Sequence record: KF620435
Direction: 5' to 3' (one strand)
Origin: Shigella phage pSb-1
Length of the DNA stretch: 64,000 bases
Part shown: one piece after another, positions 1-64,000 of the stretch
Layout of the letters: each line of letters opens with the position of its first letter
How positions within the stretch are numbered: position 1 is the first letter of the stretch
Program-made: the position numbers and the translations under genes
Notes under the pieces: generated by a model
What the model was told of the DNA's origin: nothing
What the model saw: the letters and a program-made list of their open reading frames with translations, nothing else
Databases searched by the model: none

Positions 1-1402
1 GCATAACATCATTCAGTCGAGCTATCATCCACCCTTTCTCAGAACCTTTAAAAGCATCCTTAAGAAGACGGTCTGCTACTTCACCAATGGTAGAATTGTC
101 ACGTAATGCACGAGCATAGTTAGCAGTAATAGTTCCAGTATTGTCTTCAGACTGACGTGCAGCAACTGTATTGCCTGCCATGTTTGAGACTACTTGCTGG
201 GTCTGCAATTGATCAATAGGTGAACCTACTTCTGCCTGTGCAATTAACTGACGTGCTTCACTCCAAGGCATATCCTTATAGCCACCAACACCCAAGTCAG
301 GCAATGCAGCCCAAGTCTTAGAAAGGTTACCACTCTTACGGTCATTAAAGATTGCTTCAGCTATTTTGTCCTGTACTTCAGGGGTCATTTGCTGATTACG
401 CCAATCTGAACCAAGTACTTTAGGAGCATAGTCTTCCAGGGTAGCTTTATTAATCTGGAATGCACCTACAGGGGAGTGACCTTGTGATGGATTATTAATC
501 ATAGTTTGTTGATGATTAGTAACCTCACCCAGTGTCATCTCAGTAATAGGCTTATCAGTAGCAGCAAAGGTATAGGTTGCATCATAAGGAGAACCAGAAC
601 GAGTACCAGCAGTACCTGGAGCAGAGCCAGAAGGAGACGTGGCATAAGTACCTGGGAATCTCTCGTTCACACCTCGCATAATCGCAGCACGTACACCTGG
701 GGAAGCATTCTGCATAGCAGACTCTGCAAGTGTAAGAGCATCCATAGGAGTAGAAGCACTACGGAAAATATCCGTCAGTATACCGGATGCAGCTTGTGAA
801 TCAGCATCATTGCGTTGACGTACACTAAGGTCAAAGCGATTAGTTGCCTGATTAATAGCTGCACCACCCTGTCCTTGCAGGCGACCTAACAATTCTAACT
901 GTTGGTCAGCAGGGAGCGTAGACAGTGCCTCTCGGGTTTGTCCCAATGCAGTATTAATACGGTTCTGGTCACCAGACTGATAAGCCTCAGACAGCAAACG
1001 AATAGCTGGGGATGCATTATCTAATGCGGAGTTAACATCCTTTAAGCGACCAAAGTTATAAGCATTGTAGTCATTGGTTCCTTGCTGACCTTGTTGAGTC
1101 AGAAGAGTACCTGCTCGTTCATCCAGATTCTGGAGAGTACGCTGACTTACCAATGAAGGGTCAACCCCCTGAAACAGTGCACCAGATGCCAAAGCATTAC
1201 GATACTCAGTAGGGTCTTGGTACTGCATAGCATTCATCATGACGGCATTGCCAGCCTCCTGCTTGGCAGCGTTCTGGAAATTACCCAGTGCATCACTTAA
1301 GCCGGAGGTGGCGTTACCAATCATGCTTCCAAATGTGCGAATGCTGTCACCAACTCCAGAGAAGTTAGGTGCATCAACATTACGCCATGTAATTTGAGCC
1401 AT
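1..1402 (-). CDS. virion structural/internal protein, N-terminal ~467 codons only (gene runs off the window start); possible lytic-transglycosylase-like stretch (GAFQINKATLEDY)
   Basis: ATG at 1402 (minus) with AGGAAA RBS 6 nt upstream; frame open by eye to position 1; sits in the late block. Confidence 0.4.
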   Translation of the reverse strand, partial: MAQITWRNVDAPNFSGVGDSIRTFGSMIGNATSGLSDALGNFQNAAKQEAGNAVMMNAMQYQDPTEYRNALASGALFQGVDPSLVSQRTLQNLDERAGTLLTQQGQQGTNDYNAYNFGRLKDVNSALDNASPAIRLLSEAYQSGDQNRINTALGQTREALSTLPADQQLELLGRLQGQGGAAINQATNRFDLSVRQRNDADSQAASGILTDIFRSASTPMDALTLAESAMQNASPGVRAAIMRGVNERFPGTYATSPSGSAPGTAGTRSGSPYDATYTFAATDKPITEMTLGEVTNHQQTMINNPSQGHSPVGAFQINKATLEDYAPKVLGSDWRNQQMTPEVQDKIAEAIFNDRKSGNLSKTWAALPDLGVGGYKDMPWSEARQLIAQAEVGSPIDQLQTQQVVSNMAGNTVAARQSEDNTGTITANYARALRDNSTIGEVADRLLKDAFKGSEKGWMIARLNDVM

Positions 1403-1414
1403 GATGGTTTCCTA

Positions 1415-1857
1415 TTAACGAGTTAGCTTATTAGCTGCAATGTAAGCATCAGCAGTAGACTGGTCACGGTTTTCTGCAACAGCACGACTACGAGCACGGT
1501 CTTCCAGTGCAGTGTTATAAGACTTAATCTGGTTGTTCAGGTTAGTGTTAGTAACACTCTTAGTAAAGTTCAACTGGTCTTTGGCTAACTTATTGGCTTG
1601 GAAACCACTGTAGATATTAGCTAATGAACCAAGTGCACCCAGTCCTAGTTGGAAGGTGGGTACGTTCATGCCCAACTGATTAGCTGAACCAGACAGGAAA
1701 GAAGTAGGGTAGATACCCCCAAATTCGTACCCATACCAATAGCTGCACCAGGGTTATAGTTCATAGCCGGGGTATTAAAGTTCTGATTGTTATTAGACAT
1801 CCAAGACATAGCAGCTGGCTGTGGGGTTTGGTTGCCTGTTAAGAATGACAAATCCAT
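1415..1857 (-). CDS. small virion protein, frameshifted (track fragments 1666..1878 and 1415..1675)
   Basis: ATG at 1857 with AGGAG RBS; the two fragments read as one protein if one C is restored in the C-run near 1716..1720. Confidence 0.35.
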
Positions 1858-1870
1858 GGGGATTCTCCTG

Positions 1871-2695
1871 TTAAACAAGGTCAGTATTAAGGGACATGTC
1901 AGAGTAGTTACCTATCATATCTAAAGACAGGTCAGCTATATCTGAGCCAGTCATGAGAGTACGTGATAAGAATGAATCCAGTGACTCCATTGACACGAAT
2001 TGCATTGGGTCAATTACACCCTGCCCAGCAGTACCAAACATTTCTTCATACTGCTTATTGATTGCCATCATATCAGTATTGTACTGCTGCATTACTCTCT
2101 CTGCTTTCTGAATAGTAGCAGCCGTAGATGCATTAATATACTGGCTAATACCATTACCTACCGAACTGGTAAGCTGCATGATGTTTTGGGCATTCATCAT
2201 TTCACTCGCTAAGGTAGACAGAGATGTACCAGTAGACAAAGCAGTACCAACATTCATAGCTACCATTGAAGCAATAGCAGCAATGATAAAGCCCAGCTTG
2301 TCCCCGAACAGTGACGTAGATACTTTAGTGATAATGGATACCAGAATCATTCCAGCAATGGCATTTGCTACAGCACCAACAATCACGGCAGCTAATCCAA
2401 CAAAACCCAGAGATGCACCAACTGCACCATATGCCCCAAGTATACCTGCACCACCAGCACCAGCTGTAAATACAGAGATAACTACAGCAACCACAACAAC
2501 AACAATCTTAAATGCCCCGGTCTGATACCATTTCTTCTTAACCTTCTTATATGAGTTCATCACTAAGTAGGAACAAGCAGTGGATAGCTGAGTACTTCGA
2601 ACCAGTGACATGGAACGGTAGATGTTAGTGTGCAGTGGAATAATGAATCCACTCTCCTCTGCATCACCCATTGCCCCGGCAACATCAATGTGCAC
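1871..2695 (-). CDS. Gly/Ala-rich multi-pass membrane protein (virion/ejection protein candidate); true start may be ATG at 2560
   Basis: Long hydrophobic runs (KIVVVVVAVVISVF, GILGAYGAVGASLGFVGLAAVIVGAV); track start is GTG; overlaps upstream ORF by 132 nt. Confidence 0.4.
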   Translation of the reverse strand: MHIDVAGAMGDAEESGFIIPLHTNIYRSMSLVRSTQLSTACSYLVMNSYKKVKKKWYQTGAFKIVVVVVAVVISVFTAGAGGAGILGAYGAVGASLGFVGLAAVIVGAVANAIAGMILVSIITKVSTSLFGDKLGFIIAAIASMVAMNVGTALSTGTSLSTLASEMMNAQNIMQLTSSVGNGISQYINASTAATIQKAERVMQQYNTDMMAINKQYEEMFGTAGQGVIDPMQFVSMESLDSFLSRTLMTGSDIADLSLDMIGNYSDMSLNTDLV

Positions 2696-4524
2696 TGACT
2701 TATTCTTATATACCTGTTATAGTGATTTAGACCCAGTACTCTGAGTTTACGGTAAGTGTTATTACCATCCTGCCAAAGTAACTCATACTCCTGCATTGAA
2801 TAGAATGTATATGTTACCTCAAGTTTCTTAGCAGAACCGGAGTTAGAAGCTGTCCTAATATTCTTACGGGTAAGGGTTATATCTCCTGCATACCTGGCTC
2901 GTAGTTGCCCCTGCTTAGCACCAGACCATGCTTGTCCTGAGTGAGTAGTTTCAAATACATAGTTCCAGCCAATAGTCATGTCATACTTGTACCGCTTATT
3001 ACTATGTATCCTAAACTCTCGCTTAGGTATAACAGGATATTCCGGTAGTGGTGGAGGAGTTCCAATAGTATGCCCTTCAGTCCTGTTCCACCATGCTACA
3101 TATTCATCAACTGCATCATTAGCTGCCTGATAACCTGCAATTACTGCTTCTAAAGTCGGGTAGGTTGGGTCAGGTGGAAATGCTTCAGTAGCCATCTGAA
3201 AGAAACGGTAAATGTATTCCTTAGCAGTATCTTCAGGAGAATTAAGAGATACACCGAATGTGCCATAAATGTACTGAATATCACCTATGTCATTATTCTT
3301 CTTAAGCTCTGTCACTACTTTATCAATTTTTCCACCAGTAGCTTTATAAAGAGCTTTCTTACAGTGTGGGTAGATTGGGTCATTTTCTACCCATTGTTTA
3401 TCATTCCTGATTGGAATGAATGGATAGAATCGGTTATCAGTAGCCTCGGTATCAAACAGTGAATCTAGTGCAACGTTACCAGAGTTCTGCTTATAGATAA
3501 GCATCTTAGGTGTACCAACAGCAGTCATCTCTGTATCAGTACGAGTAGTCTGGGATGAGTACTTACGAACCAGTGTCTCTGTGGTTGTAGTGATTGTATC
3601 AGTACGAGTAACACCGCCACCTATATCAACTACATTGGTAGTTACAGTAGTACTGGATTGGATCTCACCAAACTTTCTGTGGGTCATTACCCTGTCAGAT
3701 ACAACTACAGTTACATCATCAGGTTTCTCAGTGAATCCTCTACGATAAACCTTAACGTAGGAATTCCAGTTATCTACACTTGGTTCAGTGACGGTACTAT
3801 CCTCATCAGGTCTACCGTCAGAGTAAACAGAATGAGTATGTATAGTCTTAGTAAGGTTAGTTGTGTTAGCTGTTGTATCACTTGATACGGTAGTCCATAA
3901 CAAAGTGGAGGGTAAGTCATCCTCATCATCATAGACTGTAGTCGGTCCTACTACTGGTGGATTGGTAGAGGGAGATTTATAGAAAGAGTAATCAGCATAG
4001 AGATACAAAGCACCCGGTTCAAAGTTAGTAGGTGTGAATGTAATAGTAGAACCACCATCTAAAGAGGTCATAGTAATTTCATTGGTATCTTCATCAATGT
4101 CTATGTCGAATCGTTCCATGATTCGACTTGGGGCATTCTCATAAAGATACTGGTCACACCATTGTTCAAAATCAGCAAAGCCTATCTCTGCTGCCTGAAC
4201 ATAGACAGACTCTCCAGCAGGTGGTGTAATTTGGCCCTCTATAACAGTAGGGTCAATCTTAGCCAGTACACCTAATGAAGAACCAGCCATACCAACTTCC
4301 GAATCATAGTGGTTCTTACTCCAGCTGGAGAACAGTCGCATACGAATACCCGGCCCATTCAGATAACTATCAGAGATAGTGTCTGCCATAGTGAATCCTG
4401 TATTGGAAATAATGTTACCAATGACTACAGTCTTCATATAGTTAGGACGTTTGTGTATATCCCCTGCCATGTTATAGACAGAGGATGCTACGTATACTTT
4501 GGTCTTCCCACTGAATAAACCCAT
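2563..4524 (-). CDS. virion structural protein (653 aa)
   Basis: Long ORF in the late block; last ~45 residues are Cys/Trp-rich and may be out of frame. Confidence 0.45.
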   Translation of the reverse strand: MGLFSGKTKVYVASSVYNMAGDIHKRPNYMKTVVIGNIISNTGFTMADTISDSYLNGPGIRMRLFSSWSKNHYDSEVGMAGSSLGVLAKIDPTVIEGQITPPAGESVYVQAAEIGFADFEQWCDQYLYENAPSRIMERFDIDIDEDTNEITMTSLDGGSTITFTPTNFEPGALYLYADYSFYKSPSTNPPVVGPTTVYDDEDDLPSTLLWTTVSSDTTANTTNLTKTIHTHSVYSDGRPDEDSTVTEPSVDNWNSYVKVYRRGFTEKPDDVTVVVSDRVMTHRKFGEIQSSTTVTTNVVDIGGGVTRTDTITTTTETLVRKYSSQTTRTDTEMTAVGTPKMLIYKQNSGNVALDSLFDTEATDNRFYPFIPIRNDKQWVENDPIYPHCKKALYKATGGKIDKVVTELKKNNDIGDIQYIYGTFGVSLNSPEDTAKEYIYRFFQMATEAFPPDPTYPTLEAVIAGYQAANDAVDEYVAWWNRTEGHTIGTPPPLPEYPVIPKREFRIHSNKRYKYDMTIGWNYVFETTHSGQAWSGAKQGQLRARYAGDITLTRKNIRTASNSGSAKKLEVTYTFYSMQEYELLWQDGNNTYRKLRVLGLNHYNRYIRISQCTLMLPGQWVMQRRVDSLFHCTLTSTVPCHWFEVLSYPLLVPT

Positions 4525-4525
4525 A

Positions 4526-5368
4526 TTAGTTCAGCCCGTTGTTAGACTTCAGCTTGGTCAGAATGGTATCAATACTTGCGTTAGTGAAGCCATTCGGTGG
4601 GTTCAAGCCTTCATCAATAGTTTTCTGAGTAATCCATGCGTCAGTAAACAGCTTAGATGCTTTAACCTCTGCATCGCGTTGGTAAGAAGTAATCTGTTGA
4701 GAGTACAACTCTTTCTGTTTACCTACAGAACCAGTAACAGTAGCTCCATCGCTACGGGTATCCAGTGTCTGTGCACGTTGTGCTTCTGTCTGCTCAGTAA
4801 GCAATTTAAGCTGTTGAGGTAACATCTGGTCAGCGTTAAACAGTGCAGCACAATACGTTTCAGACTCAGTAGCAATCTTCAACTTAGTAAGAGCATATTC
4901 ACTCTTAGCAGACAGTGCCTGAATCTTAGCTAGTACAAACTGTGCTTTAGAAGTTGCCAATGTAACACGAGCAGTAACTGCCTGAATCTGTGCCAATGCA
5001 GCAGCCCAGTATGCCTGGTCACGACCAAGTAAGAACTGAACAGCATTGCTCATGCAAGATTCCATCATAGCAATGTATGCTTTGGTATATTCACCACCCG
5101 TAATACGGTTAGCTTTAAACTCAGCTTTAAGGTGATTGTGTGCAGATTCCATTAATGCATCAAACGTACCACTGCCACCTACTTCACGGGTAGTAAGGGA
5201 TTCATTGGTTATCTTAGTAATAGCACCAAAGATTGGGGAACCATCTCCACCTGGGATATCCCACTCAGGGCCAGACATATCAATATCAGGAAGGGTAAAG
5301 TCATCACCCTTAGTTAACTCTTCTAGGAGTCGGTTAGCTTCTACCTCAGCAGAACAAGACATAATCAT
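4526..5368 (-). CDS. virion structural protein (280 aa)
   Basis: Tightly packed late-block ORF upstream of the capsid gene. Confidence 0.4.
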
Positions 5369-5438
5369 TCCTCTTGGTTCAAAAAGAAACGGCCCACGGA
5401 GTTACCCCAGTGAGCCGTGTTGAACTGTAGCTTATACG

Positions 5439-6077
5439 TTAATCGTTAAGGCTACCAGCAGCAATCTGTGCTTGAGCCAGTTGAGCTAATTCAGCTTCAG
5501 TCAACGGAGGCAGTACTTCAATGGAGAACTCTCGTGCTTCGGTTGCACGGATATCCGGTAAGCCATTCTTACCTTTACGGGTAGTAATGTTGATGAACTT
5601 GCGTTCTTTAAGGAACTCGTAGATACAGTACGGAATATGATAGCCATTATCAGTCACTTCACCGAATGGAACAAACTTACGTACAGTACCCATGTATTCG
5701 TTAGCTACGGTGATAATCTCACCCGGCAGGTCTTTCTTCTTAGGGTCAAGGTTCTGGATACGTACACGAATCAGTCGAGTCTGTTCTGCACGAATCTTCT
5801 GACCCAGGGTCATCTTCTTAACACCAGCTTCTTGTTTATCACCCAGCGGATTAACAGCAGCTTCTACTACTGGTTCATCTTTTACTTGTGCAGCTTCAAT
5901 CTTCTCACGAAGCTTCTCAACGGAAATGTTGTTAGAGAACTTGATATTCATCAACGTTGCACGTTGCTTAAGAACTTCAAGTTCACTAGGCATTGCAATA
6001 TCGTTAACGGTATCTTCGTTGCCCTGTACGTTCACTTCTACGTCAGTGGTCGGTTTATCGTTAATGCTCATGTTCAT
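5439..6077 (-). CDS. structural protein (212 aa)
   Basis: Late-block ORF immediately downstream of the capsid gene. Confidence 0.4.
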   Translation of the reverse strand: MNMSINDKPTTDVEVNVQGNEDTVNDIAMPSELEVLKQRATLMNIKFSNNISVEKLREKIEAAQVKDEPVVEAAVNPLGDKQEAGVKKMTLGQKIRAEQTRLIRVRIQNLDPKKKDLPGEIITVANEYMGTVRKFVPFGEVTDNGYHIPYCIYEFLKERKFINITTRKGKNGLPDIRATEAREFSIEVLPPLTEAELAQLAQAQIAAGSLND

Positions 6078-6104
6078 ATTTCCTGTGGTTCATTTAGTTT
6101 TATT

Positions 6105-6130
6105 AAGAGGGGGACATAAGTCCCCCTTGT
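6105..6130. other. 8-bp GC stem-loop (AGGGGGAC-ATAA-GTCCCCCT) between capsid gene and next gene
   Basis: Perfect inverted repeat; T-run follows on the plus strand only. Confidence 0.5.
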
Positions 6131-6144
6131 TTTATTTCGGACTA

Positions 6145-7347
6145 TTACAGAGGAGCAACAGTCTTAATCAGAGCCAGACGTTCTGGGCGTTTAACCAGGA
6201 TACCGTAGTACCACTTGATAGAACTGAAGCCAGTTTCACCATACGGGTCATTACGGTCAGCAGTTTCTTTACCCGGCATCTTAGTCATGATAGTGAACTT
6301 AACAGACTTACCATCAGTCTGGAAGCCAATGGTAGAGAAGGAGTCGTCACCAACTACCAGCATCGGGAACACGTCGTAGTGTTCCTGACCATCAACCATA
6401 GAAGAGCGATAGCCTGGGTTATCAGTAGCCTGTGCACCAGCACCTGCCCAATGCAGCATCTCAGGAACCTGGATAATACGGAACTTATCAATACAACCGA
6501 TTTCACCATTCATCAATGTACCAGCATCAGCATAGTGCTGAACTTCGATGAATGCTTTGTTACCGAACAGGTCTTTCATCGCTTTCAGTTCTGGAACCAG
6601 TTCAGAACCAACGTACATTACACGAGTACCACCAAGTACTTTGGTATCTGTCAGTTTAGAACCAGTGATGATAGTAGTCTGGGTCGGGGTACGGTTCTCA
6701 GTAAGAATCTGGTCAAGACGCATCAGGTTCTTATAAGAAACTACGGACGGGGTAGAGCCTTCACCGGTGATGGTAGCATCAGAAACAGCAGCACCTGCGT
6801 ACAGTACAGTACCAGCAGCAGCCAGCAGGTCTTTCTGGAGAACAGCTTCAGTCAACTGTACAGCACCGTTCATCAGTTCACGTGATAGATGCTCTTTCAG
6901 CTGGTCATCAGAATCGAAGTCCAGAGACTCTTGGGTAAATTCATAGAAGAAGCCGAACTTATGAATAGAACCTTCACGAGCTAAACGAGTAAAGCCTACA
7001 CGGTTAACACGACCACCATTCTCTGACAGCAGAGGAAGTTTAGAGGTGATGTTACCAACGTCTTTGGAAGAACCGTACAGGTTACCATTAACAATGGTAG
7101 CACCATTAGCATCAATACCCTGGTCGTTAATGTTCTTATCATCGAGCAGAGGAACGTACTCATACACCTTAACAGTCTTACCATAGTTCTTCGGCATGTT
7201 AACGGTGTTAGCCAGAGGCATAAAATACTGGTCTTTACGAGACTGAATAATAGCTTTCTTCAGCCAGTAATAGGTATTCATCTGGTCGGAACCAGCACCA
7301 TCAATGCTAGATTTCTGACCGTCAATTGGAGCGTTATAGTTTAACAT
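6145..7347 (-). CDS. major capsid protein candidate (400 aa)
   Basis: Size and position after portal, acidic scaffold-like gene and small ORFs; strong hairpin downstream; N4-like synteny. Not confirmed by motif. Confidence 0.5.
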
Positions 7348-7363
7348 ATCATCTCATTCCTGT

Positions 7364-7678
7364 TTAAAGACTACCCGGTACTGGGAGTTTAGCGAAATCT
7401 TCATCACTCATAGCGAGTGGGTTTACAATAGGCGTTGCTTTACGTGTAGCAGCCCGATTAAGGGAAGCTGCTTTAGCCTGCTCACTGTTAGCCAGAGTCT
7501 GCTTAGGTCGTGCTACACGCACTACCGGCTGAACTGCTGGTTTAACTGCTTGTACCGGTTCAGGCTTAGCCACTTGGTTAAATGCTCCTTGCTGTGCAAG
7601 GAGATTACCAACGTAGTTATAAGCCTGAATGAACGGAGTACCTACCGGAATCTGACCTAACACCTGAAGACGATTCAC
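7364..7678 (-). CDS. hypothetical head-module protein (104 aa)
   Basis: ORF between scaffold-like and capsid genes. Confidence 0.3.
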   Translation of the reverse strand: MNRLQVLGQIPVGTPFIQAYNYVGNLLAQQGAFNQVAKPEPVQAVKPAVQPVVRVARPKQTLANSEQAKAASLNRAATRKATPIVNPLAMSDEDFAKLPVPGSL

Positions 7679-7827
7679 TTCGTTAGCAATGGTGTCATAA
7701 ATACCATTCTCACGTTGTTCGTGAATGGTGTGGAGTAAGCCACGATTCTGATAAAGAGCATCTTTACTGGCAGCATCCCATGTCGAGCTAATAACACCTA
7801 ATGTAGCTTGTCCTTCTTGAGTAGACT

Positions 7828-8583
7828 TTAAGTCGTCAATTTCGGTTGCAAAATCTGCTTCGGTGTCTGTAACACGGTGTTTGCCACCTGGTAATTAATT
7901 TCCTCATCAGGATTAAAGTCCAGAGGATCTGTACCAGAGTCTTTCAACAACTTTTTAATGGCTTCGGGATTCTTCTTATCCAGGTCAATCAGGAAAGAAA
8001 GTTTTTCCTCATCCATTAAACCGTTGTTCTGTAACATCAGCATTACCTTACGGTACGGCTGAAGTTCTTGCATCTTACGAGTATAGTTAGCACCCATCTG
8101 CATCAGGCTAATGGCCTCCTCCGGTGAACGGGGAGTAATCATTTTGCCGTTAGCTTTAAAAGGAGCCATCAACTTCTCATAACCTTCCTTATAGTTGAAG
8201 TCAGCAGGCAGACCTTCAGACTGTTTGCCTTCTTCTTTCTGTTCCTGGCCTGGTTCAGCAGTAGAAGGTTCAGCTTTAGTAATCGGCTCACCGTTACTAT
8301 CAACTTCTGTGTCAACAACTTTATCATCAACTTTATCAGAAGTTAAAGAATTTGCTGAATCATCTTCAACTGGTTCAGTCTCAGGGGAGGTTTCTTCGGT
8401 TGGTAGGTCTTCAACAGCAGAGGTGTCAACTTCTTCATCAGGAGTCTGTACGCCGTTGGTTTCTGGGTTGTTCTGAGTGGAAGTATCTTCCTCAGCAATA
8501 ATAGCTGGGGCTTCCATATTCAGAATCTCATCATCCGACATTGCGAGAATGTCGGAAGCTGTGGTTGCAGCTTCCGTAGTCAT
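7828..8583 (-). CDS. acidic scaffolding-like protein (251 aa)
   Basis: Very Asp/Glu-rich N-terminal half; lies between portal and capsid genes. Confidence 0.4.
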   Translation of the reverse strand: MTTEAATTASDILAMSDDEILNMEAPAIIAEEDTSTQNNPETNGVQTPDEEVDTSAVEDLPTEETSPETEPVEDDSANSLTSDKVDDKVVDTEVDSNGEPITKAEPSTAEPGQEQKEEGKQSEGLPADFNYKEGYEKLMAPFKANGKMITPRSPEEAISLMQMGANYTRKMQELQPYRKVMLMLQNNGLMDEEKLSFLIDLDKKNPEAIKKLLKDSGTDPLDFNPDEEINYQVANTVLQTPKQILQPKLTT

Positions 8584-8602
8584 AGGAAATATCTCCGGTT
8601 AA

Positions 8603-8947
8603 TTATTCGTCTTCAGGTTCAGCACGAACTGCGTCGAGTTCTTCTTCTACCTGTAGAATAACGTCAGCTTCATTCTCACCCATACGAATGGCAAGGTCGA
8701 GCCAACGACGTAAGTGACCAGCAGCTTGAGCCATGTTCAGTGCATCTGCACGGTTATTAGGTTCAAGCAGTGGGTCACCAGACTCCTGCACGTAACGTGC
8801 ACAATCTTCTACACAGAACTGGCGAAGGATTACTTTACGGAACAGTGGATTCTCCAGAAGTTTACGTACATCTTCTGCGTGTGCAACTGCACCTTTAGCA
8901 GCTTCCAGTCGATGTTCCAGTCCTGCGATTGTTGATTCTTTACTCAT
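8603..8947 (-). CDS. hypothetical head-module protein (114 aa)
   Basis: ORF directly downstream of portal gene. Confidence 0.3.
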   Translation of the reverse strand: MSKESTIAGLEHRLEAAKGAVAHAEDVRKLLENPLFRKVILRQFCVEDCARYVQESGDPLLEPNNRADALNMAQAAGHLRRWLDLAIRMGENEADVILQVEEELDAVRAEPEDE

Positions 8948-8960
8948 GTGAAGGTCTGCC

Positions 8961-11231
8961 TTATAGGTTCATACCAAGAGCCGATGCTGGGTCTTGGCTA
9001 GGGTCATAATACTGGGAACTGAGTGAATAAGTCGGATCTTGCTGTGCAGCTAAGTCACGTTCCTGTAAAGAGTTCCCGTTAGTCAAAGCGTTATATCCGA
9101 CAGCAGCAGATATGTTGGGGGTAGTTTCACCTTCTTTAGTAGGTGTTGTCAACGCCTTAGTTATTTGAAGGTTCTGGTTTCCTTGAGATTGTGCTTTTTG
9201 TTTTTCCATATCACGAGCATGTTTAGTACCAGATTCCTGTTCCAGATAATCCAAATCTTTGAGGTCACCACTAGAAGCTGCTTCTTTAGCCTTAGCCATA
9301 TTGAGTGCAATCTTACTTTGTAACTCTTCATTCTCAAGCTGTGCTTTCTGAATTGCCAATTGCTTAAGCTGTTCTTCCATAGGGTCTGGCTGTGGTTTCC
9401 AGGTACGTAATTCATGAGCAAGGTCTGGCATACGTTTAAGTTCTGCAATCTTAGCTACAAGAGATAACGTAATAGTCTGATCAACTGTATTACCTAACGT
9501 TTGAACCATGAAGCTCAGGTCCTGAGATTTCTGGTTATCAATTTCAGCAGTATTAATATCAACCTCAATATCGAAGTTACCTTTAAGGTCTTCACGGTTA
9601 ATTTCTACATACTGCTCATTAGTAATACGTACTACTTCTTTCTCAGATAAGAACACAGCATTCATTGCACAAATCTTAGTACCAATGTCTGCCATACCCT
9701 TAGCTAATCGACGAAGGATTGCCATCTCACGTTTGGATGCTGCATCGAGTGCACCACGAATACCAGCAGCCACATCTCCGTAAGCTGCACCAGTTACACC
9801 ACCAGAGAATGCTTTAACACCGGTTAGTGCTTCAGCTTCCTGGTTCTGCATCTGAGTCATCACTATTGCTGACTGAGGTAACTCAGGGAACTTGTGTTCC
9901 ATAATGGCCTGGCTAGGATTACCCTGCATTGGGTTATACTCATAGTCTTGCCCGTCATCATATCGACGTCGATTCAGAGTATCTAACATCCCTTTAGGGT
10001 AACCACGTTGTCCGTTTGCACTTCGACCTAACAGGTCAATCATCCCACGCATAGTTGCACCAAGAATTGCCTGGTTATCACCTAACAGCTCAGCATCAGC
10101 TTCACCAAAGAGTTCACGTTTACGGGGCATGTAGGGAACAACTACCAAAGGTAACTTACCATCCGGGAATGGGTTCTTCTCCATACGAATAAGGGTGGAA
10201 CCAATCCAGGTAGCTACAATTGGTTCCAGTGAACCATCATCATTAATGTCGTAAAATCCCCAGTATTCATAAGCAACAACTTTCTTACGAAGTGCATCCT
10301 TAAACTGGAAGTCACTAGGAGTTTTACTCTCATGGTCTGGGTCAGTCATAGGACTAGAACTTTCCCAGTCAATCTTATCCAGGTTGTGATAACGGTCCTT
10401 ATTCTTCATTAGGTCTGCTTTGCAAGTCTCAAATGAGATAACTGCATACAGAGCCTTATCCAAATCGCCATTACAGCTTGGGTCAATAACTACGTTATTA
10501 GGGTTAAGCATTTCAACAGTAGGTCTGTTAACCAGTGCCTTCTCTATCTCTACCTCAGTAACTCCTGTCTGGATTGCATAGGTAGCTTCCCCAGTTTCAT
10601 TGAAGTAGTTAACAGCTTCCTTAATATCTTCCGGCATCGTTTCGTCATATTCACGGGGATTCTCTGCCTGAAGCTGTAAAGCCTGCTGAAGAATATCTGC
10701 TTGTTCCTGGTTCTCAATTGGATACAACTGGAAGACCGGAGTTTCTGTTTTAATCTTAACAGTCTTACGTTCCCAACCAATGCGAGCAATACCAGTACCA
10801 TCATCCACGATACTATGTACGTAATCATCCACCAGTTTTACTTTATTAAGCTGGGTACGGAATTGGTAGTTAAGAACTAATTCATTCTGACGTGCAGCTA
10901 ACTCATCCTCAAAAGTAACAGGGGTTACCTTAAAGAGTTTGTTGGATGAGAGGAATGGTTCAGACAATGGTGCATAACGCCATTCTGCCTGACGGCGAAC
11001 CAGTCTAGGTTGGACTTGTGAACGTCCTTTAACCTTTGGGGGTTTAGCCTTACCTTTGACTTCCATCAGGTCATTCCACTCACGAATCTGTGCCATGATT
11101 GCATCGTGAGCAGGTTTAGCAGATTCCAAATCACCCTTGAGTAATTGGATACTTGGTTCCTTCTTCCAATCCGTTAATTTCTCTGATTGAGCCGGGTCTG
11201 GTAAAGGCTTAAAAGTGTCTTGGTGTTCCAT
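8961..11231 (-). CDS. portal protein candidate (756 aa)
   Basis: Size and position between lysis cassette and scaffold/capsid genes; N4-like synteny. Confidence 0.55.
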
Positions 11232-11233
11232 AG

Positions 11234-11740
11234 TTATTCCTGTTCAAAAAGTTTACGGTCAGCCTGAATCTGTTTACCCAACTCAATTAGTTGGCTGTCA
11301 CGGAGTCTAACAGTTGCCCTGAGTTCTTCAACCAAACGTCTGCCTTCTTCAAGACTGTTGTCGAGTCTGGCTGCATGGCTTGCAAGACTTCTGCACTCAA
11401 AGGTTCCGGCTTCGGCTTGACGTTTATATACCGATGCTCGTCTTTCAGACTGTTGCATCCGGCTGTCATAATCACTGCTAACGCGAGCAAGCTCGCTTGC
11501 GTAATTACTCTCAGCCGTCTGCAACCGGGAAGTAAGTAACCCAACTTCATAACTATGGTTTCTTTGGAGAGCATTGTATTTGTCCTGTAATTTTTGTATT
11601 GCCTTCTGATCTTCAATCTTTTGGTCATCCCACTTCTTTTGAACAGTAGACTGTCCGTTGGAATTACCCCAAAAGTAAATGGTGGCCCCGAGGACCACCA
11701 CCAGAAGATAAGGCCAACCTTTAGAGATTAGCATCTTCAT
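11234..11740 (-). CDS. i-spanin (Rz-like)
   Basis: N-terminal transmembrane segment ([17 protein letters not shown]) followed by Gln/Glu/Arg-rich coiled-coil-like region; follows endolysin. Confidence 0.5.
11287..11550 (-). CDS. o-spanin (Rz1-like), embedded in the i-spanin gene in another frame
   Basis: ATG at 11550; lipoprotein-type signal ([22 protein letters not shown]); fully inside 11234..11740. Confidence 0.45.
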   Translation of the reverse strand: MKLGYLLPGCRRLRVITQASLLALAVIMTAGCNSLKDEHRYINVKPKPEPLSAEVLQAMQPDSTTVLKKADVWLKNSGQLLDSVTAN

Positions 11741-12356
11741 TACATGCCTCCAGCGGCACATTGCCTATTCGGTTAGCTACCCAACCATACGTAAAGTCTG
11801 GCATGTTTAATGAGGTGTAGTGGTTCAGTTGTTTAGCATCTAATAACTTAATCATTACCTGACATGCTGCAACTTTGCCTCGTTTTTTCTGTAATGCTTT
11901 ATATGCATTAACAGTACTTGTACCGACTTTACCATCAACCTGTATTTTAGGGTAGTCTTTGCCATCACGGGACATTTCATTAAGAGATAACTGCAACCAC
12001 TTAGCAGGACGAGTTACACCTGTGTTAACACCAGCATCCACCAGCTTATGTGTTACAGCAGGAGATATATCAGCGAAGGCTACGAAGTTAGGCTTAAGTA
12101 CGTAGTCATCAATGTATATCTCAGCAGCCATCTCTTTAGATAAACCTTTCATAGAACCATCCCAACCATACTCGGTAGCCAGAACTTCTTTATGAGTCTT
12201 AGCTACAGATTGGGTAATACCATGATTAGTTTCCCCACCTGGGTCACGAGGATTGTTTACATATCCCCCTTCCATATAAAACACTGCCCCCAGGATAGCA
12301 GCGATAACTCCTCCCACTGCACCACCTTTCGCAGCAAGTTTCTGTTTAGCTTTCAT
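11721..12356 (-). CDS. endolysin, GH108-type N-acetylmuramidase with C-terminal peptidoglycan-binding region
   Basis: N-terminal motif EGGYVNNPRDPGGETNHGIT matches the GH108 signature. Confidence 0.8.
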   Translation of the reverse strand: MKAKQKLAAKGGAVGGVIAAILGAVFYMEGGYVNNPRDPGGETNHGITQSVAKTHKEVLATEYGWDGSMKGLSKEMAAEIYIDDYVLKPNFVAFADISPAVTHKLVDAGVNTGVTRPAKWLQLSLNEMSRDGKDYPKIQVDGKVGTSTVNAYKALQKKRGKVAACQVMIKLLDAKQLNHYTSLNMPDFTYGWVANRIGNVPLEACNEDANL

Positions 12357-12606
12357 GTGAATCTTCCTTTGGTCGGAATCGTATTAATCTACCTACAATA
12401 TTTAAGGCAAACAGTGCGATTGCAATATTGGAACCATGGGGAATATCTTCTAGGATGTGACGAGGTAATCCTGTCAGCATTGGTTGAATGATATCTATGG
12501 CAGAAAACATAATTAAACCAAACGTACTAATCTGAATAGATGCCCACTTCCAGCACCTTTTCCAGTTAGGTACTAACTCTACCCTTCTTTTTAACCTGCG
12601 AACCAT
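12346..12606 (-). CDS. holin candidate (small two-TM membrane protein)
   Basis: ATG at 12606; two hydrophobic segments (ISTFGLIMFSAIDII and IAIALFALNIVGRLI); immediately upstream of endolysin. Confidence 0.35.
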   Translation of the reverse strand: MVRRLKRRVELVPNWKRCWKWASIQISTFGLIMFSAIDIIQPMLTGLPRHILEDIPHGSNIAIALFALNIVGRLIRFRPKEDSHES

Positions 12607-12920
12607 GCGAATATCTCCCGTCTTGCAGCAGCCAATACACCAATAATTGCACCTGCCCCAGCCCACACCCACTTACCGAAAATTCCAGCACCAACAACTT
12701 TATGCTTAATGGTGATGAACTCTTCAATAGTAGGTTCATTCTTAGCTAGACTATCCTCCACATTCTTTAGTCTGTTACCTATGTCATTGATTGAATCCCG
12801 TAGTTCTACCAGAGTTTCCTCCAGTTTCTCACGGTCCTGCCTGTCTCTTGCCTGGTTATCAAACAGAGTCTTCAATCGTTCCTCCAGTCTGACTAGAAGC
12901 AGTTCACCTGATTCATTCAT
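12591..12920 (-). CDS. lysis-associated protein candidate (coiled-coil plus C-terminal TM)
   Basis: Charged N-terminal region then GAGIFGKWVWAGAGAIIGVLAAA hydrophobic tail. Confidence 0.3.
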   Translation of the reverse strand: MNESGELLLVRLEERLKTLFDNQARDRQDREKLEETLVELRDSINDIGNRLKNVEDSLAKNEPTIEEFITIKHKVVGAGIFGKWVWAGAGAIIGVLAAARREIFAWFAG

Positions 12921-13044
12921 AATATTACCGTAGTTATGTAGTTAGGAATCCCGATAGGGTTGTATCATAAGATGACTCCTAGATAATACTTAGTATGATG
13001 GAGTACATCCAGACATAGTGTCTGGTATTAACTACGAGGTAACT

Positions 13045-13671
13045 ATGTCTATTAAAGATATTTTCCAAAGTGGTAGGGATGTTGTATGCAAAATGAAGGG
13101 TGGTTTGTTGGTCGTGGGAAGTTATGGAGAACGAATAGTTTCTGCTAATAATATCTCAGAGCTTCCACCAGAACTGCTACCCATCCCACCAACAGAGTTA
13201 GAAGATACTTTCCTTCTGGACTTGTATACATGGACTGGGAACCAAGCAGTAAATGATCAGTCCTGGTTCAATTACTTTTCATTACCAGGGATAACTAAAT
13301 CACCCGGAGGTACAGCAGCCTTAACTATTGAAGAGGGTAATCTTAAGTTCCCTGTCAGAACCAGGAATACCCAAGTAATGTTCAGTGTTCGTATCTCGGG
13401 AACTATTGCAGGGGGTGCTGGTACAGCCAGGGAATGGAGAACACAAACAAGACGAATCAATGGAACTACAGTAGTAGGTTCAGACGCTAGTGTTAAAGTA
13501 CAAGGTACGGACATTGCTAACAGAGATAACGTACTAGCTACTTACACGCTTGGTTCAATGGACCCTTTCATGGTAGACGGTATTCAGTTGGGTATGCTTA
13601 ATATCTCAGGACAAGTGATCACCTTAACAGCAGTATCGGTTAGGGTAATGCAAACTGTAAACTCCATATAA
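13045..13671 (+). CDS. hypothetical protein on the opposite strand inside the late block (208 aa)
   Basis: ATG at 13045 with GAGGT RBS; own terminator at 13697..13717. Confidence 0.4.
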   Translation: MSIKDIFQSGRDVVCKMKGGLLVVGSYGERIVSANNISELPPELLPIPPTELEDTFLLDLYTWTGNQAVNDQSWFNYFSLPGITKSPGGTAALTIEEGNLKFPVRTRNTQVMFSVRISGTIAGGAGTAREWRTQTRRINGTTVVGSDASVKVQGTDIANRDNVLATYTLGSMDPFMVDGIQLGMLNISGQVITLTAVSVRVMQTVNSI

Positions 13672-13696
13672 AAAGTATTATTAATAAGTAAAAACT

Positions 13697-13717
13697 AACC
13701 CCGCCGAAGCGGGGTTT
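13697..13717. terminator. bidirectional hairpin terminator (CCCCGC-CGAA-GCGGGG + TTT)
   Basis: Perfect GC stem flanked by A-run and T-run, between converging genes. Confidence 0.6.
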
Positions 13718-13723
13718 CAAACA

Positions 13724-15267
13724 TCAATAAAGCACTTCCCATTTACCGTCTCCGGCTGAGAATAAGGTAACAAACTTACCTGCTTGTATCGTTTTTGCCG
13801 ATGATATATTTATGTTTCCACCAGGCTCTAGAATTAAAGTATTAGCGGTATCTGCTCGCAGCATAACTTTTCTCCCCCGTACATAAGCACCAGAGTTTTG
13901 TATGGTTATATTGTTTACGTCTGCCGCTCCGTTTATTTGAATTATATCTCCAGCTGAGGGTATGCTTAGGGTGGCGCCGGATGCTGACACTCGTGAGTCG
14001 TTCATTGGGTCCCATCGGGTTACGTTGTTAGCAATGATAACCCTTCTACTCTGTGTAAAAATATCATCGGTAATACCAACCGAATTGCAGTTGTTTCCGG
14101 TGACAACAACATCATAGCTATTAGGGTCAATTTGGATGGCGTACTTCTGACCGCCTCCACCACCTTTAAAGCTACCGTTAGAAACCACTATGCCTTTACT
14201 TAATCCGGTGAACGCATATCCACCAGTACCTTGTGGACCAATACTTCAGCTTGCAAATCAGCTGGCGATTTACCTTTTAGATTTCCATGAGATATGAAAC
14301 CGCTTAACGTGAACTCTTCACACGCATTAATTTCAAAGCCTAACCACCCATTAGAGTGCGATATATCACCATTTGAACTTGAACTACGGCAGTCCCCAAA
14401 ATCGAAACCAACACCAGTGTTGTTATACGACACATTGCCCGTCGACGTTATAAACGTGCCATTATAAAGCATTCCCTGGTGTGACGTTGTTGTGCCGTTG
14501 TTATAGCTTCTGTTGTTTGAAACTATTGAGTGAGACGTCTGGCAAACAATACCGTTTTGACCGTTGTTATGAGACTTGCACTCGGAGATCAATACCTGGT
14601 CAGCTACCGGTGTCGACGAGTTAGTGATGAACTGAATAGTAATTCCGTTTCCGCCGTTATCATGCGCATGAACTTTCGATATAGTGACTGGCGAGGTAGT
14701 AAACGTAGCGTTAGATAGCACAAGCCCGTCAGAATACGCGGATTGAATTTCGGTGTCCTTTATAGTTTCACCGCGAACATTTCTCAGGTAGATACCATAA
14801 CCAGAGCGAGTGCCGTCAACTAAACAGTTAGCTACCGTGTTACCACCGCCGACTGGGGTATCGCGTATTGTTATGCTGTGGCCTCCCGAAGCCTTTGATA
14901 CTACACGGTCCAGCACAACACCTGTGCGACCATTAATCATAATGTTATTGGCAGCTGAAGAACCGGACGTTCTTGTTCCATCTATAGTTACATTTACAAT
15001 CCTTACGGAGTTAGTATTGACTTGTATTAAGTCTTCAGTTGTATCACTTTTGCGAGAAATGAACCCAGGACCAAACACATCGCATGTAACACTGATGGTT
15101 GTTACTTTATATTCAATATTTGGATTTAGTTTTACAAAAAAACCATTTGTAGTCGCATAGTCTATTGCTGTCTGCAATACGTCCTGATCTGATAATGATG
15201 ACCGTCTAAAAATCTCAGGATCAACGCCTGACATAAAATAGAACCTTGGGATTATTTCACTTCGCAA
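13724..15267 (-). CDS. tailspike/tail fiber with beta-helix-like repeats, frameshifted (fragments 14200..15267 and 13724..14188)
   Basis: Repetitive Asn/Gly/Ser/Thr-rich sequence; downstream frame open from 14245 and continues the protein; one-base loss near 14225..14245. Confidence 0.5.
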
Positions 15268-15380
15268 TGAAGCATCACCAACACTAACCCACTTACCTAA
15301 CCCAGTACCCCCAGCACTTTCAGGAGTTGAACCGGAAGAAACGATTTTAGGTAACTCACCCTCCCAGCGATACTTACCTC

Positions 15381-15740
15381 CTATATGATAAGTAGTTCAT
15401 TTTTAGCATTAAGGGTAGCACCTGTATCAAATGATCCAGGTAATGTAACGTATTCTTCTCGAGATACGGCTAACTCCCCAAGGTCTACAGAACCAGCTGA
15501 ATGTACAAGTACAGCATTAGCACCAAGACTAACAGCAGTAGTACCTGGGGCAATACCAGCAGGTAGTGAATAGGATCTTTGCGTTTCTTTGTCATAAATG
15601 ACTTTATACCCACCTAAATCTACGCCAACTGAGAAGTAAACAACCTCAGACTGTTTAACACCAAACCTACGGGCAATGGCTTGTTTATTGGTAAGAATAC
15701 CAGTAGAGCCTTTACCACCTTGTGAGAACATTTCGTTCAT
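15381..15740 (-). CDS. hypothetical tail-module protein (119 aa)
   Basis: ORF in tail module. Confidence 0.3.
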
Positions 15741-15790
15741 AAGAACCTCTTTGTTTTTCTAGGAAACCCCTCCGAAGAGGGGGTTGTTTA

Positions 15791-16108
15791 TCAAGCGTAA
15801 CTTAATTCAACTACAGCACCAACGCCAACAGTACCTGTAAAAGTAATAGTAAGGTTGCTAGAGTCAGCTGCAATTGCAGTTACAACTGCTGCTGCTGCAC
15901 CACTACCTACTTGAATTTGATTATCAAGCTTACTACTTACTACAGTATTATCAGCACACATGAAAATAGCACCTATTGCTAATCCATTACCGTTGGTGGT
16001 TTTAATACGCAAGAACTCTACTAAGGTACTGCCAGTCTTGTTGAAGTTAGGGAACACTTCTTTAATGCGATACATAGGTATCTGGATAGTAGTACTGGGA
16101 CTAGCCAT
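15791..16108 (-). CDS. hypothetical tail-module protein (105 aa)
   Basis: ORF whose start overlaps the stop of the upstream tail gene. Confidence 0.3.
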   Translation of the reverse strand: MASPSTTIQIPMYRIKEVFPNFNKTGSTLVEFLRIKTTNGNGLAIGAIFMCADNTVVSSKLDNQIQVGSGAAAAVVTAIAADSSNLTITFTGTVGVGAVVELSYA

Positions 16109-18691
16109 ACCAACTTAGAATAGGGGATGAGTATGGGGAACCTGTAGCACTTGGAGTAGTAGTATAAGAGGGAGCCGATGCTCTTCCTTCCTGCAAAACA
16201 CCATCCCTGTATCTACGAATTGCCCCACCGATACCAAGTTTTACATCAAGATAATTACCAATAGTACATACTGATTGTGGAACACCTTTAGAAGAACCAT
16301 TCCAATAATTACTAATATCGATTTCTACAACATTATCCGAACCAGTGACATTAGCAAGTCGGTACTTCTGAGTCCTGAAACGACCACATAGCTTAACAAT
16401 AGCCCCGGTAGTACCCTTCACTACAGCAACATAGTTAGTATTATCAGTAGTATCATCGTAAGTACTAAGGTAGGCATCAACTACCCCACCATCAACGTTG
16501 ATGTATTCTACCGTAGCGTATTCTGCACCTAACGTACCTGTAACATTAGAATTGATAAATGTATAAGAAGCTAACGTAGCATGGTCTACAGCAGCCATAG
16601 CAAAGTTTGAGTAGTCTACGCCGTTCAAATAAAAACCAGAACCACCCGGTGAATTAGCGTAGTACCCATCAAACAGTAGACTGGTAGCGGATTGTGCATC
16701 TGCAATAGGTACTCCTTCAGCATTTGTACGTGTACCATCATAGAAGCAAGAGTGGGAAATAGTATCATTGCCACGAATGTCTTTGTGTGTTCCACGCCAT
16801 GCATTCTTACACCAGATATCATATAAACATCCACGGAAATTTATATTCTCTGTGCTGTAATTAGTAGCACTTGGGATGTAAATACCAACTGGACGGTCAC
16901 CAATGGGAGCCTCGTTACACCAAATATCTATGTTCTTAATTTGGAAGTAACGCACGGTCTCAGTGGCCATGAATACGCAGTTAATGTTAGCAGGAGCATA
17001 CCCACCAAAAACAGGTATTAAAGAAGTAATGCCTGATTTAGTGGATGTTCTTTTTGCTACACGACCCCCTGATAAATCAATTTTAAAGTGGGAACCTTAA
17101 GTAGTATGGGTGCATCAATCACAAATCTCTTACTTGAGTCTGCGGAAAAGATTCGGTTGAGGGAGTTAAACATTCTCTGGAATGCATCGGAAGAATCAGC
17201 AATACCTGTTGTGTCATCCCCGGTATAAGAGATTGCACCAAAATCTTCTACAGTAGCATTATTGGTATCTACCCGTTCCCAATACCAGTTTGAATTTACT
17301 GTCGCAATCACCCCACCATCATCGTCTGGTACTTCAGACATACCTGTAGTAGAACGAGCAATAAATTCACCACCACCAGTATCACTATTATCATAGTACC
17401 CAGACAAAAGGACACGTGCACCAGCTGAAGGTGGAACCAAAGTTCTTAGAGCAGCGAATGACTGCACACGTCCGATATTGGTAAAGCCAAGAGGAGAATT
17501 TAAACTATTTTCTAAAGTCTCCAAAGCAGACAACGCTTCACTAGGCATTGGCAATAGGTCAACTGTGATATTCCCTGGTGAGTAAGTTAACTGACCGTTG
17601 GATACAGAATTGATATAAACGTTAGTAGGTAGAGTAGGAAGACCATAAATCTTCTGCCCTACCACATCATATATGACCTTCATACCATTCAAATACTGAG
17701 TGGTATTCGTACTCAGAATAACATCATTCTCATGTACGTTAGCAGAACGAGCTACTTCCTGAACAGTACGGTCAGACATAATGAGCGTAGTGGATTCACC
17801 ACCAATCTGAATAATCAGACGGTCATTAGTAGCTAATGGCTCAGTTAATAGGATACGTTGGTTAGCAGCATCAACCGCATAAGACTTGTCTGCTAAACCT
17901 GCATAATAACGTTCGCCATTCTTATAGATAGCCGGTACAGATTCAAATGTGTAAGGAATAGCAATTACTTGCTCACCACCTGAAGCATACCCACCGTTGT
18001 ACAACCAGTTGATCTGAACCCAGTCAGATACATTAGGATTATCAGGAACTGCTGGAGTACCAGTCAGGAACAGGTGTACTTCATCACCTGGTTCTAATGG
18101 TTGAGCCAGAGTAACGGTTAGTGTAGATGCATCGTAAGTAAAACCATAGCCAACTAAGTTGGTATAGCCATCAATTACAATCATCGGTACACCAACCGTA
18201 CCAGCAGGCACTGGGATAGTGGTTTCACCACCGATAGCAGAACCATTATTATATGAGTATGGAATGTATGGAGGTGATGCTTTACCTTCGCCGTCATCTC
18301 CACCACTATCTGAATTAGAAGTGGCAACCAGAATCCAGGAACCAGTAGCGGAAGGGTCATCTGGAATTACACCTGTACGGTCACCTTCTACATACAGATA
18401 ATCTGTAACAACTCTTTTATTGGTATTGTCAAAACCATACAGTCGTACATAAGATGCACTGGTAGGTATGGCCTTCAGTTCAGTTTCTGATTGAACACCT
18501 AACACCATTCCATATTTATTTAAGAAATCATAAATGAGTTTGAGGTTACCTAGGTTGCAGTACACAGTACGAACCACATGGTAAGCATTACCAAGTAATG
18601 CATCTACCATTGGGTCATTGGAACTGTTCTGGCAGTAAGGATTGGTCCAATCCTGCTTTGCATCAAAGGGGGTATGTGCGTTCATCGCCAT
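16101..18691 (-). CDS. large tail protein (~860 aa), frameshifted (fragments 17057..18691 and 16101..16970)
   Basis: Second fragment's frame is open upstream to ~17096 and overlaps the first fragment's end; restoring one base near 17081..17088 joins them. Confidence 0.45.
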
Positions 18692-19391
18692 CCTCGTTGT
18701 TCAAATTTAGTTTCGGTAATTGAAATACTTCCATTAGCCAGGTCGTAATCAACAACCTCACCACAGATGCTTTCATACGTTTGCAGATACTCTGCTGCCT
18801 TAGCGTTAGCTTCAGGAGTATTCAAACCAGTATGGTAACGATAACCCACCCAGTTATGAAGTGCTGTCATTAGCGTGTCTGCTAAGTCAACTTCCTGTTC
18901 TTCATCACCCGTAAGTACAGGTGCTTAGCTTGATAAGTTACGTTAAGTGCCTCGAAGTGTCGAGGTCGCATACACTGAATAGTATCAGGCCGTGGAGTGA
19001 AGATAGCATGAGGGTCTGAATCGTCGTTCAGTCTACGTCGATTCCCTGAGTTATCAAACACATTTAAGATTTTAATAACATCATCCCGGAAAGGTTTCAT
19101 GAACCCATCCATGATATATGGATATTGAATCTCAAGTGTGGGCTTAGTAAATCTGGAGTAGGCATACTTAGATTGAAGAGGATAATCAGTACGACCTTCC
19201 TTCATTTCCACAATACAACTATTAGTTCTAAGGGGGAAACGACTATGTAATCGTACCAGCCCCTCATTAATAGCAGCTAGTATCTCAGGCTTACTATCTG
19301 GTTCAATATCTAATCTGTCATCAGTGACTGCACCAGTACCTTTCAAGGTACTTAGTGCCAAGCCACGATATACTTCCGATAATTTTTGCAT
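18682..19391 (-). CDS. tail/virion protein (~230 aa), frameshifted (fragments 18882..19391 and 18682..18870)
   Basis: Downstream frame open across the upstream stop; GGG-to-GGGG restoration at plus 18908..18910 joins the frames. Confidence 0.4.
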
Positions 19392-19397
19392 GGTTCC

Positions 19398-20986
19398 TCA
19401 CACAATGTATGAACGTAGTGGGTTAACACTATCTTCTTCTTCATCATCCCACATTGGGTCGCCCTTATTATCCACCATAGTCATACCTGCTTGTGGTTTC
19501 CAAGGATTGAGATAACCCAGCATGGAGATAGTATCAATACAGTCATCCTTACCTTTAATTCCATTAATGGTAGCTAGTTTAATCTGGCCCATGAACAGAC
19601 CCATAATAGTTGAGTCTCTCAACTCTTCCGGGAAGTACATCTTACCAGCTTTGAACCATGGAACTACCAGGTTAAAGCGTGACAGCTTAGAAGTTACAGG
19701 ACGGATGCCTGGCTTACCACCTTCAGAGGATGCAAAGTTAAAGAAGACATTACGGTTAATCATTTCTTTCTGAAGGAGTGAAATGAATCCATTTTGCTGT
19801 CCTGTGATTTCGACCCCAACGTTTTGTGGTTGGTATTCTTGAACCAGACGGAACAGGTCATCAAAGTTTTTATCCATAAGCTGACGATTAGCCACACCAT
19901 CAATCCAGAACCAATCTCCATTAGAACTATAAGCCCAAACTGATATGACACTGTAGTCACTGGTCTGTTTCTCCGAAGTAGCAAAGTCGGTTGTGATGTA
20001 ATAGTTGTAGCAGGACTTCATCCTTAACAGTTGCTGTCTGCTATACCATCTAATTTCACTATCCTGAACCAGTCTCTCATCTTCGGAGCTAATACGGAGC
20101 ATAAGTTCCTGATAGAAGCCTGCCAGCTTACCAGTCTTAACTGCCATATCGTATTGAGCTTTGATGTAATCGTAAGAGAATCGGTCATCCCATGCACCCT
20201 GAAATTCTTCCCTACTACAAGGAAACTTCTCACACACAGGCCACACGTTTACATCCCATGCACCAGACTCAACTGCTTCAATGATAATGTCTTCCTTATT
20301 AAAGGGAGTACCATTGAAAATTACTTTACGACGGGTCGGGTCAAGAGCATGGTTCACACCTTTATAAACAGTATCTTTAATAGCTTCCATGCTAGTCTTG
20401 GAGTTAGCATCCCCGTCACTAATCAAGTCATCCAGTACACAGAGTGTTGGACGCTTACCATATATCTTCGTACCACGAAGACCTGTCTTAGCACCAAATA
20501 GCTTAACACCAAGTCGATGCCCCTCTACATTACGAAACTCCAATAGGTTATCCGTAAAGGTAGCTTCGGGTATCCATTGCTGAAGGAACTCACTATTCTT
20601 GTAACGAAACTCAATGTTCTTACGTGCAGACTTAGCACCGTTATCCATTGAGTCAGATACGTAAATCATTCCTTCTACCTTACCCAGCTTGGTAAGTGCC
20701 CAAACACTGCCAGGAACAAAGTAAAGTATTCCATGAACACAGCAGTCTTACCTGCACCACGGAAACACAGATTAACTACATACTGGTTCGGACTAATCAT
20801 CTTATCCAACATCTTCAGGTGAACTGGTGGTGTTTTGTTGGATTCGCCCTCTTTGCCATTAACCAACTTAATAAAGTTGGCAAAGGTAAGAGCAAACTGA
20901 CTAGGAACATAGTTAGATGAATTAAGGTGGGAGTAATCCACCTGGTCTAGCCATTCATCCAGTTCCTGTTTAATTAACTCAGACAT
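19398..20986 (-). CDS. terL: terminase large subunit (T7 gp19-like), frameshifted (fragments 20675..21007 and 19398..20669)
   Basis: Walker A-like FRGAGKT in N-terminal fragment; Walker B-like LCVLDDLISD in the second; restoring one T at ~20700..20706 gives a continuous protein; ATG 20986 with GAGGA RBS. Confidence 0.75.
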
Positions 20987-21668
20987 CTGTAATGTCCTCA
21001 TCTGCACGTACTAGTTTAGAACCAGCAACCTCTTTGGTAGGTACGCCACTATTGATTGCATTAATCTGCTGTTCAGCTAATGCAGCAAGTGTTGCCTTGA
21101 GGTCAGTCAACCCAGAGTTCTCTCTTAAGTCCAGATTGATATTCGTTACCTGGTCTTTTGGTTTAGCTAAGTGAGTAAGGATAGAGTTAGCTGCATCACA
21201 TCTTACCTTCTCACTTGCTGCTGTAGTCATCAGTTCAACCTGAACGTTGATTGCCTTCTGATAATTATCCTGGTTTACAATCCACACTGGAACCAAACTT
21301 TGTTCCATGATGAGGTTAACTAGCTTACCTCTGTGGTAAGCAGATACGTAAGCACTAATATCTTTCTCACTGGTTCCCCGTGCTACAAGTTCTGCTTGTC
21401 GGTTAGGGAATGTCTTGAAGTAGGCTTCCTTATTTGAGTAGCCCATATGTTTGTAAGTCACATACTGAACTGCATTCATGTAGTCCTGTGTCTTAAACTT
21501 ACCTTCCTTCATTACACCAGAGTAGGAGATAAAGTTTTCACGAAAGGACTCAGCAACCAGTTGGTCTTGGGTTATGTTGTTAATCGTGTCTACCAACTCC
21601 TGGGTCACACTGTTTTTGAAGTTAGCAGGTAAGGCATTAATAATCTGCTGCTTAGTTAGTTCACTCAT
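20979..21668 (-). CDS. terminase small subunit candidate (229 aa)
   Basis: Directly upstream of and overlapping terL start; first gene of the minus-strand block. Confidence 0.35.
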   Translation of the reverse strand: MSELTKQQIINALPANFKNSVTQELVDTINNITQDQLVAESFRENFISYSGVMKEGKFKTQDYMNAVQYVTYKHMGYSNKEAYFKTFPNRQAELVARGTSEKDISAYVSAYHRGKLVNLIMEQSLVPVWIVNQDNYQKAINVQVELMTTAASEKVRCDAANSILTHLAKPKDQVTNINLDLRENSGLTDLKATLAALAEQQINAINSGVPTKEVAGSKLVRADEDITDV

Positions 21669-21839
21669 ACTTATCTCGCTACAAAGTTATGTCTATTAAA
21701 GAAGATTCTTTTCTTGGGGTGAGATACCCCTTGAAGAAACGATACCATACAGTTACACTTTAGTCATGATATAGAAAAAGTTCATGATACTAAATAGTAT
21801 GTAATGTTCCGATGACCCTATTCCCTAAAGGAGTAACCT

Positions 21840-22130
21840 TTGAGAATCTATATGAGAGTCCACGACTCTAAAGATGAATACAAGGAGCTAGACCACACTA
21901 AGGCTGGTATTCTTTCAGATGATATTATCATTACTCACGATGAAGATACCTATCATGAATTGGCTGGGATGATGCTTTTAGAGAATCGACCCGGCATTAA
22001 AATCTTAGAACCAAGAGAAACTTACTCTTTAGAAAAACATCCTTCATCTCTTGTGTTCTTCACAAAATTACCTCATAGTGTCTCCGTCAGGCGAAGCAAA
22101 GACAGTGTTCGGATGACGGTGACGATGTGA
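21840..22130 (+). CDS. early protein, paralog family member 1
   Basis: TTG start with AAGGAG RBS; shares motif around THDEDTYHELAGMMLLEN with the next five ORFs. Confidence 0.45.
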   Translation: MRIYMRVHDSKDEYKELDHTKAGILSDDIIITHDEDTYHELAGMMLLENRPGIKILEPRETYSLEKHPSSLVFFTKLPHSVSVRRSKDSVRMTVTM

Positions 22131-22329
22131 TTAGTCATGCCGCCTAGTAGACAGTGGCGGTACTCGTAAAGAGTTAATAACTTCTACAGTCAGGGTTGCC
22201 CGGCTCCTTTCCTACCTAGTAGGCTAACGATACACATGTATCTAGGGTGATGAACTGACCCGTGATTGAAAACGGTAAGGGTAGAGTCGAGAGGCTCTAC
22301 CCCATTTCTTTTTCAGGAGGTATGCAAAA

Positions 22330-22728
22330 ATGAGCATCTACGCTTTTGATATTGATATTACCGGAGTACTTCGTAAGCAAGAACCCTACTACTTAGGGGA
22401 ACCAGAGATAGTAAGTAAGTTCCTAACACCTAAACAAATGGTCTTCCTGCCTGATTGTGAAGAATCCCATGAGATAGTTGGTTCATTCTTCTTAAGTAAC
22501 CTGCAAATCAATACACGTATACTTACTGAACCAGTTGTGTATGACCTTACTAAGTATGCAGACTTCGAAACATTCTTCCCAGGAGTCAAGTTCTATAAAG
22601 TACCTGGTTGGGAAATGATAGCTGATCATAACGTCTTTAATAAAACACTTTCCATTTACTTCAGACCTATTCCTAAAGGAAGGAAAATCCATCATGAAAT
22701 TCATAATGACCATCCCCAGTTTTGCTGA
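22330..22728 (+). CDS. early protein, paralog family member 2
   Basis: Motif FLPDCEESHEIVGSFFLSN. Confidence 0.45.
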   Translation: MSIYAFDIDITGVLRKQEPYYLGEPEIVSKFLTPKQMVFLPDCEESHEIVGSFFLSNLQINTRILTEPVVYDLTKYADFETFFPGVKFYKVPGWEMIADHNVFNKTLSIYFRPIPKGRKIHHEIHNDHPQFC

Positions 22729-23005
22729 AGAGCCTATGTATACAACTGACTTCACTTTAGAAGAAGTCATGAACAGTAATCCCCAGCAAGTAATCCTGGT
22801 TCCTACCTTAGAGGACTACCATGAAGTAAGGGGTCAACTCTTCTTAGCAGGTAATGACCGTAAGGTTGTGTGTATCATTCCTCCTTCTGTCTATACCAAT
22901 AGTGGTGCGTATGATGCTCTACCTTTTATGTTGATATCTGATGACTACCAATGGGATAGTCGTTATGAGAATGAGGAATACCGTTACTACTATGTAAGGA
23001 AGTAA
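22694..23005 (+). CDS. early protein, paralog family member 3
   Basis: Motif LVPTLEDYHEVRGQLFLAGN. Confidence 0.45.
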   Translation: MKFIMTIPSFAEEPMYTTDFTLEEVMNSNPQQVILVPTLEDYHEVRGQLFLAGNDRKVVCIIPPSVYTNSGAYDALPFMLISDDYQWDSRYENEEYRYYYVRK

Positions 23006-23008
23006 GTT

Positions 23009-23332
23009 ATGCACTTCTACTCATTAGTTGCTCTAAGTACAAGTTGCTATCGCAGTAAAGTAACTAAACGGGATTGTTTAAATGGTAAACTGGATGGAAC
23101 TACTATTTTATATGAACCAAGTGAAGAAGCCGATGAGTTCATAGGTACTTGTCTAATGTTAGGCATACCCATCACTTTCACTAAGATAGATACATCAATT
23201 GAGATATCTGAGTTTGCAAGGGTATACATCTTATCAACTGCTGAACCTATGGTAGTAACTACCTTAACTGGTAGACTTATTACCCTCTATCCTTCTACCT
23301 CATATTTATCTAGCGACGAGTGTGCCCTATGA
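23009..23332 (+). CDS. early protein, paralog family member 4
   Basis: Motif LYEPSEEADEFIGTCLMLG. Confidence 0.4.
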   Translation: MHFYSLVALSTSCYRSKVTKRDCLNGKLDGTTILYEPSEEADEFIGTCLMLGIPITFTKIDTSIEISEFARVYILSTAEPMVVTTLTGRLITLYPSTSYLSSDECAL

Positions 23333-23667
23333 ATAGAGTACTATACCCCCATCAATATAAGGATGAAGTCTCTGTTTACTCCGAGAATGTCAATAAAGCT
23401 ATTGATTGGTTACTCCCACAAGACTGTCATATGCTTATGCTACCTGGTGAGTTAGCAGATAGTACCCGTGGTTCCATCCTTCTTCTCAATAGTCCAGCTA
23501 AGTTAACCATCATTAACCCAGGGGAATCCATAAAGATACCTGCTGGTGAATCTGCATTCTTGTTCTTTGAACCAAGGATAGAAGAAGGGTTCGATGGGCT
23601 TACTATGGATAGTAGACCCAATAAAGATTTTAAAAGAGTAAGGATTATATCTCATGAAACTTACTAA
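23320..23667 (+). CDS. early protein, paralog family member 5
   Basis: Motif LPGELADSTRGSILLLN. Confidence 0.4.
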   Translation: MCPMNRVLYPHQYKDEVSVYSENVNKAIDWLLPQDCHMLMLPGELADSTRGSILLLNSPAKLTIINPGESIKIPAGESAFLFFEPRIEEGFDGLTMDSRPNKDFKRVRIISHETY

Positions 23668-23980
23668 GATAGGTTATGCTGGTGGTCCTAATCCCACCAG
23701 ACACACAACCTTACAAAACCTTCTTGGAAGGCTCACTCCTATTATCCTTGTACCGGATGAGCAAACACTTCACGAAGTTAAGGGGTTAGCTCTAATATTA
23801 GGCAAAAAGGTTATTGTAAAAGTACAAGAACCAGGAAAAGAATTACCATGGCCTTCCTCCTTATACTCCCCGTGGCATGTGAATACGGATAAGTACACTC
23901 TTACCTTCACCACTAGTGATACTTTCCAATCACCACATTTGGTATATGCTCCCTCCTATTTAACTACTTATAAGGATTAA
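23654..23980 (+). CDS. early protein, paralog family member 6
   Basis: Motif LVPDEQTLHEVKGLALILGK. Confidence 0.45.
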   Translation: MKLTKIGYAGGPNPTRHTTLQNLLGRLTPIILVPDEQTLHEVKGLALILGKKVIVKVQEPGKELPWPSSLYSPWHVNTDKYTLTFTTSDTFQSPHLVYAPSYLTTYKD

Positions 23981-23981
23981 C

Positions 23982-24116
23982 ATGTGGTATGTAATAGTTA
24001 AGGGCTTACCTGAACCAGTGATAGTACACAGCCTGGCTTTCGTAGAAGTGGGTAGACCATTACTTGTAAATGGTAAGCTGTATGAGGTTTTAAGTATCAA
24101 ACGCTATGATGAATAA
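23982..24116 (+). CDS. small hypothetical protein (44 aa)
   Basis: ATG with AAGGA RBS; followed by hairpin and T-run. Confidence 0.25.
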   Translation: MWYVIVKGLPEPVIVHSLAFVEVGRPLLVNGKLYEVLSIKRYDE

Positions 24117-24342
24117 GAGATAAATAGGAGGTAGATAGATACCTCCTCATAATATTTTTGCATGTCAAAATTGTGATAGCTATGTATGGCTACAGTGGTG
24201 TGGCTGGGGCTACACCCTTACACTCAACCATCCCCCCCGGTATGTTGACGGTGTAGCCACTACCCTACCCCACCTTACACGTTACACATGCTCCGCATGT
24301 TATGGACATGTTGTCCTATCATCAACTATTGGAGCTATCATC

Positions 24343-24510
24343 ATGACTACTCAAGCTACTGTACGTATGACCGCAGGAACTTTACTTGGTACTGTTAACT
24401 CAGCTGCTACTACTGTTGCAGATACATTCGGTACAGCAACTAAAGCAGTAGGTATGCTTAATTCATATGTAAGTACTATGCAGAGAAACAAGCCATTCGT
24501 ACTAAATTAG
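24343..24510 (+). CDS. small Ala/Thr-rich protein (55 aa), below the track size cutoff
   Basis: ATG 24343 with GGAG RBS; frame checked codon by codon to TAG 24508..24510. Confidence 0.3.
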   Translation: MTTQATVRMTAGTLLGTVNSAATTVADTFGTATKAVGMLNSYVSTMQRNKPFVLN

Positions 24511-24672
24511 AAATGCATACATTCGTTAATAAACTGGCAGAGGAAACAGCTATGACTGAGACTCTGCGTAAGAAAAGTATTGAGGAATTCTGCAAGGATT
24601 CAGAAAACGCTCGTATCTATAACGCAGAATATTCCAAAGTAATTGACATCCTGACTAAAGACTAAGTCACCT

Positions 24673-24699
24673 AGGAGACTCTTCGGAGTCTCCTGTTTT
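24673..24699 (+). terminator. rho-independent terminator
   Basis: AGGAGACTC-TTCG-GAGTCTCCT followed by GTTTT. Confidence 0.6.
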
Positions 24700-24953
24700 G
24701 AACATTAGATAGTTCAACTATTCCGCATAAAAAGTTAAAAGAGATTCCTACTATGAGCAAACTAGAAAACGCATTTATCTTAACTGTTTGTGTACTTGCA
24801 TTGGTTACTTTGGTTTCCGTTCACATTGGAAAACCTCTGGTAAACACTGACTATGGTAATGGTCAAAAAGTAAAATCCATCCTGCTATCAGATAAGTAAA
24901 AACTAAGCTGTTCCACAGCTTACGGATACATTTCAACCAATTAGGAGACATCC

Positions 24954-25169
24954 ATGAACGTAGAGAATATCCGTATGATTGAGGATTGCTTTAGCAATAA
25001 ACCTGTAGACCTAAGCAATGCAAAAAGGTCTACAGATAAAGAGTATGGAGAGTTTCTATCATTACTCGATGAATACCGTATGCAAGGACATGTTGAATTA
25101 CATGCCTATCTGCATAACTCAGGCTACTTCATGGATAAACTGGAAACTGAAACAGGCTGTCCATTCTGA
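24954..25169 (+). CDS. hypothetical early protein (71 aa)
   Basis: ORF with upstream AGGAGA. Confidence 0.35.
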   Translation: MNVENIRMIEDCFSNKPVDLSNAKRSTDKEYGEFLSLLDEYRMQGHVELHAYLHNSGYFMDKLETETGCPF

Positions 25170-25297
25170 AAACCAAGACGCTCCGCGTCTTATGGATGAT
25201 GTAAATGCATCCACTAATCATTGAACTTTTATCCTTTTGTTTGGGTGTTCTCACCGACGAGTTCACCCGTAAATCACATAAATCTGGAGAGTACAAA

Positions 25298-25677
25298 ATG
25301 TCTATTCAAAAATTCACTTTCGGTCAATCTAACGCTGCTGCTACCACTGCTAAAGCTGACAAACCAAAAGCTCAGTTCTGGCTGAACATTGGTTATGTAG
25401 CTAATGAAGCTCTGATGATGAGAAATTCATCTCTCTGCCTACTGGTATTCCACTGGATACTCAGGAACCACTGCCTACTAATAGCAGCAATGCTGACTTC
25501 CGTGCTATGCGTTGTGCACAGAATGACTTGCTGGAACAGTTAATCGCATATGCTCAGAACCTGGAACCAGGTGAAGAAGGTATCATTAACCTGCAAGTTC
25601 AACTTCGTCGTGTGAAAGCAGAGGCTGCTGACATCCCAGCAGACGAGAATAAATATGCTCGTAAACTGACTTTCTAA
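25298..25677 (+). CDS. hypothetical early protein (~125 aa), frameshifted near 25410
   Basis: ATG 25298 with GGAGAG RBS; N-terminal frame then continues in the -1 frame to TAA 25675..25677; TT-to-T loss at ~25411 explains it. Confidence 0.4.
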
Positions 25678-25686
25678 TCAACCACT

Positions 25687-25716
25687 AGACTCCCTTCGGG
25701 GAGTCTTTTATTTTTA
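25687..25716 (+). terminator. rho-independent terminator
   Basis: AGACTCCC-TTCG-GGGAGTCT followed by TTTATTTTT. Confidence 0.6.
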
Positions 25717-25820
25717 ACTAGACGATAAGCTATTTCTACTTTTTGAGTATCTTTAGACGAAGGGTACTGAAACAGTAACCAGATAGATATAGATTTATAT
25801 TAGATGAAGGAGTAACCATT

Positions 25821-26006
25821 ATGCGTATAGTATGTAACCGATATAATCCAACTAGTCTGATTGAGTTCATGGAACCAATTGGTAGTCGTATTAACTACGA
25901 TAAACGATGGCAAGTAACATTAGTGGATAAACGTGAACGTCATTATGACCACTTCTTTGTAGCTAAACCTACTCGTAAACAAATCCGTAAACTTCACAAA
26001 GGATAA
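25821..26006 (+). CDS. hypothetical early protein (61 aa)
   Basis: ORF with GAAGGAG RBS. Confidence 0.3.
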   Translation: MRIVCNRYNPTSLIEFMEPIGSRINYDKRWQVTLVDKRERHYDHFFVAKPTRKQIRKLHKG

Positions 26007-26010
26007 TGCT

Positions 26011-26163
26011 ATGAAGCTACTAGCAGAGACTCTATGTATTCTATTAATGATACTGCTGGTAGCTGCATTTCCGTGGCTATTAGCCGTAGGCGTAATTATT
26101 GGTATGTTCATAGCCGGAGCGAGTGATGCTCGTGGAAGAGATGAACCAGGTGGAGAAGTGTAA
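26011..26163 (+). CDS. small membrane protein (50 aa), below track cutoff
   Basis: Hydrophobic LCILLMILLVAAFPWLLAVGVIIGMFIAG; read by eye. Confidence 0.3.
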   Translation: MKLLAETLCILLMILLVAAFPWLLAVGVIIGMFIAGASDARGRDEPGGEV

Positions 26164-26511
26164 ACACTGCTGTCACATGTCTCACTGTCAGAAGAGTGTG
26201 TACGGAGGAACCAGTGATATTCACTAACATAGAAGATGCCATTGAAGAATGTATCTTTCGTAGGTATCACACTGGTGTACAGAAACGGCACTATGGTGTT
26301 GTGCAACTCAATGGCTATCAAATGGTTGTAAGAATTGTACGTAACAGTAAACCTTTTAACTTTATGTGGAGTACTAAATCATGCGTAAGTCATTAATCAT
26401 GGGAACCAAAGCTGACGTACAAAAGATGAAAGAGCGTCTGGCTGCTAAGCAAAAGACATCTGAACCAGTACGTAAGATTGTTACCTTCAATCATCCATGT
26501 ATCAAATAACT

Positions 26512-26548
26512 AGGAGTCCTCCATTAGGGGGACTTCTATTTTTTATTC
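26512..26548 (+). terminator. hairpin plus T-run terminator candidate
   Basis: AGTCC...GGACT stem followed by TCTATTTTTTATT. Confidence 0.45.
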
Positions 26549-26587
26549 TTGAATAGTTAGATATGTATTTAAATAGGAGAAATAATC

Positions 26588-26902
26588 TTGAATGAAATTA
26601 TTTGTATACTTCCACATTCAGCTAAGATAGCTGACCGGAATATACGTATCCACTTACCATTCCCTTTAAGCAATCCATTCACTCGTAATGAAAGAACCAC
26701 AGTAGAGGATGTAGAGGTAGCTTATGAAGCTTACCTTCGTAATCGTCTTATTAATGGTGACAAGTTAATTACAGCAGAGATGGAAAGGATTGCTTCCTTT
26801 GTAACAGATAGTACAGGTAAGCCTGTTGGCTTAATTGGTACTGAATCTGATGTTAACGTTATTCGTAAAATACTAATGGAGGCACTAGGTGAACAATCTT
26901 AG
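26588..26902 (+). CDS. hypothetical early protein (104 aa)
   Basis: ORF preceded by AGGAGA. Confidence 0.35.
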   Translation: MNEIICILPHSAKIADRNIRIHLPFPLSNPFTRNERTTVEDVEVAYEAYLRNRLINGDKLITAEMERIASFVTDSTGKPVGLIGTESDVNVIRKILMEALGEQS

Positions 26903-27135
26903 TGATGTCATCGTAGATAAAACAATATTAGTAAATCCCAAAGGGTATGCCTGGTTCATGCTAAAGCATACCCGTAAGGTATATGTTAGATAGGTATATA
27001 TACGTAATTTTAGTAAGTTATCCTACAGAGAAGTACGTATTAATAATGAGATGTACTTTCTGGATGAGTCAGTGATTATCAAATCAACTGAAGACAGAAA
27101 GGCTCCTTACTTTAACTATTACGGATTCAACTAAA

Positions 27136-27357
27136 ATGATGTACTCAACTGATTATGGTCTTTGCCCTGTATGCAACAAACGTAGAGGAGTTGCCAATCA
27201 TAAACGTTGCAGTCGTATCCTACAAAAACGACGGAACCATGAAGAATGGGATAAGATATTGGAAAACCAACACAAAGATGAGTTCAAGCAGATGGCTGTT
27301 AAGGCATCTACTCAGCTCATTCGTCGTACTAACTTCATAGAAGGTTATCAGAAATGA
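27136..27357 (+). CDS. small Cys-containing basic protein (73 aa), possible zinc-ribbon
   Basis: CPVCNKRRG ... HKRCS motif. Confidence 0.3.
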   Translation: MMYSTDYGLCPVCNKRRGVANHKRCSRILQKRRNHEEWDKILENQHKDEFKQMAVKASTQLIRRTNFIEGYQK

Positions 27358-27710
27358 AGCTAATCGTAGCTGGTGGGAGAGACTTCGTAAATACCCAAGT
27401 AATGATTACAGTATTAATGGATTTAGTGGAGAAGGGTAAGATTGACCCTAATCCAGAATTAGTATGTGGTATGGCTCGTGGAGCAGATATGCTTGCATAT
27501 AGCCTATGGGCTAATAACAAAATGACTATTCATAATTTCCCAGCAAACTGGGATAAATATGGAAAATCTGCTGGTTATAGACGTAATCAGGAAATGGGTG
27601 AATTTGCAGACGCTGCTGTATGCTTCTGGGATGGTAATTCCAAAGGAACCAAGCACATGATTGATATCATGAATAGGCTTAATAAACCTGTATACGTTGT
27701 GAGGTATTAG
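27354..27710 (+). CDS. SLOG/DUF2493-like Rossmann protein
   Basis: N-terminal KLIVAGGRDF and overall ~120 aa pattern typical of phage DUF2493 proteins. Confidence 0.45.
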   Translation: MKLIVAGGRDFVNTQVMITVLMDLVEKGKIDPNPELVCGMARGADMLAYSLWANNKMTIHNFPANWDKYGKSAGYRRNQEMGEFADAAVCFWDGNSKGTKHMIDIMNRLNKPVYVVRY

Positions 27711-27965
27711 ATGATTATTACATATCCTACAGGCAAGAACGTGGAATATATGGGACATACTATCCAAGTGCCTCACTGGGTTAAGTATGTAGCACTATTA
27801 CCACGACAGTATAAGAGTGCTAATACCTCACTAATAGGATTCTCTAAGAAGCCTAAGCTAACAGAAAACAATATCTGGGTATCCTCTGGGAGACAAGAAG
27901 AGATTGGTTTCTGTGATTTAAGTATTGTAGATAATAACATCTATGGGACATTGAAAAAGGTATGA
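27711..27965 (+). CDS. hypothetical protein (84 aa)
   Basis: ORF with overlapping start/stop. Confidence 0.3.
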   Translation: MIITYPTGKNVEYMGHTIQVPHWVKYVALLPRQYKSANTSLIGFSKKPKLTENNIWVSSGRQEEIGFCDLSIVDNNIYGTLKKV

Positions 27966-28276
27966 AAACTATTCTAGTAGTTCATGATTCTACATTTACT
28001 GATGTAGATAAGATGATGCGTAATATTGATTATGTATCTCAGACAAGCCAAGCATTCAATGAAGAGTTTACTCTTTACTGTAATGCTGAATCTCCACTGG
28101 TTCCTATCCTTAAGGATTCAGGGCTACCATTCTCTACAGAGAACTTCCCAGAAGAACCGGACTATGTAATTTCATTTATCTATGACTTACATGATGGTTC
28201 TGAAACTAGTGAACTAGCTATGAACCAGTGGCGTAGTAAACGTCCTGTGTTTGCATTTCAGGTACTTAAACCATGA
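27962..28276 (+). CDS. hypothetical protein (104 aa)
   Basis: ORF with overlapping start/stop. Confidence 0.3.
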   Translation: MKTILVVHDSTFTDVDKMMRNIDYVSQTSQAFNEEFTLYCNAESPLVPILKDSGLPFSTENFPEEPDYVISFIYDLHDGSETSELAMNQWRSKRPVFAFQVLKP

Positions 28277-28653
28277 AGATTATGTCATTAGGTAACGACA
28301 CCAATGCTTTACTAGGTGTATCTGCACGTCCAATCATCATTGTTAATAAACATCATGGTAAATCAGGTGAGTATATTGGACGTGGTTCACCATTAGGCAA
28401 TCCATTTGTCATTGGTAAACATGGAACCAGAGAGCAAGTAATTGCTAAGTATAAAGTCTGGTTACAAGATCAGATTGATAAAGGTAATCCAGTTGTACTG
28501 GATGAACTTAATCGTCTGGGTAATAAAGCCATTGACGAGAAAGGGTTAGCCTTACAGTGCTTCTGTTATCCGAAACCATGCCATGGTGAGGTTATTAAAG
28601 AGAAGCTAGTAAAGGCTATGTATAACTACTTTGTAGAAAATCCAAAAGGATAA
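28273..28653 (+). CDS. DUF4326-like protein
   Basis: Motifs GRGSPLGNPF and CFCYPKPCHG. Confidence 0.45.
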   Translation: MKIMSLGNDTNALLGVSARPIIIVNKHHGKSGEYIGRGSPLGNPFVIGKHGTREQVIAKYKVWLQDQIDKGNPVVLDELNRLGNKAIDEKGLALQCFCYPKPCHGEVIKEKLVKAMYNYFVENPKG

Positions 28654-28656
28654 TTC

Positions 28657-29007
28657 ATGAAAGAAATCTTAGTATTCACTACCAATGTACTTGGGCAGCA
28701 TACCAATACTGCTGCCAAACTGGCATATAAGAAGCATGGTGCTCGCTGGGGTATGGCCTATGGTCATTACGGTAATAGCTTTGCCATTCCAGTAAGGGAT
28801 GGCAGTGGTAACCGAATTAAAGAAGGTGCTATCTATGGCTTCGTTGAAGGCTTTATTTCCTATGCATCTACTAATCCACAGTGGGATTTCAAAGTAATGG
28901 AAGATGCCCTTCTGGACCCATACCTGTTCAATAATGTCACTGGCAATGTGCTATTGCCAGAAGCATGGCGTAAATACTTAGGGGATGCTTACAATTATTG
29001 GAGTTAA
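28657..29007 (+). CDS. Rossmann-like protein of unknown function (116 aa)
   Basis: Gly-rich motif FTTNVLGQHTNTAAKLAYKKHGARWGMAYGHYGNSFAIP; family not resolved by eye. Confidence 0.3.
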   Translation: MKEILVFTTNVLGQHTNTAAKLAYKKHGARWGMAYGHYGNSFAIPVRDGSGNRIKEGAIYGFVEGFISYASTNPQWDFKVMEDALLDPYLFNNVTGNVLLPEAWRKYLGDAYNYWS

Positions 29008-29055
29008 AGCTGCTCCGCAGCTTTTGGTTATTAATCACATTTAGGAGAATAAGCG

Positions 29056-29871
29056 ATGTACTCATCTATTGAACATCAGAAGCAACTCGAAAAACTATTC
29101 AATAAAAATCAGCTCTTGCCTCGCATGAGGAAGGAATTCGAGGACTCCGAAGAAATTGACTTTAAGGCATTCGCTGCCTATTTAGAAATTGATTATAAGC
29201 TGCTCATTGATGCAATGGTGCAGATTGCCTTACATAAACGTGCCAACATCCAAACTATGATTGGCTCCCTCATGAGTCACTCAGATGATGCTCAGTACAT
29301 CGCTGATTGTCTGTATAAGATGGCAGAGAATGACTGCTTCAACTATGACCCTACCATCGACATGTTCGGTGTTATCTATGAGATTAGTGAAGATGTTCAG
29401 ATGGAATTGGAAGCATTCCAGTACCCATTGCCCATCGTAAGTGCTCCTAAGCCTGTTAAGTGTAACCGTGATACTGGTTACTACGAAAGCAGGGGCAGCA
29501 TCATCCTCAAGAAGAACCATCATGAGATGGATGTCTGTCTTGACCACATCAACCGCATGAATAACCAACGTCTCTGCATTAACTGGGACGTTGCTAACTA
29601 TGTAAAAGACTCCCGTCCTAACATGGATAAACCTAAAGAAGGTGAAACTCGTCAGGACTATGAGAAACGTGTTAAAGCCTTTGAGAAGTACAGCCGTACT
29701 GCTAAGGAAGTAATGGAGTTAGTGACCAAAGAAGGTAATAACTTCTCCTTGGCTCACAAATACGATAAACGTGGGCGTACATATGCCTGTGGTTACCACA
29801 TAAATTATGCAGGTACTTCATGGAATAAGGCAGTGGTAGAATTCGCACAAAAAGAACTCGTGGAGGACTAA
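29056..29871 (+). CDS. phage RNA polymerase II, small subunit (N-terminal part of a split T7-like single-subunit RNAP)
   Basis: C-terminal KRGRTYACGYHINYAG aligns with T7 RNAP WRGRVYAVSMFNPQG; N4 splits its RNAP II the same way. Confidence 0.6.
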   Translation: MYSSIEHQKQLEKLFNKNQLLPRMRKEFEDSEEIDFKAFAAYLEIDYKLLIDAMVQIALHKRANIQTMIGSLMSHSDDAQYIADCLYKMAENDCFNYDPTIDMFGVIYEISEDVQMELEAFQYPLPIVSAPKPVKCNRDTGYYESRGSIILKKNHHEMDVCLDHINRMNNQRLCINWDVANYVKDSRPNMDKPKEGETRQDYEKRVKAFEKYSRTAKEVMELVTKEGNNFSLAHKYDKRGRTYACGYHINYAGTSWNKAVVEFAQKELVED

Positions 29872-30485
29872 TGAAAATCTGCAAGGACTGTGGGGAAACA
29901 AAAGACCTCACAGAGTTCGTACCAAAATCATCTTGCAAAGACGGTTATGAGGTACGGTGTCGTAAATGTCGAGCCTTAAGGTATAACAAAGCTGACCCAG
30001 TATGTATGTTCAGGAAGACCTATCTAACTCAACTAACTCACTCTATAAAAAGAGGACACCCACCACCCAGCTATTCACTAGAGGATTTCTATGAATGGTT
30101 GGATAAGCAACCAAATATCCATCAACTATGGGATGATTATGTGGCGAGTAACTATGCAAAAGACTACAAACCATCCGTAGACCGTATTAATGACCACAAA
30201 CCATATACTCTAGATAACATTCAGCTAATGTCCTGGAAAGAGAATAGAGATAAAGGAGCACGTAGCAAGAAAGAAGGTAACATTGCCACTGCACAACCCG
30301 TTATCGCCTATCATCTAGATGGTACATTCTATAAAGAATTTGCTACTACAGCAGAAGCTGCACGTCATGTAAGTGGTAGAACGTGGGGTATTATAACAGT
30401 AGCCAATGGCATCCCTGTGAAAGATGGTAGAGGTCATATTTATAACCCCAAAACGTACAAAGGCTTTAAGTGGGCCTGGAAATAA
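29871..30485 (+). CDS. HNH homing endonuclease with C-terminal NUMOD-like DNA-binding motif
   Basis: Cys pairs at N-terminus, HNH-type DRINDHKPYTLDNIQLMSWKEN, then QPVIAYHLDGTFYKEFATTAEAARHVSG. Confidence 0.65.
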   Translation: MKICKDCGETKDLTEFVPKSSCKDGYEVRCRKCRALRYNKADPVCMFRKTYLTQLTHSIKRGHPPPSYSLEDFYEWLDKQPNIHQLWDDYVASNYAKDYKPSVDRINDHKPYTLDNIQLMSWKENRDKGARSKKEGNIATAQPVIAYHLDGTFYKEFATTAEAARHVSGRTWGIITVANGIPVKDGRGHIYNPKTYKGFKWAWK

Positions 30486-30541
30486 TCATCCAATAAGCAG
30501 GCTCTCCATAGTGGGGAGCCAAGAAGCAAAAGGAACATAAA

Positions 30542-31758
30542 ATGCAACTGTTAACCGCTCGTGAATACCTGAAAGTAGATATTGCTAATAACTATGGCTT
30601 AGATAAAAAGACATGGGATGAACGTATTAGCTGGTTCGATGAGAATGAAGCTAACCTGCTTAATCTGGTAGATGAAGCTGAAGATTCTGCTCTGTTCTTT
30701 GCTGGTGTAAATGCATGGAAAGATATGAAAGCCGGTAAGCCTATTGGTTATGCTGTAGCTCTGGATGCTACATCATCTGGCTTACAGTTACTGGCCTGCC
30801 TGACTGGTGACCGTTCTGCTGCTGAACTGTGTAACGTAGTTAACTACATGGGAGAGAATGGTAAGCCATTACGTCGTGATGCTTATACAGTCATCTACCA
30901 CAAGATGCTGGACATCCTTGGTGAAGCATCTCGTATTAAACGTAGTGACACTAAGCAGGCAGTTATGACTGCATTCTACGGTTCAGAAGCCAAGCCTAAA
31001 GAAGTATTCGGTGAAGGTATTCGTCTCAAGACTTTTGAAAATGTAATGGAAACTGTTGCTAGTGGTCCTTGGGCACTGAACAAGTTCTTACTGCAATGTG
31101 GTAACCCGGATGCTAACCGTTACATATGGGTACTGCCTGACAACTTCCACGCTGTCATTAAGGTCATGGTTCCAGAAGTACAAACTGTTAACTTCTTAGG
31201 TAAGCCATTCGACATCACTCGTATGGTTCAGGGCACTGAAGAGAAGACTCGTATGCTCTCTGCTAACATCACCCACTCTATTGATGGATGGTGGTACGTG
31301 AGATGCTGCGTCGTTGTAACTTCGACCGTGACTTAGTGGAAGCTGTGCGAGAACTCTGCGATGAAGGTCCATCAGAATATGGGGAAATTGCAGGTAATCT
31401 GGAGAAGGTACAGGAGTTATGGAGCCATTATGAGAAATCTGGCTTCTTATCCTTATCAATCCTGGATTATCTTGACCCATGTACTATTGCTTATGTAGAT
31501 CGTCAGGTAGTAGCAGATATGATTGACACTATGCCTAAGAAACCATTCCCTGTAATGACTGTACACGACTGCTTCCGTTGCCATCCTAACTACGGTAATG
31601 ACCTGCGTCGTCAGTACAATCAGATTCTGTCTGACATTGCTAAGAGTGACCTACTGGGCTTCATCCTGTCTCAGGTACTGGGACAAGAGTTCTCTGCTGG
31701 TAAGCTGGATGACAGCCTCTGGCAGGACATCCTTGAAACAGACTATGCATTAAGTTAA
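30542..31758 (+). CDS. phage RNA polymerase II, large subunit (T7-like palm/fingers), frameshifted (fragments 30542..31336 and 31288..31758)
   Basis: ALDATSSGLQ (motif A), RSDTKQAVMTAFYGS (motif B), VMTVHDCF (motif C); frame change after HSIDG near 31286..31290. Confidence 0.7.
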
Positions 31759-31764
31759 TAAACT

Positions 31765-31799
31765 AGCCTCACTCCCGAAGGAGTGAGGCTTATTTTTTG
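31765..31799 (+). terminator. rho-independent terminator
   Basis: 11-bp stem AGCCTCACTCC-CGAA-GGAGTGAGGCT followed by TATTTTTTG. Confidence 0.65.
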
Positions 31800-31815
31800 C
31801 TTGGAGGTAACAACT

Positions 31816-31998
31816 ATGCTAATCCCTTTTGAAGTAATCTTTCAGCTAATACTGATAGTTTTATCTGTACTAGTTCTGTCTACAATAGTTCATGCCCACA
31901 AAACTAAGTTTGCTTATTACTACTATGGAGCATACTCACTAGGCTGCTTTGCAATGGCAGGATGGCTAGCTTTTGCTATCTACTGTGTAAACAACTAA
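31816..31998 (+). CDS. small membrane protein (60 aa)
   Basis: ATG 31816 with GGAGGT RBS; two hydrophobic segments. Confidence 0.35.
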   Translation: MLIPFEVIFQLILIVLSVLVLSTIVHAHKTKFAYYYYGAYSLGCFAMAGWLAFAIYCVNN

Positions 31999-32028
31999 CC
32001 CTCCTTTTGGAGGGTTTTTATTTTTATT
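31998..32028 (+). terminator. rho-independent terminator
   Basis: ACCCTCC-TTTT-GGAGGGT followed by TTTTATTTTTATT. Confidence 0.6.
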
Positions 32029-32072
32029 CATCATGTATACTAATCCTGCTATTTACTTATGAGGAAATTGAT

Positions 32073-32906
32073 ATGCCAACTTTGAAAGTAGGTTTTAACA
32101 AAACCACCAATGTTGCAACTGTACTGGATGCCAGTGGTTCTATCCCAGGTGGTTCCGTAGAAGTAGGTACTTTTGTACACCCTGATGCCACTTACCCTGA
32201 TAGTTTAGTTATCTTTCATGGTGTTCGTGATCTGCTGTATAAACGCTCTGCTAAAAACCCAGCCGAAGCAGGCTTCTGGCCTAACAACATCGTGGATATG
32301 CAGTCCATCTCTATTGATATGAAAGCTACTCCACGACTGACTATTGCTACCAAACTGCCTCGTGTAGTCTCCACCATCGAAGGTGAAGATATTAACTGGC
32401 ATGTTGATGTAGCAGGTGGTAAAGCACCATTTACTTATAAATGGCAGTTCAAAGCAAATACTGCTGGTGCAGCATTCGCTGATATTAGCTCTAGTACTAA
32501 CCCATCTGCTGCTACTGCAACATTGATTCTTAATGATGTAACAGCTACTTCTGCTGGTATTTATAAAGTGATTGTTACTGATGCTAATGGAACCACTGTA
32601 GAAGATGAATCGTTGTTAGCTGTAGGCTACTACGAAGCAAGCTCTCTGGTAGCTACTCCTGATTCACTTGCTCTGTCTGTTGCTGACGATCTTGCTGCCG
32701 GTAAGACCGTAACAATTGTTGCTATGCCTGTTGGTTCTTCTTCTGGTGCTTTGTCTATCAAGACCGCTCCAGATTCTGGTCGTGCTACGGCTACCATTGC
32801 TGGTAATGTACTGACAGTTAAACCAGTGGCTGCTGGTGATGCTACTTCTGTAGTAGTTACCAATGGTACGGTAGATGTGACCATCCCTGTTACTGTTGCA
32901 GAATAA
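32073..32906 (+). CDS. Ig-like (Big_2-type) domain protein, N4 gp17-like capsid decoration candidate
   Basis: ATG with GAGGAA RBS; Thr/Ala/Val-rich beta-strand repeats (TVTIVAMPVGSSSGALSIK, VVVTNGTVDVTIPVTV). Confidence 0.4.
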   Translation: MPTLKVGFNKTTNVATVLDASGSIPGGSVEVGTFVHPDATYPDSLVIFHGVRDLLYKRSAKNPAEAGFWPNNIVDMQSISIDMKATPRLTIATKLPRVVSTIEGEDINWHVDVAGGKAPFTYKWQFKANTAGAAFADISSSTNPSAATATLILNDVTATSAGIYKVIVTDANGTTVEDESLLAVGYYEASSLVATPDSLALSVADDLAAGKTVTIVAMPVGSSSGALSIKTAPDSGRATATIAGNVLTVKPVAAGDATSVVVTNGTVDVTIPVTVAE

Positions 32907-32956
32907 GAGTATCCTTTGTTTGGGGTTATAAACCCTGAAATGAAACCCTCAAGTTT

Positions 32957-32987
32957 GACCTCCCTATTGAAGGGAGGTCTTTTTTTG
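32957..32987 (+). terminator. rho-independent terminator
   Basis: GACCTCCC-TATTGAA-GGGAGGTC followed by TTTTTTT. Confidence 0.6.
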
Positions 32988-33011
32988 ACTTAAACATCCT
33001 GGAGCCAGGAA

Positions 33012-33197
33012 ATGAAATCCGAAACAGTCTTTGCTTTGATTGTAGGCTTTGCGTTTGGGCTGTTCACTATGGGTATGTTAATGACTCATATTGGCCCAAA
33101 CTCTAAGGCCAAGGTTGATTCACTCAAGGCTGAATGTGAATTAAATATCCCTCGTAATCAAAACTGTGTAATGCAGTTCGTACCGGAGAAGAAATGA
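33012..33197 (+). CDS. small membrane protein (61 aa)
   Basis: Hydrophobic N-terminus FALIVGFAFGLFTMGMLM. Confidence 0.3.
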   Translation: MKSETVFALIVGFAFGLFTMGMLMTHIGPNSKAKVDSLKAECELNIPRNQNCVMQFVPEKK

Positions 33198-33379
33198 AAT
33201 TAACTCAGTCCCAAGCAATCTTCCTTCGTATGGTTCAAGGTGGCTCTGCCACCAGCAACCGTAATAACAAAACCGCACAGTCTCTTAAGAAGCTGGGCTT
33301 AGTACAGTTCAATGCTGGTCTTGGGTGGTCATTAACCCCTACCGGAGCACTGCAACTCAACGAATTAAAGGGTAACTAA
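33194..33379 (+). CDS. hypothetical protein (61 aa)
   Basis: ORF with overlapping start. Confidence 0.3.
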   Translation: MKLTQSQAIFLRMVQGGSATSNRNNKTAQSLKKLGLVQFNAGLGWSLTPTGALQLNELKGN

Positions 33380-33709
33380 ATGAAAACTTTACTTAAAGGT
33401 ATTGCAGTAGCTGCACTGATAGCTTTGGTTCCAAATGCACAAGCAATTGAACCAGAACCTATTCTGGAAGGTGCTCAGGCTTATCTGGATGACACCAGGG
33501 ATGCGTTCGGACAAGGATTCTTCATGGGCAGTATGATCTCTTACATCGAGAGCACAAATAACTGTGTTCCCGAAGGTATTAAGTATTCAGTCATTCCGCC
33601 TAAAATTGCCAAAGTAGTTATTTATGATTCTGCAATCCTCAAATTGAAGAATACATCTCAAATTGTTGTGTACTCAGTACACAAGGCATACCCCTGCACT
33701 AAATCTTAA
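33380..33709 (+). CDS. secreted/periplasmic protein candidate (109 aa)
   Basis: Signal-peptide-like N-terminus MKTLLKGIAVAALIALVPNAQA. Confidence 0.35.
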   Translation: MKTLLKGIAVAALIALVPNAQAIEPEPILEGAQAYLDDTRDAFGQGFFMGSMISYIESTNNCVPEGIKYSVIPPKIAKVVIYDSAILKLKNTSQIVVYSVHKAYPCTKS

Positions 33710-33743
33710 TTAGCAATTCCATTAGCTTTAGGAGAGTAAGTAA

Positions 33744-33947
33744 ATGGCAAGCATTGACTCCTTGACCGTATGTAATTCACGTCAAGCTCGTAACTTTATT
33801 ATCCGTGCCCTAAAAGCAGGCAACGTACCGTTCCTGACTTCATCACCCGGCATGGGTAAATCTGCAATCATTCGTTCTATTGCAGAAGAATTTGGCATGA
33901 AGCTGATAGACCACCGTCTATCTACTTCTGCCCCGGAAGACCTTAAC
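33744..33947 (+). CDS. MoxR-like AAA ATPase, exon 1 (Walker A)
   Basis: SSPGMGKS P-loop; frame ends at TAA 33948..33950 just after EDLN, where MoxR-type proteins continue. Confidence 0.6.
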
Positions 33948-34816
33948 TAATAGGGCTTTGTGGGGGTGACCTCACATCGAAAGCTATCTAAATGGGGAAA
34001 CTCCTACTATTACAGGGAAACCATGATACACTCTGGTTTCCCAATAGAGGACAATCCCATGCTAAATATTAATGAAAGTTGGAAAGACATTGTTGGTTAT
34101 GAAGGTTACTATGAAGTCTCTACGCATGGTCGCGTTAGAAATACCCGTACAGGTATGATAAAGAACCAATGTGTACAGACTAGCGGTAAGTATCTACAAG
34201 TCAGTTTGTGGAAAGGCAACAAAGAAAAAAGATGTTTAATACATCGCTTAGTTGCTATAGCCTTCATTCCTAACCCTGAAGACAAGCCTCAAGTAAACCA
34301 TTTAGACAAAAATGATAAGAACAACCATGTTCAAAATTTGGAATGGGTAACCATATCCGAGAATCATTTACATGCATTTGCTAATGGTAGAAAAGGCTCC
34401 AAATCCCGACTAGGTGAAAAAACTAGTAAAGCCTCTCAGTACCGATATGTGTACTGGGATACCAAAAGAGCTGTTTGGAAAGCATCTATAAAGATAGATG
34501 GCAAAACAGTAAACATTGGTAGATTCAATACTGACCTAGAGGCAGCTTTAGCCGCTGATGAGGCAATTGATTCCTGGGGCTGGGATAGAATTAAAAACTT
34601 TCAATAATTAAATGCCTAACGACTATCGAAAACACGTAGTGATACGGAAGTGAGTAGAGTAGGGTGCAAGCCAATGGCACTCGAAAAGATAGCCACCCGG
34701 ACAGGTAAAGCTGAGGGTGTTGATATAGTCTGGTCTGCGTAGTAATACGTAGCTGTATATGTCCAACTCGCATATACGGGTAGAGCCTTGCAAACTCTAC
34801 TGAACATAACGTAGTG
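33948..34816 (+). mobile_element. group I intron (IA2-like) with HNH homing endonuclease ORF; boundaries within a few nt
   Basis: Splits the ATPase gene between Walker A and Walker B; second exon has no start codon; GACTAT (34619..34624) pairs with ATAGTC in GATATAGTCTGG (~34746..34757), as in P7 of T4 td-type introns. Confidence 0.6.
34059..34607 (+). CDS. intron-encoded HNH homing endonuclease (NUMOD4 + HNH + AP2-like)
   Basis: WKDIVGYEGYYEVSTHGRVRN; HRLVAIAF...NHLDKNDKNNHVQNLEWVTISEN; C-terminal YRYVYWDTKRAVWKASIKIDGKTVNIGRF; AGAGGA RBS before ATG 34059. Confidence 0.7.
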   Translation: MLNINESWKDIVGYEGYYEVSTHGRVRNTRTGMIKNQCVQTSGKYLQVSLWKGNKEKRCLIHRLVAIAFIPNPEDKPQVNHLDKNDKNNHVQNLEWVTISENHLHAFANGRKGSKSRLGEKTSKASQYRYVYWDTKRAVWKASIKIDGKTVNIGRFNTDLEAALAADEAIDSWGWDRIKNFQ

Positions 34817-35664
34817 GTCTGCCATTCCGTAATGGTGACCGTGCAGAGTTTATTCCATTCGCTGACTTATTCCCTATTGAAGGGGATGAAGTACCAGAAG
34901 GATATAACGGGTGGCTCCTGTTCCTTGATGAGTTCCCATCCGCTCGTAAAGAAGTAATAGCTGCTGCATACAAACTAATTCTAGACCGTATGACAGGTCA
35001 GAAAAAACTTCATCCTAATGTGATGATTGTCTGTGCTGGTAACAAAGCTACTGACCGTGCCATTGTTAACCCGCTAGGCACTGCAATGCAGTCTCGTGTG
35101 GTCCATTTTGAAATGGAACTTAACTTCGACATCTTTGTTGAAGACGTAATGATTCCTCAACAATGGGATGAACGTCTGGTTGCATTCTTACATGCTAACC
35201 CTGGTTATCTGCATGACTTCGACCCGGCCCATAAGAACAAAACATTCTGTTGTCCTCGTACTTGGGACTTTGTTAATAAAGACCTCAAGAACCAGCCAGA
35301 AGGTGCTCTTCCTGATGAAGATTCCATCTACTATGCAGGTCACGTTACTGCTGGTAAGGCTACAGAATTTGTTCAGTTCACTCAGGTATATAATCGTATC
35401 ATTACGATTGAAAAGGTAGTCAAAGACCCACTGGGCTGTGCACTACCGGAAGATAACAACCTGTGCTGGGCTACCGTTAACCATCTGGCTAACAAAACTA
35501 CTGAAGAGAACTTTGTTGATGTTCTTCAGTACATTGAACGCTTTAAAACGTTCACCCATAAGATTCTGTACTTCCGTACAGTAGGCAATGCATTACCAGA
35601 TCTTCAGGCTACTCCTGAATGGCGTAAGGCTGCTGCTAATATCTCTCGTTACATTCACGGATAA
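34816..35664 (+). CDS. MoxR-like AAA ATPase, exon 2 (Walker B onward)
   Basis: In-frame continuation GLPFRNGDRAEF...GWLLFLDEF (Walker B) with no initiation codon until far downstream. Confidence 0.6.
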   Translation, partial: GLPFRNGDRAEFIPFADLFPIEGDEVPEGYNGWLLFLDEFPSARKEVIAAAYKLILDRMTGQKKLHPNVMIVCAGNKATDRAIVNPLGTAMQSRVVHFEMELNFDIFVEDVMIPQQWDERLVAFLHANPGYLHDFDPAHKNKTFCCPRTWDFVNKDLKNQPEGALPDEDSIYYAGHVTAGKATEFVQFTQVYNRIITIEKVVKDPLGCALPEDNNLCWATVNHLANKTTEENFVDVLQYIERFKTFTHKILYFRTVGNALPDLQATPEWRKAAANISRYIHG

Positions 35665-35671
35665 TCACAAC

Positions 35672-36845
35672 ATGAACCAATTTCCTCAGCACACACTTAG
35701 TGATGAACAACTCATGCGTGAGTACGACCGTATTCAGGCTAAGGCGTTTCTTGGACGCAGTGCAGCGTTCTTTGGTTCATTACTGTGTAGTCTTAAGTTC
35801 TCATGGAATCGTGAGAATTGTCCCACTGCATGTACTGATGGGATAGAACTCCATTTCAACCCAGACTTCTTTATCTGGATGTGTCCAGATGCAAGAGAAA
35901 CAGTGTTAATGCACGAACTCTGGCATGTGGCATATCTACATGACATCCGTCGTGGAAGCCGTGACCCAGAAGTCTGGAACCAGGCATGTGACCACTTCAT
36001 TAACCTTCAGTTAGAAGAAGATGGTTACAAGTTCACTGGCATTGATAAAGGCATTTGCAAAGACCCTCAATATAAAGGATGGGTCGAAGAAGACATCTAC
36101 GATGACCTGATGAAGAACCTCAGAAAAGGCAGAAGCCGTCTGGGGGTGCTGGAGCTGGTCTTGCTGGCGACATGAAATCCCCACTTCGGGGCAGTCCCAG
36201 GGTGCTGTTGTCAACAACGTAGTACGTGCAATGCAGAGCCAGAAGATGGCTGGTGGACAGATGCCCGGTAAAGGTGCTGGTCGTATGGAAGAGGTTATTA
36301 CCCAATTCCTTAAACCAGTGGTTCCATGGCAGGAAGTTCTGATGAACTTCTTTACCGACATTGATGACACTCACTATACGTGGGCCAGGCCTAACCGTCG
36401 TTACACTGACATTTATCTACCTTCCCTGGAAGATGATGAAGGACGCTTACGACACTTAGCTTATTTTGAGGATGTATCTGGTTCTATTAGTAGTGCTGAT
36501 TCTCTGCGTTTTAACTCAGAGGTTGCCTATGTTAAGAGCCAGTTCAATCCTAAGAAGATGTCCCTAATTACCTTCGACGATGTTATCCAGGAAGAGATAG
36601 ACATCACTGAAGAAGATACTTTTGAAGAGATTAAGATTACAGGTCGTGGTGGTACAAGCCTTGTGCCTGTACGAGATTGGATTATTAAGAATAAGCCAAC
36701 CGCTGCAATCATATTCTCCGATATGTATGTTCGTCCAATGGAAGAATTGCCATTTGATATCCCCATCATCTGGTGTGTTCTGAATAATCCCAATGCTACC
36801 GTACCTTTTGGGGAGGTAGTTCATATCCCTAAAGGAATGAAATAA
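35672..36845 (+). CDS. metallopeptidase (HExxH) - von Willebrand A domain protein, frameshifted twice (~36142..36146 and ~36178..36182)
   Basis: HELWHVAYLH zinc-binding motif; C-terminal vWA-like region; three frames link through a G-run and a C-run in a Gly-rich linker. Confidence 0.5.
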
Positions 36846-37351
36846 TGGTTGTTAATGGTAATTCTCTTTATCGTTCATCCCAATTGCTGGATGTCCCAGA
36901 CCGTAAGGTATCCGAACATGGTGTAAGCTATGGATTAGGTGAAGCTGGTTATGATATTCGTATCAAACAGGATATTACCTTCTATCGCTTATTTGGGTTG
37001 ATTCCAATGGTGAAGGTCGTTGATGGAGATCAAGTATCACGCCATTTCGGTAAGTTCACATTGGCTTCAGCAATTGAGAAGTTCAACATGTCCCCATCCT
37101 GTGTAGCTATCGTTCATGACAAGTCTACATGGGCAAGACGTGCATTATCTGTGTTCAATACCGTAATAGAACCAGGATGGAAAGGGTATTTGACTCTTGA
37201 ACTGGTCTATCATGGTCGTAAGAAATTACATATCCCGGCTGGTGCTGGGATAGCTCAAGTATTATTTCATCTGGTTCAAGAACCTGCTAATTACAATGGC
37301 AAGTATCAGAACCAGGAAAACCAACCAGTAGCTGCTAGACCTTCAAAATAA
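36845..37351 (+). CDS. dcd: dCTP deaminase / dUTPase-fold protein
   Basis: GVSYGLGEAGYDIRI and overall 168 aa pattern. Confidence 0.45.
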   Translation: MVVNGNSLYRSSQLLDVPDRKVSEHGVSYGLGEAGYDIRIKQDITFYRLFGLIPMVKVVDGDQVSRHFGKFTLASAIEKFNMSPSCVAIVHDKSTWARRALSVFNTVIEPGWKGYLTLELVYHGRKKLHIPAGAGIAQVLFHLVQEPANYNGKYQNQENQPVAARPSK

Positions 37352-37381
37352 AAGGCTATCCGGCTTAATCAAGGAAACAAC

Positions 37382-37582
37382 ATGTCAATATTTCAAGTAA
37401 CTCCTACCGACAGCACTATGCGTAAAACTATTGTTGCAACTAATGTAGTAGATGTAGATGAAACTCCAGCTGGTGCTGTAATTCATCTGATTGATGGTCG
37501 TTCAGTATCTGTGAAAGAAAGCTATCGTTCAGTACGTGGTTACGTTCGTAAAGCTTTGACTGCTGCTTCAGAAGCAGAGTAA
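37382..37582 (+). CDS. hypothetical protein (66 aa)
   Basis: ORF with AAGGAAACA upstream. Confidence 0.3.
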   Translation: MSIFQVTPTDSTMRKTIVATNVVDVDETPAGAVIHLIDGRSVSVKESYRSVRGYVRKALTAASEAE

Positions 37583-37619
37583 GTAGCTGCCTAAATAGCC
37601 CAGCATATTTGGGCTATTT

Positions 37620-37898
37620 GTGAAGAAACTAACTCAACCCCACATAGGAACCATCATGGAATCTTTAGCAGCAATCCTTGTTCTGTTATTCGTATTAGCT
37701 GTATACCTTATCCCTACTATCATTGCTTTTGCACGAGGCCACGCCTCTAAGTGGGGTATTGGTGTGCTTAATATCGTATTAGGCTGGTCACTAGTCTTCT
37801 GGGTAGTAGCATTGATTTGGTCGCTGTCCAACAAAGGTCAGAACCAAGTTACAAATGTAACTGTTGTTCAAACCAATGGTGGCAGTAAAGCAGAGTAA
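37620..37898 (+). CDS. superinfection-immunity (Imm)-like small membrane protein
   Basis: Two TM segments with IPTIIAFARGH ... LNIVLGWSLVFWVVALIWS. Confidence 0.4.
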   Translation: MKKLTQPHIGTIMESLAAILVLLFVLAVYLIPTIIAFARGHASKWGIGVLNIVLGWSLVFWVVALIWSLSNKGQNQVTNVTVVQTNGGSKAE

Positions 37899-37973
37899 CT
37901 AACCTAAGCATCATTACATAGTGGTGCTTGTGGAAGTTGCTTCCAGCTCATTGCTTATCCATCTCCTAACCCA

Positions 37974-38000
37974 AGCCCACCTAACCCGTGGGCTTTTTTA
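37974..38000 (+). terminator. rho-independent terminator
   Basis: AGCCCAC-CTAACCC-GTGGGCT followed by TTTTTTA. Confidence 0.55.
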
Positions 38001-38015
38001 ATTACAGGTACTGTT

Positions 38016-38408
38016 ATGTTTCAAAATAGACGAGGTAAATCAGTCCTATATGACATGGACTTTAGCAAACTGGAAGAGAGACTAATTGCTCATGCAGGCA
38101 TTCATGACTCAGTGGACATTACTGTTTCTAAGTTTGATTTAAAGAATCTGGAAAAAATGTTCTCCAAGATGGATCAAGCATTAACTAGAGGTTGGGCGCC
38201 TGTATTTGTTGATACATATATACCTTCCCCACCAAGACTTAAGAGCCAGGTAGACAGGATTATAGATTCCTTCTGGGAAAATCCAGTAGAAGGTGATGTA
38301 TATCTTTACCTGGCTCAATTGGAAAAGAATCCCAGAACCAAAGACGTATTTAAGGGTAAGAGCACTACCCATCACTACCCCTGGTATAGAAGAGGTAGTA
38401 AATACTAA
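38016..38408 (+). CDS. hypothetical protein (130 aa)
   Basis: ORF. Confidence 0.3.
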   Translation: MFQNRRGKSVLYDMDFSKLEERLIAHAGIHDSVDITVSKFDLKNLEKMFSKMDQALTRGWAPVFVDTYIPSPPRLKSQVDRIIDSFWENPVEGDVYLYLAQLEKNPRTKDVFKGKSTTHHYPWYRRGSKY

Positions 38409-38851
38409 TGCGTATCCCATTCCTAAGAAAAAGGGAACGAAATCCTGTTCTTTACAATAAAGGCATAGAGGATGAGTATGAACTCAATCGTAAAGCTCGT
38501 TCCTACACAACAGAATTATTCATAGGGACTAGAAATCCTGATAGATTACTGGACTTTGTTTTTGAACAAGTCTTTATCATATACAGCTTAGCTATGTCTG
38601 CTGGTTCACAAGAAGTAAGTGATAAGGCAAGAAATGCTCTCTGTATGCTCCGTAGGGAGTATGAAGCCCTCATGTATGAAGACTTATACTCCTTTAAAAA
38701 AGAAACCGCTGTAGCGTGTTCTGTGGCTCTTACTGAAGGTGTAGCAGTATTACAGGAACTACCTCGTAGTGAGTTTAAGCTGGTATATGTTCAGGTTAAG
38801 AAAATCACAGAAACGAGAAGTGGTATCACCAACTATCTAAGGTCATTCTAA
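38408..38851 (+). CDS. hypothetical protein (147 aa)
   Basis: ORF with overlapping start/stop. Confidence 0.3.
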   Translation: MRIPFLRKRERNPVLYNKGIEDEYELNRKARSYTTELFIGTRNPDRLLDFVFEQVFIIYSLAMSAGSQEVSDKARNALCMLRREYEALMYEDLYSFKKETAVACSVALTEGVAVLQELPRSEFKLVYVQVKKITETRSGITNYLRSF

Positions 38852-39768
38852 TGATTAAGGCATCAGTTATTGCAGATTCCGTTCATCCAGAAACAGGAAC
38901 TCGTATCACAACCTTTGAATTGGTTTATCCCCGATTCATTCACAGTGAGTTTATGACACACCGTGTATTCAACCGCAATGCTTCAAGCAGTCGTGCTATC
39001 CCCACTGCTAAGTTCATCGAACAGGTTCGTAATGAGCCAGTGATGCCAAGTCACTGGGGCAAGAACCAGAAAGGCATGCAGGCATTTGAAGAACTATTAG
39101 AAGACCAACGCAGTGATGCAATTTTTATCTGGGAACAGGCTGCATCCAGTGTTGCTACCTATGCAGAAATGCTGCGTCGTGGGCAAGTGCATAAGCAGAT
39201 TGTTAACCGCATTCTGGAACCATTCACACATATTCGTGTAGTAGTAACCTCAACTAGCTGGGCTAATTTCTATGGACTGCGTGACCACAAAGATGCACAA
39301 CCAGAGATTCGTGAACTGGCTCAGGCAATGCGTAAGGCACATGAAGAAAGTACACCGAGAGCATTACCATATGGGCAATGGCATCTACCGTATATTGCCC
39401 ATATTGATCGTGTTGGGGCTTACAATTTCTGCAAACGCAATCGAGTTACACGCGATGAACCAAGTGATGCAGAAGTACATGGACTACTTCTCAAAGTAAG
39501 TGCTGCACGCTGTGCACGTGCTTCTTATAACAATTTTGAAGGACGTCCATCCACTATTGAAGAAGACCTTGGCTTATTCGCTAAATTAGTGGAAAACCAA
39601 CCTATTCATGCTTCTCCAACGGAACATCAAGCTACACCTATGAACCTTGGTGAAAAGTACGTTAATAACATGAACCAGTTACCTGGGAACAAGGTGTTAC
39701 ATCCATGGATAAAGAAGGAAATCTGTACTCAGGTAACCTGCTTCATTTTATCCAATTCCGTAAATTAA
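38851..39768 (+). CDS. thyX: FAD-dependent thymidylate synthase ThyX-like
   Basis: THRVFNRNASSSR fits the ThyX RHR-x7-S-x-R signature; C-terminal ~25 residues may be out of frame. Confidence 0.55.
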   Translation: MIKASVIADSVHPETGTRITTFELVYPRFIHSEFMTHRVFNRNASSSRAIPTAKFIEQVRNEPVMPSHWGKNQKGMQAFEELLEDQRSDAIFIWEQAASSVATYAEMLRRGQVHKQIVNRILEPFTHIRVVVTSTSWANFYGLRDHKDAQPEIRELAQAMRKAHEESTPRALPYGQWHLPYIAHIDRVGAYNFCKRNRVTRDEPSDAEVHGLLLKVSAARCARASYNNFEGRPSTIEEDLGLFAKLVENQPIHASPTEHQATPMNLGEKYVNNMNQLPGNKVLHPWIKKEICTQVTCFILSNSVN

Positions 39769-39790
39769 TCCCAGGTGAGACTATTACTGA

Positions 39791-40027
39791 ATGAAACGCC
39801 TAGCTATTCAAGCAATGATTATAAGTATCATCCTGGTTCTGGAATTTGTATTTTCATTGCACAATGCTCAGAGCCTAGAAGAGATGTTCTTCGTAGTGGC
39901 TCGCTTCTCTGCATGTGTTCTTGGCCTATGGTGTGTATATTATTATGCACGAGACTATGTAGCCATTAAGGAACATGATGAAGCGAAAGAACGTATGAGA
40001 CGCTTCATTGAAGAAAATAGTAAGTAA
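39791..40027 (+). CDS. small membrane protein (78 aa)
   Basis: Two hydrophobic segments. Confidence 0.3.
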   Translation: MKRLAIQAMIISIILVLEFVFSLHNAQSLEEMFFVVARFSACVLGLWCVYYYARDYVAIKEHDEAKERMRRFIEENSK

Positions 40028-40032
40028 ACCTA

Positions 40033-40059
40033 AGACCTCCTCCGGGAGGTCTTTTTTTG
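40033..40059 (+). terminator. rho-independent terminator
   Basis: AGACCTCC-TCCG-GGAGGTCT followed by TTTTTTT. Confidence 0.6.
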
Positions 40060-40086
40060 GTTTCAATTACTGTCCCAGGAGGACTT

Positions 40087-40311
40087 ATGGCAAGTTGGTA
40101 TGCAACTATGTTGGAGAAAGACTCCAATGGAATATACAGGGAATCTACAGGCAGTTTTAAAAACATCTGTATAGATGGGCGTTTATGCAAAATTAACGCA
40201 ATAGATACTGCGGAAGAAATTCTGTTTAAAGAAGCAGGGTATGCAGGTTTTAAGTTGGAAAAACTTAATAGAGCCTGGGATTACAGAAATCCCATTATTA
40301 TTAAAAAATAA
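40087..40311 (+). CDS. hypothetical protein (74 aa)
   Basis: ATG 40087 with AGGAGGA RBS. Confidence 0.3.
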   Translation: MASWYATMLEKDSNGIYRESTGSFKNICIDGRLCKINAIDTAEEILFKEAGYAGFKLEKLNRAWDYRNPIIIKK

Positions 40312-40320
40312 GGAAACAAT

Positions 40321-40539
40321 ATGCCTGCTAAATACCGTATCAAAGACACACCAGTAATGTGTGAGGGTGAGAAGGGCGACATTGTATATGCCTGTATCCA
40401 GGATGATTTCAATGCTGCTCAGATGCTAACCCAAATGACAAATACACTACATGTATCAGTAACACTGGACCCTACCGGTGACTATCCATGCTTCCCTATC
40501 CCTGCCCATAACCTGGAGCAAATTCATGATCAATCCTGA
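40321..40539 (+). CDS. hypothetical protein (72 aa)
   Basis: ORF with AAGGAAACA upstream. Confidence 0.3.
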   Translation: MPAKYRIKDTPVMCEGEKGDIVYACIQDDFNAAQMLTQMTNTLHVSVTLDPTGDYPCFPIPAHNLEQIHDQS

Positions 40540-40846
40540 AGTTATTCATAGTAAAACCGGTAAGGCTGTCCCACTTAGTGAGATTGCAGTAACTGGTGAT
40601 ATTGCTGCTTGTCCTGCAAATATTGCTTCTCTCTGTATGTGCATTGCTGCACTAGCAGAAGAACGTAAGTTATGGCTGGAACCAAGCAAGGAAATGATTC
40701 AGGCTGGTTTAGCTGAAGTGCAAAACACATTAGATAACTGGGAAGAGAACGGCCCACTCCCTTATGGGACGGTCAACGATATAACAGATGACATGGCATC
40801 AGATATGGCTGTGTTTGTATTACAAGCAATGGCAAGTAAACGTTAA
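40526..40846 (+). CDS. hypothetical protein (106 aa)
   Basis: ATG 40526 with GGAG RBS. Confidence 0.3.
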   Translation: MINPEVIHSKTGKAVPLSEIAVTGDIAACPANIASLCMCIAALAEERKLWLEPSKEMIQAGLAEVQNTLDNWEENGPLPYGTVNDITDDMASDMAVFVLQAMASKR

Positions 40847-40886
40847 TCAATGTTAAGAAGCAACATTTAATCTGGAGAGTAAATAA

Positions 40887-43454
40887 ATGTTAGTTGCAGA
40901 TACCAATGAAGTAGCTACCTCAGCGACACTGGGTGGCAAAGAAACAATTGCCTTTGGCATCTCTGATGACCCGGCATTCTTTCACGTATTAAGTACTTCC
41001 CTGTATAACAATCCTACTCTGGCAGTAGTTCGTGAGACTATCTGTAACAGTTGGGATGCTCATATTGAAGCAGGCAAAACTGATATTCCTATTCGTATCA
41101 CTATTGATACTGATAACTTTATTACCTTCCGTGACTACGGTAATGGAATCCCAGATGAACTCATTGGTTCCATTTATGGTGTCTACGGTGCATCTACTAA
41201 GAAGTCCAACAGTAGTGTTACTGGTGGCTTTGGTCTGGGATGTAAATCCCCATTCGCTTACACAGATAGCTTTCAGGTTACTTCATGGAACCAAGGAAAG
41301 ATGTCGGTATATAACGTAGCTAAGGCTGCGATTGAGAATGATGGTAAGCCGGGTATTGTTCCTATTGTTACCAATATTCCTACTGAGGAATCTGGTCTGG
41401 AAGTTAAATTCCAGTTAGACAAACATGACGTAAATACCTTTGTACATTACATTACATCAATTGTATTTAACGGTGAGATTAAAGCCGAGCTTAGTATCCC
41501 TAAACTTGTTAAAACAGAAGCAGGAAATAGTATTCAACAAGGTGACTACACTCTACTGAATACACTGGGTATGTCATTTGAACCTGGTTCATATGATATG
41601 TCTGATAGCTGGTATAAAGGCTATATGGGTAACAGTAACATATTCGTTCGTTACGGTAACGTAATGTACCCAATTGTATCCAGTCCTGCTAGTGAAGAAG
41701 CTGTAGGACTTATACTCAACTTTATGAACATCATTGGTGCATCTAATTTAGTAGTTCAGGCTGCACCAGATACTCTAGCTATTGCCCCTAGTCGAGAAAC
41801 GCTGTCTAACCAGAAGTTAACCGACGATGGTATTACTACTCTGTGTGTAGATTTAGTAGACCGTATGGAGAAAGAAATTAAGGCTAAGATTCCTGAAGCT
41901 ATTAAGCAAATTGAAGAATATGCCTCTAAATCCTCTACTCGCTTCTGGGAATATCCATCTTTCCTGGGTGCTGTTACAGACAGGACTGTTCAACGCTATA
42001 TGTCTTCTAGTTTGTGGGCTAAGCAACGTAAGCATTACATCAAACACTGGCGTAATTTATCCAATAAGGCATTATTAGCTCGTCCTGAATATGCAGGTCT
42101 TAAGAAACTGTATGGTAAGGCTATGCGTGCTCTTAAGGATACTCGTGAAGGAAATACATATTCCCAATTCCAGGAATTTGTATATCGTCATCTGCACTTA
42201 CCTCAGCTTGCTGCTTTAAAAGCTACTGGTATTAAGTGGTCTGGTTACATAGTGAACCAGGGTAACAGTGTTGACTTGGTAAAAGGTAAACTTACTGATT
42301 ACTTTAAGATGTACCATAACTCCCATCAGAGTATTGGCATATTCACTACCAAGAACGTTGTAGTTACTCGACGTTTATCTGACTGTGCAGACTCTTTCTC
42401 GTACTTCCCTGAATACAATCGAGGCGACCTGGAGCGTACAGCTTTTGTTCACGTCGTTGGTCCTAAGAAGGGTGCAGCGGAGGAAACTGTAGCTAAGTTC
42501 ACTGCTATGGGTTATCGGGTAATTGACCTTACTCAATATAATGAGTGGGACAAACCAACTAACTTCCGTAGAGAACAAGCTAAGATGGCTGCCGAGAAAC
42601 GGGCTAAGACAATAGCTGCCAATAAAACCAAAGCAGGAGGTAAAACTAATGCTCTTATTTCATTGAATGCAGTTCTTGGTACTACTCTTGTACGAGATAA
42701 AAATGGTGATTGGGTATCTAAGCCATACATTGATAAGGATTTTGCTGACCCGAGATTAAATGAGAAATCTGATTTCATCGAAGTAGAGCAACCTAAGTAC
42801 TATGTACTGGCTAATCAGGTTAGTTCTGGTAGTCCTGTAACTGCTCGAATTGGAACCATGTGGAAATGGTACGAGTTATCCGATGAGATGAAAGCAGAGA
42901 CAGTTGTCTGCCGTAATCAAATTGAGGCTAACAAGGCAAAACGACGTGGTGCTATTCATATTGATGATGTTCGCTTTAGTGAACTGATGTCAGTTATTAC
43001 CAGTAAAGGCTTCAAGAAATATGTTACTGAACACCGTATTGGTATTTTGGAATATGTAGGACTGGATGACAGAGAGTATTGGGAAATCCTCGACATACTG
43101 GGTCTAACATTCAAACCATTACAGAATCTGATTTTTAAACCAGAATATGAATGGGCATATGACTTTCTACGAAATCGACCACACGACAACAAAGAAAAAC
43201 TTGTTGAAATGGGTTGTATTAAGTCAGTTGATGACTTAGAGCCATATAGCATGATGGTTAATCCACGTAACCATAAGTACTTTGAAATACTTAATGGTTA
43301 CAAAGGATTATTCAGTTATAGCTGGAATAAAAATGACATCCTACAGACGCTGGACTTAGGTAGTTTAGTCAAACACCTCAAGAAGAATCCAGAGGATATT
43401 CCTGGGTTTAAGTCCCTCTACCGTAATCGTCTAAATAAACTGAAAGGTAACTAA
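40887..43454 (+). CDS. rIIA: rIIA-like protein with N-terminal GHKL/HATPase_c-type ATPase fold
   Basis: Bergerat-fold motifs ETICNSWDA, DYGNGIP, GGFGLGCKS; 855 aa; followed by rIIB-sized gene. Confidence 0.6.
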   Translation: MLVADTNEVATSATLGGKETIAFGISDDPAFFHVLSTSLYNNPTLAVVRETICNSWDAHIEAGKTDIPIRITIDTDNFITFRDYGNGIPDELIGSIYGVYGASTKKSNSSVTGGFGLGCKSPFAYTDSFQVTSWNQGKMSVYNVAKAAIENDGKPGIVPIVTNIPTEESGLEVKFQLDKHDVNTFVHYITSIVFNGEIKAELSIPKLVKTEAGNSIQQGDYTLLNTLGMSFEPGSYDMSDSWYKGYMGNSNIFVRYGNVMYPIVSSPASEEAVGLILNFMNIIGASNLVVQAAPDTLAIAPSRETLSNQKLTDDGITTLCVDLVDRMEKEIKAKIPEAIKQIEEYASKSSTRFWEYPSFLGAVTDRTVQRYMSSSLWAKQRKHYIKHWRNLSNKALLARPEYAGLKKLYGKAMRALKDTREGNTYSQFQEFVYRHLHLPQLAALKATGIKWSGYIVNQGNSVDLVKGKLTDYFKMYHNSHQSIGIFTTKNVVVTRRLSDCADSFSYFPEYNRGDLERTAFVHVVGPKKGAAEETVAKFTAMGYRVIDLTQYNEWDKPTNFRREQAKMAAEKRAKTIAANKTKAGGKTNALISLNAVLGTTLVRDKNGDWVSKPYIDKDFADPRLNEKSDFIEVEQPKYYVLANQVSSGSPVTARIGTMWKWYELSDEMKAETVVCRNQIEANKAKRRGAIHIDDVRFSELMSVITSKGFKKYVTEHRIGILEYVGLDDREYWEILDILGLTFKPLQNLIFKPEYEWAYDFLRNRPHDNKEKLVEMGCIKSVDDLEPYSMMVNPRNHKYFEILNGYKGLFSYSWNKNDILQTLDLGSLVKHLKKNPEDIPGFKSLYRNRLNKLKGN

Positions 43455-43458
43455 TCTG

Positions 43459-45489
43459 ATGAAAATCGAACTGATTTCTATCATCGCACTGGCAGTTGAC
43501 AGTCGTAACCTCACACTGTGGAAGCCTGATGGCTCCACGGTTGTATATCCTCAGAGCGACCCACGGGTTGCTCGTATTGTATCTGAAGCACAAACCAAAG
43601 GCCTGGGAACTACCAAAGATCAGATAGAAGTAAACATTGCACCAGAAGTAAACCTGCGTACTGAATACCTGGAAGCAGAGAAGAACACTAACGGATTCGT
43701 CCGTTTCTTCAAGGTAGCTAAAGCTAAACTTAAAGAGTTCTTCCAGGATGGTACGGGTACTCAACCTGACCGTATAGTTTCTGATATTAAGCTGGGGAAT
43801 CCTACTAAGACACTGGTATCTAAAGCTATGGATACCTTTCTGGCTGTACAAGCTAATGAACCAGAAGTAACTGTAACAGATGGTTATTACGACAGGCGTG
43901 ACAACCTGATGTGGGTTACTGGCTGGGATAAGGACCATAACCATCCTGCACTGGTTCGTTTTATCAATGACGTACTGTGTTGGGGTTATAAGCATACTGA
44001 CAATATTCTTAAGCAAGAATGGCCTATTGCAATTCGTGCAGTATCCGATGATGAAATGGGTGAGTTTGCTAAACAAGCTCAGCACATCAAAGGAGTACAC
44101 ATTGTATTTACCAGTCGTGATGAAACGCCACTACCCTATGTGGAAGTAGCTAAAACTACGAACCAGGATAAGCTGGCTGCTGCTTCTGAGAAGTTAGCTG
44201 CATTAGGAGCTATTAGTACCGATGATGCTAACTTCCATACTGAAGTGAAGGAAGATGAAGTGGTTGTTGCTGTTACCAATAATGGGGTTATCCCTGGAGT
44301 TGAGAACCTGCATCGTCACTTACGTCAGTCTGCCAAGCTGAAAGACTACAAGGGCTTTACTAAGTTCCTTGAGCGTCTGGCTCCAGTTATTAAAGACCGT
44401 CTGCACTCAGTGGAAGACCTGATGAAGTTCATGGAAACTGCTGAACTGCCTATCGCTGATGATGGCTCTATCCTGTTCCTGAAACGACTTATGTTCAGGG
44501 GTACAGAAGATGGTAAGCGTGTATTCGTTGACTGTCACTCAGGTAACATACGTCAGTGGGTAGGCTGTAAAGTACAGGTACGAGAAGACCTGGTAGACCC
44601 TGACCGTCGTCAGGACTGCTCCAACGGCCTGCACGTAGCATCCATGAGTTATATCCGTAGCTTCGGTGGTGACGTAACTATCCTTGGTAAAGTAGCACCT
44701 GAAGATGTATTTGCTGTTCCTGAGTACAGTACCAATAAGATGCGTGTATCTGCATATCATATTATTGCTGAGCTGCCGGAAGAGGAACGTAATAACGTTA
44801 ACAACGGTATCTACCTGTCTAAAACAGAAGTAGGTAAGAAATTGCTTAACGATGCCATCGTTGGGAACCATAGTTCACCTACCACACTTATTATGGTTGG
44901 TGGTCATCGTGGTACTAACCTCAAGTACACTAATCTCACATCTGGTTCTGTAGAACAATTCCGTACAGTTGCTAGTAAAGAAGCACTGAACATGGAAGAG
45001 TCACTGAATGAAGCTGTAGCTGCTGAACCAGTGAAAGCTACTGACCTTAAACCTGTTGTTAAGAAGGCTCCTACTGTGAAAGAACAAATCCAGGAACTGG
45101 TCAAAGAGTTCCTCAATGCAACAACACCGGAAGATAAGTTAGCTGCTGCTGACCTTCTGGTAGAACTGCGTTCCAAAGCCAAAAAGCCTTGGGGTGCATT
45201 CGATGTAGGTAGTGATGTGGTAGCTAAGATTGCTGATGTACGTGCAACTTACACAGCTAAACCTATTGGCAAACCTAAACCAGTGAAGGCAAGTAAGCCT
45301 GCTAAACCGGTTAATAGCAAACATGCTGATAATCTGCGTAACATCCTGAACGATACGACGTACTCCGACTACCAGAAAGGTCATGCTCTGCAAGACTATA
45401 AGCGTCATGCTAAGAAGTCATTCACTGCAATGGGTCTGACTGAAGAAGAAGCTAAGTTAGCTACCAAGCTGGTCAAGGCTGCTAAGTAA
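43459..45489 (+). CDS. rIIB: rIIB-like protein (676 aa)
   Basis: Size and position directly after rIIA-like gene; no motif-level confirmation. Confidence 0.4.
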   Translation: MKIELISIIALAVDSRNLTLWKPDGSTVVYPQSDPRVARIVSEAQTKGLGTTKDQIEVNIAPEVNLRTEYLEAEKNTNGFVRFFKVAKAKLKEFFQDGTGTQPDRIVSDIKLGNPTKTLVSKAMDTFLAVQANEPEVTVTDGYYDRRDNLMWVTGWDKDHNHPALVRFINDVLCWGYKHTDNILKQEWPIAIRAVSDDEMGEFAKQAQHIKGVHIVFTSRDETPLPYVEVAKTTNQDKLAAASEKLAALGAISTDDANFHTEVKEDEVVVAVTNNGVIPGVENLHRHLRQSAKLKDYKGFTKFLERLAPVIKDRLHSVEDLMKFMETAELPIADDGSILFLKRLMFRGTEDGKRVFVDCHSGNIRQWVGCKVQVREDLVDPDRRQDCSNGLHVASMSYIRSFGGDVTILGKVAPEDVFAVPEYSTNKMRVSAYHIIAELPEEERNNVNNGIYLSKTEVGKKLLNDAIVGNHSSPTTLIMVGGHRGTNLKYTNLTSGSVEQFRTVASKEALNMEESLNEAVAAEPVKATDLKPVVKKAPTVKEQIQELVKEFLNATTPEDKLAAADLLVELRSKAKKPWGAFDVGSDVVAKIADVRATYTAKPIGKPKPVKASKPAKPVNSKHADNLRNILNDTTYSDYQKGHALQDYKRHAKKSFTAMGLTEEEAKLATKLVKAAK

Positions 45490-45551
45490 TAGCCTGTTCA
45501 AATGGCCTCACTTATAATAAAGTGAGGCTATCTTTGAAGAGGAAATAAGCT

Positions 45552-45923
45552 ATGTCTAAAGTATTCAGAAGTAATCGCAAAGCAACTGATGAAGACATCA
45601 TTCGTATGAATGCTGTTGGTCTGTCCCTCGCAACTATCGCTAAGACGTTGGGGGTTCACCCCACTACGGTTACTTTGCGATTGCGTTCTCTAAATATTGA
45701 ACCAGCCGACACACGTCGGACGTTCATGGAAAACGTATTACGTCCTTTACCAACCCATGTGGCTGATTGGCTATCAGAACAAGTTGGCCCTAAGTATGAG
45801 ATTCGCTCATATGTAAGGGACTTGATTCTGGAGGCATATAATAATCGCCACCTTAACCAAGAGAGTGAGCATGACAAGTTCATCCGTTTGTACGCTGGAA
45901 AGAACCGGGATGAATTGGGGTGA
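45552..45923 (+). CDS. small DNA-binding protein candidate (123 aa)
   Basis: HTH-like segment AVGLSLATIAKTLGVHPTTVTLRLR. Confidence 0.3.
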   Translation: MSKVFRSNRKATDEDIIRMNAVGLSLATIAKTLGVHPTTVTLRLRSLNIEPADTRRTFMENVLRPLPTHVADWLSEQVGPKYEIRSYVRDLILEAYNNRHLNQESEHDKFIRLYAGKNRDELG

Positions 45924-46389
45924 CATATTTACTTATCGGAACGGTAAATTGTACTGGAAGGTAAAAGCAGCGGCGCATACCGTAGTTGGCTCGGAAGCCG
46001 GGTGCTATGACAAATCCTCCGGGTATGTTCTAGTACGCTACAAACGAAGACTACGGAGAGCACACTGCATAATATGGGAAATGCACAATGGTCCTATACC
46101 TAAAGGTATGCTCATTGACCATCTAGATAGGGTAAGGACCAATAATCACATTGGAAACCTTCGCTTAGGTGGTCAAGACCTCAACCAAAAGAATCGTAGT
46201 AAACAATTTAATAACTCTTCCGGAATAACAGGTATTTCCTGGGATAAGGAAAGAAGTAAGTGGAATGCTAAGATTCAGGTGGAGGGCAAAACTATTAATC
46301 TAGGTCGCTTTACGGACTTAGATGAAGCTGCCAGAGTCCGCTATCAAGCAGAAAAAGACTATGGCTTCACTCCAACACACGGGAAATAA
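45910..46389 (+). CDS. free-standing HNH homing endonuclease with AP2-like domain
   Basis: HCIIWEMHNGPIPKGMLIDHLDRVRTNNHIGNLRLG; C-terminal GISWDKERSKWNAKIQVEGKTINLGRF. Confidence 0.65.
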   Translation: MNWGDIFTYRNGKLYWKVKAAAHTVVGSEAGCYDKSSGYVLVRYKRRLRRAHCIIWEMHNGPIPKGMLIDHLDRVRTNNHIGNLRLGGQDLNQKNRSKQFNNSSGITGISWDKERSKWNAKIQVEGKTINLGRFTDLDEAARVRYQAEKDYGFTPTHGK

Positions 46390-46391
46390 CA

Positions 46392-46835
46392 ATGTCAGAT
46401 ATTATCACCCAAACCAAAAAATGGTTTGAAATCGCAGTACCAAATCCGACGAGTAAGAACATTAGTACCCAGATGGGTTGCCATCTGGAAGAAGTAGAAG
46501 AAATGCTTCAGACCATTTATCCAAATGGTATCTACGATGCAGAATTGCTACAACGTGCGCAAGATGCTCTTACAAATCTGGCAAATCATATGAAGCGTAA
46601 AGCTGATGCCTACCGTATTGATGTTAGTACCGACCTGCTGGACTCACTGGCAGACCAGATTGTTACAGCAACTGGCGTCGGTACTTTCCTTGGGATGAAT
46701 GTCCCCGGAGCATTGGCTGAAGTCAATCGCTCAAACTATTCTAAGTTTGAAGATGGCGAACCTGTCTTCAATGAGAATAAGAAAGTTATGAAAGGGAAAG
46801 ACTACACTCCCCCAGATTTAACCCCTTACATCTAA
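46392..46835 (+). CDS. MazG-like nucleotide pyrophosphohydrolase candidate
   Basis: Acidic helical protein with HLEEVEEM-type motif; weak by-eye match. Confidence 0.35.
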   Translation: MSDIITQTKKWFEIAVPNPTSKNISTQMGCHLEEVEEMLQTIYPNGIYDAELLQRAQDALTNLANHMKRKADAYRIDVSTDLLDSLADQIVTATGVGTFLGMNVPGALAEVNRSNYSKFEDGEPVFNENKKVMKGKDYTPPDLTPYI

Positions 46836-46856
46836 CCCTCTACGGAGGGTTTTTTA
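46834..46856 (+). terminator. rho-independent terminator
   Basis: AACCCTC-TACG-GAGGGTT followed by TTTTT. Confidence 0.55.
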
Positions 46857-46868
46857 CTGGAGATTTTA

Positions 46869-48177
46869 ATGTTTTCCAAACCTACCAAAGCCCCACTGAA
46901 CAAGGGGCAAGAAGCGGTTGCGAAGGAGTTCTTCGACTTCCTGCTCGACCCTAATGCTACCGAATTCAATATTAGTGGCCCAGGGGGAACTGGCAAGACA
47001 TTCCTGATGTCGCACCTCATTGATGACACTATGCCTGCATATATGGAAACTTGCTCCCTTATGGGAACCAAGCCTCTGTATAACGAAGTGTTATGACTGC
47101 GACCACGAACAAGGCTGCTGAAGTTCTGGCTCAGGCTACTGGACGCCCAACGTCTACCTATCACTCCTTCCAGGGCTGATTGTTAAGAATGACTTTAAAA
47201 CTGGTGAGGCTAATGTCGTACCTTCTAAGTCATTCAATATTAAGAAGAACAAAATCATCTTCGTAGATGAAGCATCCATGATTGACCGTCAGTTACTTAA
47301 GTATGCTCGTGAAGGTACTCACCAGTGCAAACTGGTATTCGTAGGTGATGCTTCTCAGCTTCTGCCTGTTAAAGAGAATAAGTCTCCAGTGTATGCAGGC
47401 AATATCCCAACACACTATCTGACTGAACAGATGCGTACCGATGCACCGGAACTTAAAGCATTGCACCAGCAATTGCGTGATACGGTAGAAGGTAAGACAG
47501 GCTTCCTGCCTATTAAATGTATTCCAGGCATCATTGACTGGGTACAAGGAGAAGAGATGGAGAAACTGGTTCTCAGTCACTTCACTCAACCTACCAACAG
47601 CCGTATTGTTGCTTACACGAATGATCAGGTTATTAATTACAATAACTACATTCGTGAAGCTAATGGCTACGTGGGCGAGTACTCCATTGGTGAACAGTTA
47701 GTATCTAACTCTGCTGTTCGCTTGGGTGTGGAAGACCGTCTGTCTATTGAACAAGACGTAAAACTCATTGACCAGGATAGTAGTACTCGCATGATTCCAG
47801 TTACAGGTGATCTGGAACTAGAAGTTCGTGATAGTACTCTGGACCTTGGTTATGGTGGTATTGTAAGTGAAGTTCCAGTACCTACTGACCCAGAATACTT
47901 CAACCGTTTGGTTAAGTGGCTAGGTAAAGAGAAGAACTGGGAACCTTACTTCCGTCTTAAAGAAACCATCCCAGACCTACGTGCTACTCATGCATGTACT
48001 GTCCATAAATCGCAAGGCTCTACTTACGACACAATCTTCATTGATGCAGATGACCTCTCAAGCTGTCGCCAACCAGATATGGTTGCTCGTCTGCTTTACG
48101 TCGCTGTGTCTCGTGCCCGTAAGCGAGTAGTGTTCTATGGCAATCTTGCCAGTAAGTACGGTGGTCTAACTTTCTAA
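46869..48177 (+). CDS. Dda/RecD-like SF1 DNA helicase, frameshifted twice (~47084..47096 and ~47170..47179)
   Basis: Walker A GPGGTGKTF (frame 1), TATTNKAAEVL...TYHSFQG (frame 2), IIFVDEASMI Walker B and TVHKSQGSTYD (frame 3). Confidence 0.7.
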
Positions 48178-48187
48178 GGGAGGATAT

Positions 48188-48718
48188 ATGCCTCAGATTG
48201 GTTCAGCGACTATTGGTCAGGTTGCCAATAGCAGTGATATAGTCAAACACCTGTTCTTAGCAGAACTGGTTCGTCTTGATAGTGTGTTAAACGGTATCAT
48301 TGATAAGAACGACCGTATCAATGGTATTGATGTATCGGCTGGATTCCTTTATCAAGGGGAGTTCTATCAGCGTTCTAACGCTGCCAGACCTCCAACCTAC
48401 GGTGAGAGATTAACACTTAACCCAGAACTATGGCCTGCAATGGACAAGTATCTGAAAGCCTCCAGTCGTTTGATTATGGAAGTACACCTTGTGAACCAGA
48501 CTGTATATCGCCTGGTTCGTGGTTGTATGTCCTATCAGGATGTACGTGATGCTTTACCTGAATGCCTGGTAGCGCAAGACCAGACCGGTAAGTACAAGGA
48601 ACTGCCACGTACTCGTGAAGCAGCCTGGACTCTTGCTGGGGATCCCATGGCAATAAAACAGTATGAGAAGATTCTTCCCTCTATTGAGTACTATGCAGCT
48701 TCTCATCTGATTTTCTAG
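48188..48718 (+). CDS. hypothetical protein (176 aa)
   Basis: ORF with GGGAGG RBS. Confidence 0.3.
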   Translation: MPQIGSATIGQVANSSDIVKHLFLAELVRLDSVLNGIIDKNDRINGIDVSAGFLYQGEFYQRSNAARPPTYGERLTLNPELWPAMDKYLKASSRLIMEVHLVNQTVYRLVRGCMSYQDVRDALPECLVAQDQTGKYKELPRTREAAWTLAGDPMAIKQYEKILPSIEYYAASHLIF

Positions 48719-48727
48719 GGTAAAGCT

Positions 48728-51307
48728 ATGCGTTACATCACCTCTCAAGATACGGGTAAGTATCCTATTGCTATCCTCGGTCATCAAATCCGAAGGGAGG
48801 AGATGATTAAAACCTACCTGCTGCCTAATGACCTAAGCATGGAAGATTTCATCTTCATTGAACTTCATTCTGCCCCTGGCAAGAAGAAGACTCCTGCAAG
48901 GGAGATTAAGGAGTTCATACAGCAGGAACTGCAGCAAGTACTGGATGATGCAGAGACTCAGTACATTATCTGTACCGATTCTGATTACTTTAAAATACTG
49001 ACTAAAGAAGCTAAAGCAGAGGCTAACCTCGGCTATGTTTGTGACTCAGTATGGGGTAAGCAGAAGGTTATCTATGCACCTAGCTACAGGCAGGTCTTTT
49101 ATGACCCACCTGTAGTGAAAGCCAAGATTGCTCAGGGTATGGATGCATTACTTAACCACATTCGTGGGCAGTATGCTGAACCAGGTCAGGGAATCATTGA
49201 GTTTGAAGCCTACCCGGATACTCCAGAGAAGATTAAAGCTTGGCTAGACCAACTGCTTGAGATGAATAAGCCACTGGCTATAGACATTGAAGCATTCGGT
49301 TTAAAGCACTATAACGCTGGCATAGGAACAATTACATTCTGTTGGAGTAAGACACAGGGCATAGCCTTTAATGTGGACTACGAGCCGATTCCTGGGGCTA
49401 CTGAAGCACCATACGGGCGTATTAACAGAAATGATGTTGTTCGAAACCTTCTTCGTGAGTTCTTCATTAAGTACACCCAACGTCAGATGTATCACAACAT
49501 TAGCTATGACGTGTATGTGCTTATCTATCAGTTATTCATGGATAACCTGATTGATACAGAAGGCTTACTGCATGGCATGGAAATCATGCTACGTAACTGG
49601 GATTGCACTAAGTTAATCACCTACCTGGCTACTAACAGTTGTGCTGGTAACCACCTTAGTCTGAAAGACCAGGCTCAGGAGTATGCTGGTAACTATGCTC
49701 AGGATGACATTAAAGACATTCGTCTTATTCCTAATGAGCAATTGTTACGTTACAACCTCATTGATGGTTTGTGTACGTGGTACACCTACGAGAAGCACTG
49801 GGATACTCTCATTGCTGATGACCAACTGGATGTTTACAACAACATCTTTAAGCCAGCTTGTGAAGACATCATCCAGATGCAGTTAACCGGTATGCCCATG
49901 AATATGGAAACCGTTAACCAAGTAGCTAAGGAGATGGAAACTGACAGGAACCAGGCTTTGAAAACTATTCGTGAGTCTAAGCTCATGAAGAATTTCACAC
50001 TGATGCTTCGTCAGGAATGGGTAGACGATAAGAACGCCAAGCTCAAGAAAAAGCAAGTAACGCTTGCTGACTGTGACATCGAGTTTAATCCTAACTCCGG
50101 TCCACAATTACAGAAGCTATTATTTGATTATATTGGCTTACCGGTTCTTGGTCTTACTAAGAGCAAGCAACCTGCTACTGACGGTGACACTATTAAAGCA
50201 CTGCGTACGCATACGCAGAGTGAAGATGTTAAGGAACTGCTCAATGCACTTATCGACTATAAGCTCGTGGATAAGATTATCACTAGCTTTATACCAGCTT
50301 TCCGGAATGCCCAACCGGGACCGGATGGCTGGCACTACCTATTCGGTAACCTCAATCTGGGAGGCACAGTCTCCGGTAGGTTATCAGCTTCAGAACCAAA
50401 TCTACAAACAATTCCATCCGGCTCTAAATATGCCAAGAAGATTAAGAAATGCTTCGAAGCTCCTCCAGGCTGGATATTTTGCGGCTTGGATTTCGCCTCG
50501 CTGGAAGACAGAATCTCTGCACTAACTACTAAAGACCCCCAGAAGCTTAAGGTATATACCGATGGCTATGATGGTCACAGTCTTCGTGCGTATGCTTACT
50601 TTGGTGAGCAGATGCCAGACATAGTAGATACTGTAGAATCCATTAACTCCATTCAGCATAAGTACAAATCATTACGTAGTGACTCGAAGGCTCCAACCTT
50701 CCTGCTTACCTATGGTGGTACTTATATGGGCTTAATGAAAAACTGTGGCTTCTCAGAGGAGAAGGCTAAGACTACAGAGAAACGTTATCACGATCTCTAT
50801 GTAGTTAGTGACAGGTGGGTTCAGGCTAAGCTAGACGAAGCTGCCAAAACTGGTTATGTTACTGCCGCATTCGGTTTGAGAGTGCGTACTCCTTTACTGG
50901 CTCAGGTATTACGTGGGACATGTAAGACTCCGTATGAAGCAGAAGCAGAAGGCAGAACTGCTGGTAATGCCTTAGGGCAAAGCTGGTGTCTACTGAATAA
51001 CCGTGCTGGCTCAGAATTTATGCGTAAAGTTAGAGCCAGTGAGTTCAGATTAGATATACGTCCTAGTATTCATATTCATGATGCCCAGTACTTCATGATT
51101 CGTGACAACATGGATACCCTGCAGTTCACGAACAAGCATTTGGTTGAAGCCGTTAACTGGCAAGACCATCCTGATATTGCTCATCCAGAAGTTGGTTTGG
51201 GTGGGGAACTATCCTTGTTTTACCCAACGTGGGCTAACGAGATTGAAATTCCAAATCACGCTACCCCAGAAGAAGTTCATCAAATAATTCAAAAGGCATT
51301 CACATGA
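48728..51307 (+). CDS. DNA polymerase, family A, with 3'-5' exonuclease domain
   Basis: Exo motif LAIDIEAFG; Pol A motifs GRLSASEPNLQTIP, CGLDFASLEDRI, FLLTYGGTYMGL, IHIHDAQYF. Confidence 0.9.
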   Translation: MRYITSQDTGKYPIAILGHQIRREEMIKTYLLPNDLSMEDFIFIELHSAPGKKKTPAREIKEFIQQELQQVLDDAETQYIICTDSDYFKILTKEAKAEANLGYVCDSVWGKQKVIYAPSYRQVFYDPPVVKAKIAQGMDALLNHIRGQYAEPGQGIIEFEAYPDTPEKIKAWLDQLLEMNKPLAIDIEAFGLKHYNAGIGTITFCWSKTQGIAFNVDYEPIPGATEAPYGRINRNDVVRNLLREFFIKYTQRQMYHNISYDVYVLIYQLFMDNLIDTEGLLHGMEIMLRNWDCTKLITYLATNSCAGNHLSLKDQAQEYAGNYAQDDIKDIRLIPNEQLLRYNLIDGLCTWYTYEKHWDTLIADDQLDVYNNIFKPACEDIIQMQLTGMPMNMETVNQVAKEMETDRNQALKTIRESKLMKNFTLMLRQEWVDDKNAKLKKKQVTLADCDIEFNPNSGPQLQKLLFDYIGLPVLGLTKSKQPATDGDTIKALRTHTQSEDVKELLNALIDYKLVDKIITSFIPAFRNAQPGPDGWHYLFGNLNLGGTVSGRLSASEPNLQTIPSGSKYAKKIKKCFEAPPGWIFCGLDFASLEDRISALTTKDPQKLKVYTDGYDGHSLRAYAYFGEQMPDIVDTVESINSIQHKYKSLRSDSKAPTFLLTYGGTYMGLMKNCGFSEEKAKTTEKRYHDLYVVSDRWVQAKLDEAAKTGYVTAAFGLRVRTPLLAQVLRGTCKTPYEAEAEGRTAGNALGQSWCLLNNRAGSEFMRKVRASEFRLDIRPSIHIHDAQYFMIRDNMDTLQFTNKHLVEAVNWQDHPDIAHPEVGLGGELSLFYPTWANEIEIPNHATPEEVHQIIQKAFT

Positions 51308-51609
51308 CCAAAAGTACTAAAGAAACTGTAGTCAAAAAATATCATTGGATGGTAGCAGCACAAGTAGTATTCCAGCTTCCTAAAGTGGATGATGGTTCCC
51401 TGCTTACCATGAACACGATGTTGCTCACTGATGAACCTTATGTGACCTATAAAGATTTGGCCCGTGCCAATCATTCCTTGAAGATTAGTCTGGACCAGCG
51501 TTTCGATACCTCAGTTGACTTGAAAGACATTGTTTACCTGTCCCTCAGCAACCTGGGTCTGATGTCTGAACCAGAGTTCCAGGCAAACATGATTCCTAAG
51601 GATAAATAA
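51304..51609 (+). CDS. hypothetical protein (101 aa)
   Basis: ORF overlapping pol stop. Confidence 0.3.
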   Translation: MTKSTKETVVKKYHWMVAAQVVFQLPKVDDGSLLTMNTMLLTDEPYVTYKDLARANHSLKISLDQRFDTSVDLKDIVYLSLSNLGLMSEPEFQANMIPKDK

Positions 51610-51628
51610 TGCTAAGCTCTCCGGTGGA

Positions 51629-51892
51629 TTGAATAACTGGTATGTAGTACCAGTTAAGCACCCTCAACGGAAAGAGCAAGAGCCATATCAAGCAGAGTGT
51701 GAAGATATTATACAAGCACTAGGCATGACCTTCGATGAAGGTTGTGCCTTTAAAGCTCTGTGGCGAAATGCTGCTGCCCGTATGGGTAATGGTAAACCTG
51801 GAAACTCTTCGGTGTACGACTCAGAGAAGATTGTGCACTATGCCAATCGCATATTGAAAAAGGCTTATAATGAAGATAACCAACAATCATGA
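51629..51892 (+). CDS. hypothetical protein (87 aa)
   Basis: ORF. Confidence 0.3.
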   Translation: MNNWYVVPVKHPQRKEQEPYQAECEDIIQALGMTFDEGCAFKALWRNAAARMGNGKPGNSSVYDSEKIVHYANRILKKAYNEDNQQS

Positions 51893-52742
51893 TGTCTCAC
51901 TGGCTCTGGCTGTATGGCTATTGCATGACGAATATGACTATGTAGATAACCCTAAGTACCTGTCTGTTACTACATTGCTTAAGCCCATTAAGCAAATCGT
52001 CATGAAGCATCGTGTAGATTTAAGTGACCAGTCAATTGATGTTATGGATTTCGTCTCCACATCAATGGGTACTGGTTTACATGATTCTATCGAGAAAGCC
52101 TGGAAGCTAGGTCATAAGACTGCATTGAAGAAGTTGGGGTATCCTCAACGAGTAATTGATGCAGTAGTCATTAACCCAACCGAAGCAGACTTTGATACTA
52201 ACCCTGACCTTATCCCAATCTACATTGAACAGCGTGGAACCAGGATAGTTAAGGGTTGGACTATCGGTGGTAAGTTCGACATCGTAACAGAAGGTCTGCT
52301 GCAGGACTTTAAGTCTACCTCCACCTATTCCTGGGTTGCTGGTTCCCGTGATGATGAACACAAGATGCAAGGTAGCTTGTACCGTTGGATTCACAACGAC
52401 ATCATTACTGAGGATGTAATTCGTATTAACTACATCTTCACTGACTTCATGAAGCATATGGCTAATAGCAATCCGAACTATCCTGCTAATCGTATTATGC
52501 ATAAGGATATTCCGTTGCTATCTATCGAGAAGACTGAACGTTGGGTAGAAGAGAAGATTCACCTCATTGAGAAGTACTGGAATGCACCTGAAGAGAAAAT
52601 TCCTGAATGTACTGACGAGGAGTTGTGGCGAACAGAGCCACAGTTCAAGTACTTCTCTGATGCTTCTAAGGTAGATGTACCTGGAGCCAGAAGTACCAAA
52701 AACTTTGATGATATGGCATCTGCTCGTATCTTCATGGACTGA
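51870..52742 (+). CDS. PD-(D/E)xK-type nuclease candidate (290 aa)
   Basis: GGKFDIVTEGLLQDFKS resembles the D...(D/E)xK core; position in replication module. Confidence 0.35.
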   Translation: MKITNNHDVSLALAVWLLHDEYDYVDNPKYLSVTTLLKPIKQIVMKHRVDLSDQSIDVMDFVSTSMGTGLHDSIEKAWKLGHKTALKKLGYPQRVIDAVVINPTEADFDTNPDLIPIYIEQRGTRIVKGWTIGGKFDIVTEGLLQDFKSTSTYSWVAGSRDDEHKMQGSLYRWIHNDIITEDVIRINYIFTDFMKHMANSNPNYPANRIMHKDIPLLSIEKTERWVEEKIHLIEKYWNAPEEKIPECTDEELWRTEPQFKYFSDASKVDVPGARSTKNFDDMASARIFMD

Positions 52743-52847
52743 AAAAGGTGGCAAGGGTGCTATCAAGGTCGTGGAGGGGCAGGTTAAGCGTTGTCTATAC
52801 TGCCCTGTCGCATCCATTTGCAAACAAAGAGAGAGATATTTTCCATC

Positions 52848-55001
52848 ATGAGTATTGACCTGACCGGAGTCACTCACCACCCTGCAATCGAAGAAATTGT
52901 AGACGTGCTGTGTAACAAGACACAAAACAACGACAGAGGATTCTTCCGTGTCGAAGTAGCCTACTTCCTGGCTAAAATGGCATCCTGCATGGGTGCAACC
53001 ATTGTCACTAAAGACCGTGGTGACTTACCAGTCAACATTTACGCTATGGCATTAGCAACGTCTGGCTTCGGTAAAGGTCACTCGGTAAATATTATTGAAG
53101 ATGGGTTCATGACTGGCTTCCGTAAACGTTTTATGGAAGACACCATGCCCGTCATTGCAAATGACCGTCTATGGAAAATTGCTAACGAACGTGCTGCTCG
53201 ACAAGGTACAGACCAGAATGATGAATTTGATAAAGTTGAAGCAGAGTATAAGCGTGCCGGGGCATATCCGTTTACGTTTGACTCTGGTACTCCACCAGCA
53301 GTTAAACAACTACGGCATAAGCTGTTAATGGCTGGGTGTGGTTCAATCAACCTACAGATTGATGAAATTGGTTCGAACCTGTTGGCTAACACAGATGTAT
53401 TAACCCTGTTCCTGGAGCTATATGACCAGGGTAAGGTTAAGCAGAAGTTAACCAAGAACACTGCTGAAAGCGTTCGTGGTGAAGAACTGGATGGTAAGAC
53501 CCCAGCTAACCTGTTGCTGTTTGGTACACCAAGTAAGTTGTTAGATGGTGGTCAGACTGAAGACCAGTTCTATGACTTTCTGGATACAGGGTATGCACGT
53601 CGCTGTCTGTTTGCCATTGGGCATTTAGACAAACGAGCACATGCAACAATGTCTCCAGAAGAAATCTACCGTAACCTGATTAAGCAGGATAACGTACAGT
53701 CTCTTGGCAAGTGGGCTAATCACTTCCATAGCCTGGCTGACCCAAACCTGTTTGGCTTTAAGATGGTTGTAGAAGATGCTGTGGGTATTGCTCTGATTAC
53801 TTACAAAATTGATTGTGAGAAACAAGCAGAAGCTATGGCTGACCACGAAGAAATTCGTAAGGCTGAAATCTCCCACCGTTACTTCAAAGCTCTTAAGCTG
53901 GCAGGTGCATTAGCGTTTGTTGACCAGAGTTCATTCATTGAGATGTCCCATCTTAAACAAGCAATCCTGCTTGTAGAGGAATCCGGGGCAGCATTCCAGG
54001 GTATTCTCAATCGTGAGAAAGCCTATGTGAAGCTGGCTAAGTACATTGCCTCTGTAGGTAAAGAAGTAACTCATGCTGACTTACTGGAGTCATTGCCGTT
54101 CTATAAGAGTGGCAATGCAGCTCGTAATGAGATGATGACTCTTGCTACAGCATGGGGATATAAACAGCACATCATCATTAAGAAAACCTTCAATGAAGGT
54201 ATTGAGTTCTTCCGTGGTGAAACTCTGAAAGAAACTGACATCAATGAGATGATAGTGGCATATAGTGATAGCTTTGCTTATGACTACATTGGTGAACGTG
54301 TACCGTTCGACCAGTTGCATGTATTAACCCAAGCTCCCGGTATGCACTGGGTGAACCATCACATGAAGAATGGGCATCGTTCTGAAGAGAACGTTATTCC
54401 AGGATTTAACATGATTGTTATTGACTGTGATGGTGGAGTACCACTGCATACGTGCCATGAACTAATGAAGGAATATAAGTTCATGACCTATACCACTAAA
54501 CGTCATTCTGATGAAGAGAACCGATTCCGACTGATTATTCCAATGAACTATGAGTTACACCTCGATACTGAGGAATACAAAGAGTTCATGAATAACGTCA
54601 TGTCCTGGCTACCGTTCGAAACGGATGAATCTGCTAACCAGCGAGCCAAGAAATGGATGTCCTGCGAGACTGGTTCTTATCATTACAATCTTGAAGCAAA
54701 TCTGTTGGACGTGCGTGACTTTATTCCTCGTACTAGTAAGAACGAGCAGTTCCAGAACCAGATGAAGGAAGTACAGTCGTTGGATAATCTGGAGCGTTGG
54801 TTCGCTAGTCGTATTGCTACCGGTAATCGTAATAATCAAATGATTAAGTACGCACTGGCATTGGTTGACAGTGGTTGGGATTTTGCCCAAGTACAGCAAG
54901 CCGTCCACTCATTCAATAAGAAACTGGCTAATCCATTACCAGATGATGAATTGAATGCAACCGTAATGGTCACCGTGGCTAAACGCTTCGCTGGCAAGTA
55001 A
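52848..55001 (+). CDS. DNA primase / replication initiation protein (D5/VirE-like)
   Basis: P-loop-like ATSGFGKGHS; C-terminal region with IVIDCDGG; family assignment tentative. Confidence 0.4.
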   Translation: MSIDLTGVTHHPAIEEIVDVLCNKTQNNDRGFFRVEVAYFLAKMASCMGATIVTKDRGDLPVNIYAMALATSGFGKGHSVNIIEDGFMTGFRKRFMEDTMPVIANDRLWKIANERAARQGTDQNDEFDKVEAEYKRAGAYPFTFDSGTPPAVKQLRHKLLMAGCGSINLQIDEIGSNLLANTDVLTLFLELYDQGKVKQKLTKNTAESVRGEELDGKTPANLLLFGTPSKLLDGGQTEDQFYDFLDTGYARRCLFAIGHLDKRAHATMSPEEIYRNLIKQDNVQSLGKWANHFHSLADPNLFGFKMVVEDAVGIALITYKIDCEKQAEAMADHEEIRKAEISHRYFKALKLAGALAFVDQSSFIEMSHLKQAILLVEESGAAFQGILNREKAYVKLAKYIASVGKEVTHADLLESLPFYKSGNAARNEMMTLATAWGYKQHIIIKKTFNEGIEFFRGETLKETDINEMIVAYSDSFAYDYIGERVPFDQLHVLTQAPGMHWVNHHMKNGHRSEENVIPGFNMIVIDCDGGVPLHTCHELMKEYKFMTYTTKRHSDEENRFRLIIPMNYELHLDTEEYKEFMNNVMSWLPFETDESANQRAKKWMSCETGSYHYNLEANLLDVRDFIPRTSKNEQFQNQMKEVQSLDNLERWFASRIATGNRNNQMIKYALALVDSGWDFAQVQQAVHSFNKKLANPLPDDELNATVMVTVAKRFAGK

Positions 55002-55057
55002 GCAAACAGGAGTCTTTCTTTGGTTTGAAGGACTCCTAAATTAAATGAGGAAAAATA

Positions 55058-55810
55058 ATGTCCGAAGTAATTCCCAATGATATGAACACTCAGCTAATCC
55101 TGATTGCAGGATTCTCAGCGAGTGGTAAATCAGCATCACTGCGTAATATCAGGAACCAGGAACGCTGGCTCTATCTGAATACTGAAGCAGGTAAACGTCT
55201 GCCTTTCCGTAATAAATTCAATACCTACAACATTGAAGACCCATACCAAATCTGGGAAGCATTTGATGTTGCATCTCCTGGTGGAGAAATGGCAGACGAT
55301 GTTGATGGTATCATCATTGACTCAGCAACCTTCATGATGGACATGCTGGAATCCCAGTACGTATTGCCATCTGCAAACACGCAAAAGGCGTGGGGTGATT
55401 TTGCACAGTTCTTTAAGATACTGCTGCAACAAAAAGTAGTTAAGTTTGGTAAGCCAGTAATTATTACTGCTCATGCTAAAGACGAACTGGATGAAGCTGC
55501 TGGTGTAATGAAAACATTCATCCCAGTGAAAGGTTCTCTGAAGAATAACGGGCTTGAAGCCTACTTCTCTACCGTGGTTTACGCAGAGCGTGTAGACATT
55601 AAAGAACTGGAGAAGTATGGGAACAAGATGTTAGAAATTACGGAAGAAGAACGTGACTTAGGGTATAAGCACGTATTCCAGACCCGTCCTACCAAGAAGT
55701 CGGTTGGTAAACGACTTCGTTCCCCAATGGGTATGTTTGATAAGTCCGAGACTTACATTGATAACGATGCCCAGAAACTCTTAGACCATCTGGCTGAATA
55801 CTACGCTTAA
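55058..55810 (+). CDS. RecA-fold ATPase (Sak4-like recombination/annealing ATPase candidate)
   Basis: Walker A AGFSASGKSA and Walker B-like IIIDSATF. Confidence 0.4.
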   Translation: MSEVIPNDMNTQLILIAGFSASGKSASLRNIRNQERWLYLNTEAGKRLPFRNKFNTYNIEDPYQIWEAFDVASPGGEMADDVDGIIIDSATFMMDMLESQYVLPSANTQKAWGDFAQFFKILLQQKVVKFGKPVIITAHAKDELDEAAGVMKTFIPVKGSLKNNGLEAYFSTVVYAERVDIKELEKYGNKMLEITEEERDLGYKHVFQTRPTKKSVGKRLRSPMGMFDKSETYIDNDAQKLLDHLAEYYA

Positions 55811-55849
55811 GCGTTTGCCTGGTTGTTAATCACTTATTAGGAAAATCAT

Positions 55850-56646
55850 ATGTCATTGTTCAGTAATCTGAAAGAAAAAACCAAAAACGTTGAAGCTGTT
55901 AAAGACTCCCTGGGTGGTGGTGGCTTCGGTGCAAAAGAATCCGATATCTACACCGGTACTGTAAAAGTAGCTTACGTAGGTAAAGCTGACTCTGGTGCAG
56001 ACTGGATGCAGTTAATCATTGAAGACCTGAAAAACTCAGATGGCGTACCTGCCGGTGAGTTCCGTGCTCAGGTGTACTTCACTTCTGGTAATGCTAAAGG
56101 CAATAAGCGACTTACGAGAAGAACGGTAAAGAGTACTTCCTGCCTGGCTACACTGTCATTAATGACATGATGCTGATGGCTACTGGTTGTGAACTGCCAG
56201 ATGCAGACTTCGAAGAGAAGATCGTTAAAGTCTACGACTTCGATGCTAAAGCAGAAGTTAATAAATCCGTCATGGTTCCAGTTGATCTGGTTGGTCAGAC
56301 TGTTACCTTCGCTCTGGAAAAAGTTCTGGAATCCAAGCAGGTTAAGGGTGACAACGGCTACGTTGACTCTGGTGAAACTCGTGAAGTAAACGAGATTCAG
56401 AAAGTGTTTCACCCGGAACTGCTGGTCACAGTCGTCGAGGCTCAGGAAGCAGAGAAGGCTGAGAAAGAACTGACCCCAGAACTGGCTGTATTCTACGCAG
56501 CATGGCTGGAAAAGAACAAAGGTAAAACCCGTGATAAGACCAAGGGTTCTGCTGGTGGTAATGGTAAAGGTGGCTTGCCTCCTAAACCAGGTGCTGGCAC
56601 GAGTACTACTCCTGCTGGTGGTAAATCACTGTTCGGTAAACGTTAA
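55850..56646 (+). CDS. single-stranded DNA-binding protein candidate (N4 gp45-like), frameshifted near 56103..56106
   Basis: Fragments 55850..56170 and 56167..56646 join if AA becomes AAA at ~56103; Gly-rich C-terminal tail. Confidence 0.4.
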
Positions 56647-57200
56647 TGAAAATCCCAATTGTTGGTGCAGACATTAGTCTCCGCAATTGGGGTTTAGCTC
56701 GTGGGATGCTGGACATTGAGTCCGGCGTCTTCGAGCAGGTCGAACTTAAACTGGTTCAAACTGAAGTTGACCACAACAAACAAGTTCGAACCAACTCCAA
56801 AGATATACAAGCCGCTCACGATTTGTTTCTTGGTTGTGAGGAATGGTTACGATCTGCTAAAGCAGTATTCGTAGAAGTACCAGTAGGCTCTCAGTCTGCT
56901 AATGGTATGAAATCCTATGGAGTATGCGTAGGATTAATTGGTGCATTTCGTGCATTGGGTTGTCCAATCTTTGAAGTATCCCCAATTGAAAACAAACTTG
57001 CACTGGTCGGTGATAAAACTGCATCCAAAGACACGATGATTCGTGCTGCTCATGCCATCTATCCCGAAGCCAACTGGCTCACAGATAAGAAAGGTAAACT
57101 TCTGAATAAGAATGAGCACTTAGCTGATGCAATCGGTGCAATCCATGCTGGTGTAAATCTCCCAGCTTTCCAGAACCTTATTAAGTTATTAAAGGCGTAA
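56646..57200 (+). CDS. RuvC-like Holliday junction resolvase candidate
   Basis: N-terminal MKIPIVGADISLRNWGLA resembles the first RuvC catalytic motif. Confidence 0.35.
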   Translation: MKIPIVGADISLRNWGLARGMLDIESGVFEQVELKLVQTEVDHNKQVRTNSKDIQAAHDLFLGCEEWLRSAKAVFVEVPVGSQSANGMKSYGVCVGLIGAFRALGCPIFEVSPIENKLALVGDKTASKDTMIRAAHAIYPEANWLTDKKGKLLNKNEHLADAIGAIHAGVNLPAFQNLIKLLKA

Positions 57201-57201
57201 T

Positions 57202-57645
57202 ATGCAAATCATTTTGAACCAGTCCGAAGTAGAAGCTGCTGTACAGGCTTATGTCGATGATCAAATCAATCTTGCTGGTGACATTAATATTGTCATCAAT
57301 GCAGACGGTACAGCCTCCGTTGGTATCAACGAAGATGTAAGTCATAACGATGATACTCCACCCTTGGTAGAGAAGAAAACTCGCCGTTCTCGTAAGAACC
57401 CTCAAGAAGCTAAACACCGTCCGGTAGAACCAGAGCCGGAAGAAGTAGTTGAAGAGATAAAGGAAGAAGAAACCCAGACCTCTACTGGTGGTCCGAACGG
57501 GAGTTCTACGCCGGAACCTGAAGAAGAAGCAGTAGCTGAACCAGAAGCACAAGAAGAAGTTGTGCAGGAAGAAGTTAAGGCTGAAGAACCAGCAGAGAAA
57601 CCTGCTACTAAGCCTTCACTGTTCGCTGGCCTTAAACGTAGTTAA
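57202..57645 (+). CDS. highly acidic low-complexity protein (147 aa)
   Basis: Glu/Pro-rich tail EPEPEEVVEEIKEEE...EPEEEAVAEPEAQEEVVQEE. Confidence 0.35.
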   Translation: MQIILNQSEVEAAVQAYVDDQINLAGDINIVINADGTASVGINEDVSHNDDTPPLVEKKTRRSRKNPQEAKHRPVEPEPEEVVEEIKEEETQTSTGGPNGSSTPEPEEEAVAEPEAQEEVVQEEVKAEEPAEKPATKPSLFAGLKRS

Positions 57646-57780
57646 TCTGGTAGGTGGCTCAGAAGCTGCTGCTATTTGTGGTAGTGTTCGTAATTCTGAT
57701 GCTATTGCTTATCAGGATTCTGGACGTGTCGGCTCCATACATAGCATTTATCATCACTGTGCTTATACTTTGGAAACTCA

Positions 57781-58050
57781 GTGATAAAAACGGTGGTGAC
57801 AAGCCGCCAGAGTAACAACAACAACCGAACCAGTGTGCAGGAATACTCTCCCCTGTGCATTGGTTCAACTGAGGCTAATATGAACAAATTTACTATTCAC
57901 TGGCTCAATGGGAAGGTTAGTTCTTTCATGGGTGGAGAACCCGTTGAAGGAAAGAAAGCATTTCACATTGAATCAGAAGGCTGCAAAATCTTAGTACCAT
58001 ATGTTTGGTATAAAGATGGTGAAGTAGAAGCATTAAAAAAGAGTAGTTAA
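57781..58050 (+). CDS. hypothetical protein (89 aa)
   Basis: Last plus-strand ORF before the non-coding region. Confidence 0.3.
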   Translation: MIKTVVTSRQSNNNNRTSVQEYSPLCIGSTEANMNKFTIHWLNGKVSSFMGGEPVEGKKAFHIESEGCKILVPYVWYKDGEVEALKKSS

Positions 58051-58222
58051 TATCGTGAAGGGTTCTGTTAGAATCCTTTGAGATAGGAACTCCTATCATA
58101 ACCTTTCTTAACTTAATCTTTGCCGTATGGCACTGACGCTAGGGGTGGCCCCCCATCCGTCAGTCAGACTATTTTAAGAATGGGTTATCACAGAAAATGT
58201 AAAGCAACATTCGGGTTAATCA

Positions 58223-58250
58223 ATGGCCTCTCCCTATAGAGGCCATTTCT
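58223..58250 (+). terminator. hairpin terminator candidate (ATGGCCTCT-CCCTAT-AGAGGCCAT + TTCT)
   Basis: 9-10 bp perfect stem followed by T-rich tract. Confidence 0.5.
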
Positions 58251-58263
58251 GAATCTTAGGCTA

Positions 58264-58291
58264 TATCCCAAAGGTTAGTATCTTTGGGATA
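58264..58291 (+). other. second strong hairpin (ATCCCAAAG-GTTAGTAT-CTTTGGGAT)
   Basis: 9-bp perfect inverted repeat. Confidence 0.5.
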
Positions 58292-58450
58292 AGGCTTCAG
58301 ATCCCTTATCAACTAACGCTCATGTTGAGCACAACATTAACTAATAATGTCGGATAGTTCATTACGCTATTCATTCAGCATCGAGATGTTAGGTCTTACA
58401 TGTAATATAGGGTATAAAGGGAGGATTCGTCCCCTCCTCCTATTATAATG

Positions 58451-58520
58451 GTCGGGGTAGCACGTAGGCATGTGCAGCTGGTCGCTACTTCTCTCGCTGG
58501 TTCGAATCCAGCCCCTGACC
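58451..58520 (+). tRNA. tRNA-like element 1; anticodon arm not foldable by eye
   Basis: 7-bp acceptor GTCGGGG/CCCTGAC, D-arm GCAC-GTAGGCAT-GTGC, T-arm GCTGG-TTCGAAT-CCAGC; only 20 nt between D and T arms with no 5-bp stem. Confidence 0.35.
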
Positions 58521-58789
58521 TACTGACATCCTATCAATGAGTACATTAGGCTAACGTGCGGAGGTTTACACTGTAGCCGGTGTAGGTAGAGAAGACGGCA
58601 GGGTAGCTACCTGTGCTTAGTGTACTCTTTGATAGGTTGTACTATCAAAGTCCAGACGATATCTGAGTGACTATAAAAACAGATGGAGCCAGGTGGAATC
58701 CCTGGCAATTAATTCAAAGTAGCATTGCACTAATCCATCTCGGAATTCAAAGGCCAACCATGGAGCAGTGCTACTTTGAATTAGAAGAA

Positions 58790-58905
58790 TTATGACGGGT
58801 CTGGTGAAGTAGATGGGGTTCGATTCCCTCCGGTGGATAAAACCACTAGCGTGCTTGGTGCACGAATAAGACTTAATACTGGTGGTTCGATTCCATCCCC
58901 CGTTA
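58790..58905 (+). ncRNA. tRNA-like region with two T-arm motifs; boundaries unresolved
   Basis: GGGG-TTCGATT-CCCT at ~58815..58829 and GGTGG-TTCGATT-CCATC at 58881..58897; 13-bp inverted repeat just upstream (58711..58781). Confidence 0.25.
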
Positions 58906-59100
58906 TCCGAAGTCGCCAGGTACTTATGGCAAACGGGTAGTAACGAACTAGTCATTCGTCAAACGCCCACCCAATTATGAGTCAGCAAGAACGCCTTCAC
59001 TTAAACTTAAACAAAAAAGCTTAACGCAATAATTATGTAGGGGTATGTAAGGATTGCGAAGAAGGAGCCAGTTAAAGCCTGGCATGACTCACCTATTTAT

Positions 59101-59185
59101 GCCCACTTAGCTCAATGGTAGAGCGCAGGAAAGCTTCGAGAGAACAAGGTGTCTGTGGTCACTGGTTCGAATCCAGTAGTGGGTA
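59101..59185 (+). tRNA. tRNA-like element 3 (type II length); anticodon arm not foldable by eye
   Basis: Acceptor GCCCACT/AGTGGGT, D-arm GCTC-AATGGTA-GAGC, T-arm ACTGG-TTCGAAT-CCAGT; 35-nt middle with no canonical 5-bp stem. Confidence 0.4.
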
Positions 59186-59412
59186 CTCATTAATAGAGAA
59201 CATAGTCCTGATTGCATTGCACTCTAAAGACAATGCCGGTGAGACAGTCCGGCACTCTAGTTATTGTAAACATGCCTATCGATATGAGTATGAGCAGACT
59301 ATAATGCTCAAATACAGTTATCTATTATCGGACTATCAATCCTGTTTGCTGGTACAAGCACCAGTGGTAATAGTTAACTGGCCTAGCCTCGTTAGCTGCG
59401 TTAAAGCTACTA

Positions 59413-59438
59413 AGTCCCTCTTCGGAGGGACTTTTTTA
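59413..59438 (+). terminator. rho-independent terminator
   Basis: AGTCCCTC-TTCG-GAGGGACT followed by TTTTTT. Confidence 0.6.
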
Positions 59439-59608
59439 TTTGAGTATTAATAATTGGACATTCACTATGATTGACCTAATCTCTACTCCGTATGCCTATG
59501 AGGTAACGGATAACCGAGGGCACAAGTACTTGGTATTTGCAGGTAGCGTAGCCTATAACAACGCAGTCATGTTTAAGTACAAACTCAAACCACTCTATGA
59601 GGCTAATA

Positions 59609-59746
59609 ATGGAATTTGATGATTTAGATTTTGAAGCTATCGAAAAAGCGAACCAAGCAAAACTGGAACAAGCTAACCGTGAAGCTGAAGAACTGGAAAA
59701 TGCCAAAGATAACAATGAATGTACAAGTGGTGGTTGCACTATCTAG
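59609..59746 (+). CDS. small acidic protein (45 aa), below track cutoff
   Basis: ATG 59609, frame checked to TAG 59744..59746; the overlapping minus ORF 59476..59739 is judged spurious. Confidence 0.25.
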   Translation: MEFDDLDFEAIEKANQAKLEQANREAEELENAKDNNECTSGGCTI

Positions 59747-59869
59747 TACAAAAGCGTAAGGTGGTTTTTACCGAAAGGTACTGAACTACCCGACAAAGTA
59801 GTAAGGCTTAAAAAGCCAAAACAAAACAAGCCCTCCTAGTGAGGGCTTTCTCATTTATAGGAAAATAGC

Positions 59870-60103
59870 ATGACACAAGTATCTATTACCTCTGTTGTTC
59901 GTGAGGCCATTCTCAACAATACTGTTCGTACATATTCATTTGATGAAATCGCGGAGAAACTTGGAGTAACTCGTTACGTAGCTAAGAAACTTTACTTCTC
60001 GTTCCTGTGGTTCCCTTCCGAAGAAACATTACGGAAGATTAAAGAGACTGGTAAATTTCCAAGCGAAGGGCGTAAGCCTAAGATGTGGAGAAAATGTGAC
60101 TAA
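59870..60103 (+). CDS. hypothetical protein (77 aa)
   Basis: ATG with AGGAAAA upstream; ends before the bidirectional terminator. Confidence 0.35.
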   Translation: MTQVSITSVVREAILNNTVRTYSFDEIAEKLGVTRYVAKKLYFSFLWFPSEETLRKIKETGKFPSEGRKPKMWRKCD

Positions 60104-60140
60104 ATCATTTACAGCACATCAAGTATGAGTATTAGTAGAA

Positions 60141-60164
60141 GCCCCTCTAATGAGGGGCTTTTTC
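60141..60164. terminator. bidirectional terminator between converging genes
   Basis: GCCCCTC-TAAT-GAGGGGC followed by TTTTTC. Confidence 0.55.
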
Positions 60165-60192
60165 ATTTAGTTAGTGAGGTTGAGCCACGGGT

Positions 60193-63100
60193 TCAGGGTA
60201 TGGGCACGTAAGCCTTGTCCGAAACCGAATGAGTAACCGAGGTTGCCTGTGCAGCAATACTAAAGATGTTGTCCTGAATAGGCAAACCAACGTTACCAAA
60301 CATGGTAGGAGTTGGAGCCAACATAGCCATAGCAGCATGTACTGGGTTATTACGAATCATGGACACTGCAACTTTTGCAGAACGAATCTTAAAGTTGTAG
60401 AACCACATTAAACCAACACTTTCCATATACCCACGGAATCGACCAGGTAAACGGTCATAGTTAATGAACTCTTCCGTTACACGTCCCAGTGCTTCTTCAC
60501 GAGTCTTACCTTTACGCTGGGTCAATTCATCATAGATGATTGCTTTAGCGATAAAGTCAGAGTACTCAACCGTTTTCTGGATACCCTGGAATAGAGCAGT
60601 ATCCTTAGTGAAAAGTGCATAACGACCTGCGTTACGTACAGACTTAGGCAGCTTATCAGCTAGCTTATCCATGTATTCGTGAAGTTTACCTTCAGTAATC
60701 AGGATGTCATCACGACCAATACCAGCATCTGCAATTGAAGAGAACTCACCAGCTTCTAACAGAGGCCAGATACTCAAACGCTTATGGCTATCCGTAATGG
60801 ACTGAATCTCAGCCTTAAGTTTACGAATCTGGTTCGGGTTAGTAGCTGCACGTAATTCTGCTTCTGCATCTACCTGACGAAGTCGAGATTTCAGGTACTG
60901 GTTAATCTCAGCAGTCTTCTGTGGAATGCTCTTAGCAATGTTCTTAACAGGTACACCACGAGCAACCATCTGGTAAAGGTTAGCCAAGAAGTTAACAGCA
61001 GGTACAATCACTGACTTAACTACAATCAGGGTCTTAGCTTCTTTAACTAAGTTTTGAACCAGATTCTCACCACCCATTACATACTTATAGGCACGGTTGC
61101 CAAATACACCCAACATAGCTTTCTTGAAGGTATCCAGTGTTTCTGGGGACCAACGAGAATTACCAGACCAGGCATCCCCAACAGAAGCTGCACGATAACC
61201 CAGAGCATCATTCAGCATGTCACGACGTACCCACAACTCACCTGGGCCAAACAGACTTTCTGCTTTCTGACGTGTTTCACTGTTCATCAGCTTAAGAGCA
61301 TCAGCAGTCACTGGGTCCAGTTTGGAACCAAGAAGGTTCACGTACTGGGACTTATTAGAAGCAGACATCTTAATGTCGTTCTCATACATGCTATACAGGT
61401 TCTCAATTAGCATATCGTTGAAACGCTGAGCCTTAGCCTCTTCTACCTGACGACCACGCCATACACCGATTGCACGGGCAAGATGGTTTTCACCCTCGAT
61501 GTGCTTCAGCATATTAGGGTCAATGGATTGCTCGTAAGCAACCACATTACCATTGGCATCATATACAGGCAGGAGTGGTTCATTACCACGTTCACCACGA
61601 GCCAGTGCTTTAGTGATACGGTCTACGGAAGGCTTGTCAGTGATACGACCAGCTACCATGGTTCCCATAGTAAAGCCTGTACCAAGGTCTACACCACCAG
61701 CAGTATTGCGAACGTTCTGTAAGATACCTTGGGAGAACGGAGCCTGTGCCTGTACTGGTGCAAAGTAGTAGCTACGTGCCGGTCCACGATTAGCAGAGCT
61801 ACCTTGATAAGTGCCCAGTCGTACATAGGATTTTTCAATCAAATCAGCAAACTGACTATCTTCAGCAACAATCAGGTTAACACCTTGTTTGTTCTCACCG
61901 GGAATATACCCTTTGTACTGGTTCAGGGTTGCACGGCTATCAGACTTGGCTTTAGCCATTTCATCTTTACGCTGACCAACCAGGTAAGAAGTAGCAAAGT
62001 CCATGCCTTCAATTTCTGTCTGAGCCAGTGAAGATAACATCTCACGGTCAGTCTTATTCATTGCTTCCAGTGCATACAGGGTAATGAGTTTATCCAGTTG
62101 AGCTACGTCTACAGTAGAACGTGTAGTCTTACGTTCACCCAGCAAGCGAGAAATTGCAGTAGCATTACGCAGCAGGTTATTACCGACTGTACCGTTAATC
62201 ATGTACTGAGCCAGTTGCTTAGATTTACGGCTAATCAGGGGCCAGTTACGCCCTGCTTGTTTCTGCAAATCTGCTTCCAGTTTATTAACTTCACGGTCAA
62301 CAATCTTCTGGTCAGTCAGCAAGTCACGGATTTCAGCCAGAGACATAGTATCACGCAGGACAGCTAAGTCAGTTTTACCCATGCCAGTATGCATTGCTTT
62401 CCACTCTTCATTAGTCAGTTTACGACTGAACTTAGATGCGATAGTGGTAGGCAAGTGTTCACGGAACTGTTGACGGTCAGCTTGTACCTGTGCACGAACT
62501 GCCTTAATCAAATCGTATACAGAAGCATTGCTCTTAGTACGTCCAATTATGTCATTAACCAGGTCATGGAAAGGTTGCCATACTTTACCCTGGTTCATTG
62601 CAGCCATAACACCTTCCGCTACGATTGAACCATTCTTCTCTGTAGCAATAGCAGCTATCAGTTGTGCAGCATGAGCAGCACCTTTAACCAACGGGTTTTT
62701 GGTATTAGCTGCAACTTCACGAGCACCTTCCAATGCACGGGTAGACAGTACATCAATAGAGTCCACCAGATACTGGTTAGCACGGTCAATAGCATTACCG
62801 GTAGGAGTAGCAACGGAATCATAGAAGGACTCTGCATTAAGACTGGTCTGCATGATTGTCTGAGCCAGTGCATCCATACCTTCCTGTACGTTAGTGGCTT
62901 TAGTATCACCTGCTACACGAGCATTCAGACTAGCCATTGCAGCAGTACCGATGTTAGTCAGCATTGCATCAACGGTATTACCTGATTTCTTATCTGCTTT
63001 CATAACAGGAATGTCAGCCAGTACTTTACGTACCTCTTCACTTACCATTGCCAGGCCAACAAAGGTAGGCAGTAAGGAAGAACGACCCTGTGCATCAAAC

Positions 63101-63879
63101 TCAATGTTGTTAGCACCCATGATGGTATCGAACCTCTGCTGTGCATAATAACGGTCAGCAGGGTTAGTACTATCTGGGTCAGACATGAACGCTTCAACAG
63201 TCAGGTTCTTAGTAACATGTGTGTAGTATTCCTGTGCACGAGCCAAAGCAGCTGGATTAATAGCAGCCTCGGTAGCCAGTGCAGCAACAATATTAGTGAA
63301 GAGACGTTGTTCCTGCATATTCATAGTGAAACCATGAGCCTGAACATCACGAGTTACTTTAGTTGCATTCACTACTGCATCAGAGAACTTACCTTTACGA
63401 ATTACTTGCTGTACTGGCTCTGAACCAATGTAGTCAGTAATCAGCTTATCGAAGGTCTTACCTAGCTCTTCCAGACGGGTATTGTCACCGTATGCTTTGT
63501 TATGGAACAGAGTAGTGTCTTTGGCTACAGCAGCAGTAGGAGCTTGTCCACGCATAACTACAGCAGAGTTAAACAGTAAGCCAGAGAACATATCATCTGC
63601 ATTAGCAGGAGCTTTCTTACGTCCAAATATCAGACGTTTGATTGCTTCATATACAGCCTGAACCATAGTTTTAAGTGCAGTGGTTTTCTTCTGCTTACTA
63701 ATAAGTTCACGGTTAGTTAAGCCCCAAGCCATGTACTCATTCAGTGCAGCAGCTTTAGCCATTGCTGGTTCAATGAAGCCATTAGACAAGTGACCATTAA
63801 TGGTATTCAGTGCATCAGCATATGCTTCACGTACTGCCGGAGATTCATCCTTAACATCCAGAGAACGGAACTGGTTCAT
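60193..63879 (-). CDS. giant virion protein (1228 aa); probably the C-terminal region of the virion-encapsidated RNA polymerase (N4 gp50 position)
   Basis: Last minus-strand gene, convergent with end of early block as in N4; frame is open 14 codons upstream of its ATG and overlaps the end of an upstream ORF. Confidence 0.4.
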   Translation of the reverse strand: MNQFRSLDVKDESPAVREAYADALNTINGHLSNGFIEPAMAKAAALNEYMAWGLTNRELISKQKKTTALKTMVQAVYEAIKRLIFGRKKAPANADDMFSGLLFNSAVVMRGQAPTAAVAKDTTLFHNKAYGDNTRLEELGKTFDKLITDYIGSEPVQQVIRKGKFSDAVVNATKVTRDVQAHGFTMNMQEQRLFTNIVAALATEAAINPAALARAQEYYTHVTKNLTVEAFMSDPDSTNPADRYYAQQRFDTIMGANNIEFDAQGRSSLLPTFVGLAMVSEEVRKVLADIPVMKADKKSGNTVDAMLTNIGTAAMASLNARVAGDTKATNVQEGMDALAQTIMQTSLNAESFYDSVATPTGNAIDRANQYLVDSIDVLSTRALEGAREVAANTKNPLVKGAAHAAQLIAAIATEKNGSIVAEGVMAAMNQGKVWQPFHDLVNDIIGRTKSNASVYDLIKAVRAQVQADRQQFREHLPTTIASKFSRKLTNEEWKAMHTGMGKTDLAVLRDTMSLAEIRDLLTDQKIVDREVNKLEADLQKQAGRNWPLISRKSKQLAQYMINGTVGNNLLRNATAISRLLGERKTTRSTVDVAQLDKLITLYALEAMNKTDREMLSSLAQTEIEGMDFATSYLVGQRKDEMAKAKSDSRATLNQYKGYIPGENKQGVNLIVAEDSQFADLIEKSYVRLGTYQGSSANRGPARSYYFAPVQAQAPFSQGILQNVRNTAGGVDLGTGFTMGTMVAGRITDKPSVDRITKALARGERGNEPLLPVYDANGNVVAYEQSIDPNMLKHIEGENHLARAIGVWRGRQVEEAKAQRFNDMLIENLYSMYENDIKMSASNKSQYVNLLGSKLDPVTADALKLMNSETRQKAESLFGPGELWVRRDMLNDALGYRAASVGDAWSGNSRWSPETLDTFKKAMLGVFGNRAYKYVMGGENLVQNLVKEAKTLIVVKSVIVPAVNFLANLYQMVARGVPVKNIAKSIPQKTAEINQYLKSRLRQVDAEAELRAATNPNQIRKLKAEIQSITDSHKRLSIWPLLEAGEFSSIADAGIGRDDILITEGKLHEYMDKLADKLPKSVRNAGRYALFTKDTALFQGIQKTVEYSDFIAKAIIYDELTQRKGKTREEALGRVTEEFINYDRLPGRFRGYMESVGLMWFYNFKIRSAKVAVSMIRNNPVHAAMAMLAPTPTMFGNVGLPIQDNIFSIAAQATSVTHSVSDKAYVPIP

Positions 63880-64000
63880 CAGGTCTTCAATATTCTGAAC
63901 GGCTTCATTAGGAGTGCTTCATAATGAGCCAGTACAGATTCAAAGGTAGAAGCATGTACCAATTCATGAACCAGAGTCTCTAAGGAAGGGGTAACTAAGT
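63879..64000 (-). CDS. 3' end of an upstream minus-strand ORF (partial); either separate virion gene or upstream part of vRNAP
   Basis: Frame open from window edge to TGA at 63881..63879, overlapping the ATG of the 1228-aa ORF (TGATG). Confidence 0.3.
   Translation of the reverse strand, partial: LVTPSLETLVHELVHASTFESVLAHYEALLMKPFRILKT

What the first reader, a model, noticed from the sequence alone, without database searches (positions are those of the whole stretch)
58440..59190. tRNA-like elements with intact acceptor, D and T arms but no recognisable anticodon arm
Four T-arm signatures (GGTTCGAATCC / GGTTCGATTCC) lie in a 750-nt ORF-free region. Two (58451..58520 and 59101..59185) have perfect 7-bp acceptor stems and 4-bp D-stems, yet the sequence between D and T arms (20 nt and 35 nt) cannot form any 5-bp anticodon stem by eye. 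They could be degenerate tRNAs, tRNAs damaged by the same indel errors seen in the coding genes, or tRNA-like RNAs with another role.
Basis: seen in the sequence. Interest (0 to 1): 0.6.

Follow-up and report, generated by a model that had tools for sequence, protein, structure and literature searches.

The report
tRNA-shaped phage RNAs carrying non-anticodon cargo
The four tRNA-like signatures are real, conserved genes for three tRNA-shaped RNAs that cannot read codons; one carries, in place of its anticodon arm, a 30-base module that is shared by three unrelated groups of enterobacterial phages and whose job is unknown.

Summary
The window is an N4-like coliphage (Gamaleyavirus). The finding lies in the non-coding gap between the gp47- and gp48-like genes.

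- **Observation confirmed.** GGTTCGAWTCC occurs four times, all on the + strand, against 0.03 expected. ARAGORN finds no tRNA in the window.
- **Three RNAs, not four.**
  - 58450-58521: a compact 72-nt tRNA-like RNA.
  - 58794-58904: a 111-nt multi-hairpin RNA that holds both middle T-loops.
  - 59101-59185: a genuine tRNA body with a 30-nt module (59126-59155) where the anticodon arm should be.
- **Not a sequencing error.** The 85-nt form is nearly identical in phages HK2 and Bas96. Its D arm, module and T arm are 93% identical in about 130 Kuttervirus genomes, and the acceptor stems covary.
- **The module travels.** The same module sits on a different cloverleaf scaffold in lambdoid phages. 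The central arm of that scaffold is hypervariable (68 distinct inserts).
- **Best reading.** These are non-decoding carrier RNAs, processed like tRNAs, whose central arm is the working part. The target of that arm is unknown.
- **Not excluded.** The first element could be a decaying pseudo-tRNA.
- **In passing.** Sister phages, but not this window, also carry a tmRNA-like tag template in the same gap.

The parts
58450..58521 (+). M1: a 72-nt compact tRNA-like RNA. It has an 8-bp acceptor stem (one G.U), a D arm (4-bp stem with 8-nt loop, or 6-bp with 4-nt), a 17-nt central arm (AGCUG / GUCGCUA / CUUCU, 3 of 5 pairs in this window), a 3-nt variable region and a canonical T arm.
   Evidence: Fold of the window copy and the St11Ph5 copy. 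The alignment of 7 copies is 98% identical. The main variable sites are 2 nt in the 5' strand of the central stem and a G.U/G-C switch in the acceptor; two copies also carry an A.C mismatch in the acceptor, and the PW8 copy has four further changes. ARAGORN calls the relatives tRNA-Ala(cgc) but not the window copy. Rfam gives only 26.7 bits, to tRNA-Sec.
58526..58640 (+). S1: a long irregular hairpin. In sister phages it sits directly 5' of a tmRNA-like tag template. In the window that template is missing and the sequence jumps at about 58640-58651.
   Evidence: Fold z-score -4.45, with 0 of 200 shuffles as stable. Alignment A2 shows the missing block. Positions of the tag reading frames in relatives.
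58710..58784 (+). S2: a long, near-perfect hairpin between the tRNA-like modules.
   Evidence: Fold of 58650-58795 gives z-score -4.54, with 0 of 200 shuffles as stable. It is present in relatives at 72-96% identity.
58794..58904 (+). M6/M7: one 111-nt multi-hairpin RNA. An outer 6-bp stem (58794-58799 with 58899-58904) abuts a 3' T arm (58881-58897). Inside are four hairpins, one of which is the second T-loop hairpin (58815-58829).
   Evidence: RNAalifold on 9 phages predicts 30 pairs. Three pairs show compensatory double changes: two in the outer stem and one in hairpin 58832-58847. Identity is 93-99% where the flanking gp47 gene is 83-86%.
59101..59185 (+). M9v: an 85-nt tRNA body. It has a 7-bp acceptor stem with G1.U72, U8, a D arm with G18 G19, a T arm GGUUCGAAUCC and discriminator A. 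It occupies the same locus as a canonical tRNA-Ile(AAU) in sister phages.
   Evidence: Rfam tRNA 54 bits with a 24-nt insertion. The canonical allele scores 65 bits at the same flanks. Acceptor covariation: 5 of 7 pairs changed on both sides, and all 63 acceptor-stem cells paired.
59126..59155 (+). The 30-nt cargo module CAGGAAAGCUUCGAGAGAACAAGGUGUCUG, in place of the anticodon arm. A 4-bp stem (CAGG/UCUG) closes a 22-nt interior.
   Evidence: Eight sequence variants on two unrelated scaffolds, in Gamaleyavirus, Kuttervirus and lambdoid phages. The stem pair G-C switches to G.U consistently. On its own the module is not thermodynamically stable (z +1.4 and +0.2).
59412..59440 (+). A strong intrinsic terminator that closes the non-coding array before the next gene.
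   Evidence: A 9-bp G+C-rich stem followed by a run of T.

Best explanation
The four T-arm signatures mark three genes for tRNA-shaped RNAs that do not decode. They sit in a mosaic array of non-coding RNA genes between the gp47- and gp48-like genes of an N4-like Gamaleyavirus.

Each RNA keeps the parts of a tRNA that host enzymes recognise: an acceptor-like stem stacked on a canonical T arm and, in two of them, a D arm with G18 G19. In each, the anticodon arm is replaced by something else.
- 59101-59185 carries a conserved 30-nt module.
- 58794-58904 carries four hairpins.
- 58450-58521 carries a short, imperfect 17-nt arm.

Proposed mechanism (inferred, not shown):
1. The array is transcribed as one precursor that ends at the terminator at 59412-59440.
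2. The host tRNA-maturation machinery (RNase P at the 5' side, 3' trimming and CCA addition) cuts out the tRNA-shaped units.
3. The tRNA body acts as a stable, correctly processed carrier, and the central arm is the working part.
4. That arm most likely binds or decoys a host protein or RNA rather than reading a codon.

Shown here: the elements are real, conserved, structurally constrained, non-canonical, and exchanged between phage families. Not shown: expression, processing, aminoacylation, and the binding partner.
For: 1. **Non-random.** Four T-loop motifs on one strand against 0.03 expected.
2. **Not canonical tRNAs.** ARAGORN finds none. Infernal aligns M9v only by skipping 24 nt in the anticodon region.
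3. **Not an error.** HK2 and Bas96 have the same 85-nt gene with an identical module.
4. **Structural selection.** Across 9 sequences the acceptor stem has 5 of 7 pairs changed on both sides with every acceptor-stem cell paired. The whole cloverleaf is 97.9% paired, against 33-48% when the partners are slid.
5. **Sequence selection on the cargo.** The D arm, module and T arm are 93% identical in about 130 Kuttervirus genomes, although the acceptor stem is completely different. There the element directly follows tRNA-Ser in the tRNA cluster.
6. **The module moves between scaffolds.** The same 30-nt module sits on a different cloverleaf scaffold in HK620-like lambdoid phages and in prophages of 243 of 5426 E. 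coli genomes.
7. **The central arm is a swappable position.** That scaffold has near-invariant arms, a covarying closing stem (78 of 82 unique records with at least 6 of 7 pairs, and more than 15 stem variants) and 68 distinct inserts of 26-165 nt in the anticodon-arm position.
8. **Conservation above background.** The RNA blocks are 93-99% identical to phages whose gp47 gene is only 83-86% identical.
9. **Some units look ready for tRNA-type maturation.** Several related modules encode a 3' ACCA.
Against: - No expression or processing data exist for any of these elements.
- Every module is missing from some sister phages, so none is essential.
- M1 in this window has 2 mismatches in its 5-bp central stem. 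There is no compensating change in any of the 7 copies, and the PW8 copy carries further damaging changes. This fits relaxed constraint.
- The module has no convincing stable fold of its own, and its variants are too few to prove an internal structure.
- No target was found. There is no antisense match in the window and no similarity to core E. coli genes.
- The high identity between phage families could partly reflect recent transfer rather than long-term selection.
Confidence: 0.6

Rival explanations
1. They are decaying tRNA pseudogenes. On this view they are neutral leftovers of a phage tRNA cluster that is being shuffled and lost by recombination between the repeated T-arm sequences, and they have no function of their own.
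For: - Modules are present or absent in a mosaic among close relatives.
- M1 has 0, 1 or 2 mismatches in its central stem in different phages with no compensation, and the PW8 copy is eroded.
- M9v looks like a recombinant. It has the acceptor and T arms of the resident tRNA-Ile and a foreign interior.
Against: - A pseudogene should not keep a 30-nt interior at 93-100% identity across three phage families and two scaffolds while the acceptor stem is rewritten with all pairs preserved.
- The non-coding blocks are more conserved than the adjacent protein-coding gene.
- All tertiary-interaction nucleotides of the tRNA core are retained in M9v (sequence).
Confidence: 0.2
2. They are working, decoding tRNAs of unusual build. 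M9v would be a tRNA with a short intron or an expanded anticodon loop. M1 would be a compact tRNA-Ala(CGC), as ARAGORN calls it in relatives.
For: - ARAGORN calls tRNA-Ala(cgc) for M1 in St11Ph5, Bp4, ECBP1, PW8 and PD205.
- GenBank annotates the Bas96 copy of M9v as tRNA-Val, and the Det7 copy as having a 'possible 15 bp intron'.
- The Rfam tRNA model gives M9v 54 bits.
Against: - M9v has no 7-nt loop with U33 flanked by a 5-bp stem in any register.
- From general knowledge, known bacterial tRNA introns are self-splicing group I introns of hundreds of bases, and E. coli has no tRNA splicing endonuclease. Neither point was tested here.
- The different annotations (Val, Leu, Pro, OTHER) for one sequence show that the anticodon call is arbitrary.
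- M1 lacks the G3.U70 pair that defines alanine identity. It also has G32 and U37, no position 26 and a 3-nt variable region, and it falls below the Rfam tRNA threshold.
Confidence: 0.07
3. They are parts or relics of a phage system that acts on trans-translation. Sister phages carry a tmRNA-like tag template in the same gap. The anticodon-less tRNA-like units could then be its tRNA-like domains, or decoys for SmpB or the ribosome, in the way the CDS-less tmRNA of mycobacteriophage DS6A inhibits host tmRNA.
For: - Tag reading frames (ANDDVVLMAA, ANEEAYLMVA, ANEEMYLAVA, ANDNTFLAVA, ANDNAYLAVA) with a conserved upstream sequence occur in 34 loci from Gamaleyavirus, lambdoid and Ackermannviridae phages.
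- They give weak hits to the permuted-tmRNA and beta-tmRNA models, 33.4 bits with E = 1e-4.
- The stop codon lies in a covarying hairpin.
- In lambdoid phages the module-bearing scaffold always lies about 250 nt downstream of the tag.
- CDS-less tmRNA forms, and the DS6A precedent, are described in PMC11915505.
Against: - The window itself has no tag template.
- By inspection of the sequences, none of the acceptor stems has the G3.U70 pair needed for alanylation.
- The tRNA-like units are closed cloverleaves, not the split 5'/3' arrangement of a tmRNA.
- M1 and the tag occur independently of each other among phages.
- No Rfam tmRNA hit reaches its threshold, and ARAGORN finds no tmRNA.
Confidence: 0.12
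4. The odd anticodon regions are sequencing or assembly errors in this window.
For: The window-specific differences are small. They are 2 substitutions in M1 and one G-to-A change in the D loop of M9v relative to HK2 and Bas96.
Against: The non-canonical architecture itself is shared with many independent genomes. The differences are substitutions, not indels. I gathered no evidence of indel errors; my one suspicion, in the gene after the terminator, turned out to be a different gene arrangement.
Confidence: 0.01

Closest known systems
The 'degenerate tRNA of undetermined specificity' at the end of the tRNA cluster of ViI-like phages (Kuttervirus: CBA120, Det7, Vi01, SFP10)
   Same: It is the same gene core. 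Window 59108-59177 is 93% identical to it, covering the D arm, the 30-nt module and the T arm. It is noted in PMC3184105 and in the Det7 GenBank record.
   Different: The acceptor stem is entirely different, although fully paired. In the window the element occupies the locus of a tRNA-Ile gene in an N4-like podovirus rather than following tRNA-Ser in a 157-kb myovirus. It has only ever been noted as a pseudogene, never studied.
Canonical phage tRNA genes (Rfam RF00005), for example the tRNA-Ile(AAU) of Bp4, ECBP1, PW8 and UE-S5b at the same locus
   Same: Identical flanks, acceptor stem and T arm, and the same tRNA core nucleotides.
   Different: There is no 5-bp anticodon stem with a 7-nt loop, and the D arm differs. 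ARAGORN rejects it.
tmRNA tRNA-like domains, and CDS-less tmRNA forms such as that of mycobacteriophage DS6A
   Same: A phage-encoded tRNA mimic with acceptor and T arms and no anticodon. A tmRNA-like tag template lies in the same gap in sister phages.
   Different: There is no G3.U70 pair. A full D arm is present. The element is a closed cloverleaf rather than paired 5' and 3' ends. No Rfam tmRNA hit occurs in the window.
STnc100 / PasD prophage sRNAs (Rfam RF02076; bioRxiv 10.64898/2026.05.13.724894)
   Same: They occupy the same genomic niche as the lambdoid scaffold that carries the module, downstream of antiterminator Q. They are described as having a shared fold with different seed regions. 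The STnc100 consensus has the same outline, UGGUG-AAU-hairpin...hairpin-CACCA.
   Different: No hit reaches threshold on the module-bearing scaffold. Any link to the window element is by analogy only.
Engineered 'tRNA scaffold' for expressing RNAs in E. coli, in which the anticodon arm is replaced by the RNA of interest (recalled from memory: Ponchon and Dardel 2007)
   Same: The same design: the acceptor, D and T arms are kept for stability and processing, and the cargo is grafted where the anticodon arm was.
   Different: That is a laboratory construct. Here the arrangement is natural, and its purpose is unknown. This is a resemblance, not a test.
T4 stable RNAs species 1 and 2 (rnaC, rnaD) in the T4 tRNA cluster (recalled from memory)
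   Same: Small stable RNAs of unknown function, encoded among phage tRNA genes and matured with them.
   Different: No sequence relationship was tested. No Rfam model was hit.

Membership tests
tRNA (Rfam RF00005), element 59101-59185 | Score at or above the curated gathering threshold (29 bits) | tested here: met
   54 bits, E = 7.8e-09. The score comes from the acceptor, D and T arms only.
tRNA (Rfam RF00005), element 59101-59185 | A 5-bp anticodon stem with a 7-nt loop, U33 and a readable anticodon | tested here: not met
   Infernal inserts 24 nt for 11 model positions. ARAGORN finds no gene. The best stem is 4 bp closing 22 nt.
tRNA (Rfam RF00005), element 59101-59185 | A 7-bp acceptor stem, D arm with G18 G19, and T arm with the T-loop, all maintained by selection | tested here: met
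   5 of 7 acceptor pairs are changed on both sides and all stay paired. The D and T arms are conserved.
tRNA (Rfam RF00005), element 58450-58521 | Score at or above the gathering threshold, and a canonical cloverleaf | tested here: not met
   No RF00005 hit. The best hit is 26.7 bits to tRNA-Sec, whose threshold is 47. ARAGORN is negative in the window. There are 3 of 5 central-stem pairs, no position 26, G32 and U37.
tRNA-Ala (ARAGORN's call for relatives of 58450-58521) | The G3.U70 pair in the acceptor stem, the major alanine identity element (established knowledge) | tested here: not met
   Position 3:70 is U-A in all 7 copies.
tmRNA (RF00023, RF04321) | A tag reading frame with resume codon and stop | tested here: not met
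   None in the window. It is present in 34 related loci. Alignment A2 shows the window lacks that block.
tmRNA (RF00023, RF04321) | A tRNA-like domain made from the paired 5' and 3' ends, with G3.U70 and no D stem | tested here: not met
   The window elements are closed cloverleaves with D stems and no G3.U70. There are no tmRNA hits in the window.
Intron-containing tRNA | A group I intron, or a bulge-helix-bulge motif with a matching splicing enzyme | tested here: not met
   The net insertion is only about 13 nt, and there is no group I intron hit in Rfam. That E. coli lacks a tRNA splicing endonuclease is general knowledge and was not tested here.
STnc100 / PasD sRNAs (RF02076) | Score at or above the gathering threshold (47 bits) | tested here: not met
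   The only hit in the window is 23.4 bits at 59358-59443, driven by the terminator. There is no hit on the tRNA-like elements.
Proposed family: tRNA-shaped carrier with the 30-nt module | The module CAGGA-D-AG-Y-UUCG-RR-AGAACAAGGUG-Y-CUG in the anticodon-arm position of a four-way cloverleaf | tested here: met
   The window copy matches. There are 8 module variants in 24 unique contexts on two scaffolds.
Proposed family: tRNA-shaped carrier with the 30-nt module | Expression as a discrete, processed, CCA-ended RNA | not testable with these tools
   No transcript data were available. Several relatives encode ACCA after the acceptor stem; the window copy has A then CUC.

The most novel reading that the evidence does not exclude
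Enterobacterial phages of at least three unrelated groups (N4-like podoviruses, ViI-like myoviruses, lambdoid temperate phages) share and exchange a class of tRNA-shaped carrier RNAs. Their anticodon-arm position holds interchangeable cargo, a natural counterpart of the laboratory tRNA scaffold. The cargo arms would be specificity modules, acting as decoys or guides for a host factor or defence. In many phages the carriers travel together with a phage-encoded tmRNA-like tag template. The window's 85-nt RNA would be one such carrier with a widely distributed cargo.
Probability: 0.3. Interest if true: 0.85.

Novelty: new variant of a known kind. Interest (0 to 1): 0.62.

Why it matters
Phage tRNA genes are usually explained by codon supply or, more recently, by escape from host enzymes that cut tRNAs. 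These elements fit neither explanation, because they keep the tRNA body and discard the anticodon.

If the body serves as a processed, stable carrier for other RNA modules, then phage 'pseudo-tRNAs' that annotation pipelines discard may be a reservoir of functional small RNAs. The shared 30-nt module would point to a host target that matters to very different phages of E. coli, Salmonella and Klebsiella.

The question is directly testable. HK2, Bas96 (from the BASEL collection), HK620 and Det7 are cultured phages.

The tmRNA-like tag template and the hypervariable cloverleaf scaffold found in relatives were not found in Rfam or in the papers searched. They deserve their own study.

Tried and rejected
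- **ARAGORN** on the window and 16 related loci found no tRNA in the window and no tmRNA anywhere.
- **Rfam**, at gathering and at permissive thresholds, gave nothing beyond tRNA for the elements. Weak microRNA, snoRNA and CRISPR-repeat hits were dismissed as chance.
- **A pattern scan of 185,579 species-representative genomes** for the module gave two hits, in a Spirulina contig and a Bacteroidaceae MAG. Neither has a tRNA context, and about this many are expected by chance, so there is no evidence of a host origin.
- **A 15-mer scan of IMG/VR** was mostly chance hits and had to be filtered by context.
- **An antisense target of the module** within the 64-kb window was not found. An RNA-duplex energy scan timed out with no result.
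- **Kink-turn, T-loop, UUCG-tetraloop and CsrA-site (CAGGA)** readings of the module were considered by eye only. None fits all 8 variants, so they are left as leads.
- **The frameshift suspicion.** I suspected a frameshift in the gene after the terminator, as support for the 'indel error' idea. The alignment showed a different small-ORF arrangement and mis-chosen coordinates on my side, so no conclusion follows.
- **The P22 small RNA P22E**, upstream of the holin gene, does not contain the lambdoid scaffold.
- **Pas sRNA papers** give no sequences, so identity of PasD with the scaffold could not be tested.
- **The tmRNA database paper's** text-held supplements list no phage names.
Full report
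**Where the window comes from.** BLAST of 58000-59500 against GenBank phages places the window in the N4-like genus Gamaleyavirus (St11Ph5, Bp4, ECBP1, HK2, PW8, G7C and others), at 82-95% identity in pieces. The finding lies in the non-coding gap between the gp47-like gene and the gp48-like gene. The virion RNA polymerase gene converges on this gap from the other strand. No record holds the whole gap in the window's arrangement.

**The observation.** GGTTCGAWTCC occurs four times in 64 kb, all on the + strand, at 58499, 58817, 58884 and 59164. Dinucleotide-preserving shuffles give 0.03 on average, and none of 100 reaches four.

ARAGORN finds no tRNA or tmRNA in the window. At Rfam's curated thresholds the only hit in the whole window is tRNA at 59101-59185, at 54 bits. 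The alignment covers the acceptor, D and T arms and skips 24 nt where 11 central positions of the model belong. A permissive scan adds only a sub-threshold tRNA-Sec match (26.7 against 47 bits) at 58450-58520.

Mechanical ORFs of 94 and 111 aa overlap the region. The 111-aa frame is interrupted by stop codons in all 14 relatives that carry the anchor sequence.
- The stems contain G.U pairs.
- The region is non-coding rather than ORF-free.
- The two middle T-loops belong to one structure.

**Element 59101-59185 (M9v).**
- *Allelic to a normal tRNA.* In Bp4, ECBP1, PW8 and UE-S5b the same flanks hold a canonical 74-nt tRNA-Ile(AAU), at 65 bits, with the same acceptor stem and T arm. St11Ph5 has the locus deleted.
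- *Found in independent genomes.* The 85-nt form is in HK2 and Bas96 with an identical 30-nt interior, and with a compensated acceptor change (GCCCACU/AGUGGGU against GUCCACU/AGUGGAC). This rules out a sequencing artefact.
- *Shared with an unrelated phage family.* BLAST of the 85 nt alone finds 150 records. Positions 8-77 (D arm, interior, T arm) are 93% identical in about 130 Kuttervirus genomes (Det7, Vi01, SFP10, CBA120-like). There the element is the last gene of the tRNA cluster, 2 nt after tRNA-Ser. It is annotated 'pseudo tRNA ... possible 15 bp intron'. [quoted passage not shown]
- *Selected as a tRNA shape.* The Kuttervirus acceptor stem (UGCUUCA/UGAAGCA) shares almost nothing with the window's, yet it is fully paired. 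On an alignment of nine sequences, 5 of 7 acceptor pairs show changes on both sides and every acceptor-stem cell is paired. The whole cloverleaf is 97.9% paired, against 33-48% when the 3' partners are slid by 1-3 columns.
- *Intact tRNA core.* U8, A14, G18 G19, A21, the T-loop and discriminator A are all present (sequence).
- *No anticodon arm.* The interior forms only a 4-bp stem (CAGG with YCUG, switching between G-C and G.U) that closes 22 nt. No 7-nt loop with U33 between five pairs exists in any register.

**The 30-nt module is a unit of its own.** A scan of IMG/VR for its core found it in a lambdoid prophage without any tRNA T-loop. Follow-up showed the same module on a different four-way scaffold, with this layout:
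- a closing stem GUGGUG/CACCAC;
- a D-like hairpin GCGCA-GGCUGA-UGCGC;
- the module;
- a T-like hairpin GCCGG-AGAUCAGCR-CCGGC.

This scaffold lies between the Q antiterminator gene and the holin gene of HK620. It is also in Klebsiella phage ZC2 and in prophages of 243 of 5426 complete E. coli genomes.

Across both scaffolds there are eight module variants, with consensus CAGGA-D-AG-Y-UUCG-RR-AGAACAAGGUG-Y-CUG. The search pattern fixed 17 of those positions, so that conservation is partly imposed. The earlier, unconstrained BLAST hits agree with it.

**The scaffold carries many other cargos.** Among 82 unique records:
- 78 have at least 6 of 7 closing-stem pairs;
- there are more than 15 different compensated stem sequences;
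- the anticodon-arm position holds 68 distinct inserts of 26-165 nt.

Rfam 15 has no model that hits this scaffold. STnc100 has a similar outline. A 2026 preprint describes STnc100 and PasD as prophage sRNAs near Q with a common fold and different seed regions. I could not test whether they are the same family.

**Element 58450-58521 (M1).** Seven copies are 98% identical. In St11Ph5 the sequence folds into a clean compact cloverleaf: an 8-bp acceptor, a D arm, a 5-bp central stem with loop GUCGCUA, a 3-nt variable region and a T arm (z = -3.2). ARAGORN calls it tRNA-Ala(cgc) there.

The identity is not credible, for four reasons:
- Position 3:70 is U-A, not G.U.
- Position 32 is G and position 37 is U.
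- Position 26 is missing.
- No copy reaches the Rfam tRNA threshold.

The recurrent variable sites are two bases in the 5' strand of the central stem. They read AA (perfect stem) in three phages, AU (one mismatch) in three, and CU (two mismatches) in the window only. Nothing compensates on the 3' strand. The acceptor stem switches between G.U and G-C at one pair, and two copies carry an A.C mismatch at the next pair. The PW8 copy has further damaging changes.

M1 is therefore a conserved tRNA-like gene whose central stem is under weak constraint. It may be a carrier with a trivial arm, or a slowly decaying relic.

**The two middle T-loops (58794-58904).** RNAalifold on nine phages gives one 111-nt structure. 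A 6-bp outer stem (GACGGG/CCCGUU in the window, GGUGGG/CCCACU in St11Ph5, with two pairs changed on both sides) directly follows a canonical T arm, as an acceptor stem would. It encloses four hairpins. One of them is the other T-loop hairpin, and another shows a compensated G-C to A-U change. This block is 93-99% identical to phages whose gp47 gene is only 83-86% identical to the window's.

**The gap as a whole.** A scan of 16 related loci finds at least 12 different T-loop-bearing modules, 3 to 8 per phage, in a presence/absence mosaic. Several end in an encoded ACCA. Between them lie long hairpins. The window's 58521-58650 and 58650-58795 fold with z-scores of -4.45 and -4.54. A strong terminator at 59412-59440 closes the array.

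**What it most likely is.** The data fit tRNA-shaped, non-decoding RNAs. In each, the acceptor/T-arm helix (and in two of them the D arm) is kept, and the central arm is free to carry something else. The mechanism is inferred from established knowledge of what RNase P, the 3'-trimming enzymes and the CCA-adding enzyme recognise. On that basis:
1. The units are cut out of a precursor like tRNAs.
2. They are stabilised by the tRNA fold.
3. The central arm does the work.

The cross-family conservation of the 30-nt module argues that it binds a specific partner common to E. coli, Salmonella and Klebsiella hosts. I could not identify the partner. There is no antisense site in the window, no similarity to core E. 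coli genes and no stable fold of the module alone. A CAGGA motif resembling CsrA sites is noted only as a lead.

**Rivals.**
- *Decay of tRNA genes* explains the mosaic and the state of M1. It does not explain the module's conservation on two scaffolds.
- *Decoding tRNAs with an intron or an expanded loop* fail the structural tests.
- *A role in trans-translation* is suggested by what sister phages carry (next paragraph). The window lacks the tag template, and no stem has the alanine identity pair.
- *Sequencing error* is excluded for the architecture.

**Noticed in relatives.** Sister Gamaleyaviruses (St11Ph5, Bp4, ECBP1, UE-S5b, Bas96 and others), HK620-like lambdoid phages and Ackermannviridae share a block that resembles the messenger part of tmRNA.
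- It has a conserved upstream sequence ending in AUAAAU, followed by a 10-codon frame: ANDDVVLMAA, ANEEAYLMVA, ANEEMYLAVA, ANDNTFLAVA or ANDNAYLAVA.
- There are synonymous differences between copies, and a UAA stop lies inside a covarying hairpin.
- It scores 33.4 bits (E = 1e-4) against the permuted-tmRNA model, below threshold. ARAGORN does not call it.
- In lambdoid phages the module-bearing scaffold lies about 250 nt downstream of it.
- The window, HK2, PW8 and G7C lack this block. In the window the sequence jumps at about 58640-58651.
- The tmRNA database paper reports 79 phage tmRNAs and CDS-less forms. I found no mention of these particular phages.

**Verdict.** The 85-nt element has been seen before only as an annotated pseudo-tRNA. 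The new points are its conservation, its allelic replacement of a working tRNA gene, and the portability of its module. I rate it a new variant of a known kind (phage tRNA-like RNAs), of above-average interest, with function unproven.

Noticed in passing
L002:2131-2234 (Bp4); also L001, L003, L004, L006, L060:1298-1334 (HK620), L017:265 (Det7), L062 (T765). Absent from the window, where the sequence jumps at about 58640-58651.: A tmRNA-like messenger block in sister phages and in lambdoid and Ackermannviridae phages. It has a conserved upstream sequence, a 10-codon tag frame (ANDDVVLMAA, ANEEAYLMVA, ANEEMYLAVA, ANDNTFLAVA, ANDNAYLAVA) and a stop codon in a covarying hairpin. It gives sub-threshold hits to tmRNA_permuted and beta_tmRNA, and ARAGORN does not call it. 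The tags end in MAA, AVA or MVA instead of the LAA of E. coli ssrA.
   Followed up: partly
L060:1520-1605 (HK620), L023, L061, L062, and more than 120 IMG/VR contigs (L116-L223): A cloverleaf-like scaffold in enterobacterial phages and prophages, with near-invariant arms (GUGGUG-AAUGCGCAGGCUGAUGCGCG ... GCCGGAGAUCAGCRCCGGC-CACCAC). Its closing stem covaries and its central arm is hypervariable (68 distinct inserts of 26-165 nt). No Rfam family hits it. It may be related to STnc100 / PasD.
   Followed up: partly
window 58905-59100: This is among the most conserved blocks of the gap: 96-99% identical in ten of eleven relatives (two of them over only about two-thirds of the block) and 88% in St11Ph5, including phages whose gp47 gene is 83-86% identical. 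The fold is only mildly stable (z = -1.8). Its function is unknown; it could be a promoter or processing region for the downstream tRNA-like gene.
   Followed up: partly
window 59290-59440: A candidate small RNA. A TATAAT hexamer at 59300-59305 is followed about 130 nt later by the strong terminator at 59412-59440. The region 59186-59445 folds with z = -3.4. There is a weak STnc100 hit (23.4 bits) driven mostly by the terminator.
   Followed up: no
window 58526-58640 and 58710-58784: Two long hairpin structures between the tRNA-like units (z = -4.45 and -4.54). The first is the counterpart of the hairpin that precedes the tag template in relatives.
   Followed up: partly
L002:3109-3182, L003:3113-3186, L004:3148-3221, L007:2150-2223: The canonical allele at the M9v locus is a tRNA-Ile with anticodon AAU. 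From general knowledge, an A at position 34 is unusual for a bacterial-type tRNA-Ile. A neighbouring module in the same phages is called tRNA-Cys(ACA). Both suggest unusual decoding or modification.
   Followed up: no
L002:2549-2664 (Bp4) and the equivalent in St11Ph5, ECBP1 and UE-S5b: A module of about 116 nt ending in an encoded ACCA. Its acceptor stem covaries (UACCAGU/ACUGGUA against UAUCAGU/ACUGAUA). Its interior contains UUUGGACUAAGUGUG, which from memory resembles the conserved GGACUAAGCAUGUAG near the 3' end of E. coli tmRNA. It could be a tag-less mini-tmRNA. It is not present in the window.
   Followed up: no
window 59115-59450 (+) and 58671-58955 (-): Mechanical ORFs of 111 and 94 aa overlap the RNA genes. 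The 111-aa frame carries stop codons in every relative checked, so it should not be annotated as a protein. Some GenBank records of relatives do annotate small hypothetical proteins across this gap.
   Followed up: yes
window 59115 and 58488-58489: Window-specific point differences. There is an A instead of G in the D loop of the 85-nt RNA (position 15, which normally pairs with position 48), and CU instead of AA or AU in the central stem of the 72-nt RNA. They could be real variants or base-call errors.
   Followed up: no

Follow-up and report, generated by a model that had tools for sequence, protein, structure and literature searches.

The virion RNA polymerase gene at the end of the window

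The last 3.8 kb of the window (the whole 64,000-nt stretch of DNA analysed here) carry a 1228-aa ORF with an ATG start on the minus strand (60193..63879; ORF list and translation) and the end of a second minus-strand ORF that begins beyond position 64000. The features of the locus are listed below.

60137..60162, strand not assigned: GC-rich hairpin common to both converging transcription units, 5 nt 3′ of the true stop of the virion RNA polymerase (vRNAP) gene (terminator scan)
60167..60247, minus: true C-terminal 26 codons plus TAA stop, GNLGYSFGFGQGLRAHTLNPWLNLTN*, in the third frame; matches the end of St11Ph5 gp50 at 25/26 residues
60193..60245, minus: spurious end of the 1228-aa ORF, out of frame, …TSVTHSVSDKAYVPIP* (ends of the PHROG and PDB matches and frame comparison)
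60246..60248, minus: frameshift 2, one base lost from a C run of the plus strand (CCC>CC relative to St11Ph5; CCTT in nithesis)
60249..63915, minus: main in-frame CTD block of 1222 codons, equivalent to St11Ph5 2347–3568 and roughly to N4 2251–3474
63879..63917, minus: 12 out-of-frame codons, ALLMKPFRILKT, and the TGA that closes the upstream fragment (translation and frame comparison)
63916..63918, minus: frameshift 1, one base missing (GAA GGT ACT in relatives, GAA G-C ACT in the window), mapping to N4 G2245
63918..63998, minus: last 27 in-frame codons of the upstream vRNAP fragment, LVTPSLETLVHELVHASTFESVLAHYE, equivalent to St11Ph5 gp50 2319–2345 and N4 gp50 2218–2244; the gene goes on past the window edge
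63954..63968, minus: HExxH motif (HELVH) of CTD-C1, equivalent to N4 H2228–H2232 (translation and N4 alignment)

Both ORFs matched the same protein family, PHROG 2206 ‘virion RNA polymerase’, at consecutive profile positions: the 39-aa upstream fragment at 2097–2123 (E = 7e-7) and the 1228-aa ORF at 2142–3379 of 3406 (E = 0). The 1228-aa ORF also matched the N4 vRNAP chains in the PDB (phmmer, E = 0, 1956 bits). A Pfam search of the CTD gave no curated domain and only sub-threshold noise. Over the visible 1,277 codons, protein identity to gp50 of the Gamaleyavirus St11Ph5 is 98.3% (tblastn). DNA identity is 94–95% to Gamaleyavirus genomes in which gp50 is intact, a single ORF of ~3,590 codons that spans the first break. 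No record in the phage collection reached 95% DNA identity over the vRNAP region, which makes the source a separate isolate. Searches for exact 36-nt junction sequences had no hit in IMG/VR, in JGI metagenomes or in GTDB genomes, and no exact protein match was on record for the 1228-aa ORF, a tail-fibre ORF, rIIA or portal.

N4-type vRNAPs combine an N-terminal injection domain and a central T7-like single-subunit RNAP domain (N4 ~998–2103) in one polypeptide, and the CTD of N4 gp50 is linked to packaging of the enzyme into the capsid and is an autoinhibitor of the polymerase domain. In N4 gp50, the RNAP-CTD linker spans residues 2102–2123 and the C1 subdomain residues 2124–2375, where the HExxH motif has been described (PMC13434306). 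The visible coding sequence is homologous to the CTD of N4 gp50 (residues 2124–3500) and, as in N4, has the HExxH motif in C1. We identify 60167..64000 (-) by homology as the 3′ 3.8 kb of one giant vRNAP gene, the N4 gp50 homologue of a Gamaleyavirus (Schitoviridae), with a predicted product comprising part of subdomain C1, including HExxH, and the whole of C2. The original prediction, that the 1228-aa ORF is the C-terminal third of a frameshift-fragmented vRNAP, is upheld by the family and structure matches and by the intact relatives.

The position of the gene agrees with this assignment. The window is collinear with St11Ph5, with gp51 and gp52 at 2..1857 (-) and early/middle genes up to 60103 (+). 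The vRNAP gene is the last of the leftward late operon, beside the ejection-protein genes gp51/gp52, and converges on the rightward early/middle block, of which the last plus-strand ORF lies at 59870..60103. In N4, as the original prediction had stated, gp50 is likewise the last leftward late gene and converges on gp49 and the early/middle block; the layout is the same in St11Ph5 and G7C. Gamaleyavirus gp50 (St11Ph5 ATS92525, 3595 aa; G7C YP_004782180; nithesis XRM24130) has the same neighbouring genes and the same terminator hairpin. Convergence on the early block had been predicted to occur across a bidirectional terminator; the convergence stands, but a canonical T-tract accompanies the hairpin (60137..60162) on the plus strand only (terminator scan), whereas a terminator is annotated on both strands at the equivalent site of G7C. 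The remaining ~6.95 kb of the gene fall beyond position 64000, and closure of the circle to gp51, which lies at the window start, requires ~7.6 kb. From synteny, the RNAP and N-terminal injection domains would lie on that part of the gene.

Two breaks in the reading frame

Intact gp50 genes of St11Ph5, G7C and nithesis are single ORFs, whereas the window is one base short at two positions, so that the visible 3.8 kb, as given, are not part of one uninterrupted ORF of ~3,400–3,600 codons. At the first break the window reads GAA-GCACT where relatives have GAAGGTACT; a T>C change adjoins the missing base. All 57 phage records with full coverage have one base more than the window at this site, which is intact, with a 3-base spacer, in 4/4 IMG/VR matches, and the deletion is also seen in a three-genome comparison. 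Upstream of the break, 27/27 residues encoded by 63918..63998 (-) are identical to St11Ph5. Downstream of it, the upstream frame, open from the window edge (63998), runs on to a TGA at 63879–63881 and overlaps the ATG of the 1228-aa ORF by 1 base (TGATG); the original prediction had already noted the overlap with an ORF that leaves the window. The other frame of 63879..63917 (-) encodes TPNEAVQNIEDL, identical to St11Ph5 there. The frame of the 1228-aa ORF was correctly predicted to be open upstream of its ATG; it extends over 13 sense codons, back to a TGA at 63919–63921, and not over 14. One added base anywhere in 63882..63918 fuses the two frames. Such a fusion had been foreseen with a restored base near 63905..63915, and the alignment moves the site a few bases 5′, to 63916–63918.

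The second break, at 60246–60248, was absent from the original prediction. All 60 records listed have one base more than the window here. Because of the lost base, the 1228-aa ORF is out of frame over its final 18 residues; the PHROG and PDB matches end at its residues 1210–1212, and the true vRNAP stop is 60167–60169. When one base was added at each site, a single 1277-codon ORF resulted whose product aligned in one stretch, end to end, with residues 2218–3499 of the 3500 of N4 gp50 (YP_950528; PDB 9pnq, 9pnr, 11gp), and the phmmer score against N4 vRNAP rose from 1956 to 2056 bits. Apart from the twice-broken frame, the gene differs from N4 gp50 as its relatives do: protein identity from the RNAP domain to the C-terminus is ~70% (measured for St11Ph5 against N4), and Gamaleyavirus gp50 is ~95 residues longer. 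Synonymous and non-synonymous codon changes relative to St11Ph5 number 5:0 in the upstream 27 codons, 161:20 in the main block and 5:1 in the C-terminal frame, a pattern that indicates that all the vRNAP fragments are still under purifying selection. The ORF running off the window and the 1228-aa ORF are, as judged from these alignments, one and the same gene.

It had been proposed as an alternative that TGATG is a natural gene junction, in which case vRNAP would consist of two polypeptides in this lineage and the C-terminal 1228 aa would be made by termination-reinitiation. The 1-base stop/start overlap does permit translational coupling, and in N4 the CTD and the polymerase domain can each be made on its own, with a weak interaction between them in vitro (PMC13434306). 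However, every relative has this ATG as a conserved internal Met (M2263 in N4), and the 13 codons ahead of it, read in the downstream frame, still specify conserved residues of vRNAP. The string TGATGA is already present in the relatives, in the other frame, so that a ‘junction’ arises automatically upon loss of one base. The split, at N4 G2245, lies 13 residues past HExxH within the folded C1 subdomain and not at the 2102–2123 linker; it is seen in no other phage record, and the second frameshift in the same gene truncates a conserved C-terminus. We reject a natural junction as very improbable.

Nor do we give any real weight to programmed -1 ribosomal frameshifting or transcriptional slippage that would restore the frame in expression, which we consider extremely improbable. 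Passing from the upstream to the downstream frame takes a -1 shift, and the 37-nt overlap gives geometric room for such an event, but the relatives have no need of recoding and the same mechanism would be required at ~17 further sites of the window that are unrelated to this one. Neither a slippery heptamer (X XXY YYZ) nor a homopolymer of at least 4 bases occurs in 63875..63930 (regex scan).

One-base losses across the window

The two losses in gp50 are two of ~20 one-base dropouts spread over the window, nearly all of G or C, a pattern that the original prediction did not include. We found 22 lineage-specific isolated 1-nt indels in the window, of which 18 lie within CDSs and disrupt 15 genes: gp1, gp2, gp16 (RNAP II), gp25, gp30 (thymidylate synthase), gp37 (helicase), gp41, gp42, gp45 (SSB), gp50, gp52, gp53, gp57, gp67 and gp68 (terminase). 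Besides the two in gp50, sites lie near 1710, 2715, 7888, 18922, 20687, 24480, 25410, 31287, 36118, 36179, 39675, 47090, 47176, 51611, 52738 and 56106. The same pipeline gave 5 such indels in St11Ph5 (4 of them intergenic) and 1 in nithesis. G or C was lost in 18 of the 20 deletions (P about 2e-6), mostly out of short runs. With about one lesion for every 3 kb of CDS, two further frameshifts would be expected in the ~6.95 kb of gp50 beyond the window. A reading of the deletion contexts for a link to Dcm (CCWGG) showed the motif at only a minority of sites, and the idea was dropped.

If the deletions were true mutations in the sequenced DNA, for instance because the genome was defective or in decay or the laboratory stock had mutated, vRNAP and 14 other genes would be broken. 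The deletions are present in the sequence as given, and the substitution adjoining the first break could mean a complex mutational event. A lytic phage could nevertheless not propagate with eighteen frameshifts that hit essential genes (terminase, RNAP II, helicase, SSB and vRNAP). The flanks of the breaks carry no nonsense mutation and no excess of non-synonymous change; coding and non-coding DNA have lesions roughly as their lengths would predict (18/22 in CDSs), and hence give no sign of selection. The G/C-biased deletion spectrum resembles a technical bias. We judge real mutation to be a very unlikely explanation of the deletions; for the first break taken alone it keeps a small probability.

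Because 18 equivalent lesions hit 15 genes of the window, we attribute the broken frame of gp50 to sequence error. Our preferred reading, to which we assign a probability of roughly 0.9, is that this is a known vRNAP gene, intact in the real phage and split here by base-calling or consensus dropouts. In the real phage, gp50 would almost certainly be one unbroken ORF of ~3,590 codons, which the single bases missing at 63916–63918 and 60246–60248 would have cut into pieces; the dropouts would have arisen in base calling or in the assembly consensus. The homology, the places where bases are missing, their restriction to this sequence and the window-wide pattern are observed; from these we infer that the one-base losses are almost certainly technical and not real mutations. 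Two observations were counted against an artefact: the first break corresponds to a 2-base run in the relatives with an adjacent substitution, a less typical homopolymer error than most sites, and no sequencing platform could be matched to so strong a preference for G/C among the dropouts.

Consequences for annotation and for the CTD of vRNAP

The gene is a known one, almost certainly split here by a sequence artefact. Annotation should not list the 1228-aa ‘gene’ as a protein of its own: it starts at an internal Met, and 18 residues at its end are spurious. Since 15 genes are affected, the window needs error correction ahead of gene calling. Were the one-base loss at 63916–63918 real, vRNAP would be made and packaged as two chains, one with the NTD, the RNAP and half of C1 and the other with the remaining CTD, reinitiated at TGATG. 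We consider this very improbable; if true, covalent linkage of the CTD would be dispensable for encapsidation and ejection. Nothing here supports a real split, which, if it existed, would bear on how the vRNAP CTD directs packaging.

Identity and setting of the vRNAP gene

The 1228-aa minus-strand ORF belongs to a known gene: it encodes the C-terminal domain of the Gamaleyavirus virion RNA polymerase (vRNAP; gp50 in Escherichia phage N4). Its product matched PHROG 2206 ("virion RNA polymerase") at profile positions 2142–3379 of 3406 (E=0), and the 39-aa fragment encoded just upstream matched consecutive positions of the same profile (2097–2123, E=7e-7) rather than a different virion protein. 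A phmmer search of PDB sequences recovered full-length N4 vRNAP (9pnq, 9pnr and 11gp; E=0), with query residues 1–1212 aligned to N4 2263–3475; no Pfam model covers the vRNAP C-terminal region. Most of the 83 phage records matched by megablast were G7C-like E. coli Gamaleyavirus (Schitoviridae); top identities were 94–95%, and none reached 95%. In the relatives St11Ph5 and nithesis the counterpart is annotated as a single unbroken "virion RNA polymerase" gene (3595 codons in St11Ph5, 3584 in nithesis), whereas the window copy is broken.

The original prediction had named the gene from its position, and gp50 is indeed the final late gene read leftward in N4, St11Ph5 and G7C, where it converges on the rightward early/middle block. 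It also placed a bidirectional terminator at this convergent end. A hairpin at 60137..60162 (AGAAGCCCCTC-TAAT-GAGGGGCTTTT) lies 5 nt past the true vRNAP stop. G7C, with terminators annotated on both strands at the corresponding site, agrees with that proposal, but here a T-tract follows on the plus strand only and the terminator scan did not call this hairpin on the minus strand, so the sequence supports the bidirectional reading only in part. A second GC-rich hairpin (59828..59848, AAGCCCTC-loop-GAGGGCTT), just upstream of the last plus-strand ORF (59870..60103), has flanking T-tracts on both strands and was terminator-like in both directions in the scan.

Two single-base breaks in the vRNAP frame

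Features of the broken gene
60193..63879 (−): 1228-aa ORF starting with ATG, present in the ORF list and translation
63998 (window edge) to TGA 63879–63881 (−): open frame of the upstream fragment
63954..63968 (−): HELVH (HExxH, zincin-like) motif of vRNAP CTD-C1
63916–63918: break 1
about 60248: break 2, CCC>CC on the plus strand
60247..60167 (−): true vRNAP C-terminus (GNLGYSFGFGQGLRAHTLNPWLNLTN*), stop 60167–60169

The frame of the 1228-aa ORF is open 5′ of its ATG, as predicted, for 13 codons (STPNEAVQNIEDL, up to a TGA at 63919–63921) rather than 14. The frame running off the window overlaps it as described, its TGA sharing one base with the ATG (TGATG). One added base anywhere in 63882..63918 would fuse both frames; the predicted restoration near 63905..63915 was displaced to 63916–63918 by alignment to relatives, which read ...CAY TAY GAR GGT ACT CCT AAT... 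where the window reads ...CAT TAT GAA G-C ACT CCT AAT, one base being lost beside a T>C change. A 156-nt query across the site matched 57 records at coverage of at least 80%, and the matched span exceeded the query span by exactly one base in each of the records listed. A degenerate pattern allowing spacers of 1–4 bases hit four contigs in IMG/VR, each with the intact 3-base spacer.

Alternatively, TGATG had been proposed as a natural gene junction. This reading is contradicted by the ATG, which is an internal Met kept in relatives (St11Ph5 M2359, N4 M2263), and by the position of break 1 at St11Ph5 G2346/N4 G2245. The N4 vRNAP cryo-EM study gives the RNAP-CTD linker as residues 2102–2123 and subdomain C1, bearing a conserved HExxH motif, as 2124–2375 (PMC13434306), which puts the break within a folded subdomain rather than on a domain boundary. 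It falls 13 residues past the HELVH motif, which is conserved with N4 H2228–H2232. The motif was already noted in that 2026 structure paper, in passages that assign it no catalytic role (PMC13434306).

Neither a slippery heptamer nor a homopolymer of four or more bases occurs in the frame overlap, so recoding at break 1 is unsupported.

Break 2 emerged as a further one-base deletion in blastn against the whole St11Ph5 genome, and all 60 records listed across this site carry one extra base. In tblastn, St11Ph5 gp50 was split over three window frames (residues 2319–2365, 2347–3570 and 3570–3595), which leaves the 1228-aa ORF with 18 out-of-frame residues at its end. One base restored at each break yields a single 1277-codon frame whose product aligns in one stretch to N4 gp50 2218–3499 of 3500, raising the bit score against N4 vRNAP from 1956 to 2056 and bearing out the prediction of a frameshift-fragmented vRNAP. 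Synonymous to non-synonymous codon changes relative to St11Ph5 were 5:0, 161:20 and 5:1 in the three frames; judged from these, every vRNAP piece, including the 26 codons outside the called ORF, has evolved as coding sequence in a continuous frame.

Genome map and larger variable loci

Relative to the standard Gamaleyavirus map, the window is circularly permuted: positions 1, 24203 and 64000 correspond to St11Ph5 48541 (inside gp51), 1 and 40940. A collapsed terminal-repeat junction lies at about 24127..24203 (St11Ph5 72330 to position 1); this and the start in gp51 are typical of a circular-looking de novo assembled contig. Closing the circle takes about 7.6 kb more, to hold the first ~2,318 codons of vRNAP, a short intergenic spacer and the gp51 end, which puts the source genome at about 71.6 kb. 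Exact junction searches of IMG/VR, JGI metagenomes and GTDB genomes recovered neither that genome nor a near-identical contig.

The plus-strand gp24 ATPase gene (exons 33744..33943 and 34812..35661) is split by an 868-nt insert (33944..34811). Within the insert lie an HNH homing-endonuclease ORF (33960..34607; Pfam matches NUMOD4, HNH_3 and AP2) and, at 34463..34752, a full-length but sub-threshold match to the Rfam group I intron model (26.8 bits, gathering 50, E=2e-4). Predicted splice sites after T and after G restore the frame exactly (…EDL|SGL…). Phage vB_EcoP_PW8 has the same insert (98.5% identity), with the ATPase annotated in two pieces, whereas St11Ph5, nithesis and G7C lack it. Other N4-like phages have been reported to contain group I introns (PMC5746245).

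The tail-fibre/tailspike region (13025..17573, −) has nearly no nucleotide similarity to St11Ph5 (one 100-nt match only), and the gp66 homologue is 68% identical, confined to the N-terminal 404 residues; from sequence, the region looks like a swapped host-range module. At 51852..51870 (+) about 222 nt are missing, the last ~70 codons of St11Ph5 gp41, where the alignment skips from St11Ph5 27546 to 27769. In G7C, the HNH endonuclease gp41.1 occupies this junction, which therefore marks a variable insertion/deletion hotspot.

Single-base lesions across the window

With tblastn of all St11Ph5 proteins, we found 18 single-base events breaking 15 window genes. We also collected private indels, defined as isolated one-base differences in the window only, backed by at least two of three references (St11Ph5, nithesis and G7C).

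Genes broken by single-base events
One event each: gp1, gp2, gp16 (RNAP II), gp30 (thymidylate synthase), gp42, gp45 (SSB), gp52, gp53, gp57, gp67, gp68 terminase
Two events each: gp25, gp37 helicase, gp50
Start codon displaced: gp41

Private one-base indels (approximate positions)
1710, 2715, 7888, 18922, 20687, 22279, 24480, 25410, 31287, 36118, 36179, 39675, 40069, 47090, 47176, 51611, 56106, 58436, 60247, 63917
Insertions: 52738, 58232

There were 22 private indels, 18 of them inside CDSs, compared with five in St11Ph5 (four intergenic) and one in nithesis under the same pipeline. Twenty are deletions, and 18 of these lose G or C, mostly in runs of 2–5 (binomial P about 2e-6, given a G/C share of 38% among bases in runs). 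The bias may come from the platform, from polishing or, conceivably, from a DNA modification that disturbs base calling. In G-strand orientation, many contexts are GGGT or GGCT.

The private lesions do not avoid coding sequence, and so many frameshifts in essential genes are not tolerable in a lytic phage; together these therefore indicate base-calling or consensus error. From these comparisons we strongly infer a technical origin for the vRNAP breaks. The fragmentation of vRNAP is almost certainly an artefact common to much of the window and not biological, and the sequence requires polishing ahead of annotation.
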